From positions 29,102 to 93,101 of the forward strand of contig JBCCYL010000017.1 in assembly GCA_039189765.1 (NCBI GenBank): a stretch of DNA of 64,000 nucleotides. The letters run 5' to 3'. Made by a program: the position numbers and the translations under genes. The notes below the pieces were generated by a model. It was not told the DNA's origin, did no database searches, and was given only the letters and a program-made list of their open reading frames with translations. This document shows, piece after piece, positions 1 through 64,000 of this stretch; the first letter of the stretch is position 1, and the number at the start of each line of letters is the position of its first letter. The stretch is from Cyanobacteria bacterium P01_F01_bin.150 (GTDB lineage Bacteria > Cyanobacteriota > Cyanobacteriia > CAKZMO01).

Positions 1-44
1 TATCACTACTAATACAAAATGGACGGCAACTTAGAGACTTTCCA

Positions 45-3000
45 ATGACGAACAATAAACGCATTCAATTCTTTCGAGATGGTGTAAGTCAGCGCAACAG
101 ATTACCAAGGGCGCTAAAAGAGGAGTATGTCTCTGTAAATGAGCGTTCTTGGTCGGATTTGCTTAAGTTTGTCCAAAAGTATGCTACGGGACTTAGCTTT
201 TATGATGAGTCAGATGCGCTAAAGATCGAGCAGGGACTTGACATATTTGATGATTTAAAAAATTGGGAATCTTTTGTTGCAGGTGATATCCAGCAGATGA
301 TTGCCTATATTAATAAGCCTGAAAGTTTTGCAGATGACGAGTTAGCGCTAAGGAGGCTATCTCAGCCTCATCTGGTCATATTTTTCACGTTTTTACAGTT
401 ACTGCGCTACCCTCAGGAGCAGTTTCAAGAACTTACCCAAAGACATCTTGAATTTTATTATAAGGAAATCCTAAAACTCACGGAAAAGGAAGAAGTTCCA
501 GACCGAGTACATGTGATATTTTCTTTGGCAAAAGGGGAAAAAGAATATTGCCTGCAACAAGATACGTTGCTCAATGCTGGTCAAGATAGTGAAGGATTTG
601 ATCTTAAGTATGAAACTGATGAAGAAATCATTCTGAATCAGGCTCAAGTGGCTAGTGTCAAAACGTTGTCTGTTTCACAAACCCATACTAATTTGAAAAC
701 TATCCATCAGGAGGGAGAGAGGGATGATGAGAGTTTTGAAGATGCCTTGAAATGGGCAGTTGGTAGCCCAGAACGAGGAGATCCACTGCCTAATTTTAGG
801 AATACCGTCGTAGATATTACTTATCTCAAAACACTTTATCAAGATATTAAAAATCAAAGCATAGAGCAAATAGAAACAGACAAGTATAACTACATTCTCA
901 ATAAACTTTTTTTTGCTAGTATAGATGACTTTAAATATTGCCTGGAGCTTCATATTCAAGAAGTAGACAGAGGCGATCCTAACCGACAACCGACAAAGGC
1001 CAATTGGGAGCGAGTTTATAAATTATTAGAGCGAGCCTATCACAAGAAAATTACTTTCCGTAGGCGGGATTTACTCAAACAAACTAATCTTACTTCTGGC
1101 TTTCAGAGCATGATTCAACTGGCTCTTGGTGAACCTAATCCTCGAGATTCATTGCCAGAAATACCTTATGGCTACGATTCTCTGGATGACCTATTTAATA
1201 ACCTGAATGAATCCACTCCCAATCCTGCCGTAGCACGCTATGTGGAAGAGCAGCTCTATCTGACCCCGGAAGACTTTCGGAAGATCCTTAAGATTAAAAG
1301 ACAGTTCTTTAATGATAAAAATGTTGCTGATTGGGATGAGGTTTATCGCTTAGTAGAAAAGGCACAGACAAAGAAACGGAATTTTACCTATCCTCCCATT
1401 GACCAGAAAGACACCAATAACATTTATGCTAAACCCATTGCTAATGTAGAAGAGGGGGCAGAATCTGAAATACCCAGATTTATGACGTTTCAAACCGTTG
1501 CCCAAATTCCAGGGGCTGCGTTGGGTTTTGCGATCGCCTCTCCTTTGCTCTTACTGAAAGAAGGTACACGACAAATCACCATAACGTTTATTTGTCAGGC
1601 TAACACTCTAAACCGAGAACTTCTCAATGAGGTTCTTGATAATGGCGAGGAGCCTTTTGACGTTTATTATAGTAGTGAGGAGGAATGGACCAAAATTCCA
1701 TCTCCAGTGCTGGAAATTGATGACTCTTTTGACACTATCCGATTGCGTCTGCAAGTCGAAGATATCTTACCAGCAATTAAGCCACCCAAAGTAGATGAAT
1801 CTAGTGTGGTTATTAATACCTCTTATCCAGTTATAAAAGTTATTTTAAAGAATATTGAGCAAGATGTAGAGCCAGAGGAAGATGCAATAGCCAATATTTT
1901 TTATGGCTCTCAAGAGGAAGAAATTCCAGAAAAAATTATCCATTATGATCGCTTTAAATCCATCCAGTTAGAGAAAGTAATTATTGAGGTTGATGTTCGC
2001 AATGTCCAGGCGCTACAATTGCGTAACGATAGTTCAGTGCTGAACTATAAAAGCCCTTTTCAGCCCTTTGGATATAGTCCCAAGGGCGGTTCAGGTTTTT
2101 ATTTAGCTAATCCAGAGATTTGTTGTAAGACGTTAGAGAGTTTAGCTATTAATATAGAATGGATGGGGCTTCCAGAGGATTTTGCTACCCATTATCAGGC
2201 TTACACTACCTCAGGCATTGTTCAGCAGGCGATCGCCAACGATACCTTTACCGCAAAGCTAAAACTCCTCAATAATCGCAATTGGTATGAGATTGAAGCT
2301 CCCAAGCCAATTTTTACCACAGGTGATAGTACCTTAAGCAACCCTATTCAAATCAACTACAACGATTTTTTCATCCCTGATTACAATCTGAATTTATCCG
2401 CATTAGAAGTCGAGGCTGACGATCCATTTGAGCACAACAGATATTTCAAACTAGAACTCGAGAATCCTGACTTTGAGCACGATTTCTATCCTTTGGTATT
2501 AACTAAAGTTGCTTTAGCAAGGGATGATGAGGCGATGCGTTCCCTAACGGTTTATCCTCCCTACACACCAGAAATTAAAACTATTTCTCTAGACTATACA
2601 GCTTCAGAAGAAATCAACTTGAGGGCTGAGCCAACGGAGCATCCCGGCAGTGAAGTCTTTCAAATTCACCCTTTTGGTTATGTGAGGATCTGCTGTCCTG
2701 AAATAGCAGATCTAACCGATCAACGATCTTACTTACTTCCCCAATACGATGAGGTTGGTACTTTATTCATTGGCATCCGCAATCTACAACCACTACAAAA
2801 CCTCTCATTGTTTTTCCAACTGATGCCAGGAAGTGCCAATGTTGAGTTAGTTAAACCTGATATTTCCTGGAGCTATTTAAGTCGCGATCGCTGGTTAGAT
2901 TTTTCTGACACTCAGCTACTCTCTGACACAACCAATGGGTTAGTTGATTCTGGGATTATTTGTTTTAGCATTCCTGAAGCTGCAACACCCAACAATCAGA

Positions 3001-3989
3001 TGTTTAACGATGATTTGTATTGGTTGCGTGCTGTTGTCAAGGAAAATGCTGCTGCTATTCCTGATACTTTAGATATCAAGGCTCAAGCCGTAAGTGCCAC
3101 TTTTGTTAACCAAGGTAATGCAGACGATCACCTCAGCAAACCTTTATCCGCCGATTCCATTACAGCGTTGGCAGTCCGGAACTCTGCTATCAAAACTGTG
3201 GCTCAGCCCTACACCTCCTTTCAAGGCAAAATGAAGGAGGATCGGCATTCGTTCAATACTAGAGTGAGTGAAAGACTACGACATAAGCAGCGAGCATTAA
3301 CTCCCTGGGATTATGAACGTTTAGTCTTAGAACGCTTTCCAGAAATCTATAAAGTTAAATGTATTACCTCTGCCCTTGGCTTAAACAATCCCAGTGATGC
3401 CAAGGTTACTGTTGTGGTTGTGCCAGATATTGCCAATACAGCACCTTTTTATCCCCTTGAACCCAAAGCACCTTTATATACGCTCAAGGACATTGAAGTT
3501 TATCTCAAGGCCCATACGTCACCGTTTGTCAATTTAGTGGTCAAGAATCCTCGTTATGAACGAATAAAATACAGAGTTAGTATTCGTTTTCGACCAGGCT
3601 ATGACCAAGGGTATTATCGCAACAAACTTAATGAAGATATCATACGATTTTTATCTCCTTGGGCCTATGAAGGGCAAGTTGATATCACTTTTGGCAGTTC
3701 CATTCATAGTTCTTTAGTGATACATTTTATTGAAAAAAGACCCTATGTAGATTATGTTGCCAACCTGAGATTATTTGAACAAGTTGATACGGAGAATGAG
3801 CCTGAAGATAAATCAAAGATTAAGTTTCAATACAGCGAGACTAATATTGCTCAGGTGCGGCATCCAGACTCAATCTTGGTTTCTGCCACCAGCCATATGA
3901 TCGATGTCATCACAACAGACACGTATCAAGATGCTAATTTTGAAGGCATTGGCTACATGATTATTGATTTTGATTTTATTGTTACTTAG
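45..3989 (+). CDS. eCIS baseplate J/gp47-like protein (Afp11-like)
   Basis: 1314 aa; PHL..F..FL..L, HLEFYYKEIL, PDRVHV, RVSERLRHKQRALTPWDYERLVLERFP and C-terminal GIGYM motifs typical of Afp11-type baseplates. Confidence 0.9.
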   Translation: MTNNKRIQFFRDGVSQRNRLPRALKEEYVSVNERSWSDLLKFVQKYATGLSFYDESDALKIEQGLDIFDDLKNWESFVAGDIQQMIAYINKPESFADDELALRRLSQPHLVIFFTFLQLLRYPQEQFQELTQRHLEFYYKEILKLTEKEEVPDRVHVIFSLAKGEKEYCLQQDTLLNAGQDSEGFDLKYETDEEIILNQAQVASVKTLSVSQTHTNLKTIHQEGERDDESFEDALKWAVGSPERGDPLPNFRNTVVDITYLKTLYQDIKNQSIEQIETDKYNYILNKLFFASIDDFKYCLELHIQEVDRGDPNRQPTKANWERVYKLLERAYHKKITFRRRDLLKQTNLTSGFQSMIQLALGEPNPRDSLPEIPYGYDSLDDLFNNLNESTPNPAVARYVEEQLYLTPEDFRKILKIKRQFFNDKNVADWDEVYRLVEKAQTKKRNFTYPPIDQKDTNNIYAKPIANVEEGAESEIPRFMTFQTVAQIPGAALGFAIASPLLLLKEGTRQITITFICQANTLNRELLNEVLDNGEEPFDVYYSSEEEWTKIPSPVLEIDDSFDTIRLRLQVEDILPAIKPPKVDESSVVINTSYPVIKVILKNIEQDVEPEEDAIANIFYGSQEEEIPEKIIHYDRFKSIQLEKVIIEVDVRNVQALQLRNDSSVLNYKSPFQPFGYSPKGGSGFYLANPEICCKTLESLAINIEWMGLPEDFATHYQAYTTSGIVQQAIANDTFTAKLKLLNNRNWYEIEAPKPIFTTGDSTLSNPIQINYNDFFIPDYNLNLSALEVEADDPFEHNRYFKLELENPDFEHDFYPLVLTKVALARDDEAMRSLTVYPPYTPEIKTISLDYTASEEINLRAEPTEHPGSEVFQIHPFGYVRICCPEIADLTDQRSYLLPQYDEVGTLFIGIRNLQPLQNLSLFFQLMPGSANVELVKPDISWSYLSRDRWLDFSDTQLLSDTTNGLVDSGIICFSIPEAATPNNQMFNDDLYWLRAVVKENAAAIPDTLDIKAQAVSATFVNQGNADDHLSKPLSADSITALAVRNSAIKTVAQPYTSFQGKMKEDRHSFNTRVSERLRHKQRALTPWDYERLVLERFPEIYKVKCITSALGLNNPSDAKVTVVVVPDIANTAPFYPLEPKAPLYTLKDIEVYLKAHTSPFVNLVVKNPRYERIKYRVSIRFRPGYDQGYYRNKLNEDIIRFLSPWAYEGQVDITFGSSIHSSLVIHFIEKRPYVDYVANLRLFEQVDTENEPEDKSKIKFQYSETNIAQVRHPDSILVSATSHMIDVITTDTYQDANFEGIGYMIIDFDFIVT

Positions 3990-4021
3990 ATTTGACTGTT
4001 ACTTAGCCAAGGAGAAACATC

Positions 4022-4843
4022 ATGACACTAAGAAGTAGAAGCGAACTAGAAAACTTGTTCAAAACTGGTGCCAAACCTTCTGGAGAAGACTTTAGAGATT
4101 TTATTGAATCAACCCTAAATCTCAATGACGATCAAGCGATGTTAAGTGGTGGCAATGGCGGCAGCCCCAGCCCTGCACCTGCACCTGTACCCACACCCGC
4201 ACCTGGTCAACAAGGACCACTGACAGTTACCCAGCTACAGCTAGGGGGTGGTCCGACAATCAATAAAATTTCTACAGATATGAGTGGTAATAGCGATAAT
4301 GCTATACCAACAGAGAAAGCGGTAAGAGCTTACGTTGATAGCAAGATGCATAGCTACTCTCAGGGTAAAATCTTGTCCAAAAATGGAACTTATACACTAA
4401 TACTTCAGGAAGGTGATGGGCCTTCTAAAGGAAACTTGGTGGTATATAGAGGTGAGCCACAAGATGGTAATCCGATATGGGCTAGTTGGCAAACTAAAAA
4501 AGCTTCAGGCACATGGGAAGGAGGAAAGCCTTCTGACATCAAACTTAAAGAAGATATCGTTCCCTTGGATAATGCTCTATCAAAGTTATTAAGCTTGCGA
4601 GGAGTGTCTTTTTATTGGCAGGATAAAGAGATGGGAGAAGACCGAGAAATTGGCGTGATTGCCCAAGAAGTAGAGAAAGTTTTTCCGGAGTTAGTAAATA
4701 CTCCAGTGGGTGGTTCTAAGCTAGTCCAATACGAAAACTTCGTTCCTATTTTAATTGAGGCAATTAAGGAGCAACAGCAAACTATTTCCCAGCTACAGCA
4801 AGAGGTAGAAAAGATTAAGGCAGAAGGGGTTAGGGCTAATTGA
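4022..4843 (+). CDS. eCIS tail fibre (Afp13-like) with C-terminal peptidase S74 intramolecular chaperone
   Basis: N-terminal FKTGAKPSGEDFRDFIES baseplate-attachment-type motif; SDIKLKEDI...IGVIAQEVEKVFPELV S74 motif; located between baseplate genes. Confidence 0.8.
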   Translation: MTLRSRSELENLFKTGAKPSGEDFRDFIESTLNLNDDQAMLSGGNGGSPSPAPAPVPTPAPGQQGPLTVTQLQLGGGPTINKISTDMSGNSDNAIPTEKAVRAYVDSKMHSYSQGKILSKNGTYTLILQEGDGPSKGNLVVYRGEPQDGNPIWASWQTKKASGTWEGGKPSDIKLKEDIVPLDNALSKLLSLRGVSFYWQDKEMGEDREIGVIAQEVEKVFPELVNTPVGGSKLVQYENFVPILIEAIKEQQQTISQLQQEVEKIKAEGVRAN

Positions 4844-4877
4844 CAAACGAGATCGTTATCTGCTCAAAGTGCCTATT

Positions 4878-5111
4878 ATGAGAAGACAAATTGAAGAACG
4901 TCTGCAACAACTCAAAGTCGAATTTGAGTCTGGGCAGAAGCTGCTGCTGGATTTAGAGGAGAGACAAACAGAAGTAAAAAATACCTTGTTACGCATTCAA
5001 GGTGCCATTCAAGTGTTGGAGGAGGAGTTGGTGAAGGCTGACGAAGCGTCGTCAGTGGAGACAGCAACAGAGGGAGGTTTAGCAGAAAGTGATACTTCAT
5101 CAGCAGAATAG
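4878..5111 (+). CDS. small coiled-coil protein in eCIS operon
   Basis: Heptad-rich LEERQTEVKNTLLRIQGAIQVLEEEL; co-oriented; ATG 4878 (GTG 4869 alternative). Confidence 0.65.
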   Translation: MRRQIEERLQQLKVEFESGQKLLLDLEERQTEVKNTLLRIQGAIQVLEEELVKADEASSVETATEGGLAESDTSSAE

Positions 5112-5252
5112 CTCTCAGTGCGTTACGCGCTTCGCTGACAACACCACTAAGCAAAGCGAGTCTTTGTCACTTGTGAGCACCTGCCACTCACATCAAATAT
5201 TAAATCCATCAATAAAGTTTTACCTACCACCTGAAACCTACTCCTAAAGATA

Positions 5253-8200
5253 ATGACTGCTCCTAGTTTTTTACAAGAATCCATAACCTTTGATGGCGAA
5301 GATGACTATATAGAATTACCAGAGATGGAATTCGATTTCTCTAGCGGCATGACGATGGAAGCTTGGGCTTACTATGAGAGTTTGCCAACGGAGGCAATAA
5401 TTATCAATTTGGACAATCCCATTCGTACTTCTACTGAAAATATCAGCTTTGGATCAAGTGCGGCCCACGGCATAGGCATAACCACTCAAGGCAGTGGATT
5501 TGCTACCTTACAAAAGATTGAAGAGTTAGAAAAGTGGATTCATATTGTAGTAACAATATCGCCTTCTAGAAGCAGCATAGTTTATCAGAATGGTAGCCAA
5601 ATTGTTCAACGTTTTGTCGATTTGCCGATCAATCTCAAACGCACCCTCAATTGCATTGGTAGACACAGCAAGTTTGACGAAGACTTTTTCCACGGTCGTT
5701 TGGGTGAAATCAGAATCTGGAATATTGCTCGCTCAGAAGCTGAAATCATCGAAAATATGAACCGTCGCTTGACTGGCAACGAGCCAGGACTAGTGGGCTA
5801 CTGGCCCTTAAATGAGCGTTATGGCACTGTCGCTTATGACAAAAGTTCCAATAATTATCACGGCACCATCCACGGACAGGGTGAACGGGAGCGAGTTACA
5901 AGAGAACCCCTGGAATTGCCTGCAAACAGCCTGGATTTGGCAGCTAAAAAGGTTGAACTCAATCGCCAATTCTCTACCTCTACCCCACAATATCAGACCA
6001 TTCCCAATGATCCTCCAGAGTATCCAGGAATGAACTTTGCCCTGTTGCGTGAAGAAGGAATTAAGCACATAGAAAAGCTAGCGGGTCAAGTCTGGACGGA
6101 TTACAATACCCATGACCCAGGCATCACCATCCTCGAAGCCCTTTGCTATGGCATCACCGACTTAAGCTATCGCCTGTCTTTTCCCATTCAGGACTTACTG
6201 GCATCCCCCCCAGCAGAGTTAGAGGAAGATAAGAAGCAGTTTTTCACAGCGCGGCAAATCCTCACCACTAATCCCCTCACCGTCAACGACTACCGCAAAC
6301 TACTGATTGATATTGATGGTGTCCAGAATGTCTGGCTAAGGAAGGTTCAAGATACCGAACCTAAAATCTATTACAATACTACCGCCAATACCTTAAACTT
6401 TGATACTACCGATTTACCGGAATACATCAAGCTTTATAGTGAGCCGATCCAATTAAATGGACTTTATCAAGTACTTATTGCGAAGGAAGAGGAAGCTGAT
6501 GAAGTTAAGCTGCAAGAGGAAGTAACATTACGGCTGCATCAGCATCGAAATCTCTGCGAAGATTTCCAGGAAATTAGCATCTTGCCGAAGGAAGAAATCA
6601 CTGTCAAAGCCGAGATTGAAATAGAAGAAGGCTTGGATCTTGTGGATCTAATGGCCCAAATTTATTTTGGCTTGGATTGCTTGATCTCTCCTAGCATTGA
6701 CTTCTTCACCTTAAGAGAACTACTGGAAAAAGGTAAAAGCACGGCAGATATATTTGCTGGCCCTCCCCTGGAACATGGCTTTATTGATGATGAGCAACTT
6801 CAGCTTTTTGAAAGAAAATGGTTAGAGGATGAAGAAGAAACTGGGGACGAGTTACACACTTCCGATATGATCCATATCATTCTAGATCTAGAGGGAGTAA
6901 AAGCCGTTAAAAGCATTTTCCTCTCTAGCAGTAAGTCCTCGGACGAGGAAGAATGGGCATTGGAACTAGACATCAACAGCACTCCTCGCCTGAAAGATGT
7001 TGAAGGGGCAATTGAAGACATCAGCTTTTTCAAAGGATCAATCCCCTGTCAATTAGATCAGGAGGAAAAGGTAGAAGTAGCCCAGAAAGTGCAAACTTTA
7101 CACCAAGAATATCAAAGGCCCTACAGTAAAATCGTGCCCAAAGACCTGCCTATTCCAGCAGGACAAGATCGTGAGTTATCTGAGTATGAATCCATCCAAA
7201 ATGACTTTCCTCCCAACTATGGTATTGGAGAATTTGGGTTACCTCGCTCGGCTTCTGCCAAGAGGAAAGCACAGGCAAAGCAGTTGCAGGCTTATTTGCT
7301 GTTCTACGATCAGCTACTTGCTAATAACTTTGCCCAGTTGGATCATGTTAAAGACTTATTTTCCTTCCACAAACAAGACAACAAAACCTATTTTTCCCAA
7401 GAAGTTTCTAGTTTGTCTCAAGAAGTAAGAGACCTTTTGCAGGAGTATCCCTCAGAGACAGAGGACGATCAGAAAATCGACATAGAGAGGAGAAATCGCT
7501 TCCTTAACTACTTAATCGGCCAATACTGTGAAAAATTCACCGACTATTCCTTACTGTTGTACAAATCCATCCTGGAAGAAAAACTGATTGAAGATAAGCT
7601 AGCGTTTCTCCGAGACTATCCCCGGATTAGCGCAGACCGAGGTAAAGCCTTTAATCGCATTGACTACAGTCAGATTTGGGATACGGATAACGTCTCAGGA
7701 TTGAAACTACGCATCAGCCGTTTATTAGGTATTCCGGAAACCAGACAATCCTTAGCGAGCGGTGAGATAGAAGGCTTTCATCTTGTCGAACATATTTTAT
7801 TGCGGCCAAGAGCAACCAACGTTGCTTTAGAATCGGCTGAAGGATTAACCTTTGCCCAGCCAATGCAATTTACTCAATCCACTGTAGGCGTTGAGCAAGT
7901 CACCTGTTTGACTCAGGTGTCTGGACTTGTAGAAGGCGATGAAGTCAAAATATTCGATGCGGGTGCCTATAATGGCATCTATCCAGTGACTAATGTCCAA
8001 TTAGGTGGATTTGATATAGAAGCAGCGTTTGCAGGAGAGAGAACAGGTAAATGGGCTAAAGCAGATCAATATGCTGATCCTTTTTCCTTTCAAATGAGTT
8101 TTGTCTTTCCTGCTTGGTTACCTCGCTTTCAAGAAGAAACGTTTCAGCAATTAATCCAAGAGACCTTAATCAATGAAACTCCGGCGCATATTACCATTTA

Positions 8201-8432
8201 TCTTCATTGGTTTGATCAAGAAGAGATGGCAACATTTGAGCTTGCATACGAGCAATGGTTAGAGGTAATAACAGATGAAGCTGCATCAGACACTGAAGTT
8301 CAGATTAAAACCAATAACCTAATCAGATTGTTGAAAATTGCTTATCCGGAATTGGTATTAGACCAAATTCCTAAAGGTATTGGCTATATGGTTATCGAAG
8401 GAACTCCAAGAGAAATTTTTCATGTTATTTGA
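5253..8432 (+). CDS. eCIS baseplate protein (Afp12-like) with N-terminal LamG-like domain
   Basis: aa1-210 FDGEDDYI...EIRIWN...GLVGYWPL (LamG/ConA-like); then WTDYNTHDPGITILE, PLTVNDYRKLLID, HRNLCEDF, EGFHLVEHILLRP, ETPAHI. Confidence 0.88.
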   Translation: MTAPSFLQESITFDGEDDYIELPEMEFDFSSGMTMEAWAYYESLPTEAIIINLDNPIRTSTENISFGSSAAHGIGITTQGSGFATLQKIEELEKWIHIVVTISPSRSSIVYQNGSQIVQRFVDLPINLKRTLNCIGRHSKFDEDFFHGRLGEIRIWNIARSEAEIIENMNRRLTGNEPGLVGYWPLNERYGTVAYDKSSNNYHGTIHGQGERERVTREPLELPANSLDLAAKKVELNRQFSTSTPQYQTIPNDPPEYPGMNFALLREEGIKHIEKLAGQVWTDYNTHDPGITILEALCYGITDLSYRLSFPIQDLLASPPAELEEDKKQFFTARQILTTNPLTVNDYRKLLIDIDGVQNVWLRKVQDTEPKIYYNTTANTLNFDTTDLPEYIKLYSEPIQLNGLYQVLIAKEEEADEVKLQEEVTLRLHQHRNLCEDFQEISILPKEEITVKAEIEIEEGLDLVDLMAQIYFGLDCLISPSIDFFTLRELLEKGKSTADIFAGPPLEHGFIDDEQLQLFERKWLEDEEETGDELHTSDMIHIILDLEGVKAVKSIFLSSSKSSDEEEWALELDINSTPRLKDVEGAIEDISFFKGSIPCQLDQEEKVEVAQKVQTLHQEYQRPYSKIVPKDLPIPAGQDRELSEYESIQNDFPPNYGIGEFGLPRSASAKRKAQAKQLQAYLLFYDQLLANNFAQLDHVKDLFSFHKQDNKTYFSQEVSSLSQEVRDLLQEYPSETEDDQKIDIERRNRFLNYLIGQYCEKFTDYSLLLYKSILEEKLIEDKLAFLRDYPRISADRGKAFNRIDYSQIWDTDNVSGLKLRISRLLGIPETRQSLASGEIEGFHLVEHILLRPRATNVALESAEGLTFAQPMQFTQSTVGVEQVTCLTQVSGLVEGDEVKIFDAGAYNGIYPVTNVQLGGFDIEAAFAGERTGKWAKADQYADPFSFQMSFVFPAWLPRFQEETFQQLIQETLINETPAHITIYLHWFDQEEMATFELAYEQWLEVITDEAASDTEVQIKTNNLIRLLKIAYPELVLDQIPKGIGYMVIEGTPREIFHVI

Positions 8433-8438
8433 GCTTAA

Positions 8439-10040
8439 GTGTCTAATCTATTCTATATGGCTGAACAAAGGCATATTATAAAAACGCAAATTATAGAACT
8501 CCAGCTAAATTCCCGGAAGGATGCGCTTGCGTTACAAAATGAGGTAAGCAGGATTTATCATCATAGAGTTATTCCATTATTGGAAAACTTATGCAATGAG
8601 TTGAGTGATGAGGACACTATTGTGAGAATCGATTCTCTAGAAATCGATCTAGGTGAACTCAATCTCAATAACCTTGAAGAAGGTATTGCTGCCAAAGTAG
8701 AAGAGTATATTGAACATTCCTTAGAAGATTTAGAAGAAATTGATTCCTCGAATGCTTTTCAATTAGAACAACATCAATTGACTAGAAATAGTAGATATCA
8801 TCAAGATATTGATAATGATAGTAGCCGTCTTGCTCAACAAGAAGATAGCGATCGCATCCACTCTACAAACTTGAATAAATCCAGTCAGGAGAGCGTGGAG
8901 TTAGAACTTTTAAGCTACTTCCTACAAACAGGTATGCTACCTTGGTGGGCCAAACCATTAAGCAAACAAGAGCTGATTGACTGTTGCGATCGCTTAATAA
9001 CCACTTCTCCAGGTCAAGTCAAACCTGTTCTTCAGAAAACTTTGCAAGACAAAAAGCAATTAAAACGGCTTATATATCATTTCCCTGACATAACTTTACA
9101 GAGGATAGTCCGCCTACTTGCTCCAAGCCAAGCTGCATTTATGGCTCATTACAATAGTGATCTTGTTGAAATTTTTGGACAAATTGAAGCCTTGAGGGAT
9201 AATTCTGAAAATATCTTGCGCTTTGAACGTTGGCAAGGACTACTAACAAGTCTCTTCTTTGAGAGTAGTATTAATCCAGAAAAAGCCAGAGTAATCAAGA
9301 CAACTCTATTATCAATCTCTACTAATTTAGGAATTTACTACCCTGACTTAATCGCTCAGATTTTAGAGTCAGTAGAGCATCTTGGGGAGGAAGATAGAAT
9401 TCTTACACCCGAGCTTTTAGTGACTTTAACCCAGATAGCTTCTCCTCTAAAAGGGGAGATATATGAAGAAAGATATTTGCCAACATTGTCTGAAAAATTA
9501 TTTGAATCTCAACCATCTATCGAAACTTTTAGTGACACTGATGAGATTTATATTCAAAATTCCGGCTTGGTCTTACTGTGGCCATTCTTGGCTAAATTTC
9601 TGACTAATCTAGGACTAGTTGAGCAAAGAGCGTTTATCAGTAAGAGTTCTGCCGAACGTGCAGTACTTTTACTTCAGTATTTAGTTGATGGTTTGTCAAC
9701 ACAAACAGAGCATTCCTTACCTTTAAATAAACTCCTCTGTGGAATAGAGCTATTAGATCCAGTCGATATAAATTGGATAATAACTGAATATGAGCAAGCA
9801 GAGTCTGAAAAACTTCTCTGTGCTGTAATCCAAAATTGGTCTATCTTAGGAAAAACGTCAATTGCGGGCTTAAGGAAGGCCTTTTTGCAAAGGAAAGGGC
9901 TATTGAAAATTAATGATGGTAGTTTGCAGCTACATGTAGAACGAGAGAGCTACGATGTTTTAATAGATAGAATTCCTTGGAACATAGATATTGTTAAATT
10001 ACCATGGACAAATGAAATCTTATATGTAGACTGGTCCTGA
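8439..10040 (+). CDS. contractile injection system tape measure protein (Afp14-like)
   Basis: RHII...IDSLEIDLG, YFLQTGMLPWW, YIQNSGLVLLWPFL, LPLNKLLCG, DVLIDRIPW..IVKLPW; start may be ATG 8457. Confidence 0.88.
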   Translation: MSNLFYMAEQRHIIKTQIIELQLNSRKDALALQNEVSRIYHHRVIPLLENLCNELSDEDTIVRIDSLEIDLGELNLNNLEEGIAAKVEEYIEHSLEDLEEIDSSNAFQLEQHQLTRNSRYHQDIDNDSSRLAQQEDSDRIHSTNLNKSSQESVELELLSYFLQTGMLPWWAKPLSKQELIDCCDRLITTSPGQVKPVLQKTLQDKKQLKRLIYHFPDITLQRIVRLLAPSQAAFMAHYNSDLVEIFGQIEALRDNSENILRFERWQGLLTSLFFESSINPEKARVIKTTLLSISTNLGIYYPDLIAQILESVEHLGEEDRILTPELLVTLTQIASPLKGEIYEERYLPTLSEKLFESQPSIETFSDTDEIYIQNSGLVLLWPFLAKFLTNLGLVEQRAFISKSSAERAVLLLQYLVDGLSTQTEHSLPLNKLLCGIELLDPVDINWIITEYEQAESEKLLCAVIQNWSILGKTSIAGLRKAFLQRKGLLKINDGSLQLHVERESYDVLIDRIPWNIDIVKLPWTNEILYVDWS

Positions 10041-10065
10041 TCAAATTGTTGGTAGCGTTAGTCAC

Positions 10066-11099
10066 GTAGTGATGAGGCTCAATCCATTACCAGTCGGGCG
10101 TTATAGTCGTGGATGAAATACCAAATAGCCCCAATATGATTGTCCAATTTTTTGGAAAAAGATAAGCTTTTTCGAACTAATATCATGTCGGGTTAAACAC
10201 CCATAAAAAATCAGTCCATCATTTGGCGCGGCGCGAAGCGCCGCGCCAAATGATATTAAGGGCAATCAAGATGATTTGATATAATCTAGAAATACGTTGG
10301 CGAAAGGTATTATTCAAACGCTCAATGTGACTTGTTTGCCCTGTTTCCGTCCTAACTGCTCGATGACGTTTGCTCCGAATAACTTTTTTGTAAGAGTCTC
10401 AAAAATCAGTATAAAAAACTGCACATTGACGATAAATAGCTGGAATACTTGCCCATAATTTACGAGCTGATTTGCGAGTTCTATCACCAATATAGCAACC
10501 TAATACTTCGCGTGTATCACGGTCAATCGCCAACCAAATATAACGAACAAAAGCATATTTCTTTCGAGTGATATAAAAGGACCACATCTCATCACATTCG
10601 ATCGTCAATCGACCTTTTTGCTTAGCTGAGACCTTTATCTACCTTGGGATAGAATTGAATTTATTATTCACATAGTTTTGTACCCAGGACAGACTAACTC
10701 CAGTCACCCTGACAATGCCTCGCATAGAAATACGTTCCAATAGGAGTTTATCAATTAACGCTTTAGTATCAGTAGAAATTGTCCTCCTTTGAAGATTAAG
10801 CACAAACTGGCGACCACAGCTTTTACATAAGCGTTTATGTTTAGCATTATGAGTAGACCCATTTTTTACAGTGTGGAGAGAACCACAATCAGGACAGATA
10901 TATTTTTCTGCAATCAACCCATATAGAAGAGAATAGGGGGATATATCTTCGTCAAGCGCTAGATTAAGGGTAGAAACAGTAAAATTAAGAAATAGATTTA
11001 ACCTAAAAATAGGATAATTATCGTAAAATAAAGCCTTCATTTTTATTAGTAAATAATTGCCACACACCCTTCTGGATATAGATTATAGTCCATCACTAC
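10066..11099 (-). mobile_element. degraded IS1-family element
   Basis: InsA zinc ribbon CPDC...CKSCGRQF, InsB ECDEMWSF, FYTD and HIERLNNTFRQR motifs; in-frame stops at 10639 and 10399; terminal GTAGTGATG (10066)/CATCACTAC (11091-11099). Confidence 0.85.
10181..10281. mobile_element. 101-bp MITE inserted in IS1 transposase
   Basis: Splits RISRL|VRKSLSF; TAA duplicated (10178-80, 10282-84); ends TATCAtgTC/GAttTGATA; central 17-bp hairpin. Confidence 0.8.
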
Positions 11100-11326
11100 T
11101 TCTGGTTACCCATCGTTGTAATTGTTGTCTAGGTGCGTTGGTCATATCAATGCGTCACAGTTTTAGGTGAGTTGATAAATTGACTGAAAATTCAGAAACT
11201 ACCAAGTCGTGTAGATGAGGCTGCTCTACCTTAACCCTTCTCTTTCGAAAAGTAGGCAGCACGAAGGGCACCTTTGCTAATTCATCTGATTTTCTGCTTG
11301 TCAACAGAGACAACCCATTCCATAAT

Positions 11327-11338
11327 TTGTATAGACAT
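11327..11338. promoter_or_regulatory. candidate GntR/HutC-type (PhnF-like) operator
   Basis: TTGTATAGACAT near-palindrome about 50 bp upstream of phnG. Confidence 0.45.
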
Positions 11339-11346
11339 CTATATTT

Positions 11347-11376
11347 ATTAACATTCGATTAACGGTTGATTAAGTC
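11347..11376 (+). promoter_or_regulatory. Pho box (SphR-type) upstream of phnG
   Basis: ATTAACAT/ATTAACGG/ATTAAGTC at 11347, 11358, 11369 (11-bp period). Confidence 0.65.
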
Positions 11377-11390
11377 CTAGTAATCAAGTT

Positions 11391-11900
11391 ATGAAACAAG
11401 CTGTGTCACGACAGAATTGGATGGCAACGTTTGCCAAAGCCCCACTGGCTCACCTAGAGCAACATGTTGATTCTGTTCTGGAATCAGCATTGTTCTCCGG
11501 TCAAAAGAGGCCAAAGTATCAATTTTTGCGATCGCCCGAAATTGGTCTGGCAATGATCCGAGGTCGAGCAGGCGGCACGGGTCAGCCGTTTAACCTCGGA
11601 GAAATGACCATTACTCGCTGTGTGGTTCAACTAAAGGCAGAAGGCAAAGGGCAGAAGGCAGAATCTAAAATCCCAAATCCTATCTCTGGGTTTGGGTATG
11701 TGGCGGGGCGATCGCATCGTCACGCTGAACTTGTGGCTCTCTGTGATGCGTTGATGCAGCATCCCGACTGGTGCGATCGGGTGCAGGCTGGGGTCATTGA
11801 GCCGTTGGTGGTGCTCGCTCAAGAAAAACGAGCGGCGGAAGCGGCGGAAGTGGAATCCACCCGCGTTAATTTCTTCACTATGCTGCGAGGAGAAAGTTGA
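11391..11900 (+). CDS. phnG: C-P lyase subunit PhnG
   Basis: PEIGLAMIRGRAGGTGQPFNLGEMTITRC, TRVNFFTMLRGE. Confidence 0.95.
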   Translation: MKQAVSRQNWMATFAKAPLAHLEQHVDSVLESALFSGQKRPKYQFLRSPEIGLAMIRGRAGGTGQPFNLGEMTITRCVVQLKAEGKGQKAESKIPNPISGFGYVAGRSHRHAELVALCDALMQHPDWCDRVQAGVIEPLVVLAQEKRAAEAAEVESTRVNFFTMLRGES

Positions 11901-12520
11901 TGATGACTATTGCTGCAACGGCTACCAACCTACCCCAGTCCTCACTTTTGCCTGGATTTGCAGATCCGGTCCACGATAGCCAGCGCACCTTTCGAGCCTT
12001 ATTGGATGCCTTGGCTCGGCCTGGGATCTTGCAATCTACCCCCGCCCTAACTGCTCCGTCAGAGTTGACTTCAAGCTGTGCTGCGGCCTGTCTTACGTTA
12101 CTGGATTTAGAAACCAGCGTTTGGCTCCAGCCCTGTCTTCCCGAATCCGTTCGGTCCTGGCTTCTGTTCTATACTGGGTGCTGCTTTACGCCTGATCCGA
12201 ATACAGCCGATTTCGCCATCATTGTTGATGTGGAATCGGCCCCTTCCTTGGACCAGTTTTGTTACGGCACTCCAGAATATCCAGAGGCATCTACGTCCCT
12301 GCTGATGCAAATTCCATCAATGGAGGGAGGACTGGAGGTAACGCTAAAGGGGCCGGGAATTTTGGATGCGATCGCCATTGCTCCATCTGTAACTGTTGAT
12401 TTCTGGCAACAGTGGCAGGAGATGACAACTGAGTACCCGCTGGGGTTAGATGTTTGGTTCTTCGCTGATGAGCAGATCTTGGGATTACCCCGAACGGCTC
12501 GTCTGAGTTCAGAAGGCTAG
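11900..12520 (+). CDS. phnH: C-P lyase subunit PhnH
   Basis: PGFADPVHDSQRTFRALLDALARPG, GTPEYPEAS, GLPRT. Confidence 0.95.
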   Translation: MMTIAATATNLPQSSLLPGFADPVHDSQRTFRALLDALARPGILQSTPALTAPSELTSSCAAACLTLLDLETSVWLQPCLPESVRSWLLFYTGCCFTPDPNTADFAIIVDVESAPSLDQFCYGTPEYPEASTSLLMQIPSMEGGLEVTLKGPGILDAIAIAPSVTVDFWQQWQEMTTEYPLGLDVWFFADEQILGLPRTARLSSEG

Positions 12521-12523
12521 ACC

Positions 12524-12973
12524 ATGGATGTCGTTGTTCAGTTGGGCGCGATCGCCGACCTTCCTGCAGTGTTGGACCTCTACCTCAAAGCGGGGATTGA
12601 CCATGACACGACCGTCACGCTAGCAAATGCTGAGCAATGGTTTCACGCCCTTCGACGGTATCCCAACTATCACCTGTGGGTGGCTTATTGCGGTAGTGAG
12701 CTTGTCGGAACATTTACGTTGCTGGTTATGGATAATCTGAACCACCACGGTTGTCCCTCCAGCATTGTGGAAGGGGTGGCGGTTGCGCCAGAGTACCAAG
12801 GGCAAGGTATTGGCAGACAAATGATGGGAAAGGCGATCGCTCTCTCTCGTGAAGCGGGATGCTACAAAATGGTGCTTTCCACCAATCTTAGACGCAAAGA
12901 AGCCCACGTCTTTTATGAGTCCCTTGGATTCGAAAAACATGGATATAGCTATCGGATAGAGTTGGAGTATTAA
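12524..12973 (+). CDS. GNAT acetyltransferase (PhnO-like by context)
   Basis: VAVAPEYQGQGIG acetyl-CoA motif, FYESLGF; inside phn operon. Confidence 0.8.
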   Translation: MDVVVQLGAIADLPAVLDLYLKAGIDHDTTVTLANAEQWFHALRRYPNYHLWVAYCGSELVGTFTLLVMDNLNHHGCPSSIVEGVAVAPEYQGQGIGRQMMGKAIALSREAGCYKMVLSTNLRRKEAHVFYESLGFEKHGYSYRIELEY

Positions 12974-13005
12974 CCCATTTGGCCATCATGATCTAGGAAA
13001 AATCT

Positions 13006-13410
13006 ATGAAATTGACCAACCTCATCCCAATGTTGAATGTATCAAATCTGGAGGCCAGTCTCGATTTTTATAAGCGAGTGTTAGACTTCCAAGTCGTCAG
13101 TCCGACTGAGGCCATTATCGAATGGCGATGGGCCACCATCCGTTCTGGCGATACGGAACTTATGCTATCGGAATCAGACTGTGACATTGGACTGAAGAAA
13201 GGGATTAATCCCCAACAAGAGGTCAGTTGGCCCAGCATTTTATATTTCTATCCCGATGATGTTGACGCCCTATATGCCCACGTTACTCAACAGGGATTTA
13301 CCCCAACCCCCCTCGAAATAACCTTCTACGGAATGAAAGAGTTTAGCCTCCAAGACCTGGATGGTCATCTCCTTAGTTTTGGACAAGCGACGAATGACCA
13401 GTCTGTCTGA
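13006..13410 (+). CDS. VOC/glyoxalase family protein
   Basis: PMLNVSNLEASLDFY...YGMKEFSLQDLDGHLLSF. Confidence 0.85.
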   Translation: MKLTNLIPMLNVSNLEASLDFYKRVLDFQVVSPTEAIIEWRWATIRSGDTELMLSESDCDIGLKKGINPQQEVSWPSILYFYPDDVDALYAHVTQQGFTPTPLEITFYGMKEFSLQDLDGHLLSFGQATNDQSV

Positions 13411-13525
13411 GGTAATAGCAGTGAACACGGTGAACTTAGGGTCCAAGAATCTTGGGAGCCAAGACTAATGCAGGACTTTAGCCCATCATTTCAATCCACC
13501 CATCACGGTTTCATAGGAGAAAAGT

Positions 13526-14695
13526 ATGCCCTACGTTGCGGTTAAAGGTGGCGAGAAAGCCATCCAAAATGCAGAAGCATTGCTCAAGTCCAAACGACGG
13601 GGCAATAACGAGATTCCAGAATTATTCCTGGAGCAGATCAAGCAGCAGATGCAACTTGCAGTCAATCGTGTCATGGCGGAAGGGAGCCTGTATGATCCAG
13701 ATTTAGCCGCCCTTGCCATCAAGCAATCCTGGGGCGATCTGGTGGAAGCCGCGTTCCTGCTAAGAGCCTATCGCACCACCCTGCCGCGCCTTTACTACAG
13801 CAAACCCATTGACACCAGCGACATGCATCTCCAACGCCGCATCTCTGCCATCTTCAAAGATGCCCCCGGAGGTCAAAAGCTGGGACCAACCTTCGACTAT
13901 ATCCACCGTCTCCTTGACTTCAAACTTGCTGCCGAAGACAACACTTTCCCAGCCCCCGTTTCTGAGGGCAGCGATCCCACAGAAGCCACTCCCTATATTG
14001 TCAAAACTCTTCAGCAAGAAGGACTGGTTGAAAGGCAGAAGGCAGAAGGCAGAAGGCAGAAGGCAGAAGGCACAACTCAAAACTCAAAACTCTCCAACTC
14101 CCCAACTCCCCAACTCTCCAACTCCAAAACTCCTTTCGACCTGACACGTCAGTCTCTCACCACTCCGACCGATCGCGATGCTCGACTGCAAAATTTGGCT
14201 CGGGGTGACGAGGGATTTTTGCTGGCAATGGCCTACTCCACTCAGCGGGGCTATGGTAAAAACCATCCCTTTGCCGGGGAGATTCGGATGGGAGATGTTG
14301 AAGTGGTGATTTGTCCTGAAGAATTGGGGTTTGAGGTGGCGATCGCCGACATTACTGTCACCGAAGTACAAATGGTTAACCAGTTCAAAGGCAACAAGAA
14401 AACGCCACCCCAATTCACCCAAGGCTACGGCCTTACCTTTGGCTACAACGAACGGAAGGCGATGGCGATGGCTCTGGTCGATCGGGCACTGCAAGCGAAG
14501 GACTTGGGAGAGGCGATCGATGGTCCGGCCCAAGATGAGGAATTTGTGCTCTGGCACTCGGACAATATTGAAGCGCAGGGATTTGTCCAGCACCTGAAAT
14601 TGCCTCATTACATCGACTTTCAGGCTGAGTTGAATCTCGTGCGTAAACTCCGTAAGGATTATGATAAAGATCATCCTAATACTCAGCAGTCTTAG
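13526..14695 (+). CDS. phnI: C-P lyase subunit PhnI
   Basis: YVAVKGGEKAI, LLRAYRTTLPR, LARGDEGFLL, GFVQHLKLPHYIDFQAEL. Confidence 0.97.
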   Translation: MPYVAVKGGEKAIQNAEALLKSKRRGNNEIPELFLEQIKQQMQLAVNRVMAEGSLYDPDLAALAIKQSWGDLVEAAFLLRAYRTTLPRLYYSKPIDTSDMHLQRRISAIFKDAPGGQKLGPTFDYIHRLLDFKLAAEDNTFPAPVSEGSDPTEATPYIVKTLQQEGLVERQKAEGRRQKAEGTTQNSKLSNSPTPQLSNSKTPFDLTRQSLTTPTDRDARLQNLARGDEGFLLAMAYSTQRGYGKNHPFAGEIRMGDVEVVICPEELGFEVAIADITVTEVQMVNQFKGNKKTPPQFTQGYGLTFGYNERKAMAMALVDRALQAKDLGEAIDGPAQDEEFVLWHSDNIEAQGFVQHLKLPHYIDFQAELNLVRKLRKDYDKDHPNTQQS

Positions 14696-14741
14696 TACTG
14701 TGAAAACTCTCTGAAATACCAGTAAACGGAAAGGGATTTAC

Positions 14742-15047
14742 ATGGGTATTCTTATCTTGCTTCTTCCGCCTGCTCTCTGCATTTTCTTATGGAGAAAAGA
14801 ACGGCTCTATATTGGGTTTCTCCTAGGAATACTTATCTTTTGGAGCATTTATGCAGTCGGATTATATCAATACTGTCAAACCTCTGACAAACCTTGCCTA
14901 CCCGATGAAAATGGAGCAGTTTTGATGGCGATGTTCTTCTTTAGTGTGATATATAACGTCCTTCTTCTTGGAACCAGAGCTGTTCTGGAAATAGGTCTTG
15001 ATTTTTTGAAGCTGGGCAGGTTTATCACATTTGGCAGAAGGCGCTAG
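14742..15047 (+). CDS. small membrane protein
   Basis: Three hydrophobic stretches; RBS-like AAGGGA upstream; AT-rich. Confidence 0.55.
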   Translation: MGILILLLPPALCIFLWRKERLYIGFLLGILIFWSIYAVGLYQYCQTSDKPCLPDENGAVLMAMFFFSVIYNVLLLGTRAVLEIGLDFLKLGRFITFGRRR

Positions 15048-15194
15048 GCGATCGCTCATTCACTCCAAAAACGACCAATGTTGGGTTTCCTTTCGTCTTC
15101 CTTAAATACCTTTGAGACTATAACCTAACCTACAAAACTCTCCAACTCCCTAACTCCCCAACTCCCCAACTCCCTATCTAAAATCCAAAATCCC

Positions 15195-16067
15195 ATGTCT
15201 TCTACCGAACCCGGCTTCAACTTTGCCTATCTCGACGAACAAACGAAACGGTCTATCCGACGCGCTCTACTAAAAGCCATTGCCATCCCCGGTCACCAAA
15301 TTCCCTTTAGCGCCCGTGAAATGCCCATGTCATACGGTTGGGGAACTGGGGGGATTCAAGTCACGGCTTCGGTGATTGGCCAGGACGATACGCTCAAAGT
15401 CATTGACCAAGGGGCAGACGACACCACCAATGCCGTCAATATCCGTCGCTTTTTCAAAAAGGTATGTGGTGTAGAAACCACTGAACAAACTGAAAAAGCA
15501 ACTCTGATCCAAACCCGTCACCGCATCCCAGAAACGCCTTTGAAAGAAGACCAGACAATGGTGTATCAGGTGCCCATGCCGGAGCCGCTGTATTTTATTG
15601 AGCCATCTCGTACGGAAGCAAACAAAATGCATGCCCTGGAAGAGTATGGCCCCATGTACGTCAAGCTGTACGAGGACGTGACCCGCTTTGGTCGCATTTC
15701 CCTTGCCTACGACTATCCCGTAATGGTGAACGATCGCCACCTAATGAATCCCAGCCCCATCCCTCGCTTTGATAATCCTAAGATGCACATGAATCCTGCC
15801 CTCCAGCTCTTTGGTGCAGGCCGGGAAAAACGCATCTATGCCATTCCCCCCTACACCAAAGTGAAAAGCTTAGATTTTGAAGACTATCCCTTTAGCGTCG
15901 AAACCTGGGATCAGCCCTGTGAATTTTGTGGCGCTACTGATAGCTACCTCGACGAAGTCTTGATCGACGACAAAGGCGGACGCATGTGGATCTGCTCCGA
16001 TACAGACTATTGCAGTCAACGCCAAGCATCCCAAGCATCCGCTAACCTAAATGAAGAGGAATTTTAG
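15195..16067 (+). CDS. phnJ: C-P lyase radical SAM subunit PhnJ
   Basis: AIPGHQIPF, YGWGTGG, DQGADDTTNA, CEFC...CSDTDYC cysteine cluster. Confidence 0.98.
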   Translation: MSSTEPGFNFAYLDEQTKRSIRRALLKAIAIPGHQIPFSAREMPMSYGWGTGGIQVTASVIGQDDTLKVIDQGADDTTNAVNIRRFFKKVCGVETTEQTEKATLIQTRHRIPETPLKEDQTMVYQVPMPEPLYFIEPSRTEANKMHALEEYGPMYVKLYEDVTRFGRISLAYDYPVMVNDRHLMNPSPIPRFDNPKMHMNPALQLFGAGREKRIYAIPPYTKVKSLDFEDYPFSVETWDQPCEFCGATDSYLDEVLIDDKGGRMWICSDTDYCSQRQASQASANLNEEEF

Positions 16068-16073
16068 AGTAAA

Positions 16074-16913
16074 ATGGTGACCTTTCTCTTTTGGAATTTG
16101 AATGGCAAAGCACTGGATCAGGAAGTTACTCAACTTTGTGATACTCACTCTGTTGATGTCTTGGTCGTAGCAGAAGTAATAGGAAGGCAAGCGACTGCAA
16201 TTCAAGTAAAAAGTCGAGAGACTACGATTCAACAAAGTCTTACGTCCAAAACAGGGAAGACCTATGTGACAGAACATAATGATTTTTCCTACAGACTAAA
16301 GTTTTTCTTTCGCTATTCATCAAAATCAATATCTCAGATTGAAGATTTTTATGGCTTATCCATCCGAGAAATTTCCTTACCAAATAGCCAATCGATGTTG
16401 CTAGCCGCTGTTCATCTGACTAGCAAGTTACACGCAGATAATGCAGAGCAGGAGTCCCAAACTAGAGATATAGTTAAACGAATTGAAGCAGCGGAAGAGA
16501 AGAGAGGTCATCGCAGAACGCTAGTGATGGGTGACTTTAATATGAACCCATTTGAGGGTGGGCTTGTCAATGCAGATGCTTTTCATGGCGTGATGTCAAA
16601 GCACATTGCCCAATCTAAGTCAAGGACAGTGAGGAAGACTAAAAGATATTTTTTCTACAATCCTATGTGGGGAAGGATGGGAGATATTTCTGAGGGGCCA
16701 CCAGGGACTTATTACTATAAAAAATCTACTAATCGTGAGGTTTTTTGGAATACATTTGATCAATTATTACTTAGACCTGAGCTACTGCCTTTATTCAAGG
16801 CTGACAAATTAAAAGTAATAACTAAAGTTGGCAGCTTATCATTAATTAATAAAGACAAGGTTAATGCCAAAGATTTTTCTGATCACTTGCCCATTTTAAT
16901 TGATTTGAGTTAA
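16074..16913 (+). CDS. endonuclease/exonuclease/phosphatase (EEP) family protein
   Basis: FWNL, VVAE, AVHL, GDFN, FDQ, SDHLP motifs. Confidence 0.88.
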   Translation: MVTFLFWNLNGKALDQEVTQLCDTHSVDVLVVAEVIGRQATAIQVKSRETTIQQSLTSKTGKTYVTEHNDFSYRLKFFFRYSSKSISQIEDFYGLSIREISLPNSQSMLLAAVHLTSKLHADNAEQESQTRDIVKRIEAAEEKRGHRRTLVMGDFNMNPFEGGLVNADAFHGVMSKHIAQSKSRTVRKTKRYFFYNPMWGRMGDISEGPPGTYYYKKSTNREVFWNTFDQLLLRPELLPLFKADKLKVITKVGSLSLINKDKVNAKDFSDHLPILIDLS

Positions 16914-16930
16914 CAACAGGAGCTTGATAA

Positions 16931-17347
16931 ATGCCAGAATCGCGTAGCTTTTGGGGAGGAATTAGTGCAATTAATGGAGGTCAGGATATACCAGATATTC
17001 CTCAGAAAATACTAAAAGATCAAGCAGAGTTTCTAACTAGTCAAACAAAGGGAATTCTTATTGGAGAAGTTGTTGAAGGAGTGAAACCTAAGAATAGCAT
17101 ATATTCATGCCATCTCCGAATTACTGTCCCTGCTCTAGGTCATTATATTTACAATGTCCTTAAGATTAACTATCCAATAGAAGAGATATATCCAGGCACA
17201 GTTATTAGTTCTCATGATGAAAAATATGAATGTAAAGATGTTGATGAATATGAGGCAATACTGGAGAGGATTCTAAGTTCGGAGCAGCTAAAACATATTG
17301 TCTCTCTTTTGTTAGCACAAGCTTCTATTGAGCTAAAGTCAATCTGA
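16931..17347 (+). CDS. hypothetical protein, partner of EEP gene
   Basis: 138-aa ORF with RBS (AGGAG); AT-rich like the upstream EEP gene. Confidence 0.7.
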   Translation: MPESRSFWGGISAINGGQDIPDIPQKILKDQAEFLTSQTKGILIGEVVEGVKPKNSIYSCHLRITVPALGHYIYNVLKINYPIEEIYPGTVISSHDEKYECKDVDEYEAILERILSSEQLKHIVSLLLAQASIELKSI

Positions 17348-17356
17348 AATATATCC

Positions 17357-18127
17357 ATGAAACCATTATTAACCATTGACAGTCTCCGCAAATATTACGG
17401 AGAACTGTGTGCGTGCGATCGCATCTCTTTCTCCCTCTACCCTGGTCAAGTTCTCGGCATTATTGGTGAGTCTGGATCGGGTAAAAGTACATTGCTCAAT
17501 GCGATCGCCGGACAGATTCCCTTTGAACAGGGCGAAATAACCTACTGGAATCGTGAGGACACCCTTATGAATCTGCGTACTCTATCCGAACCCAAACGCC
17601 GCAAGCTGATGAAAACCGAATGGGGCTTTGTCCAACAAAATCCCCGTGACGGCTTGCGGATGCGGGTGACCGCTGGGGCTAATATTGGCGAACGCTTGCT
17701 GGATGTGGGCCAGCGGCACTATGGCAATATTCGCACAGAGGCTTTGGAATGGTTGCGGGAGGTGGAAATACCGGGCGATCGCATCGACCATTTCCCCTCT
17801 ACATTTTCCGGCGGAATGCAGCAGCGATTGCAGTTGGCCCGAATTTTGGTGACTCGTCCTCGGATTGTATTGATGGATGAGCCGACGGGGGGACTGGATG
17901 TGTCGGTGCAGGCGCGATTGCTGGACTTGATGCGATCGCTGGTTCGCACGCTCAACCTCAGCGTGATTTTGGTGACTCATGATATTGGAGTGGTGCGATT
18001 GCTGGCCCATCGGCTGATGGTGATGCAGAACGGTCAGGTGGTGGAAGCAGGGCTGACAGATCAGGTGCTTGACGATCCCCATCATCCCTATACTCAGCAA
18101 TTGGTTAACGCTACTTTGGTTCCCTGA
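17357..18127 (+). CDS. phnK: C-P lyase ATP-binding subunit PhnK
   Basis: GESGSGKS, WGFVQQNPRDGL, FSGGMQQRLQ, DEPTGGLDVSVQARLLD. Confidence 0.96.
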   Translation: MKPLLTIDSLRKYYGELCACDRISFSLYPGQVLGIIGESGSGKSTLLNAIAGQIPFEQGEITYWNREDTLMNLRTLSEPKRRKLMKTEWGFVQQNPRDGLRMRVTAGANIGERLLDVGQRHYGNIRTEALEWLREVEIPGDRIDHFPSTFSGGMQQRLQLARILVTRPRIVLMDEPTGGLDVSVQARLLDLMRSLVRTLNLSVILVTHDIGVVRLLAHRLMVMQNGQVVEAGLTDQVLDDPHHPYTQQLVNATLVP

Positions 18128-18188
18128 TAACACCCGCGAGTGAACTTCTTTTGATTTAAATACATTCACTCTCGATTGGTGTCCGGAA

Positions 18189-18282
18189 CCCACCCCCAGC
18201 CCCTCCCGAGAGGGGAGCCAGATGCAGATGGAGACTTGGGCTACGTTCCAGTTCCCCTCCTTGGAGGGGCTAGGGGTGGGTC
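18189..18282. repeat. REP-like inverted repeat (CCCCTCC..GAGGGG family)
   Basis: ACCCACCCCCAGCCCCTCCC...GGAGGGGCTAGGGGTGGGT; related copy at about 24193-24290. Confidence 0.65.
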
Positions 18283-18361
18283 AGTCGGGATTCAATGCAT
18301 CATTTGGAATCTGCATGAACAAAGTCTATTAATTTGCAACCAAACGAACATCTCACTACTC

Positions 18362-19090
18362 ATGATTACTAATCTATCTGCTCCTCCGAATCAATTTGTT
18401 CCCAAATCCTCAACCACTCGACTGCAAGCCGATAATCTAGTCAAGAGCTTCGTTTTGCATACCCAAGGCAGTATTGAATTACCTGTATTAGAAGGGGTGT
18501 CTTTAGCGGTGAACGCTGGCGAGTGCGTGGCATTGTCTGGGCCATCGGGGTCAGGGAAATCGACGTTTATGCGATCGCTCTATGCCAACTACCGTATCGA
18601 CAGTGGCCATATTTGGGTCCAGCATCAGGAGACCTGGGTGGATTTAGCTCAGCTGGAACCTCATCAACTGATTGAAGTGCGTCAGCATACCCTGGGGTAC
18701 GTCAGCCAATTTTTGCGGGTGATTCCCCGCGTTCCAGCAGTGGAAGTGGCGGCAGAACCGCTGATGGAATTGGGCGTTGAGCGGGAGGATGCCTGTGAGA
18801 AAGTTCGGGGATTATTCCAGCGCTTGAAATTGCCTGAGCGCTTGTGGGAGCTATCGCCTACGACGTTCTCGGGAGGAGAAAAACAGCGAGTGAATATTGC
18901 CCGTGCCTTTTCGGTGGATTATCCGATTTTGCTGTTGGATGAGCCGACCTCTGCATTGGATGCGGCTAATCGGGAGGTGGTGATGCAGTTGATTGAAGAA
19001 CGCAAAGCTGATGGATGTGCGATGGTGGGGATTTTCCATGATGACGAAGTGCGGGAGCGAGTGTGCGATCGCCAGCTCACCTTTGGATAA
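18362..19090 (+). CDS. phnL: C-P lyase ATP-binding subunit PhnL
   Basis: KSFVLHTQG, GPSGSGKS, GYVSQFLRVIPRV, FSGGEKQRVNIAR; ATG 18362 preferred over the TTG that runs through the REP. Confidence 0.95.
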   Translation: MITNLSAPPNQFVPKSSTTRLQADNLVKSFVLHTQGSIELPVLEGVSLAVNAGECVALSGPSGSGKSTFMRSLYANYRIDSGHIWVQHQETWVDLAQLEPHQLIEVRQHTLGYVSQFLRVIPRVPAVEVAAEPLMELGVEREDACEKVRGLFQRLKLPERLWELSPTTFSGGEKQRVNIARAFSVDYPILLLDEPTSALDAANREVVMQLIEERKADGCAMVGIFHDDEVRERVCDRQLTFG

Positions 19091-19155
19091 GCAACATAAT
19101 GTTTACTTAACGTTTTTCCTCTATCACTGTTAGAAGCCGAGGTTTTCACGAGTTT

Positions 19156-20298
19156 ATGTCAGAACAGATCTACACCAACTACCGCTTACAGTTACCCAAC
19201 GAGGAAATCATTGGCACCCTAGTCGTGCGAGATGGGGCGATCGCCGATATCCAACCGGGCACCGTCAACCAAGGTCAGGACGGCAACGGTGACTATCTTC
19301 TGCCAGGATTGGTAGAGCTACATACCGATAACTTTGAGAAGTGTATCTCCCCTCGGCCCAAGGTTACTTGGCCGTTGGATATCGCTGCCGTCCACCATGA
19401 TCGCGATTTGGCCTCAGCAGGGATTACCACAGTGTGTGATGCCATTTCTATTGGTGACTTGACCCCAAACGAGTCCTCCATCCGACTAACCCAGTTTAGT
19501 CCCATGATCGATACCCTCCATCACAGTCAGGAAGTGGGACGATTTAGTGTGGATCATAAACTTCATCTACGCTGTGAATTGGGCTACGAAGACACCTTTG
19601 GCTTCACTAAGCGCTATGCTGACCACCCCTTGCTCAAGCTGATTTCGCTGATGGACCACACTCCTGGTCAGCGTCAGTTTGTCAAGATTGAAAAGTATAA
19701 AGAGTACTACATGGGCAAGCATGGGGTCAGTGCCGAAGATATGGATGGCTTTATCCAGGGGCGATTGGATAACCAAAAGCGCCATGCGGTCAGTAACCGT
19801 CAGCAATTGGTAGAGCTGGCGCAGGCGAAGAATATTACCCTGGCAAGTCACGATGATGCCACACCGGATCATGTGCAAGAAGCGATTGGCGAAGGGGTGG
19901 CGATCGCCGAATTCCCCACTACGTTAGATGCCGCCAAAGAAGCCCATAGCAATGGTCTTCAGGTACTGATGGGTGCGCCCAACTTAATTCTAGGGGGATC
20001 CCACTCTGGCAACATTTCCGCCATGGACTTAGTGGAGCTAGATTTGATTGACATTATTTCCTCGGATTATGTGCCCCAAAGTTTGGTGCAGGCGATGTTC
20101 TTGATTACGGCTCACCGGGATATTCCGATTTACGAAGCCATGCGGTTGTTTACGATTAATCCGGCCAGGGCGATCGGTTTGGAGGGCGATCGCGGCAGTT
20201 TAGAAGTGGGCAAACGGGCTGACTTGATTACCCTACATCATGACGGAGCAGTCGCTCGGCTCACATCAGTTGTAAGCCAAGGAAAGCGAGTTGCCTAA
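19156..20298 (+). CDS. phnM: alpha-D-ribose 1-methylphosphonate 5-triphosphate diphosphatase PhnM
   Basis: PGLVELHTDN, HLRCE, MDHTPGQRQF, ASHDD, MGAPN, SSDYVP. Confidence 0.96.
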   Translation: MSEQIYTNYRLQLPNEEIIGTLVVRDGAIADIQPGTVNQGQDGNGDYLLPGLVELHTDNFEKCISPRPKVTWPLDIAAVHHDRDLASAGITTVCDAISIGDLTPNESSIRLTQFSPMIDTLHHSQEVGRFSVDHKLHLRCELGYEDTFGFTKRYADHPLLKLISLMDHTPGQRQFVKIEKYKEYYMGKHGVSAEDMDGFIQGRLDNQKRHAVSNRQQLVELAQAKNITLASHDDATPDHVQEAIGEGVAIAEFPTTLDAAKEAHSNGLQVLMGAPNLILGGSHSGNISAMDLVELDLIDIISSDYVPQSLVQAMFLITAHRDIPIYEAMRLFTINPARAIGLEGDRGSLEVGKRADLITLHHDGAVARLTSVVSQGKRVA

Positions 20299-21467
20299 TG
20301 GAACATCAACCCACAAAACTAGCGCTTCAAGGTGCCAATGTTTTAATCCCAACGGGATGGTTAGAGGACGCCACTGTTTTGGTGGAAGACGGTCGATTTG
20401 TGTCGGTGGATCAGGCGGCTAAGCCCAGTGGCTATGTTTCGCTAGATGTGAGTGGTGTGCAAATGCTGCCTGGATTGGTGGATATTCATGGGGATGCCTT
20501 TGAGCGGATGATTTGTCCTCGTCCTTCAACGACGTTGCCGATGAGTATGGCCCTATTGGAAAACGATCGCGCCCTATTAGCAGCCGGGATCACCACCTTC
20601 TTTTACTCTATTACCGATTCCTTTGAACCGGGATTGCGGAGTCGGGAAATGGCGCGATCGCTCATCAATCACATCACCATTCCCGAAACCCTGGCCCAAT
20701 TGGGACTCAAGGTAGACAGCCGCATTCATATTCGTCATGAGCAGGCCAATACGGCTGGGCATGATGAGTTGTGTCAGTGGCTGGAATCGAGGCAAGTGAC
20801 GCTGCTATCCCTTAATAATCATTTGCCGGACACCTTAAATATTCAAACTAATCAGCGTTACATAAAAAAACTCCACAAGCGAGTCACCATGACCGACGCA
20901 GATATTCAGGCAATGCTGGAAGCAGCCTTTGCCCGTCAAGATGAGGGATTGGTTCAGGCAGATGAGTTGGTGCAACATTGTCATCGGCTTGGTATTCCGG
21001 TGGCCTCCCATGATGATGAAACGGAAGTCGATGTGGTCAAGAGTCGGGATCGAGGAATAGCGATCGCCGAATTTCCCGCAGAGATTCCCCTTGCGGAACA
21101 ATCCCGTGCTTACGGTGCTGCTGTCTTGATGGGTGCGCCCAACCTAGTACGCGGTGGCTCTCATGTGGGCTACATGAGTGTGGCGGAAGCGGCCCAGGCC
21201 CAAGTGCTCGACTGCCTCTGTTCCGATTACCACTATCCCTCATTATTCCACGCGCCGTTCTTGCTGGCAGACAAGGGACTGATGTCTTTTGAGCAAGCCT
21301 GGAAATGTGTGTCGGAAACTCCGGCCAATGCGGCGAAAATTGGCGATCGCAAAGGCAAAATCACCCCCGGTCACGACGCCGATTTTCTGCTTCTGCGTCC
21401 AGAGAATTCTTTACCCAGTGCTATTCAGTCAGTCTATGTTGGTGGTCAGCAAGTGGCCAGGTTTTAA
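20298..21467 (+). CDS. phnM: second, divergent PhnM-like amidohydrolase
   Basis: PGLVDIHGDAFE, ASHDD, MGAPNLVRGGSH, CSDYHYP. Confidence 0.88.
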   Translation: MEHQPTKLALQGANVLIPTGWLEDATVLVEDGRFVSVDQAAKPSGYVSLDVSGVQMLPGLVDIHGDAFERMICPRPSTTLPMSMALLENDRALLAAGITTFFYSITDSFEPGLRSREMARSLINHITIPETLAQLGLKVDSRIHIRHEQANTAGHDELCQWLESRQVTLLSLNNHLPDTLNIQTNQRYIKKLHKRVTMTDADIQAMLEAAFARQDEGLVQADELVQHCHRLGIPVASHDDETEVDVVKSRDRGIAIAEFPAEIPLAEQSRAYGAAVLMGAPNLVRGGSHVGYMSVAEAAQAQVLDCLCSDYHYPSLFHAPFLLADKGLMSFEQAWKCVSETPANAAKIGDRKGKITPGHDADFLLLRPENSLPSAIQSVYVGGQQVARF

Positions 21468-21468
21468 T

Positions 21469-21686
21469 AAGGCAGAAGGCAGAAGGCAGAAGGCAGAAGG
21501 CAGAAGGCAGAAGGCAGAAGTGGCGCTCAGATCCCAGGGTTCTAACCAAATCCCCTGATGATCGCCGAACCATTGTCAAGAACCCTGGGATCTAACGCCC
21601 CAACGCCCCAACGCCCCAACGCCCCAACGCCCCAACTCCAATCCAAAATCCAAAATCCAAAATCCAAAATCCAAAATCTAAAATCA
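21469..21686. repeat. STRR composite: (AAGGCAG)7, 15-bp inverted repeat, (AACGCCCC)n, (AATCCAA)n
   Basis: Read directly; IR AGATCCCAGGGTTCT 21529-21543 / 21579-21593. Confidence 0.9.
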
Positions 21687-21688
21687 CC

Positions 21689-22240
21689 ATGTCTACTATT
21701 TTTGAATTGATTACGCTCTATGGCGATCGCGGTCTCGCCCAATACGGAGGCGAAGCCGTCAGCCAATTGGAACATGCTCTCCAGTGCGCAACTTTAGCGG
21801 AAAAATCAGGAGAATCAGCAGCATTGATTACCGCGTGTTTGCTCCATGATTTAGGGCATTTAGTACATCACCTAGGCGACGATGTAGCCAAACGGGGCAT
21901 TGATGATCACCATGAATACCGAGCCATCCCTGTGCTAGAAGACGTGTTTCCAGAAGCGATTACCACGCCTATTCGACTCCACGTTGCCGCCAAGCGCTAC
22001 CTTTGTGCAGTGGATAAAGGCTATTGGGATGAGTTATCTCCAGCCTCAAAGTTGAGCTTAGAGCTGCAAGGGGGAATTTTTGCGGAGAAGGCGGCGGAGC
22101 AATTTATTCAACAGCCCTATGCCGAAGATGCAGTCAAGCTGCGTCGCTGGGATGATCTGGCAAAAGACCCTGACCAAAAGACCCCTGACTTGGACCATTT
22201 TCTGCCCATTTTGCAGCAAGCCTGTCGAGTCGCGGTTTAA
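21689..22240 (+). CDS. phnZ: PhnZ-like HD-domain phosphonate oxygenase
   Basis: YGGEAVSQLEHALQCA, LLHDLGH, HVAAKRYL, SLELQGG, LRRWDD.AK. Confidence 0.85.
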   Translation: MSTIFELITLYGDRGLAQYGGEAVSQLEHALQCATLAEKSGESAALITACLLHDLGHLVHHLGDDVAKRGIDDHHEYRAIPVLEDVFPEAITTPIRLHVAAKRYLCAVDKGYWDELSPASKLSLELQGGIFAEKAAEQFIQQPYAEDAVKLRRWDDLAKDPDQKTPDLDHFLPILQQACRVAV

Positions 22241-22287
22241 GCGATCGCCTTGATTCCTACTCCCGTTCCTTACTTTAGCGTTGTCCC

Positions 22288-23112
22288 ATGACACTCATTG
22301 CTCAAATCAGCGATCTCCATGTCCAAACGCCGGGGGCACTGGCTTACGGTGTAGTTGATACCAATTCCTTAGTGGAAACTGCTATTGCCCATCTTAACCA
22401 GCTCAGCCCCCAGCCGGATTTAGTGGTAGCCACGGGGGATTTAGTCCAGAAGGGAACCGTGGCTAACTATCAACAATTGAAGGGCATCCTGACCCACCTC
22501 CGCGCCCCAATTTACCTTATGCCTGGGAACCATGATCAGGGCACGAACCTAAAACAGGTCTTTCCTGATCATCCATATCTGTTTAGGGAAACCGATCACC
22601 TCAGCTATGTTGTGGATGACTATCCCATCCGCATGATTATGCTGGACAATGCATTGCCTGGGAAAAAGGCGGGCGGTCTGGATGAGCAGCGATTCATTTG
22701 GTTAGAGGCTCAATTGGAGAAATCACCGCAAACGCCGACCCTGATTTTTATGCATCACCCCCCATTTAGCACGGGTATTCCTTGGATGGATCGCCGCCAT
22801 GCCGAAAAGAGTGATGCCTTAGCAACTCTGGTGTCCCAGTATCCCCAGATTGAACGGGTGAGTTGTGGGCATCTGCACCGGGGAATCTATCGCCGTTGGG
22901 CGGGAACGATTGCCAGCACTCAACCCAGCTTGGTGCATCAAGGGGGCTTGGACCTGCGGTCTGCGGCTAGTCAGTTTGTGATGGAACCTCCTGCGTATCA
23001 GCTTCATATTTGGAAAGATAAATGTCTGATTTCCCATACGGTTTTTGTTGGGGATTTTGATGGCCCCTATCGGTTTTCTGATGGGCAAAAAGTAACGGTA
23101 GCAATATCTTGA
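22288..23112 (+). CDS. CpdA/GpdQ-like metallophosphoesterase
   Basis: SDLH, TGD, PGNHD, MHHPP, CGHLH. Confidence 0.9.
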   Translation: MTLIAQISDLHVQTPGALAYGVVDTNSLVETAIAHLNQLSPQPDLVVATGDLVQKGTVANYQQLKGILTHLRAPIYLMPGNHDQGTNLKQVFPDHPYLFRETDHLSYVVDDYPIRMIMLDNALPGKKAGGLDEQRFIWLEAQLEKSPQTPTLIFMHHPPFSTGIPWMDRRHAEKSDALATLVSQYPQIERVSCGHLHRGIYRRWAGTIASTQPSLVHQGGLDLRSAASQFVMEPPAYQLHIWKDKCLISHTVFVGDFDGPYRFSDGQKVTVAIS

Positions 23113-23186
23113 AATGACTTTTTATATGCAGCTTTGTGTTGCGATAACCCTCAACAAATATTAATTTAAACAACACTTTTTCAGGA

Positions 23187-23216
23187 TTTAACCGATGCAT
23201 AATTAAGCGTTAACCC
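23187..23216 (+). promoter_or_regulatory. Pho box upstream of phnD
   Basis: TTTAACCG/CATAATTA/GTTAACCC at 23187, 23198, 23209. Confidence 0.55.
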
Positions 23217-23289
23217 ACTGCCCCACCCTTTTCAGGTAGGTTAAGGGCGATATTAAATTCGCGCCCTGTTACTCCATTTGGTAGTCGCT

Positions 23290-24189
23290 ATGAAACGACG
23301 TTCTTTCTTTCAATCTGTTGCACTTTTTTCTGTAGGGTTGGCGATCGCCGCCTGCACAACACCTCAACAAGCGACCAGCGATTTAACTCCCGAAACGATC
23401 AAGTTTGCAGTAACCGATGTTAAAGGAATGGAAGAGCTACAGCGGGACTACGAACCGTTCCGCAATGCCTTAACTGAAAGTCTTGGCAAAGAGGTTGAGT
23501 TTTTTCCCGTTGCGGATCGCACGGCTGCTGCGGTTGCGTTGCAATCTGACCAAGTGGATGTGGTTTTGACGGGGCCTGCTGAGTATGTAGTGGTTCGGGC
23601 CAAGGCTAATGTGGTGCCGTTTGTGGCGATTACTCGTCCCAATTATCGTTCCGTTATTGCGGTTCAACCTGATAGCGAAATTAGTGCGGTCAGCGAACTC
23701 AAAGGCAAAACCATTGCCATGTCTGACTTGGGGTCCACCAGTGGTCAGCTTGGTCCTACCAAAATTTTAGTTGATGGTGGGATTCAGCCCGAAGGCGATA
23801 TGGAAATTTTGATGCTAGGCGATACTGATTTGCAAGCGTTCAAAAATGGTGAGACCGATGCCTGGGGCGGGGCAGCTCTAGACTATGAGCGTTTCTTAGA
23901 GGCTGAAGGCTTGAAGGAAGCTGATTTCCCTTTGATTGAAACCGGTCCGTTGCTTCCCAGTGATGTATTCGTTGTCAGCAGTTCCTTGGCCCCGGAGTTT
24001 GTGGACGAGCTAAAGCAGTCCATGATCGATAACCAAGACAAGCTCATCGATGCCATTATTTCGGTGGATGCCAACAAGAAATACACTGGCTCTGAAATTG
24101 TCGAGGTACAGGATTCTGATTATGACTCCATTCGTGAGGCCTATCAGGCAATCGGTATTAACGACTTCACTGAGTTTGTCGGTGACTAG
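23290..24189 (+). CDS. phnD: phosphonate ABC substrate-binding lipoprotein
   Basis: Lipobox IAAC; GPAEYV, GSTSG motifs; precedes phnC/phnE. Confidence 0.9.
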   Translation: MKRRSFFQSVALFSVGLAIAACTTPQQATSDLTPETIKFAVTDVKGMEELQRDYEPFRNALTESLGKEVEFFPVADRTAAAVALQSDQVDVVLTGPAEYVVVRAKANVVPFVAITRPNYRSVIAVQPDSEISAVSELKGKTIAMSDLGSTSGQLGPTKILVDGGIQPEGDMEILMLGDTDLQAFKNGETDAWGGAALDYERFLEAEGLKEADFPLIETGPLLPSDVFVVSSSLAPEFVDELKQSMIDNQDKLIDAIISVDANKKYTGSEIVEVQDSDYDSIREAYQAIGINDFTEFVGD

Positions 24190-24460
24190 TTGCCCCATTC
24201 CCTAACCCCCTTCCAAGAGGGGGAATCGGAACATGGCAGAAGACCCTATCGATCTCCGGTTCCCCTCCTTGGATGGGCTAGGGATGGATTAGGCGGGGCT
24301 TAACGCAGGATCTAAAAACTGCATGAATAAATTCCGTCAATGTTCAAAATGAACAGTCTAGGTATTTGCCCACTTTCCTTCTTAAGTCCCCGTCTCCAAC
24401 TGGAAACCAAGCATTTCGGACTCTGGCGTTGAGCAATAGCCCTTAATTTTTCACTAATTT

Positions 24461-25237
24461 ATGCTTTCATTAGCGGTTGACCACCTATCAAAAATCTATG
24501 CCAATGGCACCGTTGCCCTCAAGGATGTCAGCTTTAGCGCCCAGCCAGGAGAAGCCATCGTTTTGCTGGGTTCCAACGGCTCTGGTAAATCCACACTGCT
24601 ACGGTGCTTGGTGGGACTGGAAACGCCTTCCAGTGGCACTATTTACATGGGTGATGCGGCGATCGCCACCGCCACTCCTCACCAATTACGAACCTTACGA
24701 CGACAAGTTGGCATCGTATTCCAGCGGTTCAACTTGGTCTCTAGCTTGAGTGCATTCCATAATGTGTTGCAAGGCTCCCTGGGTCGAAGTAAAGGACCTC
24801 AGTACTGGTTTCCGGCAACCGCTCCGCAGTATGAGCGGGACCGAGTGATGCAGTGTTTGGCGCGAGTAAATCTGGCTCATGTGGCTCAACAACGAGTAGA
24901 TACTCTGTCGGGGGGACAACAACAACGGGTGGCGATCGCCCGCATGTTGATGCAAGATCCCAGTCTGCTGCTAGTGGATGAACCCGTCGCCAGCCTTGAC
25001 CCCAAATCTGGCAGAGAAGCAATGGATTTGCTTTGGGACATCGTGCGAGAACGTCAGCTCACTGTGATTTGTACCCTTCACCAACTGGAGCTTGCCAAAG
25101 ACTACGCCGATCGCATTATCGGATTGCGAGAGGGAGAAATTCAGATCGATGCCCCCACCCACCAGATAACTGACCATGAATTAAGCTGGCTCTATGAATC
25201 ATCCCAGACCACCGCTTCGATCGAGACCCCAGTCTGA
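24461..25237 (+). CDS. phnC: phosphonate ABC ATPase
   Basis: GSNGSGKS, LSGGQQQRVAIAR, DEPVASLDP, LHQ. Confidence 0.93.
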   Translation: MLSLAVDHLSKIYANGTVALKDVSFSAQPGEAIVLLGSNGSGKSTLLRCLVGLETPSSGTIYMGDAAIATATPHQLRTLRRQVGIVFQRFNLVSSLSAFHNVLQGSLGRSKGPQYWFPATAPQYERDRVMQCLARVNLAHVAQQRVDTLSGGQQQRVAIARMLMQDPSLLLVDEPVASLDPKSGREAMDLLWDIVRERQLTVICTLHQLELAKDYADRIIGLREGEIQIDAPTHQITDHELSWLYESSQTTASIETPV

Positions 25238-26048
25238 GCTAAAGTCGTTTCCTCACCTTGTTCCCCCGCGCTGGCGTAAGCCATCCCCATTGATATTTGT
25301 GGGCTTAATCGTGGGTGCAGCTTTCTTTTTTCATGGCCTGTGGATTAGTGAACTCACCCCCCTCCGTATCTGGCAAGGCTTTTCCCGTCTCTGGAATTTT
25401 CTAGACAAAGCCATTCCCCCCGATCCCAGTCGTCTCGGCAGCGTTATCCAAGCCACATTGGAAACCTTTGAGATGGCCCTGGTGGGAACCGTATTTGGCG
25501 CAGTGCTGAGTCTGCCTCTGGCTATCTTTGCCGCCAAGAACACCACGCCGCATCGATTCATCTTTACACTGACCCGGAGCTTTGTGACCCTGCTGCGCGT
25601 GATTCCAGATTTGATTTGGGGACTGATTTTTATTATTGTGGTGGGCCTGGGACCCGCCGCTGGCATTATGGCCTTGACCGCAGACACCATGGGATTCTGT
25701 GGCAAGTTTTTTGCTGAACGTATCGAAGAAATCGAACCAGGTCCAGTAGAAGCCTTGAGAGCCATTGGTGCCTCCGAACCCAGCATTATCGTCGGGGCAA
25801 TTTTCCCCGCCACTTTGCCGTCCTTTGTGGCTTCAACGCTATTTGCCCTAGAATCCTCCGTCCGCTCAGCCGTGGTGTTGGGTCTGGTGGGGGCTGGGGG
25901 AATCGGGGTCGAGCTGTCCACATCCATGCAGCTTCTTCGTTATGACGAAGCCTTTATGGTAATTATCGTTATTTTTATCGTGGTCTTGGTGGTGGAACAG
26001 GTCTCCAGCTTTATTCGCAGAACCATTATTGGAGGGAAGAATTTATGA
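25194..26048 (+). CDS. phnE: phosphonate ABC permease
   Basis: GKFFAERIE, GPVEALRAIGA, VLGLVGAGGIG; exact start uncertain. Confidence 0.93.
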   Translation: MNHPRPPLRSRPQSELKSFPHLVPPRWRKPSPLIFVGLIVGAAFFFHGLWISELTPLRIWQGFSRLWNFLDKAIPPDPSRLGSVIQATLETFEMALVGTVFGAVLSLPLAIFAAKNTTPHRFIFTLTRSFVTLLRVIPDLIWGLIFIIVVGLGPAAGIMALTADTMGFCGKFFAERIEEIEPGPVEALRAIGASEPSIIVGAIFPATLPSFVASTLFALESSVRSAVVLGLVGAGGIGVELSTSMQLLRYDEAFMVIIVIFIVVLVVEQVSSFIRRTIIGGKNL

Positions 26049-26722
26049 GCGACACCATGAGCAATACGGCAACGGCCCATTTGACCTGGGATCAGCGATG
26101 GCAAACAGAAGCGGGCCGAGAAGATTGGTTGGCACCAGAACCGGATGTTGTCGATTTTTCCACCAAACTATCCACTCAACTCCCTGAGCAAGGTCCAAAA
26201 CGAGCCTTGGATTTAGGCTGTGGAGTAGGCCGTCATGCGATTCATTTGGCTCGATTGGGATTTGAGGTCTCTGGCCTGGATGGGAGTGCGGCAGGATTAG
26301 AATTTGCTGCGCAAACGGCCCAGGAGCAAGGCGTCTCCATTGACTTTACCCATGGCTCCATGGAAGAGCTTCCCTATCCCGATCAGTCGTTTGATTATGT
26401 ATTGGCGTTTAATGTGATTTACCATGGCGATCGCCTTGTGGTCTCCCGCTGCATCCAAGCCATCCACCGTGTCCTCAAGCCCGGAGGATTTTTCCAGGGA
26501 ACCATGTTGTCCAAGCGGAATCAGAACTACGGCAAAGGCACGGAAATTTCAGCCAATACCTTTGTCGATGCGAATAATGATGATAAAGACCATCCCCATT
26601 TCTATTGCAATGCTTTAGAACTTTGTGAGCTATTTCAAAATTTTGAACTCCTAAGTTTGCATGACCAGGTGCATAAGAAACCTAATTCCTGGCACTGGCA
26701 TTTAGTCGCTGAACGATTGTAA
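26045..26722 (+). CDS. class I SAM-dependent methyltransferase
   Basis: LDLGCGVGRH, FDYV, RVLKPGG; start overlaps phnE stop (ATGA). Confidence 0.9.
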   Translation: MSDTMSNTATAHLTWDQRWQTEAGREDWLAPEPDVVDFSTKLSTQLPEQGPKRALDLGCGVGRHAIHLARLGFEVSGLDGSAAGLEFAAQTAQEQGVSIDFTHGSMEELPYPDQSFDYVLAFNVIYHGDRLVVSRCIQAIHRVLKPGGFFQGTMLSKRNQNYGKGTEISANTFVDANNDDKDHPHFYCNALELCELFQNFELLSLHDQVHKKPNSWHWHLVAERL

Positions 26723-26772
26723 ATACTGAACTCCTATAAATATGCTCTTCTTCCTCTCTTTGGTGATTGATC

Positions 26773-27312
26773 ATGTCCCACGTTGTTTCAGTAAGCAAGA
26801 GTTCATCCCACACTTTCTCTAAAGAACCTGTCAATGAAATTTGCTTAATTGAAGGGCAAGGCGTTGAAGGCGATGCCCACAAAGGAGTGACGGTAAAGCA
26901 TCGGTCAAGAGTCAAGGCCGATCCGACTCAGCCCAATTTGAGACAGGTCCATTTGATTCATGTGGAACTGATTTATGAGTTGCAAGGCAAAGGATTCCAG
27001 GTACAACCCGCCACCATGGGGGAAAATATTACAACTGAGGGAATCGACCTGTTGTCGCTTCCCAGAGATACCCTCTTAAGGATTGGGCCTGAGGCCGTGG
27101 TTCGAGTCACCGGACTTAGAAATCCGTGCAAGCAATTAAACACTTTTCAAGACGGACTGATGCAGGCGGTGTTGGACAAAGATGCTGAAGGGAATTTAAT
27201 TCGAAAGGCAGGCATAATGTCAGTGGTTGTGGCTGGTGGGCCAGTAAAGCCCGGTGACGATATTGAAGCGATCCTTCCATCGTCTCCCTTTGAGAAACTG
27301 GAACGGGTCTGA
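26773..27312 (+). CDS. MOSC domain protein
   Basis: GVEGDAH, RQVHL, GENITTEG, RNPC, GPVKPGD. Confidence 0.88.
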   Translation: MSHVVSVSKSSSHTFSKEPVNEICLIEGQGVEGDAHKGVTVKHRSRVKADPTQPNLRQVHLIHVELIYELQGKGFQVQPATMGENITTEGIDLLSLPRDTLLRIGPEAVVRVTGLRNPCKQLNTFQDGLMQAVLDKDAEGNLIRKAGIMSVVVAGGPVKPGDDIEAILPSSPFEKLERV

Positions 27313-27337
27313 AGCTTAATGAATTTGAACCTTAGTA

Positions 27338-28519
27338 AGCACCTAGACAAAATTAATTTTATATTCTTCTCCGATGCCATTGAGAACGCGTTCAACATAT
27401 TCTACCAGCGAACTCCAAGATTTATATGCATCAATCTCAATCCAATAATATTTCATGAACTTCCATAACTTCTCAATCAAGTTTAGATGGGGTGAATAGG
27501 TCGGCAAGTAAAATATATGGATACCTCTCTCTGCCCATTCCTGGCTCTTAAAGTAAATTGAGTTGCTTGTATGAATAGACGCATTATCTGCAACGATAAA
27601 AACAGGCTCAGAATGATCTAAAAATAAGGTATCAATGCAATTAATCACAACATCACTATTGATTGTTTGTTCAGATACATATACTTCAAAGTCTAGATTC
27701 TTACGTAAAAAACCAAGAACATTCAGACGTTTTCCCATACAACTTAAAAGATGAACGTATTGACCAATGGGTTGCCAGCCATAAGGGATACAAGGAATTA
27801 GCCCAAAGCCACTTTCATCCATATAATATAGAGATATTTCACCTGCCGCATCTCGTCGCTCTAGCTCCTCTAGCTCTAGCTTTTTCTCTTGATACTCAGT
27901 CTCTAATGGACGACCTGCAGGAGTCCGCCGAAAACGATGCCAGCTCATCCCTAGTCGCTTTATGAGGCGCTTTAGAGTTCTCTTAGATATGGTAATATCC
28001 CATGCTTCTTTGATTTGAGCTAATACTTTATTAAGCTGAATTGGGCTAGCTTGCACCCAGGCATAAATTTGCTCTTCCTGCTCAGATGTAAAGGTTGGGT
28101 TTCGACCTCGACCAGGTTTATCATAAAGGCCTAAAATACCACACTGTTCCCAGCCATTAATCCAATTATAAAGAGTCGGTTTAGTCACAGAAAAGATTGT
28201 GCTTAACTTCGGTATTTTATAGCCTTGCTGAAGAAGAATAAAGAATTGTGCTCGTTGCCTAACCTGATGTTTTTTACTGCTGCGATAGATTCGATTAAGG
28301 AGTCTTAGAGTCTCAGGTGAGATTTCACGGATTAGGATCATCGTATAGCTCAAGTGACAATGCTAACTTTAAGAATAAAACACTTTAATCTCTTTTCGAT
28401 AGATTTCCCTCCTTTGGGCACGTAGCACATATAGTGCGTGTAGCATATGTAGTGCAGAAAGAATTTTAATCTGTCAGATATATACATTTTGGTAGTTTAA
28501 TTATTTATGTCCACCTGCT
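27338..28519 (-). mobile_element. IS630-family insertion sequence
   Basis: TA on both flanks (27336-37, 28520-21); imperfect TIR AGCACCTAGACA / AGCAGGTGGACA. Confidence 0.9.
27343..28353 (-). CDS. IS630 transposase, apparently intact
   Basis: HTH N-terminus; DESGF, DNASIH, PTYSPHLNLIEKLW DDE motifs. Confidence 0.93.
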   Translation of the reverse strand: MSYTMILIREISPETLRLLNRIYRSSKKHQVRQRAQFFILLQQGYKIPKLSTIFSVTKPTLYNWINGWEQCGILGLYDKPGRGRNPTFTSEQEEQIYAWVQASPIQLNKVLAQIKEAWDITISKRTLKRLIKRLGMSWHRFRRTPAGRPLETEYQEKKLELEELERRDAAGEISLYYMDESGFGLIPCIPYGWQPIGQYVHLLSCMGKRLNVLGFLRKNLDFEVYVSEQTINSDVVINCIDTLFLDHSEPVFIVADNASIHTSNSIYFKSQEWAERGIHIFYLPTYSPHLNLIEKLWKFMKYYWIEIDAYKSWSSLVEYVERVLNGIGEEYKINFV

Positions 28520-28651
28520 TATGCGATCGCGTTGATGGAGGGCGATCGCCCCGACGATGTTTCTGGAGTCGAGTTTGTCGCGATCGCTTACACTGGGATG
28601 GTGAAACGACCTGAGAACACCGTCAATTTGAGTTACACCAGGGAGGCGCGT

Positions 28652-29266
28652 ATGGTTCATGCACCTGTCAGTCAAGCGATGACGTTTGAGGCATTTCTGG
28701 AATGGTATCCAGACGATGGTCGTCGCTACGAACTTATTGAAGGATGTGTAATTGAAATGTTACCAACAGGTCCCCATGAGGATGTCGGAGGATTTTTGGC
28801 GGCGGAACTCAATTTTGCCATTCGGACGCATCAGTTGCCGTACTCAATTCCGCGTACTTGCTTGATTAAACCCCAGGCAGAAGGGGCAGGGTATTTTCCC
28901 AATGTGGCAGTTTTAGATCGAGAGCGATTATCAGATGAACCTCTATGGGCGACTGCCTCTGTGATTCAGAAGGGTTCAACGATTCCCCTTGTGATTGAGG
29001 TTGTCAGTACGAACTGGCGAGACGATTACGGTCACAAGTTTGTCGAGTATGAAGCGATGGGCATTGTCGAGTATTGGATGGTAGATTTTCGCGCATTGGG
29101 AGCAGTCCGCCATATTGGCAAACCCAAACAGCCAACGATTACAGTGTGCCAGATTAAAGATGGCGAATATCAAATGCGTCGCTTTGTGGCTGGGGAGAGG
29201 ATTATCTCTGGAGTCTTTTCCCAGTTGAATCTAACAACAGATGCCGTGTTTGCTGCGGCAGGGTAG
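28652..29266 (+). CDS. Uma2 family endonuclease-fold protein
   Basis: RYELIEG, LVIEVVSTNWRDDY, EYWMVD; the usual PD motif reads PN. Confidence 0.88.
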   Translation: MVHAPVSQAMTFEAFLEWYPDDGRRYELIEGCVIEMLPTGPHEDVGGFLAAELNFAIRTHQLPYSIPRTCLIKPQAEGAGYFPNVAVLDRERLSDEPLWATASVIQKGSTIPLVIEVVSTNWRDDYGHKFVEYEAMGIVEYWMVDFRALGAVRHIGKPKQPTITVCQIKDGEYQMRRFVAGERIISGVFSQLNLTTDAVFAAAG

Positions 29267-29337
29267 GCTTTGTTTTTAAGATTGAGGAAGCGATCGCCGT
29301 TTCACCCAGATAACCCAGCATTTGATCTAAACCACCC

Positions 29338-29592
29338 ATGCAACGCAAGCTCACTATCGACATTGACGAACACATTTATGAGGGGCTGTCCCGAATCGTG
29401 AGAGAACAGTCCATTAGTCAATTTATTGAAAATCTGGTACGTCCTTACGTTCTCGACTCTGAGCTGGATTCTGCCTACCGTTCGATGGCAGCGGATGAAG
29501 AGCGTGAAGCAGATGCCTTGGAGTGGTCTGAAGCTCTGATTGGGGATGTCCTGACAGCGGATAGTGATGGTGGAAAGTTGACAGTCAGTTAG
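29338..29592 (+). CDS. putative antitoxin (toxin partner lost)
   Basis: RHH-like KLTIDIDE N-terminus, AYRSMAADEERE..ALEW. Confidence 0.7.
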   Translation: MQRKLTIDIDEHIYEGLSRIVREQSISQFIENLVRPYVLDSELDSAYRSMAADEEREADALEWSEALIGDVLTADSDGGKLTVS

Positions 29593-29660
29593 GCGAATTA
29601 ACTCCACAAGAAATGGCAGCAGTGGAAGTTGCCATTAAGGTATAGCTTAGGTTCAGTTAA
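29583..29660 (+). pseudogene. C-terminal remnant of MazF/PemK-like toxin
   Basis: SQLGE/LTPQEMAAVEVAIKV* with frameshift; resembles MazF C-terminal helix. Confidence 0.5.
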
Positions 29661-29773
29661 AGAAGGGCGATCGCTTTGATTGGGGCGATCGATTCCCTCT
29701 CAAAATTGGTCTGAAGCATAGCGATTAGCCCAGTCTATCTATCCAAAAGCACTAATTTCATATTGCTGAAACT

Positions 29774-29877
29774 GCCTAACGGTGAAGTTGATGGCCAGAA
29801 CCTTGCAATAAAGACTCTGACATGCTACTTTTAGTCATCATTAAATTTACTTTGAGTAACTCCAATCGGTGCTAAAA
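29774..29877 (-). other. degenerate attC-like site
   Basis: Minus-strand ...TCAACT TCACC GTTAGGC R'-type end; matching R''/L'' half degraded. Confidence 0.4.
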
Positions 29878-30804
29878 CATCCTTCACAGCTAGCTTTTGA
29901 ATATTCAACCTTTGAGTATGGTTCTTCATTAGGAATACATGCAGATTGTTTTGAATGGCTAGGTAAAGTGCCTGAGAATAGCATCCATGCTGTAGTGACC
30001 GATCCCCCATATGGAGTTAAGGAGTACGATTTTGATCAGCTAGAGAAAAAAAATAACGGCAGAGGCGGAATTTGGAGAATACCACCATCATTTGATGGAA
30101 ATGTGCGTTCTCCTTTGCCGCGTTTTACAGCTCTTAACGAAAAGGAAAGAGCTCATTTACAACGCTTTTTCCTGGAATGGACGAAAATGATTATTCGGCC
30201 TATTTGTCCTGGTGGTCATATATTTATTGCTTCTAACACCTTTCTTTCGCAACTTGTATTTCAATCTTTAATAGATGGTGGACTAGAATATAGAGGGACA
30301 GCGATTCGGTTAGTCAGAACCTTGCGTGGTGGGGATAGGCCCAAAAATGCAGAAGAAGAGTTTGAGGATGTGTGCTCTATGCCTCGCGGCTGTTTTGAAC
30401 CCTGGGGTATTTTTCGTAAACCCTTCCTGAAAGGAATGAGAGTTAGTGACTGCCTTAAAGAATTTGGAACTGGAGGGCTAAGAAGAAAGTCTGATGGTAA
30501 TCCTTTCGAAGATGTTATCAATAGTGAACGAACCCCTCGAAAGGAAAGATTAATTGCAGATCATCCCAGCTTAAAACCACAATCTTTTCTGAGAAAAATT
30601 GTTTATGCCTCTTTACCTTTAGGCAATGGTATTGTTGTAGACCCTTTCATGGGTTCGGGTTCTACGATTGCTGCGGCTGCGGCTATTGGCTATCAAGGAA
30701 TTGGAATCGAGAGATATAAAGATTACTTTGATGTAAGTAAAGGAGCAGTTCCTAAACTTGCAGCCTTGCAGACTAAAGATTTACAACTTTCTTTGTTAGT
30801 TTGA
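29869..30804 (+). CDS. N4/N6 DNA methyltransferase (beta class)
   Basis: TDPPY near N-terminus; HPSLKP and DPFMGSGS near C-terminus. Confidence 0.93.
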   Translation: MLKHPSQLAFEYSTFEYGSSLGIHADCFEWLGKVPENSIHAVVTDPPYGVKEYDFDQLEKKNNGRGGIWRIPPSFDGNVRSPLPRFTALNEKERAHLQRFFLEWTKMIIRPICPGGHIFIASNTFLSQLVFQSLIDGGLEYRGTAIRLVRTLRGGDRPKNAEEEFEDVCSMPRGCFEPWGIFRKPFLKGMRVSDCLKEFGTGGLRRKSDGNPFEDVINSERTPRKERLIADHPSLKPQSFLRKIVYASLPLGNGIVVDPFMGSGSTIAAAAAIGYQGIGIERYKDYFDVSKGAVPKLAALQTKDLQLSLLV

Positions 30805-31446
30805 GAAATCTTGATATACCCAGTTCTCTTTCATCTTGCTAGAGCCTTTCTTGTTAACACTTGCTGTTATGGTCCGCCTGCTAGTTGAAGAACGGCCAGA
30901 AAAATTCCAATCTCCTTCCTCTAACTTAGCCGCATATACTGCTTTGAAAATAAAGGACTTAGGATTTATGCCTTTAACTTTGTCATTTGATGTGTTGCTA
31001 TCAAAGCAGAAAACCATAAGCCAAACAGCCTCAGGATTATGGCCTTGCCAACCACTCAAATGCCTAGAAGCTTTTATCTCAAGACCCTGATCAGAATACT
31101 GAACAGCATTGTTAGGAAAGGTATTTACAGGAATTAAATCTGGATGCCCATTGTGATACTGATTCTTGGCAAGTGTAGGACAATGTTTGGGAATATTCAT
31201 ATTCATAAATTCACCTACAATACTACTGAAATTGGCAGGCATCAAAAAGCTCTCTAGACGAGACATCCTCTTTGTTTGAAGCTGGCCGTTAATAAAACCG
31301 ATGAAGTCTATAAACTCACCCATAGCTTGATAAATATGAGACACTTCTAAACCATATGGCAACTCGCATTTATCATTAAATAAACTAAAGTTGACTGATA
31401 TTGGCAAACATGCCTGAAGCTCTTTCTCAGCATCATTATTGATCAT
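30796..31446 (-). CDS. putative type II restriction endonuclease
   Basis: HPDL...LEIKAS PD-(D/E)xK; coupled to C gene, convergent with MTase; ATG 31446. Confidence 0.78.
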   Translation of the reverse strand: MINNDAEKELQACLPISVNFSLFNDKCELPYGLEVSHIYQAMGEFIDFIGFINGQLQTKRMSRLESFLMPANFSSIVGEFMNMNIPKHCPTLAKNQYHNGHPDLIPVNTFPNNAVQYSDQGLEIKASRHLSGWQGHNPEAVWLMVFCFDSNTSNDKVKGINPKSFIFKAVYAAKLEEGDWNFSGRSSTSRRTITASVNKKGSSKMKENWVYQDFSN

Positions 31447-31669
31447 TGATATGATTTGGCTTTGATTCCAACAACTGTGAAGGTTCAACGCCAAGCACTG
31501 CCGCAATTTTCTCTATATTGAGTGCAGAGATGTTTCTCTCGCCCCTTTCAACAGAACCAACGTAAGTTCTGTGCAAATCAGCTAAGTCAGCCAATTGCTC
31601 CTGACTTAGTTCAAGTTTTTTCCGATAAAACTTGATATTTGACCCAATAATGGCAAGTATGCTCGACAT
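31436..31669 (-). CDS. R-M controller (C) protein, XRE HTH
   Basis: SQEQLADLADLHRTYVGSVERGERNIS; upstream C-box. Confidence 0.88.
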   Translation of the reverse strand: MSSILAIIGSNIKFYRKKLELSQEQLADLADLHRTYVGSVERGERNISALNIEKIAAVLGVEPSQLLESKPNHINDQ

Positions 31670-31687
31670 GGGTCTAATTTCGCAAAT

Positions 31688-31722
31688 ATGCTACTTATAA
31701 GTCTACAGCTTATAAGTAGCAT
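31688..31722 (-). promoter_or_regulatory. double C-box operator
   Basis: ATGCTACTTATAAGCTGTAGACTTATAAGTAGCAT, 35-bp near-palindrome 18 bp upstream of C start. Confidence 0.85.
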
Positions 31723-31820
31723 TTATTTCTACAGAGTTGTTCTTGCTCTTAAAGCTTGCATCTGTAAATCAATTCTTTGGAAATTGTTGTCAGTTTAGTC
31801 GGCTACCTAATTAGTCGGGC

Positions 31821-32125
31821 ACCTAACAATTTATTAGAGGGAAAATTTCTGCCTAATCCACTTGTCAAGCAGATTAGTTAGCAGCTTATCTGTAATCCAC
31901 CTATAAGGTAGGTTAGTTAGAAACTTGTCCGCCTAATATCCCTATGCGGTTAGTTTAGGCAGAAATCATTCAGCTCAACACGCTGATATGGGGGATTAGA
32001 TAGAAATTCATCCGCCTAATCTGCTTATATGGATGATTAGGCAGAAAAGCTCAGTCTAATCTCCTCTTCAATAGGACATGGGAACTGCTTAATGTTTATT
32101 CGTCAGATTTAATACAAGGTTACTT
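31821..32125 (-). other. integron-like platform copy 1 (attI-like site plus ~41-bp repeat ladder, no integrase)
   Basis: Homologous to 39359-39584; homology starts at GTTAGG core (31821-27). Confidence 0.7.
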
Positions 32126-32306
32126 TGCATAAGGCGAAGATTCTTGGTTCAGGGACGATGTAAGATGCGATCGCCCTCCACCAAAGCGATCGCCCTTCAC
32201 TAACGCATCCTTTTGCAAAGTTGGAGCGGGTTCGAAACATAACAAACTTGGTCCGCCCGTTGATGATGAAATTCTTAAAACGCGCTCATCCCTCGTTATC
32301 ACTCGT

Positions 32307-32675
32307 TCACAGTAATGAACGAATAAGAACTAAACCATCCACAACGGTGTCTAGCTGTAGTCGATATCCTTTAAGCAACCTCATGCCTAATAGTGGATCA
32401 GTTTCGGCTGCATTCACTTCAATCTGCTGATATTGTCCATCCCAAATGACTTGGGCATCATAGACATCAAAGAGGGTTTCACTACCATCTCCTAACGTAC
32501 CGCGATCGCGATATTTCCACGATAATCCAAGCTCAGCAATCATACTACTCGGTAAACTTAGGAACCCGGTAAATCCTGTATCAATCACAGCATTAACTGA
32601 CTTCAGGTTCGCGCCATTTTTGAGGGTAACTGAAATCACTGCTTCGTAGTTTTTGTTAACGTACCCCTGCATCAT
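32307..32675 (-). CDS. clan AA aspartic protease-like protein
   Basis: AVIDTGFTG, PLLGMRLL. Confidence 0.85.
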   Translation of the reverse strand: MMQGYVNKNYEAVISVTLKNGANLKSVNAVIDTGFTGFLSLPSSMIAELGLSWKYRDRGTLGDGSETLFDVYDAQVIWDGQYQQIEVNAAETDPLLGMRLLKGYRLQLDTVVDGLVLIRSLL

Positions 32676-32947
32676 TGGGAATCTTTTAGACTCCGTGCCC
32701 CAAAGCGATGAACGGCACGATAGCCTATGCGAATAACCCACGGTTGAGCATCGGGCAAACGCTGGTAGAGCTTTGCCGTAGCCATCATAGTATCGTCACC
32801 CATTTCAAATGCGCCTGTCTCAATATCAATCGCTACAATTTTGCCGTGATTATCTGCTTCAATTTGCGGGCGAATTTGGGCTTCGTACCAGCGATCGCCC
32901 TTCTGGGCAAATTCTTCTTTACTGTAGCGAGGTTGTCGAACGGCCAT
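32672..32947 (-). CDS. hypothetical protein coupled to the aspartic protease gene
   Basis: GKIVAIDIETG..RIG; stop overlaps downstream start. Confidence 0.75.
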   Translation of the reverse strand: MAVRQPRYSKEEFAQKGDRWYEAQIRPQIEADNHGKIVAIDIETGAFEMGDDTMMATAKLYQRLPDAQPWVIRIGYRAVHRFGARSLKDSQ

Positions 32948-33052
32948 GGTTTTGGAGTGACCTAAGGGTTTCTCCATTATTTTAGCGTGGTCACACTACA
33001 ATTTTGTGCGATCGCCCTCCACCAAAGCGATCATAAAGTCCCTTAACCCCTC

Positions 33053-33346
33053 TCATAACGTATCGGGCCAACGATGGGAACCATGAAGTACAGCTAAAAC
33101 CTCAATGCTATTTTGCCGAATACGATAGGGGAGTATAAACGGAGTACGGGGAACGACCAATTCACGAGTTTGATTCACTCGGCCTATGCGCCCCATCTCA
33201 GGAAACTGTTGCAGCGATTGTAAGGATTTGTCAATGCGTTCAATGATTTGCTGGGCCGTGTCTGGAGCCGTTTCAGCGATGTAGTCATAGGCATGATTTA
33301 AATCAGCGATCGCTTGCTTGGTCCACTTCATCTTTATTGTCGCCAT
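33053..33346 (-). CDS. RelE/ParE family toxin
   Basis: WTKQAIADL, FPEMGR, TRELV, YRI..VLAVLH. Confidence 0.88.
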   Translation of the reverse strand: MATIKMKWTKQAIADLNHAYDYIAETAPDTAQQIIERIDKSLQSLQQFPEMGRIGRVNQTRELVVPRTPFILPYRIRQNSIEVLAVLHGSHRWPDTL

Positions 33347-33576
33347 CGGTCAAATGCAGCCTTTACTTCATCATCCGTCGCAAATTCATCGGCATCCGCT
33401 TGCTGAACCCCGTCAAGGATATGAGCGACTTGCCACCGATGGAGTTCTAAATACAGATCAATGGCTTCGTTGAGGACATAAGTGCGATCTCGATCGATCC
33501 CTTCGGCGATTTCATCCAGGGCTGTACGTTTTTCTGAGGTAAGGCGAAAGGTCACGGTGTCTTTGCTGACGGTCAC
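33334..33576 (-). CDS. CopG/RHH antitoxin
   Basis: TVTFRL...LDEIA..DRDRTYVLNEAI; overlaps toxin. Confidence 0.85.
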   Translation of the reverse strand: MTVSKDTVTFRLTSEKRTALDEIAEGIDRDRTYVLNEAIDLYLELHRWQVAHILDGVQQADADEFATDDEVKAAFDRWRQ

Positions 33577-33743
33577 GGTGAATTAACCTACTGTGTGATG
33601 AAATAATATGCTGTATTACAGTGTAAGACTAGCACATCCGAACATTGATAATCCCAAGAAAGCTGTCTGATGTCATAAATCGAGAAAAGCGATGTGACTA
33701 CTGTGACGTCTATATAATAGGGATTGTCGCTCGAAAAAAATTG

Positions 33744-34070
33744 ATGGTTACTCCCTCTACACCCACATCAACGTCAATTGAAATAGGCTTTAAGGCGCTT
33801 TCCGATCCGCTGCGGGTGAGAATCGTTGAAGCGCTGCAAGAACAAGAAATGTGTGTATGTGATTTGAGCGATCGCCTCGACATCCGTCAATCCAAGCTGT
33901 CCTTTCATCTCAAGGTACTCAAAGAAGCCCAACTATTGCGCTCTACCCAAGCCGGGAAATGGACCTACTACAGCCTCAACCTTCCCCAGTTCGCCACCCT
34001 AGAGCAGTATCTGGCCGATATCCGACGGTTAAGTCCAATGTTGCCCCCACGGGTATGTGCAGATGATTGA
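33744..34070 (+). CDS. arsR: ArsR/SmtB regulator
   Basis: FKALSDPLR, EMCVCDL, SKLSFHLKVL. Confidence 0.9.
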   Translation: MVTPSTPTSTSIEIGFKALSDPLRVRIVEALQEQEMCVCDLSDRLDIRQSKLSFHLKVLKEAQLLRSTQAGKWTYYSLNLPQFATLEQYLADIRRLSPMLPPRVCADD

Positions 34071-34137
34071 TGATTGACCAAAGTTGATATGACGGTTCGA
34101 AAATTTTGCACCCATCAGGTCTGATCTTCACCCATGA

Positions 34138-34247
34138 CCACCCGCAAGTAAACTGCGGGCTAGCAAGAAAAGTCCCTACGGAACTCCCACTCTTCCGGAA
34201 ATCCTGAAGGGATTTGCTGAAATAGCCCGCCATTTATTCGCGGGTGA
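34138..34247. repeat. REP-like inverted hairpin pair
   Basis: CACCCGCAAGTAAACTGCGGGCTA ... TAGCCCGCCATTTATTCGCGGGTG. Confidence 0.5.
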
Positions 34248-34291
34248 AATTTGGTATGACCTTATTGTTCGTTCTATTCTTAAAACGATTG

Positions 34292-34317
34292 ATCAAATCA
34301 ACTTTTTTTGATTTGAT
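34292..34317. promoter_or_regulatory. ArsR operator
   Basis: ATCAAATCAA-CTTTTT-TTGATTTGAT containing ATCAA-N6-TTGAT upstream of gap-arsJ. Confidence 0.75.
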
Positions 34318-34367
34318 AAGAGTGGTTTTCGCAGTGTGACGTGAAACAACCACAGGAATGAACGGAT

Positions 34368-35381
34368 ATGGTGAAGGTTGCAATCAATGGGTTTGGTAGA
34401 ATCGGACGCCTGGTCTTACGGGCCTCTTGGCTTTGGCCAGAGCTAGAGTTCACCCACATCAACGAAATTAAAGGGGGATCGGTCGCCGCCGCTCATCTGC
34501 TCAAATTTGATTCGGTCCACGGTCGCTGGCAACCAGAGGTGGAAGCCGTAGGCGAAGACAAAATTACCATTGATGGCGTGCCTGTCACCTTTAGCGACTA
34601 TGCCACTCCTGGGGATGTGCCGTGGGATGAGCTAGGCGTGGATATGGTGCTGGAATGTTCGGGCAAATTTCGCACCCCTGAACTGCTAGAGCCATACTTC
34701 AAGCGCAGGGTGAAAAAAGTGATCGTGGCCGCGCCCGTAAAACAGGGGGCATTGAATATCGTCTATGGCATTAACGATCACCTCTACAACCCAGATGAGC
34801 ATCACCTCCTCACTGCCGCATCGTGTACGACGAATTGTATTGCCCCTGTGGTGAAAGTCATTTATGAAGGCTTGGGAATTAAGCATGGGGTGATCACGAC
34901 CATTCACGACATCACCAATACCCAAACCATCGTGGATGCTCCCCATAAAGATTTACGACGGGCCAGGGCTAATAGTTTATCGCTGGTCCCCACCACCACC
35001 GGATCTGCCACAGCCATTGGCATGATTTACCCTGAACTCAATGGCAAACTTAATGGGCTAGCGGTTCGGGTGCCGTTGCTCAATGCGTCCCTGACGGATT
35101 GTGTGTTTGAGGTGGAGCAGTCCACCAGCGCTGAAGCGGTGAACGACCTATTTAAATCTGCATCAGAAGGAGACCTCAAGGGCATTTTAGGCTACGAGAC
35201 CCGCCCCTTGGTGTCCATTGACTACAAAGACGATCCGCGTTCCTCAATCATTGATGCCCTCTCCACCATGGTGGTGGACGGCACTCAAGTGAAAGTGCTG
35301 GCCTGGTACGACAACGAGTGGGGCTATTCCAACCGCATGGCTGAACTCACTCGAAAAGTTGCCCATTCGCTCTCCCAATAA
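34368..35381 (+). CDS. gap: ArsJ-associated glyceraldehyde-3-phosphate dehydrogenase
   Basis: [25 protein letters not shown]; adjacent to arsJ. Confidence 0.95.
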
Positions 35382-35394
35382 ATAATTAAAGTCC

Positions 35395-36651
35395 ATGACA
35401 TCTTCAATCACATTTGATCAGGCAGGGGTTCGCAATTACGCCCTTGTAACAGCTGCCTACTGGGGGTTTACGGTTACGGACGGAGCACTACGGATGCTGG
35501 TGCTTCTCTATTTTCACACCCTGGGCTACACGCCCCTAGAAGTGGCCATGCTGTTTCTGTTCTATGAAATTTTTGGCATTGTCACCAATTTATTTGGGGG
35601 ATGGATTGGATCTCGATTTGGGGTAAAGCTGACCCTTTACGGTGGCATTGCCCTGCAAATTTTGGCGTTAGTGATGCTGACTCCGGTGAATGAATCGTGG
35701 GCGATCGCCCTTGCTGTCCCCTACGTCATGGTCGCTCAAGCCATTGCGGGGATGGCCAAAGACTTCACCAAGATGAGTTCAAAAAGTGCGATTCGACTGG
35801 TGATTCCTCAAAATGCCCAATCATCCCTATTCAAATGGGTGGCGATCCTGACGGGGTCGAAGAATGCCCTGAAAGGGGTGGGCTTTTTCCTCGGCAGTGT
35901 CCTACTGGCCTCCTTTGGGTATGTGGCGGCCTTACTGGTGATGGCCGGTGGATTATGTTTGGTGCTGCTCTCTGGTTACCTTCTACCGAATGGCATGGGC
36001 AAGGTCAAAGCCAAGGTTCCCTTCCGCCAAATTTTTTCAAAGAGTCGAGAAATCAATATTCTTTCTGCGGCCCGTTTTTTCCTCTTCGGTGCACGGGATG
36101 TTTGGTTTGTGGTGGGCTTACCCGTGTTCCTATACAGTCAGCTAAACTGGTCGTTTGAGCAGGTGGGCGGATTTCTAGCAATTTGGGTAATTGGATACGG
36201 GATTGTGCAATCTCTGGCTCCAACCCTGCTCCGGCGGTTTGGCTCTGGACAACCACCCAAAGCAGGAACCATTCGCTTCTGGACCGGATTTTTGATTGCG
36301 ATGCCAGCGGCGATCGCCCTTGCCCTACAAACCGGACGTCCCCCCGGCCAAACGATTGTGATTGGCTTGATGGCCTTTGGCATTGTCTTTGCGTTCAATT
36401 CAGCGGTTCATTCCTACCTAGTATTGGCCTATACCGAGGACGACAAGGTCGCCTTAAATGTGGGGTTTTACTATATGGCCAATTCAGGCGGACGTTTGGC
36501 GGGAACTGTGCTGTCTGGTCTCATCTTCCAGCTCTATGGATTAGTTGGATGTTTGTGGGTGTCCACAGTTTTTGTCTTGTTGGCTGAACTGGTTACGCTC
36601 AAACTGCCAAATCCCAAACAAGGGAGCGTTGCCCAAGCCCACCGATCGTGA
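35395..36651 (+). CDS. arsJ: organoarsenical efflux MFS transporter ArsJ
   Basis: YWGFTVTDGALRMLV, KMSSKSA, LTGSKNALKG, VGFYYMAN. Confidence 0.93.
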   Translation: MTSSITFDQAGVRNYALVTAAYWGFTVTDGALRMLVLLYFHTLGYTPLEVAMLFLFYEIFGIVTNLFGGWIGSRFGVKLTLYGGIALQILALVMLTPVNESWAIALAVPYVMVAQAIAGMAKDFTKMSSKSAIRLVIPQNAQSSLFKWVAILTGSKNALKGVGFFLGSVLLASFGYVAALLVMAGGLCLVLLSGYLLPNGMGKVKAKVPFRQIFSKSREINILSAARFFLFGARDVWFVVGLPVFLYSQLNWSFEQVGGFLAIWVIGYGIVQSLAPTLLRRFGSGQPPKAGTIRFWTGFLIAMPAAIALALQTGRPPGQTIVIGLMAFGIVFAFNSAVHSYLVLAYTEDDKVALNVGFYYMANSGGRLAGTVLSGLIFQLYGLVGCLWVSTVFVLLAELVTLKLPNPKQGSVAQAHRS

Positions 36652-36679
36652 ACAAACCCAGGGGTAGTATGCTGGGTAG

Positions 36680-37158
36680 ATGTCTTATCAACCGCCTTTT
36701 GATATTACGTCTAAAATTATCAACTGTGGCAGACTCTGATTTTGGGTCAGTGGAATCCCCTTTTTCTGCTCTTGCCGATCGAAAGTGTGATTAAGGAGGA
36801 ACAAGAGCGTTATTACCACACTCTGGAATTAGCGGATCGGGCTGCAAATAGTACGGTCTTTATCGAGTTTATGTTGGAGATTATCGGTGACGCCCTGACT
36901 GAGGCAACGTCTGCTACGAATCAAGCTAGCGACCAAGCTAGCGACCAAGTTAGCGACCAAGTTCAAAAGCTGCTGGCTGTTATGGGCAATGGCTTCTCCA
37001 CAGCCCAGAGCCTGATGGAACAGTTAGAGTTATCTCATCGACCGACGTTTCGTAAGAACTATTTGGTTCCAGCTTTAGAGGCAGGGCTCATAGAAATGAA
37101 ATATCCAGATAAGCCTCGTAGTCCGAAGCAGCAGTATCGCAGGCAATTGATTTACTAA
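36680..37158 (+). pseudogene. Fic-family gene with internal deletion
   Basis: MSYQPPFDIT N-terminus joins out of frame to LWQTLIL; no HPFxxGNGR; C-terminal HTH PRSPKQQY; 12-bp QASD repeats. Confidence 0.75.
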
Positions 37159-37179
37159 CGAAGGGTTAGCCAACTGTTG

Positions 37180-37569
37180 TTACTTTAGCCAACGAAACCC
37201 TTTCTCTCCTTTTAGCTTGCGATCAAAGCTGGCAGTTTCTGTACAACCGATCTGTTTTGATATTGCCCCGATCAGGTAGTCAGAGAAGTCTGCTTTACCC
37301 TGTTTGTATCGCTGTAGGGCTTGATCTGCCGTTGAACGGTTTTCAAAGGCAAATGCAGCACTGTGAAGCATAGCCTCTAGAACACTGATAATTTCGACCT
37401 TCTGAAAACGGTAGTTATTTCCTCTGAGCACCCAAACCAGCTCACAGAGAACGATATTGCTAATAAAGCAGGGTTGGTTTTGTTGAATCAGTTGATCAGC
37501 TTGCTGCCATTGCTGTTCATCGTCCCGAGTAAGGTAGCGCACCAGGATATTGGTATCAAGTCCAATCAT
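37180..37569 (-). CDS. VapC PIN toxin
   Basis: MIGLDTNILVR, VLCELVWVL, DFSD, SFD. Confidence 0.9.
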   Translation of the reverse strand: MIGLDTNILVRYLTRDDEQQWQQADQLIQQNQPCFISNIVLCELVWVLRGNNYRFQKVEIISVLEAMLHSAAFAFENRSTADQALQRYKQGKADFSDYLIGAISKQIGCTETASFDRKLKGEKGFRWLK

Positions 37570-37801
37570 TGGCTCCCTCGGATATAGCCGCGTCCATATC
37601 TTTGAGCGTCGTTGGTTGAGTACTGGGTCGATGAAGGATACCGGATAGGGTTTCGACTGCGACGTTAAGAGGGAAAAGTTTGACCTGACCGTCTTCGTCA
37701 ATGACAAATTCAACTCGACTACCGCTAGCTAGCCTAAGATGTTCTCGAATTTCTTCAGGCAAGGTAATTTGTCCGGTGTCGGTTACAGTTGTACTCAGCA
37801 T
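37556..37801 (-). CDS. AbrB/MazE-type antitoxin
   Basis: GQITLPEEIREHL...G.RVEF. Confidence 0.88.
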   Translation of the reverse strand: MLSTTVTDTGQITLPEEIREHLRLASGSRVEFVIDEDGQVKLFPLNVAVETLSGILHRPSTQPTTLKDMDAAISEGANDWT

Positions 37802-38040
37802 GGCGAGAAAGACGATAGTGCTAACACTATAATTTTAACCAAATTAATTAGGCCATCCTACTAAAACATTCTACAATTTGGTGCCCATCAGGCTGGGACT
37901 TATGTGAAGGCATTGGCAATGCCTTCACAATATTCAGTAAGGGCGATCGCGTTATTGGAGGCGATACGGGCAAAGCTCAGGCAAGCCTTTCTTGAATGCC
38001 CAAAGGGGGTGTTTAATCCGTTTATGGAGGGTATTGAATT

Positions 38041-38388
38041 ATGGATCGATTAGAGCAATATCGCACAACCTTGGAGAAGGTTTTACATCAACATGCTCAA
38101 CTTTCTCAGCAGGTTCGGGCAGATCATCCCAATGATCCAGACAGTCCGGCTGAGGCGATCGCTGTTTGTGATCCGAAAACGGACAACTATTTGTTGATTA
38201 CAGCAGGATGGACACCCAGTCACCGCATCCATAGTATCCTGGCTCATTTCCGCATCATCGATGAGCATATTTACATTGAGTGGAGTGGGATTGAAGAGCT
38301 GATTGAGGAGCTAGTTGAGCAGGGCATTCCACAATCTGTGTTTCGTCCTGCACAACCGCAATTGCCCACTTCTCAAACAACGGCTTGA
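38041..38388 (+). CDS. XisI family protein
   Basis: MDRLEQY, DNYLLITAGW, ELVEQGIP. Confidence 0.8.
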   Translation: MDRLEQYRTTLEKVLHQHAQLSQQVRADHPNDPDSPAEAIAVCDPKTDNYLLITAGWTPSHRIHSILAHFRIIDEHIYIEWSGIEELIEELVEQGIPQSVFRPAQPQLPTSQTTA

Positions 38389-38695
38389 ATCGTCCCGATG
38401 TTTTATCGCTAGATGTTCATCCTTCAGGCAATTGCTTCGGTCTCCATGCCCCAAAATGATAAACGGCGCGGCTGGTTTTCCTTACGTCTTTCTTGAATGC
38501 CCCTTGGACTATACCCAGCCTACGGCGATCGCACTCCTTTTTTTAGCAGAGCGATTGCATCCTCTCACCCCAAGGCGATCGCATTCTCTCCGAAACACCG
38601 ATAACGTTCACATAAGACACTCAGATTAGGGAAAATATTGATCGTTGAGTTTTCTGCTGTCAACCCAAATTACCGAGGGCGAGCGCACTGAAGCA

Positions 38696-38783
38696 ACATA
38701 ACGGTCGCGCTCACCGGACGCAAACAACTTTCGTAACTCAGCCGAGCATATCACCATGTTCCGGTGCAGCGCAGTTGTTAGGC
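38696..38783 (-). other. integron attC site
   Basis: Minus strand GCCTAAC-N5-CGCTGCAC-CGG...CCG-GTGAGCG-N5-GTTATGT; extrahelical G in L''; GNAT stop lies in R''. Confidence 0.88.
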
Positions 38784-39341
38784 GTTACGGTCATTGTCAG
38801 AGTTGAGTGCTAAGGTCATCAGATGCTCATCGTAGAACTTTCCATCTCTGGAAAAGGTCTCTAGTTCAGTACCATATATACGGAAACCGAACGACTGATA
38901 AAGGCGAGTTGCCGCTTTTTGTTCGGTTACAACATTTAGATTGACCCTTCTGATGCCTGGGGCATTCGCTGCCCAACTCAACGCTTCGCTGATGAGCGCT
39001 CTACCGTAGCCGTGACAACGAAACGGGGGCAAGACATAGAGACCTGCAAGATATCCACGATGCTTCTCGTTGGGTGCTGAATAGCGACAAAGCCGAACGA
39101 TACCAATGAGTTGTCCACTTTGAAACGCGCCGAAAAAGCAGCGGTCATCGCTCTGTGCAAGCCTCACAGCAGTTTCGGAGAGGTGTGGCTCGTCTTCGGG
39201 GAGCGAGCCGAAAGCGGGCGGCTGTTCACGGAGCGCAGATAGGCGAACAGAACGATATGCCTCTGCATCGGCAGAGGTGAGAGCACGTACACTAACTGAC
39301 TTGATATCTTGCAGAGACTTCATGCTTTGGTTATTGTTCAC
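38778..39341 (-). CDS. GNAT acetyltransferase, integron gene cassette
   Basis: GLYVLPPFRCHGYG, LYQSFGF; bounded by GTTAGGC (39359-65) and attC. Confidence 0.88.
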   Translation of the reverse strand: MNNNQSMKSLQDIKSVSVRALTSADAEAYRSVRLSALREQPPAFGSLPEDEPHLSETAVRLAQSDDRCFFGAFQSGQLIGIVRLCRYSAPNEKHRGYLAGLYVLPPFRCHGYGRALISEALSWAANAPGIRRVNLNVVTEQKAATRLYQSFGFRIYGTELETFSRDGKFYDEHLMTLALNSDNDRNA

Positions 39342-39358
39342 GCGGGTAGTGTAGCAAC

Positions 39359-39584
39359 GCCTAACAATTTATGAGAGGGAAACTTTCTGCCTAATCCACT
39401 TGTGAAGCAGATTAAGTAGAAGCTTGTCCGCCTAATCCACCCATGTGGCAGATTAGTTAGAAACTTGTCCTCCTAACATCCTTATTTGGGTGATTAGGCA
39501 GAAACATTCAGTATAATCCCCTCTTCAATAGGACATGGGAACTGTTTAATATTTATTTGCCAGAGTTAATACAAAGTTACTCTT
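39359..39584 (-). other. integron platform copy 2 (attI-like site plus ~41-bp repeat ladder)
   Basis: Between first cassette and divergent intI fragment. Confidence 0.75.
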
Positions 39585-39704
39585 ATGCAGTCACCCCAGT
39601 CCCGTCCGAAGAAGTTGCTTGATCAGGTTCGAGATGTCATTCGCACCAAGCACTATTCATCTCGAACAGAACAAACCTACATGCAGGTTACTCATGGATA
39701 TTGA
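39585..39704 (+). pseudogene. intI: truncated integron integrase (N-terminal fragment)
   Basis: MQSPQSRPKKLLDQVRDVIRTKHYSSRTEQTY then stop after 39 codons. Confidence 0.85.
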
Positions 39705-39754
39705 TGGGCTGAATTACCCTACAGGCTGTGGCTCCTCCAAAAATGTAAGGGCGA

Positions 39755-39952
39755 TTACGCAGTATAGCTTTTGTGGCTAATCGCATCCTCATCAATTCCT
39801 GCGGCTAGCAAATCCTGAGTAATGCCCCGTTCCATCCCGTCATACTCAATCTGAACTTTGTCATCTTGCAGCGTTACGTAAATAATATTGCCTCGCACTC
39901 GTCAGCCCCGATCCCACCCAACTTGCATCAAAGCATAGTGACCATCATGGCC
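39755..39952 (-). pseudogene. XisI remnant
   Basis: HYALMQVGWDRG*RVRGNIIYV...IEYDGMERGITQDLLAAGI; 5' truncated, internal stop. Confidence 0.7.
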
Positions 39953-40228
39953 TTATGCAGCGATCGCTCTTACCTTCAACTCAAGAGCGACGAAGAGTTT
40001 GGCGATATCTCCACAGCTTGGTCCCCCAGCTTGAGTAAAGGCTTCACGAGACAAACCTGTTTCTTGAGCAATGGCCTCAAAGCACTTGGCACGAGCAATG
40101 GTACGGAAGGCTTCGGCAATAAACTCAGGATCTTCGGCGTCCTCTTCAAAACAGGCTTCTAGGTAATAGGCAATATCTTCCTTTGTCTCCAAGTAATGTG
40201 CAGAGTCATATGGTCGAGTGTTGTTCAT
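39953..40228 (-). CDS. addiction module antidote (HI1420-like)
   Basis: YDSAHYL..EDIAYYL, IARAK...IAQETGLSRE. Confidence 0.82.
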   Translation of the reverse strand: MNNTRPYDSAHYLETKEDIAYYLEACFEEDAEDPEFIAEAFRTIARAKCFEAIAQETGLSREAFTQAGGPSCGDIAKLFVALELKVRAIAA

Positions 40229-40231
40229 GCC

Positions 40232-40522
40232 CTAGTATTCCTTTGCTAAACGCTGAGCCACTTTGATGTCTTTTTCTTGACTGCTTTTGTCTCCTGCAAC
40301 CAATAGTATTATGACCTTTGTTCCAACTTGCGTGTAGTAAACCCGATAGCCGGGACCATAGTTGATTCGAAGTTCTGAAACTCCTTTACCTACAGGTTTC
40401 ACATCTCCGGGATTGCCCACTCTAAGGCGATCAATACGTGCAGTGATTCGAGCAACTGCACGACGATCCTTCAGTTTCTTAATGAAAGCAACAAAAGCTT
40501 CAGTTTCTCGGATCTCAAACAT
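40232..40522 (-). CDS. RelE-like addiction module killer (HI1419-like)
   Basis: GNPGDVKPVG.GVSELRINYGPGYRVYY, GDKSSQ. Confidence 0.88.
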   Translation of the reverse strand: MFEIRETEAFVAFIKKLKDRRAVARITARIDRLRVGNPGDVKPVGKGVSELRINYGPGYRVYYTQVGTKVIILLVAGDKSSQEKDIKVAQRLAKEY

Positions 40523-40644
40523 CACTCGTAAGCCTGCTTTTCTCCATTCTATCCTCAATCCTCAAACGCGCTGTCTCTGGATTGAAGCAAGTTGAAGAAA
40601 ATGATGCCTTCAGCAATCACCTTGTCCCTTCCTTTCCGAACAAC

Positions 40645-40675
40645 AAAAAAGCTGGGATTCATACGAATCCCAGCT
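40645..40675 (-). terminator. intrinsic terminator downstream of the phosphatase gene
   Basis: AGCTGGGATTC/GAATCCCAGCT stem followed by T-run on minus strand. Confidence 0.75.
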
Positions 40676-40698
40676 CGTTACAGTTTAAGCAATGAGAG

Positions 40699-40828
40699 GG
40701 CGTTGTTGCATAAATAAACTAGTCTCTGTAAGACTTTCAGCGATCGAAATCGGTCAAAAATGCCATTTTTGACCCTTTTGGCAATTCCAAACCCTTATGC
40801 AGCAAGGGATTAATTGTGCAACAAAGCC
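40699..40828. mobile_element. 130-bp MITE, IS5 family IS903-like ends
   Basis: TIR GGCGTTGTTGCATAAATAA / GGCTTTGTTGCACAATTAA; 9-bp duplication CAATGAGAG (40690-98, 40829-37). Confidence 0.85.
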
Positions 40829-40860
40829 CAATGAGAGTTCAATTGAACCTTTAGTTAGTT

Positions 40861-43800
40861 TCAGGCGATCGCGTCGGCTGCGACCATGTACTCAAGGTTG
40901 GCGATCGCCCCACTCTTCGCAAAGTTCACATCCATCGCAGCCACATTGGCAATCCCCAAGTTCAGCGTCTGGAAGCTGTTATCACCCAAGTTAGGCACCT
41001 CAACCGTTTCAATCACAGCACCATCGGCGGCGTAGAAGGTAAGGGTAACATTGGGCTCATCCACATCCAACATGCTGACGCTCTTCACATTGGTCAACTC
41101 ATCCCACTCGAAGCTGATAGTACCGCCAGTGGCATTATCATCAGGGTTATCCGAGTTACCATCCTCAGAGATAATCAACACTTTATCCAGGTCAGAGGCC
41201 CACAGATCCCAATCCCCTCCAGTGGGGTTATTGGTGTCAAACAACATGGCTCCGTACTGGGTATTAGTGGATACGGTAACGCCTGCAAACTGATCCGTAA
41301 TCACGGTTCCAGCATCAAAGCCCTCAAAGTCCAACACAGCCACTTCGTCAGTATCACCATCGCCGCCATTGGTCTCGCCATCGGTACCACCGTCGCCATC
41401 AATTACGGTGTCGTCACGGAAGGCGAGGTTTTGGATGCGAGTATCATCAGCGCGATCGGTATCTTCAACATCGAAGGGAGACTCAGCGCCAAAGTTGTCC
41501 TCTAGGTACTCCGCCAATGCATCCTGCTCGGTACCGTTTGCGGTAAACGTGGCGTCACCCGTCATTGGTGCGTCTTCTGCCGCCTCTAGCTCAACCACGT
41601 CACGATCGGGGAATGGGAATCCATCACCACCGCCAGCCAGGAAGTTGAGGGTGACCATGCGGAAGGTGCGGCTGGCATCGCCCACAATCTCACCATTTTC
41701 AACGATGACATCAATGTCATTGCCGTCAGCATCTTCGATGGCCAAGGACTGGACTCGCTCATTGGCAGGAAGTGTAGGATCGAAGCTGAAGGAGAATCCA
41801 GAGATCTGAGGGAAGCGACCCGGCGTGACCGTATCGTCATCGGTGCTGGTTTCGGCAACACCATGCTCAACGATCGCCACCAATTCTTCCGCCGTAACCG
41901 TCAGAAGCGTCAATCCGTTGTTAAAGCGGAGGGTGTTCTCAATATCGGTTTGAGAAATACCCCCTTCAGGCTTCACTCCAGGAATCTCCTCGTTGGGGGA
42001 CGCTACCGCCTCGGTGCCACCTGCGGGAACAATCAGCTGACCAATGTCATCCCGAATACCGCCGCCGTTCTTCAAAGAGATAACGACAGAATCATCGAAC
42101 TCTTTGGCGATCGCCAAGTTTGCATCCGCTGTCAGGTTACCCAAATTCGTCTCTTCGGTACGAACGCTGCCGCGCACACCATTTAGGTAAACGCTGCTAA
42201 CCCCAAAGACATTGCTCTCTGTGGCTTCAATTACATTGCGCAAGGCATCGACGACTTCGACGACGTCAGTATCGGCTAAGCCTTCTGCTCCGACCGCTGC
42301 AACCCCTGCATCGTCGGTGGCAAACGTACCACTGACTTCAGGGTCGTAGCTTTCAGGGATAATCACGCCGTCTGCATCAAAGTCGATGACCAAACGACCA
42401 ACGTACTTGTAGTTCCCGTCAGTATTGACCACTGCAACGGGGTTGCCGTCAGCAGCCGTTTCAATGATGGGGTAAGGACCTTGAGCATCATCACCATCCC
42501 GCAGTGCATCAGTCTCATCAGCGAGTAGGGTGTTGGAACCACCTGCAACGATGATATCAACGCCTTCCAAACGAGCGGCCAACTCGCGCTCAATGTTGAG
42601 CTGCTGCATGTGAGCTAATAGAACAACTTTGTTGATGTCGGAGTCGGAGGCTAGCAATGCATTCACATCTGTTTGAATTTCAGCAGCCAACGCATCCAAC
42701 TGATCAGCGGAAGGTGTGCCGTCGAAGGGAATGGGGAAAATGGTTACATCGCCTGGGTTGGAGATGCGAATGTTTTCATTGCTAATAGTGGGTGTTGTCG
42801 CACCAACGACCCCAAGCTTCTCTCCGTTGACATCAATCACAGTCGTCGCCGCTAGGCTGTTGCCTTGAGGGGCCTGGTGATCGTCAACAACCAATCCGGC
42901 TAGATTTTCGTCAGTGGAGAAATCCAGGTTAGAGCTGAGATAAGGGAACGCCGTTCCTTCAAAGGCCTCATCCAAATCTTCCGTTTCCGGATCATCTTCC
43001 CCGCCACCAATCAAGTCTGCCAACGTGCCAGTTCCGGCATCAAATTCGTGGTTACCGAGGGCGATCGCATCAAAGCCCAAGGCATTCTGAATCAAGATAT
43101 CGCCCCGACCATCACCACCAAAGGCATCACCACTGGCACCGAAGAATACACCAGGAATAATCGCATCGCCAGAGGAAAGCGTGACCGTATTATCAAAGTC
43201 ATCGCGTAAAGCGTTCAAGACGGCAGAGAAGTTGGGGGCATCATCTAGGGCTGAAATTCCGCCTTCTTGGTCGCCTGCATGAAGCAGTTGAAGCGTGAAG
43301 GTTTCCTCGGAACCACCGTCTGTACCGCCATCAGTGCCACCATCCGTACCGTCGCTTTCGCCCACTTGATAGACCGCTATGGTGTTGCTGACTTCGTTGG
43401 CACTGATTAGCAGATTTTCTCCGTTAGGACTATCGGCTTCAGAAATAAAAACCAGTCCTTCAGGCGCAATGTCGCCTTCTGCATTGGGCTGATACTCGAT
43501 AAATTCGGGAGCAGTCGGGTTGCTGACGTCGTAAACCATAACGCCACCAATCCGCTCTAAACCGATGAATGCGAGAGTTTTGCCGTCTACCACACCGACG
43601 GTGACCGCTTCAGGCTCAGCCCCTTTGTCATCACTACGGCTATCAAAGCTGTCTGCATCGCCTTGACCGTTGAATAACTCAGGAACTTGAGCCGCCGTAA
43701 TCTGAGCAAAATCATCGCCACTGTCGAAAACCTGTTCTCCAGCACTATTCCAAATGGAGAAGGAGCGACCGCCATAGCCCCAAAGCTGGTCATAATCGCC

Positions 43801-44874
43801 ATCCCCATTGGTGTCACCCAAGGTGGTAGTGATTTTCAATCGACCCAAGTTGGCATCCTCCTGAAGCTCTTCTGCATTAGGGAACGCCTCGGGGTCTAAA
43901 CCACCGAGTCCTTCTTCAGGATCACCCAAATCTTTCACCCGCGCTTCTTCACTAAAGCCATCGTAGTCACGGGCATCCCCTTCGTTGGCGGTGATGTAGT
44001 AGGTCTCGCCATTCACCTCATAGGAGGCGATCGCGTCAGGCTGGTACAAGCCAAACACAGGCCAGTTGGTGATGTTGATGGCTCCCTCACCATCGGGACC
44101 ATCTTCGTTACTGGCATCCAACATGTTCTCAGGTAGGCTGAAATCCTTAGCTCCCAGGGAGACAATATCAGTAACGGTGGCTGTCGCGATATCGACAAGG
44201 GCGATCGCATTGTTTTCCTGAAGAACAACAACGGCGGTACTGCCATCACCGGAAATCGCAATGTACTCAGGCTCTAAGTCCTGGGCCACACTGGCGTTGG
44301 GGCCAAAAATGCGAACACCCTCAGCAATCAGTGCATCTTTCTGGTCGTTAAATCCTTCAAATCCAGCCTTGGCCACAGTCGCGTTGCCCACACCGCCGGA
44401 CACATCAATGATGCTGACGGAGCCAACCGGATCGTCTGTGTACTCATCGTTGGGTTCCCCTTCGTTCGCCACAATGACCTTGGAGCCATCGGGGGTAAAG
44501 GTCAGCATATCGGGCAAGGACCCCACGGGCACAATTTGAATACCAGCGGGAACGCCAGCATTCAAACCCGCCAAGAATTCGTCAATGTCAATCAGTCCAA
44601 CGATATCGTCATCGGTGCCGTTGTCGAGTTCGATGGCGATCGCCACAATGCCATTGCTGACGGCAATACTATTGGCTCCATCCGCATCAGGCACAAAGTC
44701 CGTGAGGGTGTAAATCGTTCCCAATACCGGGTTGGTTGGGTCACTTAGATCAAAAACCTGGACTTCATTTCCGCCGGACACAACATAGAGTTCTTGACGG
44801 AGGGCATCATAAGCGGCGATTTCGGCACCAAACTCGCTCGTAAATCCACCAATTTTATTTAGCAATGCAGACAT
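40861..44874 (-). CDS. multidomain alkaline phosphatase-like (choice-of-anchor I) / 5'-nucleotidase
   Basis: VANEGEP, LEPEYI, TANEGD, RSDDKGAEPE; then SSGD, LGNHEFD, ETNLGNLTAD, GRFPQ, GGDGF. Confidence 0.9.
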   Translation of the reverse strand: MSALLNKIGGFTSEFGAEIAAYDALRQELYVVSGGNEVQVFDLSDPTNPVLGTIYTLTDFVPDADGANSIAVSNGIVAIAIELDNGTDDDIVGLIDIDEFLAGLNAGVPAGIQIVPVGSLPDMLTFTPDGSKVIVANEGEPNDEYTDDPVGSVSIIDVSGGVGNATVAKAGFEGFNDQKDALIAEGVRIFGPNASVAQDLEPEYIAISGDGSTAVVVLQENNAIALVDIATATVTDIVSLGAKDFSLPENMLDASNEDGPDGEGAINITNWPVFGLYQPDAIASYEVNGETYYITANEGDARDYDGFSEEARVKDLGDPEEGLGGLDPEAFPNAEELQEDANLGRLKITTTLGDTNGDGDYDQLWGYGGRSFSIWNSAGEQVFDSGDDFAQITAAQVPELFNGQGDADSFDSRSDDKGAEPEAVTVGVVDGKTLAFIGLERIGGVMVYDVSNPTAPEFIEYQPNAEGDIAPEGLVFISEADSPNGENLLISANEVSNTIAVYQVGESDGTDGGTDGGTDGGSEETFTLQLLHAGDQEGGISALDDAPNFSAVLNALRDDFDNTVTLSSGDAIIPGVFFGASGDAFGGDGRGDILIQNALGFDAIALGNHEFDAGTGTLADLIGGGEDDPETEDLDEAFEGTAFPYLSSNLDFSTDENLAGLVVDDHQAPQGNSLAATTVIDVNGEKLGVVGATTPTISNENIRISNPGDVTIFPIPFDGTPSADQLDALAAEIQTDVNALLASDSDINKVVLLAHMQQLNIERELAARLEGVDIIVAGGSNTLLADETDALRDGDDAQGPYPIIETAADGNPVAVVNTDGNYKYVGRLVIDFDADGVIIPESYDPEVSGTFATDDAGVAAVGAEGLADTDVVEVVDALRNVIEATESNVFGVSSVYLNGVRGSVRTEETNLGNLTADANLAIAKEFDDSVVISLKNGGGIRDDIGQLIVPAGGTEAVASPNEEIPGVKPEGGISQTDIENTLRFNNGLTLLTVTAEELVAIVEHGVAETSTDDDTVTPGRFPQISGFSFSFDPTLPANERVQSLAIEDADGNDIDVIVENGEIVGDASRTFRMVTLNFLAGGGDGFPFPDRDVVELEAAEDAPMTGDATFTANGTEQDALAEYLEDNFGAESPFDVEDTDRADDTRIQNLAFRDDTVIDGDGGTDGETNGGDGDTDEVAVLDFEGFDAGTVITDQFAGVTVSTNTQYGAMLFDTNNPTGGDWDLWASDLDKVLIISEDGNSDNPDDNATGGTISFEWDELTNVKSVSMLDVDEPNVTLTFYAADGAVIETVEVPNLGDNSFQTLNLGIANVAAMDVNFAKSGAIANLEYMVAADAIA

Positions 44875-45276
44875 AAGGTAGAGTCCTCTCAAAATTCTTG
44901 ATTGTGGTCACTTGATTGCGGTTAAATCAGTTGACAGGCATGCAGTTAGCCTTGAACTTAGTGCCTTGAAGAACCGCTGAGCGCCTCACAGCTTCCAGGA
45001 AATGAAAGCGGCTTTGATGGGGACATCAAAGATTTAGACACTACAAAACGGTCGCTCACCTATCAGGCATTGGGCACAGACCAATATGAGCAACAGGATG
45101 AAACAGGCTAAGAGTGAGTCAACTTAGATATCGCTATAAATTGACTAATAAAAATGATCCGCAACTCCATCACGGATTCCAGTCTTCAGGATGCTCCTGA
45201 CGATGGAGTAAATGCATTAAATTCATGAACCTCGTCTCTACACAGTAGGAATACTGACACACAAACCGTATCCTAT

Positions 45277-45306
45277 GGGTAAAGAGCAAATTAAGCGTGG
45301 GTTAAA
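45277..45306 (-). promoter_or_regulatory. Pho box upstream of phosphatase gene
   Basis: Minus strand TTTAACCC-ACG-CTTAATTT-GCT-CTTTACCC. Confidence 0.75.
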
Positions 45307-45432
45307 GGTTGCGCCAGCATTGCTTAAGATTTCCAGGAATTGAGAGCAGTATCTCTTGTGGCTGATTGGCTTAATTTCCTAAGTCAGGCAAAGCCTTTCT
45401 TGAATGCCCTTGGGGCTATACGCATTTTGCTA

Positions 45433-45519
45433 AGCTAAAAGTCATCGACTTTGCGTGTTTTTGGGACTATCCCCCGCCGGAGGCGGGGGATAGTCCTGCA
45501 ATTTAAATGTCTAACAGCT
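45433..45519. mobile_element. 87-bp MITE with TA duplication and central hairpin
   Basis: TA-AGCT...AGCT-TA; 15-bp stem 45464-45496; empty-site-like sequence GTTTTGCTATTGG at about 51147. Confidence 0.65.
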
Positions 45520-45723
45520 TATTGGTGTTGAGAAGAGGCGTTGATTTATCTGGACGAAGCCCGTATCGCTCAGATGAAACTCGGTAGCTTTTGATTAACC
45601 CGTATCGGGGTTCATTAGTGAATGAAGTAACGGTAGCAGATGCAATGGCTTCTAGTCTTGAATTACAAAATTGAAAACATTGTCATTCTTGATCTTGATA
45701 TTAAAAGATGACTTGACACACAC

Positions 45724-46131
45724 ATGTATTTCGATAATCATCAAAATATGGACATAAGTGATTCTTCCCAACGTTCTATTGATGACATTGCGGCTGCATT
45801 TGCTGCATTAGGTCAGCCTTCGCGCCTACGCATTGTTCGGCTGCTTCTGTCAGCGTATCCCAAGGGGTTACCCGCAGGAGAAATTCAGCAAGAATTAGAA
45901 GTATCGGCTCCGACCCTCTCTCACCACCTTGACAAGTTGCGACAGGTGGGAATTGTCAAGGCGGAAAAAGACCGACAGTGGATTTGGTATAGCGTCCAGT
46001 CAGATGCGCTGAAGTATTTGATGGATTTTCTATTTGAAGAATGCTGTACCCTTAATCAGGTCGTAGAGGTCGGCGATTTTGAATTTATGGAGACGTCCAT
46101 AGATATCTCGGGAACGGAGTGTTGTGATTAG
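45724..46131 (+). CDS. ArsR family regulator
   Basis: FAALGQPSRL, TLSHHL, EECC; start may be 45748. Confidence 0.88.
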   Translation: MYFDNHQNMDISDSSQRSIDDIAAAFAALGQPSRLRIVRLLLSAYPKGLPAGEIQQELEVSAPTLSHHLDKLRQVGIVKAEKDRQWIWYSVQSDALKYLMDFLFEECCTLNQVVEVGDFEFMETSIDISGTECCD

Positions 46132-46190
46132 CCCCTAAAATTTTTGGCCTTTATTTCGGTATTTGTCTAAATACAAAAACTAAATATCAT

Positions 46191-47231
46191 ATGACAACTA
46201 ACGTACTGACCCGCTTTAACCGTAGCTTGCGACAATTCGATGGTGTTGCACTAGCGTTCATTCTTATTCTCTTGGTGTTAGGAATTCTGATCCCATCACA
46301 GGTTTTGCCGAGTCTTGCCTTCACACTCAATAGTCTCTGGACGGTACTACCTTTTCTGCTGTTATCCATTGGTATTGCGGCCTATGCTTCAGCCAGTGGT
46401 GCAGACAACTTGATTGCGAAAGCGTTTCAAGGACGCGTTGCAATTATGATTCCTGTCGCAGCACTGTTTGGTGCAGTGTCCCCGTTCTGCTCCTGTGGCG
46501 TGATTCCGCTTATTGCCGCGTTGCTGACCATGGGGGTTCCGGTGGCAGCTGTGATGGCTTTCTGGCTATCGTCTCCTCTGATGGACCCATCCATGTTTGT
46601 ATTGACCGTTGGTACGTTAGGTGTTGGCTTTGCGATCGCCAAAACAATTGCTACCATTTTCATCGGCCTGTTAGGAGGATTTGGAACGCTTGCTCTAACT
46701 CACGTTAATGGGGTCTCTACGGCATTTAAGGCTCCTCTGCGAGAGGGGGTTGGTAATGGTGGGTGTGGTGGTAGTCGCGTTCGCAATCCCAAGCCCGTTG
46801 TTTGGCGATTTTGGCCACAGTCGGAGCGACGCCAAAAGTTCTGGAAAAGTTCATATAAGAATACTTGGTTCCTGGGTAAGTGGATGGTGCTGGCTTTTTT
46901 ACTTGAAAGCTTGATGCTGGTCTATGTACCGGACGGATGGATTCAATCGATCGCAGGCAATAGTAGTTTATTTTCGATCTTAGGGGCTGCTCTAGTCGGA
47001 ATTCCGGCATACCTTAATGGCTATGCCGCCCTGCCTCTGGTGGGTGGCTTGATTCAACAAGGGATGGCTCCCGGTGCGGGCATGACCTTTTTACTTGCTG
47101 GTGGAGCCACCAGTATTCCAGCGATGATTGCTGTTTTTGCTTTGGCTCGTCGTCCTGTTTTTCTGGCTTATCTCGGATTTGCCTTTCTTGGCTCCGTTAT
47201 CGCAGGAGGTATCTATACCGTTTGGAGTTAG
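46191..47231 (+). CDS. permease, ArsP/DUF318-like
   Basis: SPFCSCGVIP, FWLSSPLMDP, GIPAY, FLLAG. Confidence 0.85.
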   Translation: MTTNVLTRFNRSLRQFDGVALAFILILLVLGILIPSQVLPSLAFTLNSLWTVLPFLLLSIGIAAYASASGADNLIAKAFQGRVAIMIPVAALFGAVSPFCSCGVIPLIAALLTMGVPVAAVMAFWLSSPLMDPSMFVLTVGTLGVGFAIAKTIATIFIGLLGGFGTLALTHVNGVSTAFKAPLREGVGNGGCGGSRVRNPKPVVWRFWPQSERRQKFWKSSYKNTWFLGKWMVLAFLLESLMLVYVPDGWIQSIAGNSSLFSILGAALVGIPAYLNGYAALPLVGGLIQQGMAPGAGMTFLLAGGATSIPAMIAVFALARRPVFLAYLGFAFLGSVIAGGIYTVWS

Positions 47232-47450
47232 AGAGCGTTTATTCCCTACTTCTCCTTTTTAGACCTTTAAGTTGTAGAACGAGTTAAATGTGGGTTAAGG
47301 GTTAAGTCGGCATTGCTTAAGATTTTCAGGAGCAGATCGAGAGCTGGATTATAACGAAGTTACCCGTGCCCTGATCACCCTACGAGATATTGGCAGCGGT
47401 CGCGTCTCTTTAGCGATTGAATAACAGCCAAATGCACGGAAATTCAATTA

Positions 47451-47480
47451 TTTAAACAAAGCATAATCTGAAAATAACCC
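47451..47480 (+). promoter_or_regulatory. Pho-box-like repeats upstream of pstS
   Basis: TTTAAACA/CATAATCT/AATAACCC at 47451, 47462, 47473. Confidence 0.55.
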
Positions 47481-47573
47481 AACCTTTTCTTTTGATAACC
47501 AAGGATTAATTCTAGGCATGTATTCTACATCTGTTCGTGCTTTGTGTAGTGTGACTCTTTTGGAGAGTATAAA

Positions 47574-48605
47574 ATGGCGGAGAACGGAACTCTTTCCCTA
47601 CTCAATCGATTTGCAGTTGTTGCTGGCACAGCCGCTGCTTCCTTAGGATTTATTGCTCCTGCTGCACTTGCAGAAGTTGTAGTTGACGGTTCTAGTACCG
47701 TCTTCCCTATCACTGAGGCAATGGCTGAGGAATATGGTGCTGAAACAGGCACTAACGTAGTTGTTGGTGTATCCGGTACTGGTGGTGGATTTAAGAAGTT
47801 CTGTGTAGAAGATGGAACTGACATTTCCAACGCATCTCGCCCGATCAAGCCTTCCGAAATGGCCGCATGTGCTGAGGCGGGTGTCGAGTACATCGAAATT
47901 CCCGTTGCATATGACGCACTGACTGTTGTTACTAACCCTAGTAACACTTGGGCCACGGAAATGACCGTTGACCAGTTGAATCGTCTTTGGGATTCTTCTG
48001 CCGAAAATGAAGCAACCACTTGGGCTGATCTTGATCCATCCTGGCCTGCTGATGAAATCGAGCTATATGGTCCTGGTGCTGACTCCGGTACCTTCGACTA
48101 CTTTGTAGAAGAAGTGATGGGTGATGGCGATAGCCGTGCAGACTACACTGCCAGTGAGGACGACAATGTTCTGGTAATCGGTGTGAGTGGCGATGTTAAC
48201 GCGTTGGGTTACTTCGGTCTCGCATACTATGTTGAGAACGCTGACCTTTTGAACGCTGTTGCTATTGATAATGGTGACGGTCCGGTTCTTCCCAGCGATA
48301 CTACCGTCAACAACGGAACCTACAGCCCTTTCTCTCGTCCTATTTTCATCTATGTCAACAAGGCGTCCTTGGCTGATCCCGACGTAGCGGGCTTCGTTGA
48401 CTACTACATTTCCAATGCACCCACCATTGTTCCTGACGTAGACTACGTTGCTCTACCGACTGAGATTTACTCTCTCTCAGCTAGCCTTATTGATGCTCAA
48501 ACAGCAGGAACTGTTTTCCGTCGTAATGATGGTGTAGAGCTTGCGGGTCAGGACTTGATTGAGATCTTGAACCTGTCTCGTACTCTAGACGCTCCTGCTG
48601 AGTAG
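47574..48605 (+). CDS. pstS: phosphate-binding protein PstS
   Basis: DGSSTVFP, SGTGGGFKKFC, NASRPIK, DSGTFDYF, SRPIFIY. Confidence 0.93.
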   Translation: MAENGTLSLLNRFAVVAGTAAASLGFIAPAALAEVVVDGSSTVFPITEAMAEEYGAETGTNVVVGVSGTGGGFKKFCVEDGTDISNASRPIKPSEMAACAEAGVEYIEIPVAYDALTVVTNPSNTWATEMTVDQLNRLWDSSAENEATTWADLDPSWPADEIELYGPGADSGTFDYFVEEVMGDGDSRADYTASEDDNVLVIGVSGDVNALGYFGLAYYVENADLLNAVAIDNGDGPVLPSDTTVNNGTYSPFSRPIFIYVNKASLADPDVAGFVDYYISNAPTIVPDVDYVALPTEIYSLSASLIDAQTAGTVFRRNDGVELAGQDLIEILNLSRTLDAPAE

Positions 48606-48663
48606 GCTGCTTTAGGAGATTAGATCGCTTATCCACTAAGGCATTTCAATATAAGCGCTGTGA

Positions 48664-48690
48664 TCCCCGGTTTCTGTTGGAAGCCGGGGA
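48664..48690. terminator. hairpin after pstS
   Basis: TCCCCGGTTTC/GAAGCCGGGGA stem, no clear U-tract. Confidence 0.45.
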
Positions 48691-48787
48691 CATAATTCTA
48701 AGGATGCCCCAGCCATATCCCAATACTTTGGTTCAGGGCGATGTGGCTTTAACACAGATACGCAGAAAAGATGTAGGGAATAAGGTA

Positions 48788-49792
48788 GTGGTGAAAGCTA
48801 AGACTCCAGAAGCAACACAGCAAATAGAGCGCTCATCACAGCGGTCAAGGATCTCGTCTTCGAGCCTTAATCAGAAGAAACGTCCACTGTTAGAACGATT
48901 ACTGTTCCATCCCATGCTGTACATAGCATTGCTGGCTCATGGAGCATTACTAGCAATTCCAGGAGGACCTGAAGAGGACGTTCCTCCTGAAATCGAAGAA
49001 ATTGAAGAAATCACCATTAACATGCTCCCTGCAATCGTGGAGCCCGATCCAGAAATTCCTGTCGAAGAGCTGTCACCAGAACGTCCCCCTGCGCCAATAG
49101 AAGAGTCTGTCCCTCCGCCTCCTGAAACGATTCCTCAGCAGGAGCAGTTAGCTGTTGAGACTCCTCTTTTGGAGGAAACGATGCCTCCAAAAGAGGAGTC
49201 TGAAGAGGAAGATACTCCTGAAAAGGAGGAGGTTGAAGCGAAAGAGGCTGAAGAGGAAGATACTCCTGAAGATGAAGAGATTATTGAAGAAGAGAGCAGT
49301 GGTGATAAGGCTCCAGTTGATACCAGCGCCGATCTCAGCCAGGTGGCAAATCTAATCAACGGCATTGTGGTTCAAATCAACAATACACGAGAGGCTACGC
49401 TGCAAATTGAACCCACAGACGCCCCTACTCGAACGAATTTTTATCGAAATCCTGAAAATTACTTTGTTGATGCTGAAAGTAAGTCAGGAGAATTTAAGCC
49501 AGGTATTCTGCAAAATACAGAAAATGCCAGACTTTTGGTGAATTTAGATGATACAAATGCCGATGAACTATCTCTTCAGGTACAGAACTTTTTGAGCGTA
49601 GTGTTTGATGTAACTGATGTTTCTGAAAAGTTGCCGAACTATAACGCCAATCTTACTTCTAAAAATGATGTGCTGCTGGCGCTTAGCGCCAAAGGAGAAA
49701 CGACGGTCCGCTTATATCTATCTCTCGCAAAAATGAAAGGAAACTCAGCAACAGTAATTCCGTGGACATCGGATAGCTTTCCCGATACGTAG
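48788..49792 (+). CDS. membrane-anchored Pro/Glu-rich hypothetical protein
   Basis: Single hydrophobic helix ALLAHGALLAIP followed by long acidic linker; start uncertain. Confidence 0.65.
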   Translation: MVKAKTPEATQQIERSSQRSRISSSSLNQKKRPLLERLLFHPMLYIALLAHGALLAIPGGPEEDVPPEIEEIEEITINMLPAIVEPDPEIPVEELSPERPPAPIEESVPPPPETIPQQEQLAVETPLLEETMPPKEESEEEDTPEKEEVEAKEAEEEDTPEDEEIIEEESSGDKAPVDTSADLSQVANLINGIVVQINNTREATLQIEPTDAPTRTNFYRNPENYFVDAESKSGEFKPGILQNTENARLLVNLDDTNADELSLQVQNFLSVVFDVTDVSEKLPNYNANLTSKNDVLLALSAKGETTVRLYLSLAKMKGNSATVIPWTSDSFPDT

Positions 49793-49948
49793 CCCAGCTC
49801 GTCCGGCTTGAACTTGATCCAGGCAAGAAAGTCGCTTTGGACGTTCAGTTGGGGTAACACAAAAAGGAGTTAGAGACTTGCCCGTTTTGAGCGCAGGGAA
49901 TGCGTTCAGCTACAAAAACAGCAATGTCCGGAACGAGGGACCTGGATT

Positions 49949-50149
49949 TCATAGGAGTCCATCTTCTTTCAGCTCTGCAATTAGTTCATCGTGGGAGGTC
50001 AGGGACTCATCCCGACGTTCGGCAACGATTGCCAAGTCCTCTAGGTCTTCGAGTAAGGCTTCAAACTCTGAGATGGGTAGGATAATCGAGCGCTTTTCAC
50101 CTGTTTCATCCGTAATGTATTGCAGGTGTAGGTTTTGTAACTTGAGCAT
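49949..50149 (-). CDS. putative antitoxin, toxin truncated
   Basis: QYITDETGEK..ILPISEFEALLEDLEDL. Confidence 0.7.
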   Translation of the reverse strand: MLKLQNLHLQYITDETGEKRSIILPISEFEALLEDLEDLAIVAERRDESLTSHDELIAELKEDGLL

Positions 50150-50478
50150 CGTCAGTATTCCTCATGACTGATTCGGATGGTATCGGTTGGCCCCAACTCC
50201 GGGCACATACTCAGAATGTAACACAGAGCGATAAATGTGTTCTATCGAAAAGGAGTGTAGGCAGGCGATACGTGCAATGCACAGGCAAGCCTTTCTTGAA
50301 TGTCCCAAGGGCTATACGCCTTTTCTATAACTCTTGTATAAAGAGGGTTTTGCTGAGGGCTAGGCAATCTCCTCCGGAAGGCGAAGCCTTTCTTGAATGC
50401 CCTTATGGCGATCGCATTTTGCCATTGGTGGTGGCAAAATGCGATCGCGTATCACGAAAAAAGTTACCAATCGAGCAT

Positions 50479-51048
50479 CTACTCGGTTAACCAACCAAAT
50501 ATCTCACCCACCGTTAGCTGAATCCTATTAGCAAACGTTGGCACAGGTAGTATCATCTCTGGCTGTTCAAACATTTGGACAGACTGGGGAGAATCGGAGA
50601 CAAACACACAGGATTCCTCTGGATCGAGTAACCATCCCATTTCTGTGCCATGTTCCAAACAATGAAAAATATTTCGAAGGACTTTAGTTTGGCTTTGTCC
50701 AGGGGATAAAATCTCGATAGTCCAGTTGGGATAACACAAAAAGGAGTTAGAGACTTGCCCGTTTTGATCGCGGGGAATGCGGTCAGCTACAAAAACAGCA
50801 ATGTCCGGAACGATGGATTTTCCCCCAAAGGTGCATCTTAGTTCGGGAAACGCCTGGGCAATTTTGTCTGGTTTGAATGTAACCGTCAAGGCAAAGGCTA
50901 ACTCTCGCTGTAAAATGCTGTGCTTTCCCTGTGGCATGGGTTTTTGCGTAATCTGTCCGTCACTATATTCGCTAGCGGGCTTTGTTTCTGGCTGTTTCAG
51001 GAACTCCTCTAGCGTCAACGGCTTTACGGGTGTCTGTACCATTGCCAT
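50479..51048 (-). CDS. Uma2 family protein
   Basis: PETKPASEY, PELRCTF, VPDIAV, IEILSP. Confidence 0.88.
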   Translation of the reverse strand: MAMVQTPVKPLTLEEFLKQPETKPASEYSDGQITQKPMPQGKHSILQRELAFALTVTFKPDKIAQAFPELRCTFGGKSIVPDIAVFVADRIPRDQNGQVSNSFLCYPNWTIEILSPGQSQTKVLRNIFHCLEHGTEMGWLLDPEESCVFVSDSPQSVQMFEQPEMILPVPTFANRIQLTVGEIFGWLTE

Positions 51049-51218
51049 ACCTCGCGCCTGTACTGAACGTATTTTAAGCGATCGATGCGTTGAATTGGTA
51101 TTAGGGCGATCGCTTCCTGGCATCATCATTGCATCAGGGCGATTGCGTTTTGCTATTGGTAGTGAGACGTGGGGCGATCGCCATCCAATCCATTTTGAAC
51201 TTGCAAGTCAACGTCCCG

Positions 51219-51443
51219 TTAGGTATCTAAACCATCACCCACGGCCACGTCCCAAACCAAAAACTCTTGTTGAAATTCTGGATCATTTGATTGATCCGTG
51301 TATGCTTCTGCTAGCCCTTTCATCCAATTTCTCCTCTGTTCTTGCCAAAGGACTGCATTGATAAAGCATCTGCGATCGCCAGCGAACTGATTGATAAGCT
51401 CTAGATTTTCATCATCTAACGTTATTCTAATTTTCTTACTCAT
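51219..51443 (-). CDS. MazE-like/RHH antitoxin, orphan
   Basis: KIRITLD N-terminus; WDVAVGDGL C-terminus. Confidence 0.7.
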   Translation of the reverse strand: MSKKIRITLDDENLELINQFAGDRRCFINAVLWQEQRRNWMKGLAEAYTDQSNDPEFQQEFLVWDVAVGDGLDT

Positions 51444-51456
51444 GCCTCAAAATTTT

Positions 51457-51672
51457 CTATTCCGCTGCCTTGGATTCCTGATAATCCAGAATTTTAGTAA
51501 ATAAGCTATCTACAGATTCTTGCTCAAAAAGATCGTCTTTTACGCTGAGATAGTTACCGCTACCAAGCTGACACGCTGCCCAAAATCGTGTTACTTCAGA
51601 GGGTTTCATATTGGCAAACAGCACTTCTAGCCCTTGCTGCACAATTTGTTGTTCACTTTTAACTTGGATCAC
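51457..51672 (-). CDS. small protein partnering the PIN gene
   Basis: Overlaps PIN stop; GSGNY motif; start uncertain. Confidence 0.6.
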   Translation of the reverse strand: MIQVKSEQQIVQQGLEVLFANMKPSEVTRFWAACQLGSGNYLSVKDDLFEQESVDSLFTKILDYQESKAAE

Positions 51673-52105
51673 TTTGCCCGACCTCCACAACAAAATCTAC
51701 AGGATTGACCACGCGCAATTCCAACTCTGAGCAACGGTTGATCAAACGCTTATCACACGTAATGAACCAGTCACTCTTAGCCGCTTCTGCACTTGCCACA
51801 TGAAGTGCGTCCATTGCTTTTACTCCATTATGCTCCAATTGTTTAGCCCTTTGTCGGATGCTTTCATCAATTTTTTGATTCACCTGAGCAGCTTGGAGCA
51901 AGCGAGACATCGCTCTCTGTTTGTTGGGATAAGGATTGCGACTGTTTTCATACGCCAATACAAATGAGCGTACCAACTCGACCAAACCATCTTCAATCAT
52001 CTGAAAGATCAAGGTTACAGCCTGCGATTCCAAGAAAATTTTAGGCTGACTTTGATCGTCAAACGGACGATTGTAGGCACTGGTATCTAGGTAAATTCTA
52101 ATCAT
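51659..52105 (-). CDS. PIN domain protein
   Basis: IYLDTSAYNRPFDD, DALHVASA, FITCD. Confidence 0.88.
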   Translation of the reverse strand: MIRIYLDTSAYNRPFDDQSQPKIFLESQAVTLIFQMIEDGLVELVRSFVLAYENSRNPYPNKQRAMSRLLQAAQVNQKIDESIRQRAKQLEHNGVKAMDALHVASAEAAKSDWFITCDKRLINRCSELELRVVNPVDFVVEVGQSDPS

Positions 52106-52373
52106 GCTGAAGCCCTTAAGGATAGAGCTATTGTACTTTTTCCCAAACCATCTCAATTGTGAGAATCCAGCGTTTTAACTGGAAGTGAGCGATCGCATCC
52201 TGTAATCATCCTTGCATCAGGGCGATCGCGTTTTGCTGTTGGTGATGTAGAGGGGGGCGATCGCTTCCTGTCATCATCATTGCATCAGGGCGATTTCCTA
52301 CGGAAGGCGAAGCTTTTCATGAATGCCCTCAGGACTATACGCGTTTTGTTATTGGTGATGTGGGTGGGGCGAG

Positions 52374-52658
52374 TTAATGTGAGGAAATCTCTTGGATAGC
52401 TGATTGTAGGACTGCATCATCTACCCCATGCCGCTTCAAACTGGCAATTAGAGCGGTCACCGTGTCTCCTTCCAAGCGCTCTAAATCTGCGCGGAGACCT
52501 TGACCAATATAGGCACGAGCTAGAGGTTGATACCCAGAAAAACCCAGAAGGGGAGCAATGCGCTTTAAGTCTTCAATGACATCTTCAGGCATCCGAATCG
52601 TCATGGTGGTCATGGGGCGATCGCGCTTCAGTCGCTTTTTGAGATGTTCAGCTTTCAT
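52374..52658 (-). CDS. antitoxin partner of BrnT-like toxin
   Basis: TIRMPEDVIEDLK..A...GYQPL RHH-like. Confidence 0.75.
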   Translation of the reverse strand: MKAEHLKKRLKRDRPMTTMTIRMPEDVIEDLKRIAPLLGFSGYQPLARAYIGQGLRADLERLEGDTVTALIASLKRHGVDDAVLQSAIQEISSH

Positions 52659-52944
52659 AGTATTCACGTTCCTTACGGGTGGCTTTCCGGGCTGAAATAA
52701 TACGGATAGTGTCGTCTTCCCGCTCTATGTAAATGACGAATAGAACGTTCCACCGTTTATCTAAGCCAATCACAGCATCGCGGGCTTCATCGTTGCGACT
52801 GGCATCTACAACAAGGAGAAGAGGATCAAAAAAGACTTCCGCTGCTTGCTGAAAGGTAATCCCATCATGTTTCAAGGGATTGGAACGAGCTTTTTCATCG
52901 TTCCAAACAAAGGTGATGCCGTTGAGTGCGAAAAATACATCCAT
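52648..52944 (-). CDS. BrnT family toxin
   Basis: FVWNDEKA..N..KH.GITF, IRIISARKAT..E. Confidence 0.88.
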   Translation of the reverse strand: MDVFFALNGITFVWNDEKARSNPLKHDGITFQQAAEVFFDPLLLVVDASRNDEARDAVIGLDKRWNVLFVIYIEREDDTIRIISARKATRKEREYYES

Positions 52945-53095
52945 ACAGCTTAGTTTAAAGACTTTGTATTTACAACGTCAATACGTTAGGGAGGATAATG
53001 TTGAATGTTGTGCCGAACGATAGCGTTTTGCGATTGATGGTGGGAAAGGAGCGATCGCCATCCAATCCATTTTGAACTTGCAAGTCAACGTCCCG

Positions 53096-53320
53096 TTAGG
53101 TATCTAAACCATCACTCACGGCCACGTCCCAAACCAAAAACTCTTGTTGAAATTCTGGATCATTTGATTGATCCGTGTATGCTTCTGCTAGCCCTTTCAT
53201 CAAATTTCTCTTCTTTTCTTGCCAAAGGACTGCATTGATAAAGCATCTGCGATCGCCAGCGAACTGATTGATAAGCTCTAGATTTTCATCATCTAGCATT
53301 ATTCTAATTTTCTTACTCAT
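53096..53320 (-). CDS. second copy of orphan antitoxin
   Basis: Near-identical to 51219-51443. Confidence 0.7.
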   Translation of the reverse strand: MSKKIRIMLDDENLELINQFAGDRRCFINAVLWQEKKRNLMKGLAEAYTDQSNDPEFQQEFLVWDVAVSDGLDT

Positions 53321-53333
53321 GCCTCAAAATTTT

Positions 53334-53550
53334 CTATTCCGCTGCCTTGGATTCCTGATAATCCAGAATTTTAGTAAATAAGCTATCTACAGATTCTTGC
53401 TCAAAAAGATCGTCTTTTACGCTGAGATAGTTGCCGCTACCAAGCTGACACGCTGCTCAAAATCGCGTTACTTCAGAGGGTTTCATATTGACAAACATTA
53501 CTTCTAGCCCTTGCTGCACAATTTGTTGTTCACTTTGAAATTGGATTACT
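53334..53550 (-). pseudogene. broken copy of 51457-51672
   Basis: TGG changed to TGA after VTRF. Confidence 0.65.
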
Positions 53551-53583
53551 TGCCCGACCTCCACAACAAATTCTAAATCCGAC

Positions 53584-54072
53584 TCATAGTGGTGATATTG
53601 AATTAAGAGATAGCTGATATGTATCAAAAAATGGAATTAAATCTAAATTAATTAGCTTACCTACTAACTCAATTTCTATATTCTTTAGATACCTGTAGTT
53701 CTGAGGGGGGTGAAACCCTACCCAACTTTTACGTATCTCTGTCAAGGAAACAGGGTAATCGAACAAATAAACATGTGAAAGGAAAATTCCGCAACCTAAT
53801 CGAGTACCTTTATAGTAAGAGCGAAATTCGGAATAGCTAATTCCAGAACAGCCTCTAACATCTCTCCATAGTTCTAACACTGGCTTCTGAATAACTTTCT
53901 CAACTTTTGCAAAACCTTTTAGAACTTTATCAGGAGAAGAGGAATAGATAATCATCAAATCCCCCCTATCAACTCTAGGCTTTTGCCTTCTTAGTTCAAC
54001 CTTCTTATCTCCATGGAAAATCTTCTCAACGTATTTAGGGTGAATAGATACAAGCAAAACCTCTACCGACAT
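53584..54072 (-). CDS. ASCH domain protein
   Basis: LVSIHPKYVEKIFHGDKKVELRR, IYSSSP, PPQNYRY. Confidence 0.88.
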   Translation of the reverse strand: MSVEVLLVSIHPKYVEKIFHGDKKVELRRQKPRVDRGDLMIIYSSSPDKVLKGFAKVEKVIQKPVLELWRDVRGCSGISYSEFRSYYKGTRLGCGIFLSHVYLFDYPVSLTEIRKSWVGFHPPQNYRYLKNIEIELVGKLINLDLIPFFDTYQLSLNSISPL

Positions 54073-54092
54073 AGACTCTCATGCCCCGTAGG

Positions 54093-56216
54093 TCAAGTGT
54101 ACTCTTCATTATATAGTATTTCAAACTGTTGAGGTGTAATCTTATAAGGTTGTAAAAGTGGAGCTTTGCAATTTAAGACTTGATGTATTCTATCGAGAGG
54201 GACTGGTGAAGGAAACATCTCTGTATCGCTAAATTTTATAGCCATAACAGATTGAGTCAGATCTCCAGCAGTTTTTTTAACATTATCAAAGGAGTAAACT
54301 CCTAGCCTTCTAAATTTCTTATATATTTCTTTTGGCGTATCAATTGTAATATCATCTAGCCGTGAGCATGCCCTAATAGACATGGTTCCGCTAGTTCTAT
54401 ATCTTTTAGAGTCGCCCTTACTCACATACCATAAAATTCTAGCTGGTGAGATGAGATTAATTGAGTTCTTGGCAGAACGATAATAAATCAGTTCACGCTT
54501 CAATGCTAGATCCTGTTTCAGGAAAAGAAGTTGTTTCGCTAGATCCTCATCAAATAATTGTTCCGCCCAGCTAGGCTTTATAGATAGAATATAGTTTACG
54601 ATTGGAGCATTGATGATCTTAAGTGGATAAAGATCTTTTTCAATATCAAATGAGATTTCGCTACTATGAGTCAGTACGTTGCCATCTATAAGATTGGCGA
54701 ACTGTAAAGGAATCTCTTGTGATTCTCCAGTAATCTGTCCAGCTATTTTTCGAAGTTTATCTGCAACCTTTTGAGAAGAGTATGCACCTTTTATCAGAAA
54801 TTTTAAGTAAATTTGCTCAGACTCCAAGAATATAAACCTATCATCTAACATTGCTTTAATAGTCAGATCAGGCAAATTCATATCACTGATTTGGACAATC
54901 ACCCTATTCTCTTGAGAAGCTATTCTGATTACATGAAGCAAGAGTAATCTTATCAAGGTTGCACTAAAATTACATCTTTCATTAATTCGTAGAAAAGAGA
55001 TATTTAGTCTAATTTTGTCCTCGAGGCTATAAACCAAAAAAGCAAGTGGAGTATCGGAATCTTCACCTACAGTGAAGCAATTATATTGATCAGGATTGGT
55101 TAGGAATTTTTGAAGTTTTTCTTTAAATCTTGATCTTTTTTCACCACTCCTATTATTTATGAAAGAATCTATAAGCTTCTTTTGAATCCCGGGTTTTACC
55201 AATTGTAGATTTAATTTTGTACTTCCTAAGCATACAGGATGATAATCTAATTCACGACGAACTTCATCTAGATGTAAAATCAGATCACTCGGTCGCAAGA
55301 TAGAGATTTTCAACTTTTCATAAATATTCCTCTCGTTAATATCCAAGATGCCTTGATCGCGAGTAATGAATATCTGCACATTAGATGAGATCGCTCTTGC
55401 TAAATGACGAATATCAGAGGCATCTTGCTCATCTTTAGGTATAGGAAGGATTTCTTGAAGAGCTTTGTAAGTATTGTCGAAAACTAGACTATCTTCATTT
55501 AAAATTAGGAAATTTTGAGCTTTAGACCTAAATTCCTCTCTCTGTCTCTTATCATTGATTCGATTCAAATCAGTAAATATTTCACTGGTTAAACACAACT
55601 CTACTTCTGAAAGAATCTCTGAAGATGCAAGTAATCCAGAATCTTCACTATTTCGTTGAGAGTCTTGAAGACGGCATAGATCTATGAAGATATTGGTGTC
55701 GATCGCTACAGGAATCTTATTGCCTATTGTCTTTTCATTTAGGATTGAGATAAGGTCAGGATGCCCATGTTTTAATTCCCAATTGGTTACTGGTATTCCC
55801 AACTGATTTCTACCCTGTTTATCAAATTTAGGGACAAATCCATGATGACTCCAAAATGAATCTAGTCCATAATCGCGACGACAGGCTAGTTTTATGCAAT
55901 ATAAAATTCGTGTTCGCTTTTTAAGTCTCTCAACTAAACTTGTAGCAATACCTTGTTTTCTAAATTTCCTTTTAATACATAAATGAAGAAGTCTTGCTTG
56001 GTTATCTTTAATAGAAAACATTAAAAAACCAATGCATTTATTCTGGTGAATAGCTACAAGAAGAAAACGTTTTGACACATAACGCTTTCGATCTTCCTCT
56101 CTTGGCAGCTCCCCTAGCTTATTTGAGTGTGTTCTCCATAACGCAAACACATCATTAATATATCCGCTGGTATGGTCAATCTCCTTAACTTCAAAGCCTC
56201 TAGGTAATTCACTCAT
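54093..56216 (-). CDS. GNAT-PIN multidomain protein with C-terminal ASCH/PUA-like region
   Basis: LCI...RKQGIA (GNAT); AIDTNIF, D..HLA, FITRD (PIN); SIKPSWAEQLFD, PARILWYVS. Confidence 0.82.
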   Translation of the reverse strand: MSELPRGFEVKEIDHTSGYINDVFALWRTHSNKLGELPREEDRKRYVSKRFLLVAIHQNKCIGFLMFSIKDNQARLLHLCIKRKFRKQGIATSLVERLKKRTRILYCIKLACRRDYGLDSFWSHHGFVPKFDKQGRNQLGIPVTNWELKHGHPDLISILNEKTIGNKIPVAIDTNIFIDLCRLQDSQRNSEDSGLLASSEILSEVELCLTSEIFTDLNRINDKRQREEFRSKAQNFLILNEDSLVFDNTYKALQEILPIPKDEQDASDIRHLARAISSNVQIFITRDQGILDINERNIYEKLKISILRPSDLILHLDEVRRELDYHPVCLGSTKLNLQLVKPGIQKKLIDSFINNRSGEKRSRFKEKLQKFLTNPDQYNCFTVGEDSDTPLAFLVYSLEDKIRLNISFLRINERCNFSATLIRLLLLHVIRIASQENRVIVQISDMNLPDLTIKAMLDDRFIFLESEQIYLKFLIKGAYSSQKVADKLRKIAGQITGESQEIPLQFANLIDGNVLTHSSEISFDIEKDLYPLKIINAPIVNYILSIKPSWAEQLFDEDLAKQLLFLKQDLALKRELIYYRSAKNSINLISPARILWYVSKGDSKRYRTSGTMSIRACSRLDDITIDTPKEIYKKFRRLGVYSFDNVKKTAGDLTQSVMAIKFSDTEMFPSPVPLDRIHQVLNCKAPLLQPYKITPQQFEILYNEEYT

Positions 56217-56303
56217 ATTGAATTATGGGGTCTCAAATTATTTCATCAATCCTAAATGTACTCAATTTATAGCAATATGCAAACTTGTTACTTACATCGT
56301 TAT

Positions 56304-56338
56304 AAAAAAGGTCGAGACAGACATCCTGCCTCGACCTT
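56304..56338 (-). terminator. intrinsic terminator
   Basis: AAGGTCGAG/CTCGACCTT stem with T-run on minus strand. Confidence 0.65.
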
Positions 56339-56408
56339 ATCTAGTTATTAGTGCCTATAGAGTCAGCCCCACAAACACCTAGCGGAAACAAACTTATTTG
56401 CAGACGCT

Positions 56409-56489
56409 TTAGAAGAAGTTCACGTCGGCGATCGCCCCACTCTTCGTAAGCATCACTTCCATCCAGCTAACATCGCTGATGCTGATATC
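56409..56489 (-). pseudogene. 3' remnant of a paralogue of the 40861-44874 C-terminal domain
   Basis: DISISDVSWMEVMLTKSGAIADVNFF* versus LGIANVAAMDVNFAKSGAIANLEY. Confidence 0.6.
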
Positions 56490-56922
56490 ACGGCAGACGT
56501 TCTGTCGCGCAGTACTAGATAACCGGAAACCTGTTTATTGGGGGCTGGCGTAGAAACCACATATCGCTTTTGTAGGATAGGCAGAACGAACGTAAAAGCT
56601 GTCACACCCGATACAGAATTGTAAAGATAGCATAAAGGTTTGAATTTCAGACGCGTCTCTTAACGAGGAGATAATCTCTAATTGCGATTCTTTTATAGAG
56701 TTACGTCAAAGCATTTTGTAATCGTACAAAGATGCCGCACGGGATGTGCGCGATGATATTGCCTTGAAGATTTTTAGGGCAGGTTTTTCGTGTGATTATT
56801 TGCAGTTGCGATCGCCATTATTGGGTCACTTATCTGTTCATTCGGCGTTTTGAGAGAAGAGCGATCGCAACAGTTTGCCGTGGAGTCTGAACTTGCCCCA
56901 GTGGACTTGTTCTGTGTCTTAA

Positions 56923-57008
56923 AAGGATTTGTTCTATTTGATCCTGCATTGCTGACAACCCTTCTAAGGATTTGTTCTATTTGATCCTGCATTGCTGACA
57001 ACCCTTCT
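56923..57008. repeat. perfect 43-bp tandem duplication
   Basis: AAGGATTTGTTCTATTTGATCCTGCATTGCTGACAACCCTTCT x2. Confidence 0.95.
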
Positions 57009-57067
57009 TTGGAGTCATCAGCAGGCTGTCCATTGTGAAATTTTGAAGTTTTTGGAGCGTTTAGAGA

Positions 57068-60000
57068 ATGGCAACAATACTTTCAGCAGGCGATATCGCC
57101 ATTGTTGGCTTTAACTTTGATAACCCTGATGAGCTTGCCTTTGTCCCGTTAGTTGATATCGCTTCTGGCACAGAGATTAGCTTTACGGATAATGGCTGGC
57201 AAGCGACGGGTAGCTTTAGAGCAACTGAAGGGACGTTTACGTGGATAGCACCGACAGATATTGCAGCCGGTACGGTCGTAAACCCAACGGTCAGTGGTGT
57301 GGCCTTTTCAGCCAGTGGTGATCAAATTCTTGCCTATCAAGGAGACGCTAGTAATCCCACATTTATTTATGCCCTCAACAGTGAAGGGCCTGGTGCTTGG
57401 CAGGCTGATGCCACTAGCTCCAATACCTCCGCCTTACCCACAGGGTTGGTGAATACTGAAACAGCCGTCGCGCTGAACGAAATTGATAATGCCATCTACA
57501 CAGGCATTACTTCTGGTACAACCGCTGAATTACTCACTGCCATCAGCGATAGCGCAAACTGGTCTGGCGATAACAGCAACAGACAGACGATGCCCACCGC
57601 CTCCTTTACGGTAACGGATGCTGGTGGCAATGGCGGCGGAACAACGTTGGCGATCGCCCCTGACACCACAGTGCAAGCAGAAGGCAACTCTGGCACCACC
57701 CCCTTTACCTTCACCGTCACTCGCTCTGGCGACACCAGTGGGGCGACATCGGTAAGCTACGCCGTTAGCGGTGATGCTGATGCCGCAGACTTTGGCGGAA
57801 CCCTGCCGTCTGGCACCGTCAACTTTGCTGATGGTGAGACCACTCAAACCATTACCCTGGACGTTTCTGCTGATACCGATTCTGAACCGGATGAAGACTT
57901 TACCGTCACAATCTCCAATCCAACTAACGGCGCAACCCTCACCGCTGCGGCTGCCGATGGCACTATCTTGAATGATGACGGTGTGGCGCTAACGTTGATT
58001 TCTGAGGTCCAGGGCAGCGGCGATGCCAGTCCACTGGTCGGCGATGAAGTGACGATCGAAGCGGTTGTTGTCGGCGATTTCCAAGACGGTGCTGCGGGGA
58101 CCAATGGGGACTTAAACGGATTCTTTGTCCAGGAAGAAACGGCAGACACCGATGCTGACCCCCTCACCTCTGAAGGTCTTTTCATTTTTGATGGCAGTAG
58201 TCCGAGCGTCGATGTCAATATTGGCGATGTGGTCCAAATTACGGGTACCGTGAGCGAGTTCTTTAATCAGACTCAAATTACGGCGTCCTCTGTTGTTATC
58301 CAATCGGGGTCTGCAACCATTGTCCCCACCAACATTGACCTGCCCACCGTATCCACAACAACGGATGATGAGGGTGAACTCCTTGCCGATCTGGAAGCCT
58401 ATGAAGGCATGTTGGTCACCTTCGGCGACACTCTCACCGTCGATGAATACTTCAACTACGATCGCTTTGGTGAAATTCGTCTTACAGAAGGCGATCGCCC
58501 CTACCAATTCACCCAGACGAACGACCCGAGTCAGGCGGGCTTCCAAGCCCATCTGGAAGATTTAGCAAAGCGTAGCATCGTCTTGGATGATGGCTTTACC
58601 ACTCAAAATCCTGAGGATTTACCCTACCCGGCACCGGGATTTGCTGACAATAATGCCTTCCGGGGTGGTGATACCGTGACTGGGCTGACAGGAGTTTTGA
58701 ACTATTCGTTTGACCAGTATCGGGTCCAGCCCACTCAAGATCCTGTTTTCATTAGCCAAAATCCTCGCCCATCTGGGCCAGATGATGTGGGCGGTCGCCT
58801 AACCGTTGCCAGCTTTAATGTGCTGAATTATTTCACCACCTTGGATGAAGGCGGCAACACCAGCGGCCCCAATAACCTGGGACCCAGAGGTGCGGATAGT
58901 CAGGCCGAATTCGATCGCCAACAGCAAAAATTGGTCACGGCGATCGCTGAACTGGATGCCGATATCTTAGGACTCGTAGAGCTTGAGAATACAGATATCG
59001 TTGGCGGTGAAGATGTCGTTTTGGAAAATTTGGTGAACGCCATCAACGCCCGTTTAGGCAGCACTGTTTACGATTACGTCCCCACTGGCTTTATTGGTGG
59101 CGACGCGATCAAAGTTGGCTACATCTACAAAACTGCAACGGCGCAACCGTCTGGAGATTTTGCCGTTCTCGATAGCTCTGTCGATCCCACCTTTGTGGAC
59201 GATCGCAACCGTCCGGCCCTGGCCCAAACCTTTGAAGAGGTAGCAACGGGTGAAAAGCTCACCCTTGCCGTCAACCATTTCAAGTCGAAAGGCCCTTCAG
59301 GGTTAAGCAATACCGCTGACCCCAACTTTGACCAAGGAGACGGTCAAGGATTCTGGAATGCCGTCCGAACGGATGCTGCTACAGCGTTAACGAACTGGTT
59401 GGCCACTGACCCCACCAATAGTGGCGACTCGGATTTCTTGATTTTGGGCGACCTAAATGCGTACGCCAATGAAGACCCCATCAAAGCGATTGAAGCCGCT
59501 GGTTATACGGATTTGGCTGAAGCATTTGCCAATGGCGAGGTGCCTTACTCCTTCCTATTCGATGGTCAGCTCGGAACCCTAGACTACGGTTTAGCCAACG
59601 AAAGTCTGCTCTCCCAAGTCACTGGAGTGACGGAATGGCACGTCAACGCAGACGAACCGGATGCCCTAGATTACAACCTGGATTTTGGTCGCGATCCAAG
59701 TCTGTTCAACGGCAATAATGAGTTTCGAAACTCCGACCACGATCCGCTCCTGATTGGATTGAATCTTGAAAGCGAGCCCACCTTCGATCCCTTCTTCTTT
59801 AGTGGCACGAAGGATAAAACGGTTGACGGTCTCACCTTTGGCAGTGAGGATATCGTTTTCTTTGATGGTGAAGCGTTCAGTATCGCCTTCGATGGCTCTG
59901 ATGTATTGCCTCGGAGAACGGCGCTTAGTGCCTTTGATGTCATTAGTGACACCGAAATCCTGATGTCCTTCACGAAGCCCGTTAAGCTGGACGGACTGGG

Positions 60001-60565
60001 CCGAGTGGATGACTCCGATGTGGTCAAATTCATTGCAGATGCTCCGGATACTCTAGGATCAGTAACCTCCGGTCGCTTTGAAATGTTCGTAGACGGGAGC
60101 GATGTTGCCCTTAACCGAAGCTCTGAAGATATTGATGCATTGAACTTACTACCGAATGGCGATCTGCTGATTTCAACCATAGGTAATGCCAAGCTGGTCG
60201 GCAATATCAACGCCAAAGCTCAGGACATTATCCGTTTTAGCCTTACCTCAACAGGAGTCAATACTACTGCTACGGCATCTCTGGAGTTTGACGGCAGTGA
60301 CGTCAATCTGAAGGCGAGGGGTGAGAATTTGGATGCGATCGCCTTTCAAGGGGATGATTTACTATTCTCCACCACAGGCCGCTGGGTGTCTGGGGCAGAA
60401 TCTGGGCGTCGAGAAGATGCGGCCCTGTTTACTGGCACATTTGGGTCCAACACCTCCGGAAGCTTTGCCGATGACCTGTTCTTCGATGGCAGTACCTTTG
60501 GGTTTAATGGCAACCTTACTGGACTGGACGTTAGTGTTAACAATGCTCCTGGTTCTATTGCATAA
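57068..60565 (+). CDS. ExeM/NucH-family extracellular nuclease with Calx-beta domain
   Basis: Calx-beta EGNSG..FTVTRSG; GFFVQE, EGMLV; ASFNVLNYF, NHFKSK, GDLNAY, SDHDP. Confidence 0.92.
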   Translation: MATILSAGDIAIVGFNFDNPDELAFVPLVDIASGTEISFTDNGWQATGSFRATEGTFTWIAPTDIAAGTVVNPTVSGVAFSASGDQILAYQGDASNPTFIYALNSEGPGAWQADATSSNTSALPTGLVNTETAVALNEIDNAIYTGITSGTTAELLTAISDSANWSGDNSNRQTMPTASFTVTDAGGNGGGTTLAIAPDTTVQAEGNSGTTPFTFTVTRSGDTSGATSVSYAVSGDADAADFGGTLPSGTVNFADGETTQTITLDVSADTDSEPDEDFTVTISNPTNGATLTAAAADGTILNDDGVALTLISEVQGSGDASPLVGDEVTIEAVVVGDFQDGAAGTNGDLNGFFVQEETADTDADPLTSEGLFIFDGSSPSVDVNIGDVVQITGTVSEFFNQTQITASSVVIQSGSATIVPTNIDLPTVSTTTDDEGELLADLEAYEGMLVTFGDTLTVDEYFNYDRFGEIRLTEGDRPYQFTQTNDPSQAGFQAHLEDLAKRSIVLDDGFTTQNPEDLPYPAPGFADNNAFRGGDTVTGLTGVLNYSFDQYRVQPTQDPVFISQNPRPSGPDDVGGRLTVASFNVLNYFTTLDEGGNTSGPNNLGPRGADSQAEFDRQQQKLVTAIAELDADILGLVELENTDIVGGEDVVLENLVNAINARLGSTVYDYVPTGFIGGDAIKVGYIYKTATAQPSGDFAVLDSSVDPTFVDDRNRPALAQTFEEVATGEKLTLAVNHFKSKGPSGLSNTADPNFDQGDGQGFWNAVRTDAATALTNWLATDPTNSGDSDFLILGDLNAYANEDPIKAIEAAGYTDLAEAFANGEVPYSFLFDGQLGTLDYGLANESLLSQVTGVTEWHVNADEPDALDYNLDFGRDPSLFNGNNEFRNSDHDPLLIGLNLESEPTFDPFFFSGTKDKTVDGLTFGSEDIVFFDGEAFSIAFDGSDVLPRRTALSAFDVISDTEILMSFTKPVKLDGLGRVDDSDVVKFIADAPDTLGSVTSGRFEMFVDGSDVALNRSSEDIDALNLLPNGDLLISTIGNAKLVGNINAKAQDIIRFSLTSTGVNTTATASLEFDGSDVNLKARGENLDAIAFQGDDLLFSTTGRWVSGAESGRREDAALFTGTFGSNTSGSFADDLFFDGSTFGFNGNLTGLDVSVNNAPGSIA

Positions 60566-61008
60566 TTCATTGACATAATTGCGATCGCCTAATTCTTCCA
60601 GCCCCCAGTGAATTTGAGGAATAAACGATAACCCGTGGGGGGCAAGGATAGCGCTCACTCCAGTCACAATGTCGTCATTGAGCCGATAAAAGCCTAAGTT
60701 TTTCTGGATGGGTAAATCATGGGCATGGGCAAAGCGGGCGATCGCCCTTCTCCCCCTTCACTATTCCCTCATCCCTCTCCATGCTTTTTGTGTTTCTGTG
60801 CTGAAATTGAACCTCATAGAAAAAAATGAAAGTGCTTTGTCCTGACCAATTGCTATATTGAATTTTCGTCATCTAGTGCGGATGTCCTTGGAGAAAAGCA
60901 CTCCAACGTCTCCTTCAAAAGCCTCTGTGAACAATGCCACGATGCCCTCTCAGGAAAGACACCACGAGTCAACCATAGATTAGACAGATTAAGGAATTAG
61001 TCTCATAT

Positions 61009-61060
61009 CTTAATCCGCTAATAACTTAAAAATAAACTCTGGTAATTCTAAGCTTAACCT
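61009..61060 (+). promoter_or_regulatory. Pho-box-like array
   Basis: CTTAATCC/AATAACTT/AATAAACT/GTAATTCT/CTTAACCT at 11-bp period. Confidence 0.55.
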
Positions 61061-61245
61061 GCCCGTGGAATTGTGGAATGTGGACTAATTGCTCCAAGAA
61101 GGTATAGAGGAATACCATTCTCAAGTTCTGAAGACCTGGGGTTGACGGAACTTGAGCGACTCCAGCATTTACCCAGGAGTTTTAACCCCTATCACTTTTC
61201 TTCCTTCTTTGAGTAATTGGCATTAACCTTTATCCTGGCTTAATA

Positions 61246-63888
61246 ATGACTCAATTTAATCGTGTTGCATCTTTTATCGTTGCTAGTCAAATTGACCCAA
61301 ACAGTAACACCGATACGGAAACGGCTGCTGAAATTGTCACGGTGAGTACAGACGGTAATACCCTCATCTATTCTGACTCTCCCCAGGAACAAATTGGATT
61401 AGTTGATATTAGCAACCCGTCTGAGCCTGCTGGGTTAGGGGTTTTTAGCGTTGGAGGAGAGCCAACGAGTGTCGCAGTATTGAATAATTTTGCCCTGGTT
61501 GCGGTTAACACCAGTACAGACTTTATCAATACATCAGGACAGCTAGTCGCGGTTGATATCTCCACCCCAGCCACCCCGACCATTACTAATACCCTGGATA
61601 TTGGTGGACAACCCGATTCGATTGCCGTCAGCCCCGATGGTAACTACGCCGTTATTGCCATTGAAAATGAAAGAGATGAAGACTTGGGCGATGGCGGACT
61701 CCCTCAAGCTCCAGCAGGATTTGCGGTGGTTGTGGATACCTCAGATGCTGACCCGAACAACTGGTCAACCACCCAAATTGATTTAACAGGTCTCGCAGGT
61801 GTGAGTGTCCCTGAAGATCCAGAGCCAGAATTCGTGGATATCAGCAGCAACAATATTGCCGCTGTCACCCTACAGGAAAACAACGCCATCGTTCTCATTG
61901 ATCTGGCAGCAGGCACGGTGCTTCGCAGCTTCTCTGCTGGCACGGTCGATTTAACAAACGTTGACACCGCAGAAGACGGCCTTATCCATCAAACCGCATC
62001 ATTGAATAATGTGCCCCGTGAACCCGATGGGATTACCTTTATTGGCACAGACTATATTGCCACTGCGGATGAGGGGGATCTGGATGGCGGTAGCCGAGGC
62101 TTTACCATTTTTGACCTGAATGGAAACGTCGTGTATACCTCTGGCAATGAGATGGATCAAATTGCTGCCCAAGTGGGGCACTATCCAGATGAACGCTCCG
62201 AGAATAAAGGGAATGAACCCGAGAATATAGAATTTGCCTCCTACGATGGCAAGGATTATCTCTTTGTCAATTCCGAGCGGTCCAGCCTCGTCTTTGTTTA
62301 CGATGTTGCCGATCCAACTCAGCCCGTATTTCAACAGGTGCTTCCGGCTGGGGTTGGTCCTGAAGGGGGCAAAGCTATTCCCGATCGCAATCTGCTGGTG
62401 GTTGCCTCAGAAGAGGATAATCGTGGCGACAAGATTCGCTCCGTGATCAATATCTACGAAGCCTCAGACGATCCTGCGGCCTATCCCACACTCCAGTCTA
62501 ATATTGGAGATAATGGCGTGCCGATTCCCTGGAGCGCCATGTCTGGTCTCTCTGCTGGCCCAGACAATATTCTCTATGCCGTTGAAGACAGCTTCTATAA
62601 TTCGAACCGTTTCTTCACCATCGACACGTCTACAACGCCATCGACGCTGACCCAAGCAACCATGATTAAAGACACCAACAGCGTATTTGCGGCAGTGGCT
62701 CCCTTTGGGGATTTTAGCGCAGAGGATTTGGCAGCCCTGATCAACGATGACAATACCGTCAATATCGATCCAGAAGGGATTGCTGCCACTGATGACGGTT
62801 TTGTCTGGATTGCCTCTGAGGGCAGTGGCACCGTTGGCGATGAAAATCGGCCCATTACAAGCCTGAATTTCCTGTTTAAGGTCGGCGTAGAAGATGGCGC
62901 GATCGCCGAAGTTGTCACCCTGCCCGATGAACTGAACGCTATCCAAGTTCGCTTTGGTCTTGAGGGTGTGGCCTACGACAATGGTCTCTTAGTCGCGGTG
63001 CTCCAGCGGGCATGGGGCGATGACCCAAATCCCCGCGTGCTGGTGTATGACACCAATACCTCCGAGTGGGTTGGGGATTATTTCTATCCGTTGGATGCGG
63101 TCGAGTCCCAGAATGGTGGCTGGGTTGGCCTGTCGGATATTTCGCCGTTGGGAAGCGATCGCTTCCTTGTGCTGGAGCGAGACAACCAGGGTGGCCCTGA
63201 TGCGGCCATTAAGCGCTTGTATACCATCAACCTTTCCCCCGATCTCCAGGATGGCGATACCTTGGAGAAAACCTTTGTCCGCGATTTAATTCCTGATTTT
63301 GCGGAGGCCGGGGGGCTGACTCCTGAGAAGCTTGAAGGGCTTGCCGTAGATAAAAATGGCGTTTGGGTGATTAATGATAATGATGGTGTTGATGACAACA
63401 GCGGTGAGACTCAACTTTTGAACTTGGGTGATTTATTTCCCAAGCAGAGGGTCAAAGGCTCGAACAAAAAGGATCGATTAATCGGCAGCTTGGGTGATGA
63501 TGTGTTACGGGGTCGCAAAGGAAACGATCGCCTTGTCGGTGGCGAGGGAGACGATACGTTAATTGGTGGTCGAGGCAGCGATCGCCTCATCGGCGGCGAA
63601 GGAGACGACACCTTTGTCTTTAAGCGGGGTGACCTGCGCGATCGCCCAGACAAAATCCTTGATTTTGAAGTGGGCAGCGATATGATCGATTTGCAAAAGG
63701 TATTACGGGGCAATCGATTTGAATCAGATGATCCGTTTGCAGACTTTGTTCGAATAAAAGGTACTGGCAAACGTACCCGGGTTCAAATTGATGCTAACGG
63801 CAATAAAGCAGGTGGCCCCTTTGAAACCTTGGCAATTCTTAAAGGAGTCGATGCCGATACGGTTGATTCGGATAGTTTTCTAATCTGA
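61246..63888 (+). CDS. secreted alkaline phosphatase/phytase-like esterase with RTX repeats
   Basis: FNRVASF, EPEFV, TADEGD, RSENKGNEPE, DPEGI, VLERDN, NDNDG; GGxGxDxL nonapeptides. Confidence 0.85.
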   Translation: MTQFNRVASFIVASQIDPNSNTDTETAAEIVTVSTDGNTLIYSDSPQEQIGLVDISNPSEPAGLGVFSVGGEPTSVAVLNNFALVAVNTSTDFINTSGQLVAVDISTPATPTITNTLDIGGQPDSIAVSPDGNYAVIAIENERDEDLGDGGLPQAPAGFAVVVDTSDADPNNWSTTQIDLTGLAGVSVPEDPEPEFVDISSNNIAAVTLQENNAIVLIDLAAGTVLRSFSAGTVDLTNVDTAEDGLIHQTASLNNVPREPDGITFIGTDYIATADEGDLDGGSRGFTIFDLNGNVVYTSGNEMDQIAAQVGHYPDERSENKGNEPENIEFASYDGKDYLFVNSERSSLVFVYDVADPTQPVFQQVLPAGVGPEGGKAIPDRNLLVVASEEDNRGDKIRSVINIYEASDDPAAYPTLQSNIGDNGVPIPWSAMSGLSAGPDNILYAVEDSFYNSNRFFTIDTSTTPSTLTQATMIKDTNSVFAAVAPFGDFSAEDLAALINDDNTVNIDPEGIAATDDGFVWIASEGSGTVGDENRPITSLNFLFKVGVEDGAIAEVVTLPDELNAIQVRFGLEGVAYDNGLLVAVLQRAWGDDPNPRVLVYDTNTSEWVGDYFYPLDAVESQNGGWVGLSDISPLGSDRFLVLERDNQGGPDAAIKRLYTINLSPDLQDGDTLEKTFVRDLIPDFAEAGGLTPEKLEGLAVDKNGVWVINDNDGVDDNSGETQLLNLGDLFPKQRVKGSNKKDRLIGSLGDDVLRGRKGNDRLVGGEGDDTLIGGRGSDRLIGGEGDDTFVFKRGDLRDRPDKILDFEVGSDMIDLQKVLRGNRFESDDPFADFVRIKGTGKRTRVQIDANGNKAGGPFETLAILKGVDADTVDSDSFLI

Positions 63889-63965
63889 GCCTAAGTCATC
63901 ATAACGATCAACTTTAGGCTAGTCATGGGGACGCTTTTCGCCTCCACGACCGTTAGTCATATATA

Positions 63966-63986
63966 CCTCCGGCTTTGCCGGAGGTT
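63966..63986. repeat. hairpin resembling IS200/IS605 end or REP
   Basis: ACCTCCGGC-TTT-GCCGGAGGT at window edge. Confidence 0.45.
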
Positions 63987-64000
63987 TGAAAATAAGAAGC

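Follow-up and report, generated by a model that had tools for sequence, protein, structure and literature searches.

Two integron platforms in the window

The window (the whole stretch of DNA that was analyzed, 64,000 nucleotides) contains two homologous segments, copy 1 (31822 to 32125) and copy 2 (39360 to 39584), with an identity of 0.87 over 221 aligned columns. Each consists of an attI-like core, a ladder of repeated units, and a leader block (Table 1). A preliminary description of this DNA had reported homologous repeats that break at the crossover core, and our alignment agreed: it begins exactly at CCTAAC in both copies, the left flanks show no relationship, and the homology ends just short of the intI start. 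An 82-bp indel corresponds to two 41-bp ladder units that are extra in copy 1. The earlier unit starts were correct in copy 1 (31853, 31892, 31933, 31975, 32016, and 32056) and in copy 2 (39391, 39432, 39473, and 39513), and they lie at CTAATC-like boxes, those at 31892, 31975, and 39513 being degenerate.

Table 1. Positions and strands of the platform parts and neighboring genes in the window
Feature	Position	Strand	Remarks
Restriction-modification module	29869..31669	-	First unit beside copy 1
N6/N4 methylase of the module	29869-30804	plus	
Unassigned ORF of the module, putative nuclease	30796-31506	minus	Role from position only
Controller HTH gene of the module	31436-31669	minus	
Copy 1 attI-like crossover core	31822..31839	.	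Homology with copy 2 begins here; layout fits the published L/R-box definition
Copy 1 R box CCTAAC	31822-31827		GTTAGG on minus strand
Copy 1 L box ATTAGAG	31833-31839		Follows the core spacer AATTT (5 bp)
Copy 1 ladder	31840..32062	.	Five 39- to 42-bp units plus half unit
Copy 1 CCTAAT-type arms	starts 31852, 31891, 31932, 31974, 32015, 32055		Alternate with ATTAG-type arms ~20 bp away
Copy 1 leader/promoter block	32052..32125	+	Homologue of 39509-39584; 89% identity to copy 2 (73 bases)
attC-like imperfect palindrome behind GNAT gene	38694..38785	-	GCCTAAC ... GTTATGT; by eye, weak; fold z-score -1.0
GNAT acetyltransferase, first cassette-like gene of copy 2	38778..39341	-	Reads away from core
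Copy 2 attI-like core	39360..39377	.	CCTAAC, AATTT, ATGAGAG
Copy 2 ladder	39378..39520	.	Three units plus half; without counterparts of copy 1 units 3 and 4
Copy 2 leader/promoter block	39509..39584	+	Putative promoter role
Truncated intI beside copy 2	39585..39704	+	ATG, 39 codons, and stop; IntI-like in the first ~33 codons only

The simple site of attI is defined by two inverted L and R boxes that are 4 to 5 bp apart (PMC12614218). Both copies have this layout, with inverted R/L boxes 5 bp apart and the break at the G|TT position. The attI platform anatomy proposed earlier was thus supported by the R/L boxes, the G|TT break, the outward-reading cassette-like gene, and the intI start of copy 2, and the ladder does lie between the core and intI. 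The intI stub of copy 2 gave a Phage_int_SAM_4 match (E value of 1.6e-4, under the curated cutoff) and was 79% identical to residues 2 to 30 of intact IntI (tblastn). Copy 1 retains no intI codons, and its leader block ends 7 bases short of the place of the intI ATG. In copy 2, a -10-like TATAAT (39512 to 39517) stands in place of the last CCTAAT arm. The leader block with TTCAGTATAAT was found again in seven platform rows (C17b, C261a, C261b, C14a, C14b, C145, and L023), and a sigma-70 promoter scan of both strands of both platforms gave no full match. Three terminator-like matches were recorded in copy 1.

A contig assembled from run X1 spans positions 31000 to 33221 with zero differences, although X1 may be the source sample and is therefore not independent DNA; copy 2 is tiled by short overlapping unitigs only. 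Run X2 yielded only parts of the interval, at 95 to 99% likeness, and has no bearing on the platforms. The attC-like palindrome behind the GNAT gene has no relatives elsewhere in the genome, and a strict attC scan of the 64-kb window found none. Recurring GCGATCGC-N9-11-GCGATCGC hairpins were considered as attC sites and rejected, as they are HIP1 pairs.

Relic platforms across the genome

A profile search of the genome for integron integrases found none intact (best TIGR02249 match, 109 bits; cutoff, 265 bits), so nothing can function here now. Copies 1 and 2 are relic integron platforms that retain core, ladder, and leader but have lost intI altogether (copy 1) or all but 33 of its codons (copy 2). 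BLAST searches of the genome revealed at least 15 platform fragments of the same type (type A, with CCTAAT arms) on 10 contigs. A second platform type (type B) on contig C74 has GATAAC/GTTATC arms and keeps the same 42-bp ladder. All six cores in the genome have left flanks that differ right from the crossover base CTAA|C. Whole platforms (ladder, leader, and intI stubs) recur in the same orientation about every 3.8 to 7.5 kb, and in this genome the ladder occurs only alongside other platform parts rather than independently of integrons. In our reading, the ladders in this genome are fossils that are drifting and shedding units in register.

A phased ladder of alternating arms

On the intI side of the core, the same arm type occurs every 20 to 21 bp in alternating orientation, and the two copies carry 7 to 11 arms. 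Facing arms are ~15 to 17 bp apart, compared with ~5 to 7 bp in the core, and back-to-back arms nearly touch. Tandem Repeats Finder (TRF) at default stringency detected a 41-bp period at 39379 to 39476, and lenient settings detected it in both copies. The pattern CCTAAT-N15-ATTAGG (up to two mismatches) had six matches in 64 kb, five of them inside the two platforms, against 2.6 expected, and 4 of 100 shuffles reached six matches. For an arm-linker-arm pattern, all four matches lay in the platforms, against 0.23 expected, and none of 100 shuffles reached four. When near-perfect dyads (7 or more of 9 pairs) were sought in chains without regard to sequence, no locus, including the window copies, came out above shuffles or random genome pieces; imperfect arms are beyond the reach of so stringent a test, and it was counted neither for nor against the ladder. 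Of 22 arrays, only 2 had a TRF consensus dyad that clearly surpassed shuffles (0.005), and because the arms alternate, a dyad may be centered on either spacer. The 41-bp period and the arm motif are thus well supported, but the same does not hold for perfect dyad symmetry. Other features of the preliminary description that held up are a period of about four helical turns (40 to 42 bp), a likeness of the half-sites to integrase boxes (the arms resemble the core boxes), and a variable copy number (3.5 to 5.5 units here and ~3 to 7 elsewhere).

Such units could conceivably act when folded, as single-stranded or cruciform hairpins resembling small attC sites, at which IntI is captured or replication pauses, or as hairpins of a leader RNA of the cassette or intI transcript, but we regard this as very improbable. 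Sites of the attC type are ~57 nt or longer and have R''-L''...L'-R' boxes, whereas the unit dyad has a single box pair and, at 27 nt, about half the shortest attC length; the unit dyads were therefore rejected as attC sites or empty cassettes. In addition, the paired arms differ consistently in their flanks without compensation (by eye, in aligned rows), and a search of the whole window against Rfam at gathering score returned 0 matches. The hairpin reading draws on the two boxes of each unit, one resembling RYYYAAC and the other GTTRRRY, which follow each other as they do in attC, and on the binding of folded hairpins by integron integrases (PMC12614218).

The ladder upstream of intact integrase genes

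The ladder is present upstream of intact intI genes in many cyanobacteria. Homologous platforms precede intact intI in loci L023 and L065; the arm type is identical in L023, which is from the same genus, and locus L030, from another genus, has other arms with an equal period. The top autocorrelation lag was 40 to 42 or 80 to 84 in 17 of 28 intI-upstream regions, against ~3 by chance (8 of the 75 lags tried). TRF arrays with a period of 38 to 44 bp were called in 16 of the 28 regions and in 8 of another 15 loci from cyanobacteria, leaving 12 of the 28 intact cyanobacterial loci with no TRF array; these counts are rough, since the automated call overlooks visible cases such as L030. The ladder is not confined to cyanobacteria: some Chloroflexota and Acidobacteriota integrons also carry it, as opposed to none of 11 proteobacterial ones. 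When mapped on the IntI tree, loci with a ladder cluster together: 17 changes are required, compared with a mean of 27.9 after shuffling, and none of 500 shuffles gave so small a number. A clade of 26 rows, mostly proteobacterial plus Chlorobiota, is entirely without the ladder, and a whole sub-clade (L042, L043, L052, L057, L063, and L117) lacks the array, which indicates that integrons can work without it.

Across integrase lineages, the 40- to 42-bp period is constant, and the arm sequence shifts with the core boxes, the arms matching the core L box plus flank of their own locus. In aligned platform rows, units are orthologous by position among platforms and are not fresh duplicates. For five of seven orthologous pairs, array-repeated positions were 0.88 to 0.91 identical, compared with 0.64 to 0.73 at variable positions, a contrast matched by no more than 10 of 1,000 circular shifts; the other two pairs showed no added conservation at repeated positions. 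These data make it quite unlikely that the ladder is a functionless by-product, a segment containing the L box that was tandemly duplicated by slippage or aberrant attI recombination and tolerated because nothing constrains the stretch that separates attI from intI. Such an origin would agree with the resemblance of the units to the core L box plus flank, with copy number changes by whole units, and with the many integrons that have no array. It does not fit the retention of the period in lineages with little shared unit sequence, the positional orthology of units that were not recently duplicated, or the greater conservation of repeated positions.

Four type B loci have arrays that end 7 to 35 bp from the intI start, so at these loci the promoter must sit inside the array. 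Among 33 loci (142 ORFs), we found no conserved gene within 1.5 kb downstream of intI, the largest cluster comprising two loci; IntI is hence the only protein that constantly travels with the ladder. In proteobacterial integrons, LexA or CRP sites regulate transcription. The ladder could likewise be a series of operators at which some regulator that is not IntI, encoded by the host or elsewhere, sets the level of intI and cassette transcription. Its position within the divergent promoter region that separates the cassettes from intI, the overlap of the last unit with the -10-like TATAAT, the reach of the type B arrays, and the fixed-phase inverted half-sites, which are typical of dimeric regulators, all speak for an operator. 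Moreover, cyanobacterial LexA motifs are described as differing from the proteobacterial motif (PMC3108266), which makes some other control of ladder loci plausible. We nevertheless consider an operator array unlikely, given that no regulator gene is conserved within the 1.5 kb downstream of intI at these 33 loci and that the arms differ between integrase lineages, even between types A and B in one genome, in step with the core boxes. A conserved host factor would leave this variation unexplained, and the presence of two arm types in one genome is difficult to reconcile with one host factor whose specificity is fixed. The ladder and intI are physically linked, however, so that covariation would be expected whichever protein binds.

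A proposed scaffold for the integrase

On balance, the sequence comparisons favor the view that the ladder is a phased and expanded series of accessory sites for IntI binding, related to DR1 and DR2 of attI1, and that it would likely also control the intI promoter. With arms two helical turns apart, all sites would be presented on the same side of the helix. The arms may be occupied by IntI protomers through their core-binding domains and without a separate arm-binding domain; at a length of ~320 residues, the IntI proteins align with the integron-integrase model starting at position 1, which leaves no extra N-terminal domain. The face-to-face arm pairs are probably too widely spaced for cutting. 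Bound protomers could assemble into a filament-like complex, which would increase the concentration of IntI locally and help to shape the synapse of attI with attC, in the manner suggested for DR1/DR2; the array would then deliver IntI to the crossover site and throttle the intI promoter. Because the last units either border on the intI promoter region or extend into it, we propose that a filled array may feed back on transcription of intI and perhaps of the cassettes.

A wider and more tentative extension concerns a large clade of chromosomal integrons (in Cyanobacteria, Chloroflexota, and some Acidobacteriota). Their attI might, though we hold this to be doubtful, be a 150- to 300-bp intasome scaffold with 6 to 14 core-type IntI half-sites on one helix face, delivering integrase to the crossover, silencing the integrase and cassette promoters when full, and standing in for the LexA/host-factor control of Proteobacteria; the co-oriented relics could then be scars of integrons captured by attI x attI cointegration.

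Binding of the array by IntI would mean that integron integrases assemble into higher-order complexes on double-stranded DNA, with a bearing on the efficiency of cassette capture and on integrase restraint in phyla without proteobacterial SOS wiring. Detailed knowledge of attI sites covers only a few integron classes. A conserved and readily recognized signature, composed of the core and then an array phased at 40 to 42 bp with arms modeled on the core boxes, would permit attI to be annotated across hundreds of orphan arrays and integrons from the environment.

Comparison with known recombination sites

Outside integrons, multiple recombinase sites around a core are familiar from other systems. 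At res of Tn3/gamma-delta (sites I, II, and III), the crossover site is accompanied by accessory sites that use the same half-sites at different spacings and that bind inactive recombinase, shape the synapse, and repress flanking promoters; the likeness to the ladder is one of idea, as res involves a serine recombinase and three sites, with no long phased array and no homology. Many recombinase sites also flank the core of lambda attP and build the intasome, and Int binds the arms through a separate N-terminal domain, unlike the ~320-residue IntI proteins considered here.

Among integrons, a close counterpart is attI1, where two additional sites for IntI1, named DR1 and DR2, are reported to favor attI x attC recombination; a role as a topological filter has been suggested for them (PMC8946536). 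The window copies share with attI1 the simple L/R site, the crossover in GTT, and the extra box copies on the intI side of the core. The two attI1 sites are directly oriented, whereas the ladder has 6 to ~14 alternating arms at a 20- to 21-bp step, covers 150 to 300 bp, and reaches the intI promoter; a directly oriented pair of the DR1/DR2 type was not observed. In attIA of Vibrio cholerae, divergent cassette and integrase promoters lie in the attI-intI interval (PMC3948777), and a passage on this site in PMC8946536 describes it as free of such repeats and in need of host factors. It resembles the present platforms as a chromosomal, sedentary integron platform with divergent promoters and differs in having no repeats. 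The published literature that we searched (subscription journals lie outside this coverage) describes no phased repeat array in attI. The earlier suggestion of an undescribed, distinct attI system stands in part: the array occurs beside other cyanobacterial intI genes, but it is a variant of attI with accessory repeats and not a new system.

In mobile integrons, truncated attI pieces have been described inside cassette arrays, away from the working intI (PMC12901181). Those remnants are short attI1 pieces at cassette borders, whereas the relics described here are whole platforms, and their number and common orientation in one genome suggest a route by which whole integrons accumulate and decay.

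Two relic attI platforms with a phased repeat ladder

The homology that the preliminary description claimed for two stretches of the window (copy 1 and copy 2) is real. The alignment starts exactly at CCTAAC in both copies and ends just short of the intI ATG position, with an identity of 0.87 (221 aligned columns) and a single 82-bp gap, which corresponds to two repeat units missing from copy 2. The unit starts previously assigned were all correct in both copies, and TRF recovered a 41-bp period in each. A Logan contig from sequencing run X1, possibly the sample of origin, covers copy 1 and both its borders with zero differences; these are therefore not an artefact of the present assembly. Copy 2 was tiled by short unitigs only.

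Features of the window and of a type-B platform elsewhere in the genome
Feature	Position	Strand	Remarks
Platform copy 1	31822-32125		Aligned from CCTAAC
Platform copy 2	39360-39584		Aligned from CCTAAC
X1 Logan contig	31000-33221		Zero differences
Hairpin	32120-32225		DNA fold z-score -3.3
Further occurrence of hairpin-arm word	39950-39958		CTTATGCA
Box pair	31688-31730		ACTTATAAGT-like, palindromic
arsR-like regulator, GAPDH-like gene, MFS transporter	33645-36651	plus	Between the two platforms
HIP1-pair element	32166-32191, 33007-33032
HIP1-pair element, inverted	28523-28549, 29663-29689, 37939-37965
IS630-family transposase gene	27343-28353		DDE_3 with HTH domains
Tandem duplication	56923-57008		Perfect, 43 bp, 2.0 copies, 100% match
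Intergenic repeat runs	11634, 14032, 21469 and neighbours
Type-B platform	C74:34405-35100	minus	Core, five 42-bp units, GATAAC/GTTATC arms, intI fragment

Each copy is a relic platform, i.e., a core (R box, 5-bp spacer, and L box), the ladder, and an intI leader. Read cassette-ward on the minus strand, both copies terminate in the L box, the 5-bp spacer, and GTTAGG, with the crossover after its first base. Past the crossover, the cassette-side sequences are unrelated: copy 1 borders on a restriction-modification module, and copy 2 on a GNAT gene that points outward from the core and is followed by a weak attC-like palindrome (fold z-score, -1.0). On the other side, copy 2 retains the ATG and 33 codons of the IntI N terminus before a stop, and copy 1 is truncated 7 bases short of the ATG.

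The ladder occupies the core-to-ATG interval. CCTAAT-type and ATTAG-type arms alternate in steps of 20 to 21 bp, the first arm being the core L box. Arms that face each other are ~15 to 17 bp apart in the ladder versus ~5 to 7 bp in the core, and back-to-back arms are almost in contact. The last unit is replaced by a -10-like TTCAGTATAAT, and no other part of the platform is as well conserved as the 70-nt block that follows; a promoter scan found no sigma-70 promoter in the platforms. The arm-linker-arm pattern occurred four times in the window versus 0.23 expected, each time inside a platform (four or more in 0 of 100 shuffles). The dyad CCTAAT-N15-ATTAGG with at most two mismatches occurred six times versus 2.6 expected, five of them in the platforms. 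Dyad tests on the ladder had a weak outcome.

Directly next to the truncation of copy 1 stands a strong hairpin, whose outer arm is an inverted version of the word CTTATGCA found across the intI ATG of copy 2. The structure may be an inversion or recombination scar.

Platform relics across the genome

The cyanobacterial genome assembly that includes the window (10.6 Mb, 350 contigs) contains no integron integrase above the TIGR02249 cutoff; the top match scored 109 bits versus 265, and all matches were fragments. The window holds the array as fossils only. By BLAST, pieces of type-A platforms (CCTAAT arms) were found in at least 15 places on 10 contigs (C17, C261, and C154, two each; C14 and C148, three each; C145, C47, C54, C70, and C118). 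No ladder piece stands alone, each being attached to a core, a leader block, or an intI stub, and so the ladder is not a genome-wide repeat independent of integrons, a distribution that would have refuted the proposal of the preliminary description. At six of six cores, the left flanks differ from the crossover base onward. In the type-B platform (contig C74), the intI fragment covers residues 2 to 100 and has two stops.

Platforms that share a contig (C17, C261, C14, C148, and C154) are always co-oriented, at a spacing of 3.8 to 7.5 kb, and are not mutual nearest relatives. The copy C17b has an identity of 0.90 to C261a versus 0.87 to C17a, and C261a has 0.925 to C14a versus 0.846 to C261b; the twins therefore do not stem from a recent local duplication. 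Ladder units are positionally orthologous among the copies; the older state had five units, two of which copy 2 has lost. Co-oriented relics a few kb apart that differ in their first cassette and in the extent of intI decay fit serial capture at attI, in which whole integrons would have been taken up one after another by attI recombination and the redundant integrases then lost. The relics that share a contig may be the trace of whole integrons stacked in this way. Old duplications followed by dispersal fit the co-oriented relics as well.

Arrays beside intact intI genes

Within the family, 5 of 17 genomes carried intact intI genes, as did 125 of the 401 genomes sampled from the class; 30 loci of the class were read. 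The ladder, which the preliminary description proposed to seek upstream of other cyanobacterial intI genes, is present at many. At locus L023 (same genus), a type-A ladder precedes an intact-looking intI, and locus L030 (another genus) has a 41-bp ladder with different arms. We extracted 33 upstream regions, 28 of them at least 150 nt long. Among these 28, the top self-similarity lag was 40 to 42 or 80 to 84 in 17 (~3 expected by chance), and lenient TRF gave a period of 38 to 44 in 16; 12 of the 28 intact loci, including one entire sub-clade, had no detectable array. Aligned in register, the loci have from 3 to ~7 units. In every in-register array, the core L box with its flank resembles the arm and linker of the unit, and the arm sequence is specific to each locus. 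The distance from the array to the intI start is 7 to 35 bp in four type-B loci and 62 to 147 bp in others.

An IntI profile scan of one genome per species yielded 80 loci, of which 72 remained after 8 lacking the N terminus were dropped. A 38- to 44-bp TRF array was the best repeat at 8 of 15 cyanobacterial, 2 of 8 Chloroflexota, and 3 of 14 Acidobacteriota loci, and at none of 11 proteobacterial loci. The remaining 24 of the 72 loci had no such array, although 2 of them were positive by autocorrelation. Printouts of Acidobacteriota and Chloroflexota loci show an identical core-plus-array layout. The ladder label, assigned automatically and overlooking visible cases such as L030, was clustered on a quick tree built from 98 intact IntI proteins (17 changes versus a shuffled mean of 27.9; 0 of 500 shuffles as low), and a ladder-free clade comprised 26 rows.

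At many intact-intI loci (L021, L022, L023, L038, L046, L049, L050, L053, and others), the contig breaks off within the ladder or a short way upstream of it, 24 to 600 bases from the intI start. Platforms are probably multicopy in these genomes too, breaking the assemblies.

Probable role of the ladder

The array is widespread and real, and we infer its function from sequence. The ladder is most likely an expanded, phased set of putative accessory IntI sites, a reading suggested by the constant presence of IntI, the likeness of the arms to the core boxes, the conservation of repeated positions, and the precedent of attI1. IntI is the sole protein always found with the array, and no ORF family within 1.5 kb downstream of intI was shared by more than 2 of the 33 loci; that the ladder is an operator array for a separate regulator seems unlikely. 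The IntI proteins are ~320 residues long, and their match to the integron-integrase model starts at position 1, which indicates that they carry no extra arm-binding domain. The arms are variants of the core boxes, and their sequence shifts with the integrase lineage, as would be expected from linkage alone; both arm types occur side by side in this one genome. Between orthologous loci, array-repeated positions were conserved at 0.88 to 0.91 versus 0.64 to 0.73 for variable positions in five of seven pairs, an excess equalled by at most 10 of 1,000 shifts, and the other two pairs showed no difference. It is decidedly unlikely that the ladder is a tolerated by-product of duplication, and very improbable that the repeats serve as hairpin or leader-RNA elements.

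In this reading, arms spaced by two helical turns would share one helical face, and pairs too widely spaced to cut could bind inactive IntI protomers. The resulting complex would supply IntI to the core and might also restrain intI transcription, because it overlaps the promoter region. Counting against this reading are the weak dyad tests, the sigma-70 scan that gave no promoter, and the 12 of 28 intact loci in which no array was detected. The res site of Tn3 and the arm sites of lambda are comparison systems.

The known precedent is attI1, of which the ladder would be an expanded version. According to one source (PMC8946536), attI1 carries two additional IntI1 sites (DR1 and DR2), which promote attI x attC recombination and have been proposed as a topological filter, and the attIA of Vibrio has no such sites. 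The attI site is unknown for most integrons, as stated in the IntegronFinder paper (PMC4889954). We found no description of a phased repeat array in attI in the open literature searched.

Other features of the window

Upstream of the controller HTH gene in the restriction-modification module of copy 1, a pair of ACTTATAAGT-like boxes looks like a C-box. Immediately past the first group of cassettes beside copy 1 is an IS630-family transposase gene. The arsR-like regulator and its neighbours look like an arsenate-resistance operon rather than cassettes, presumably of the arsR-gapdh-arsJ type. Two HIP1 octamers (GCGATCGC) 9 to 11 bases apart form a recurring element behind several minus-strand genes, two copies being identical across 26 nt; these small hairpins were rejected as attC sites. 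The intergenic repeat runs consist of heptamers (AAGGCAG and AATCCAA) and octamers (AACTCCCC and AACGCCCC).
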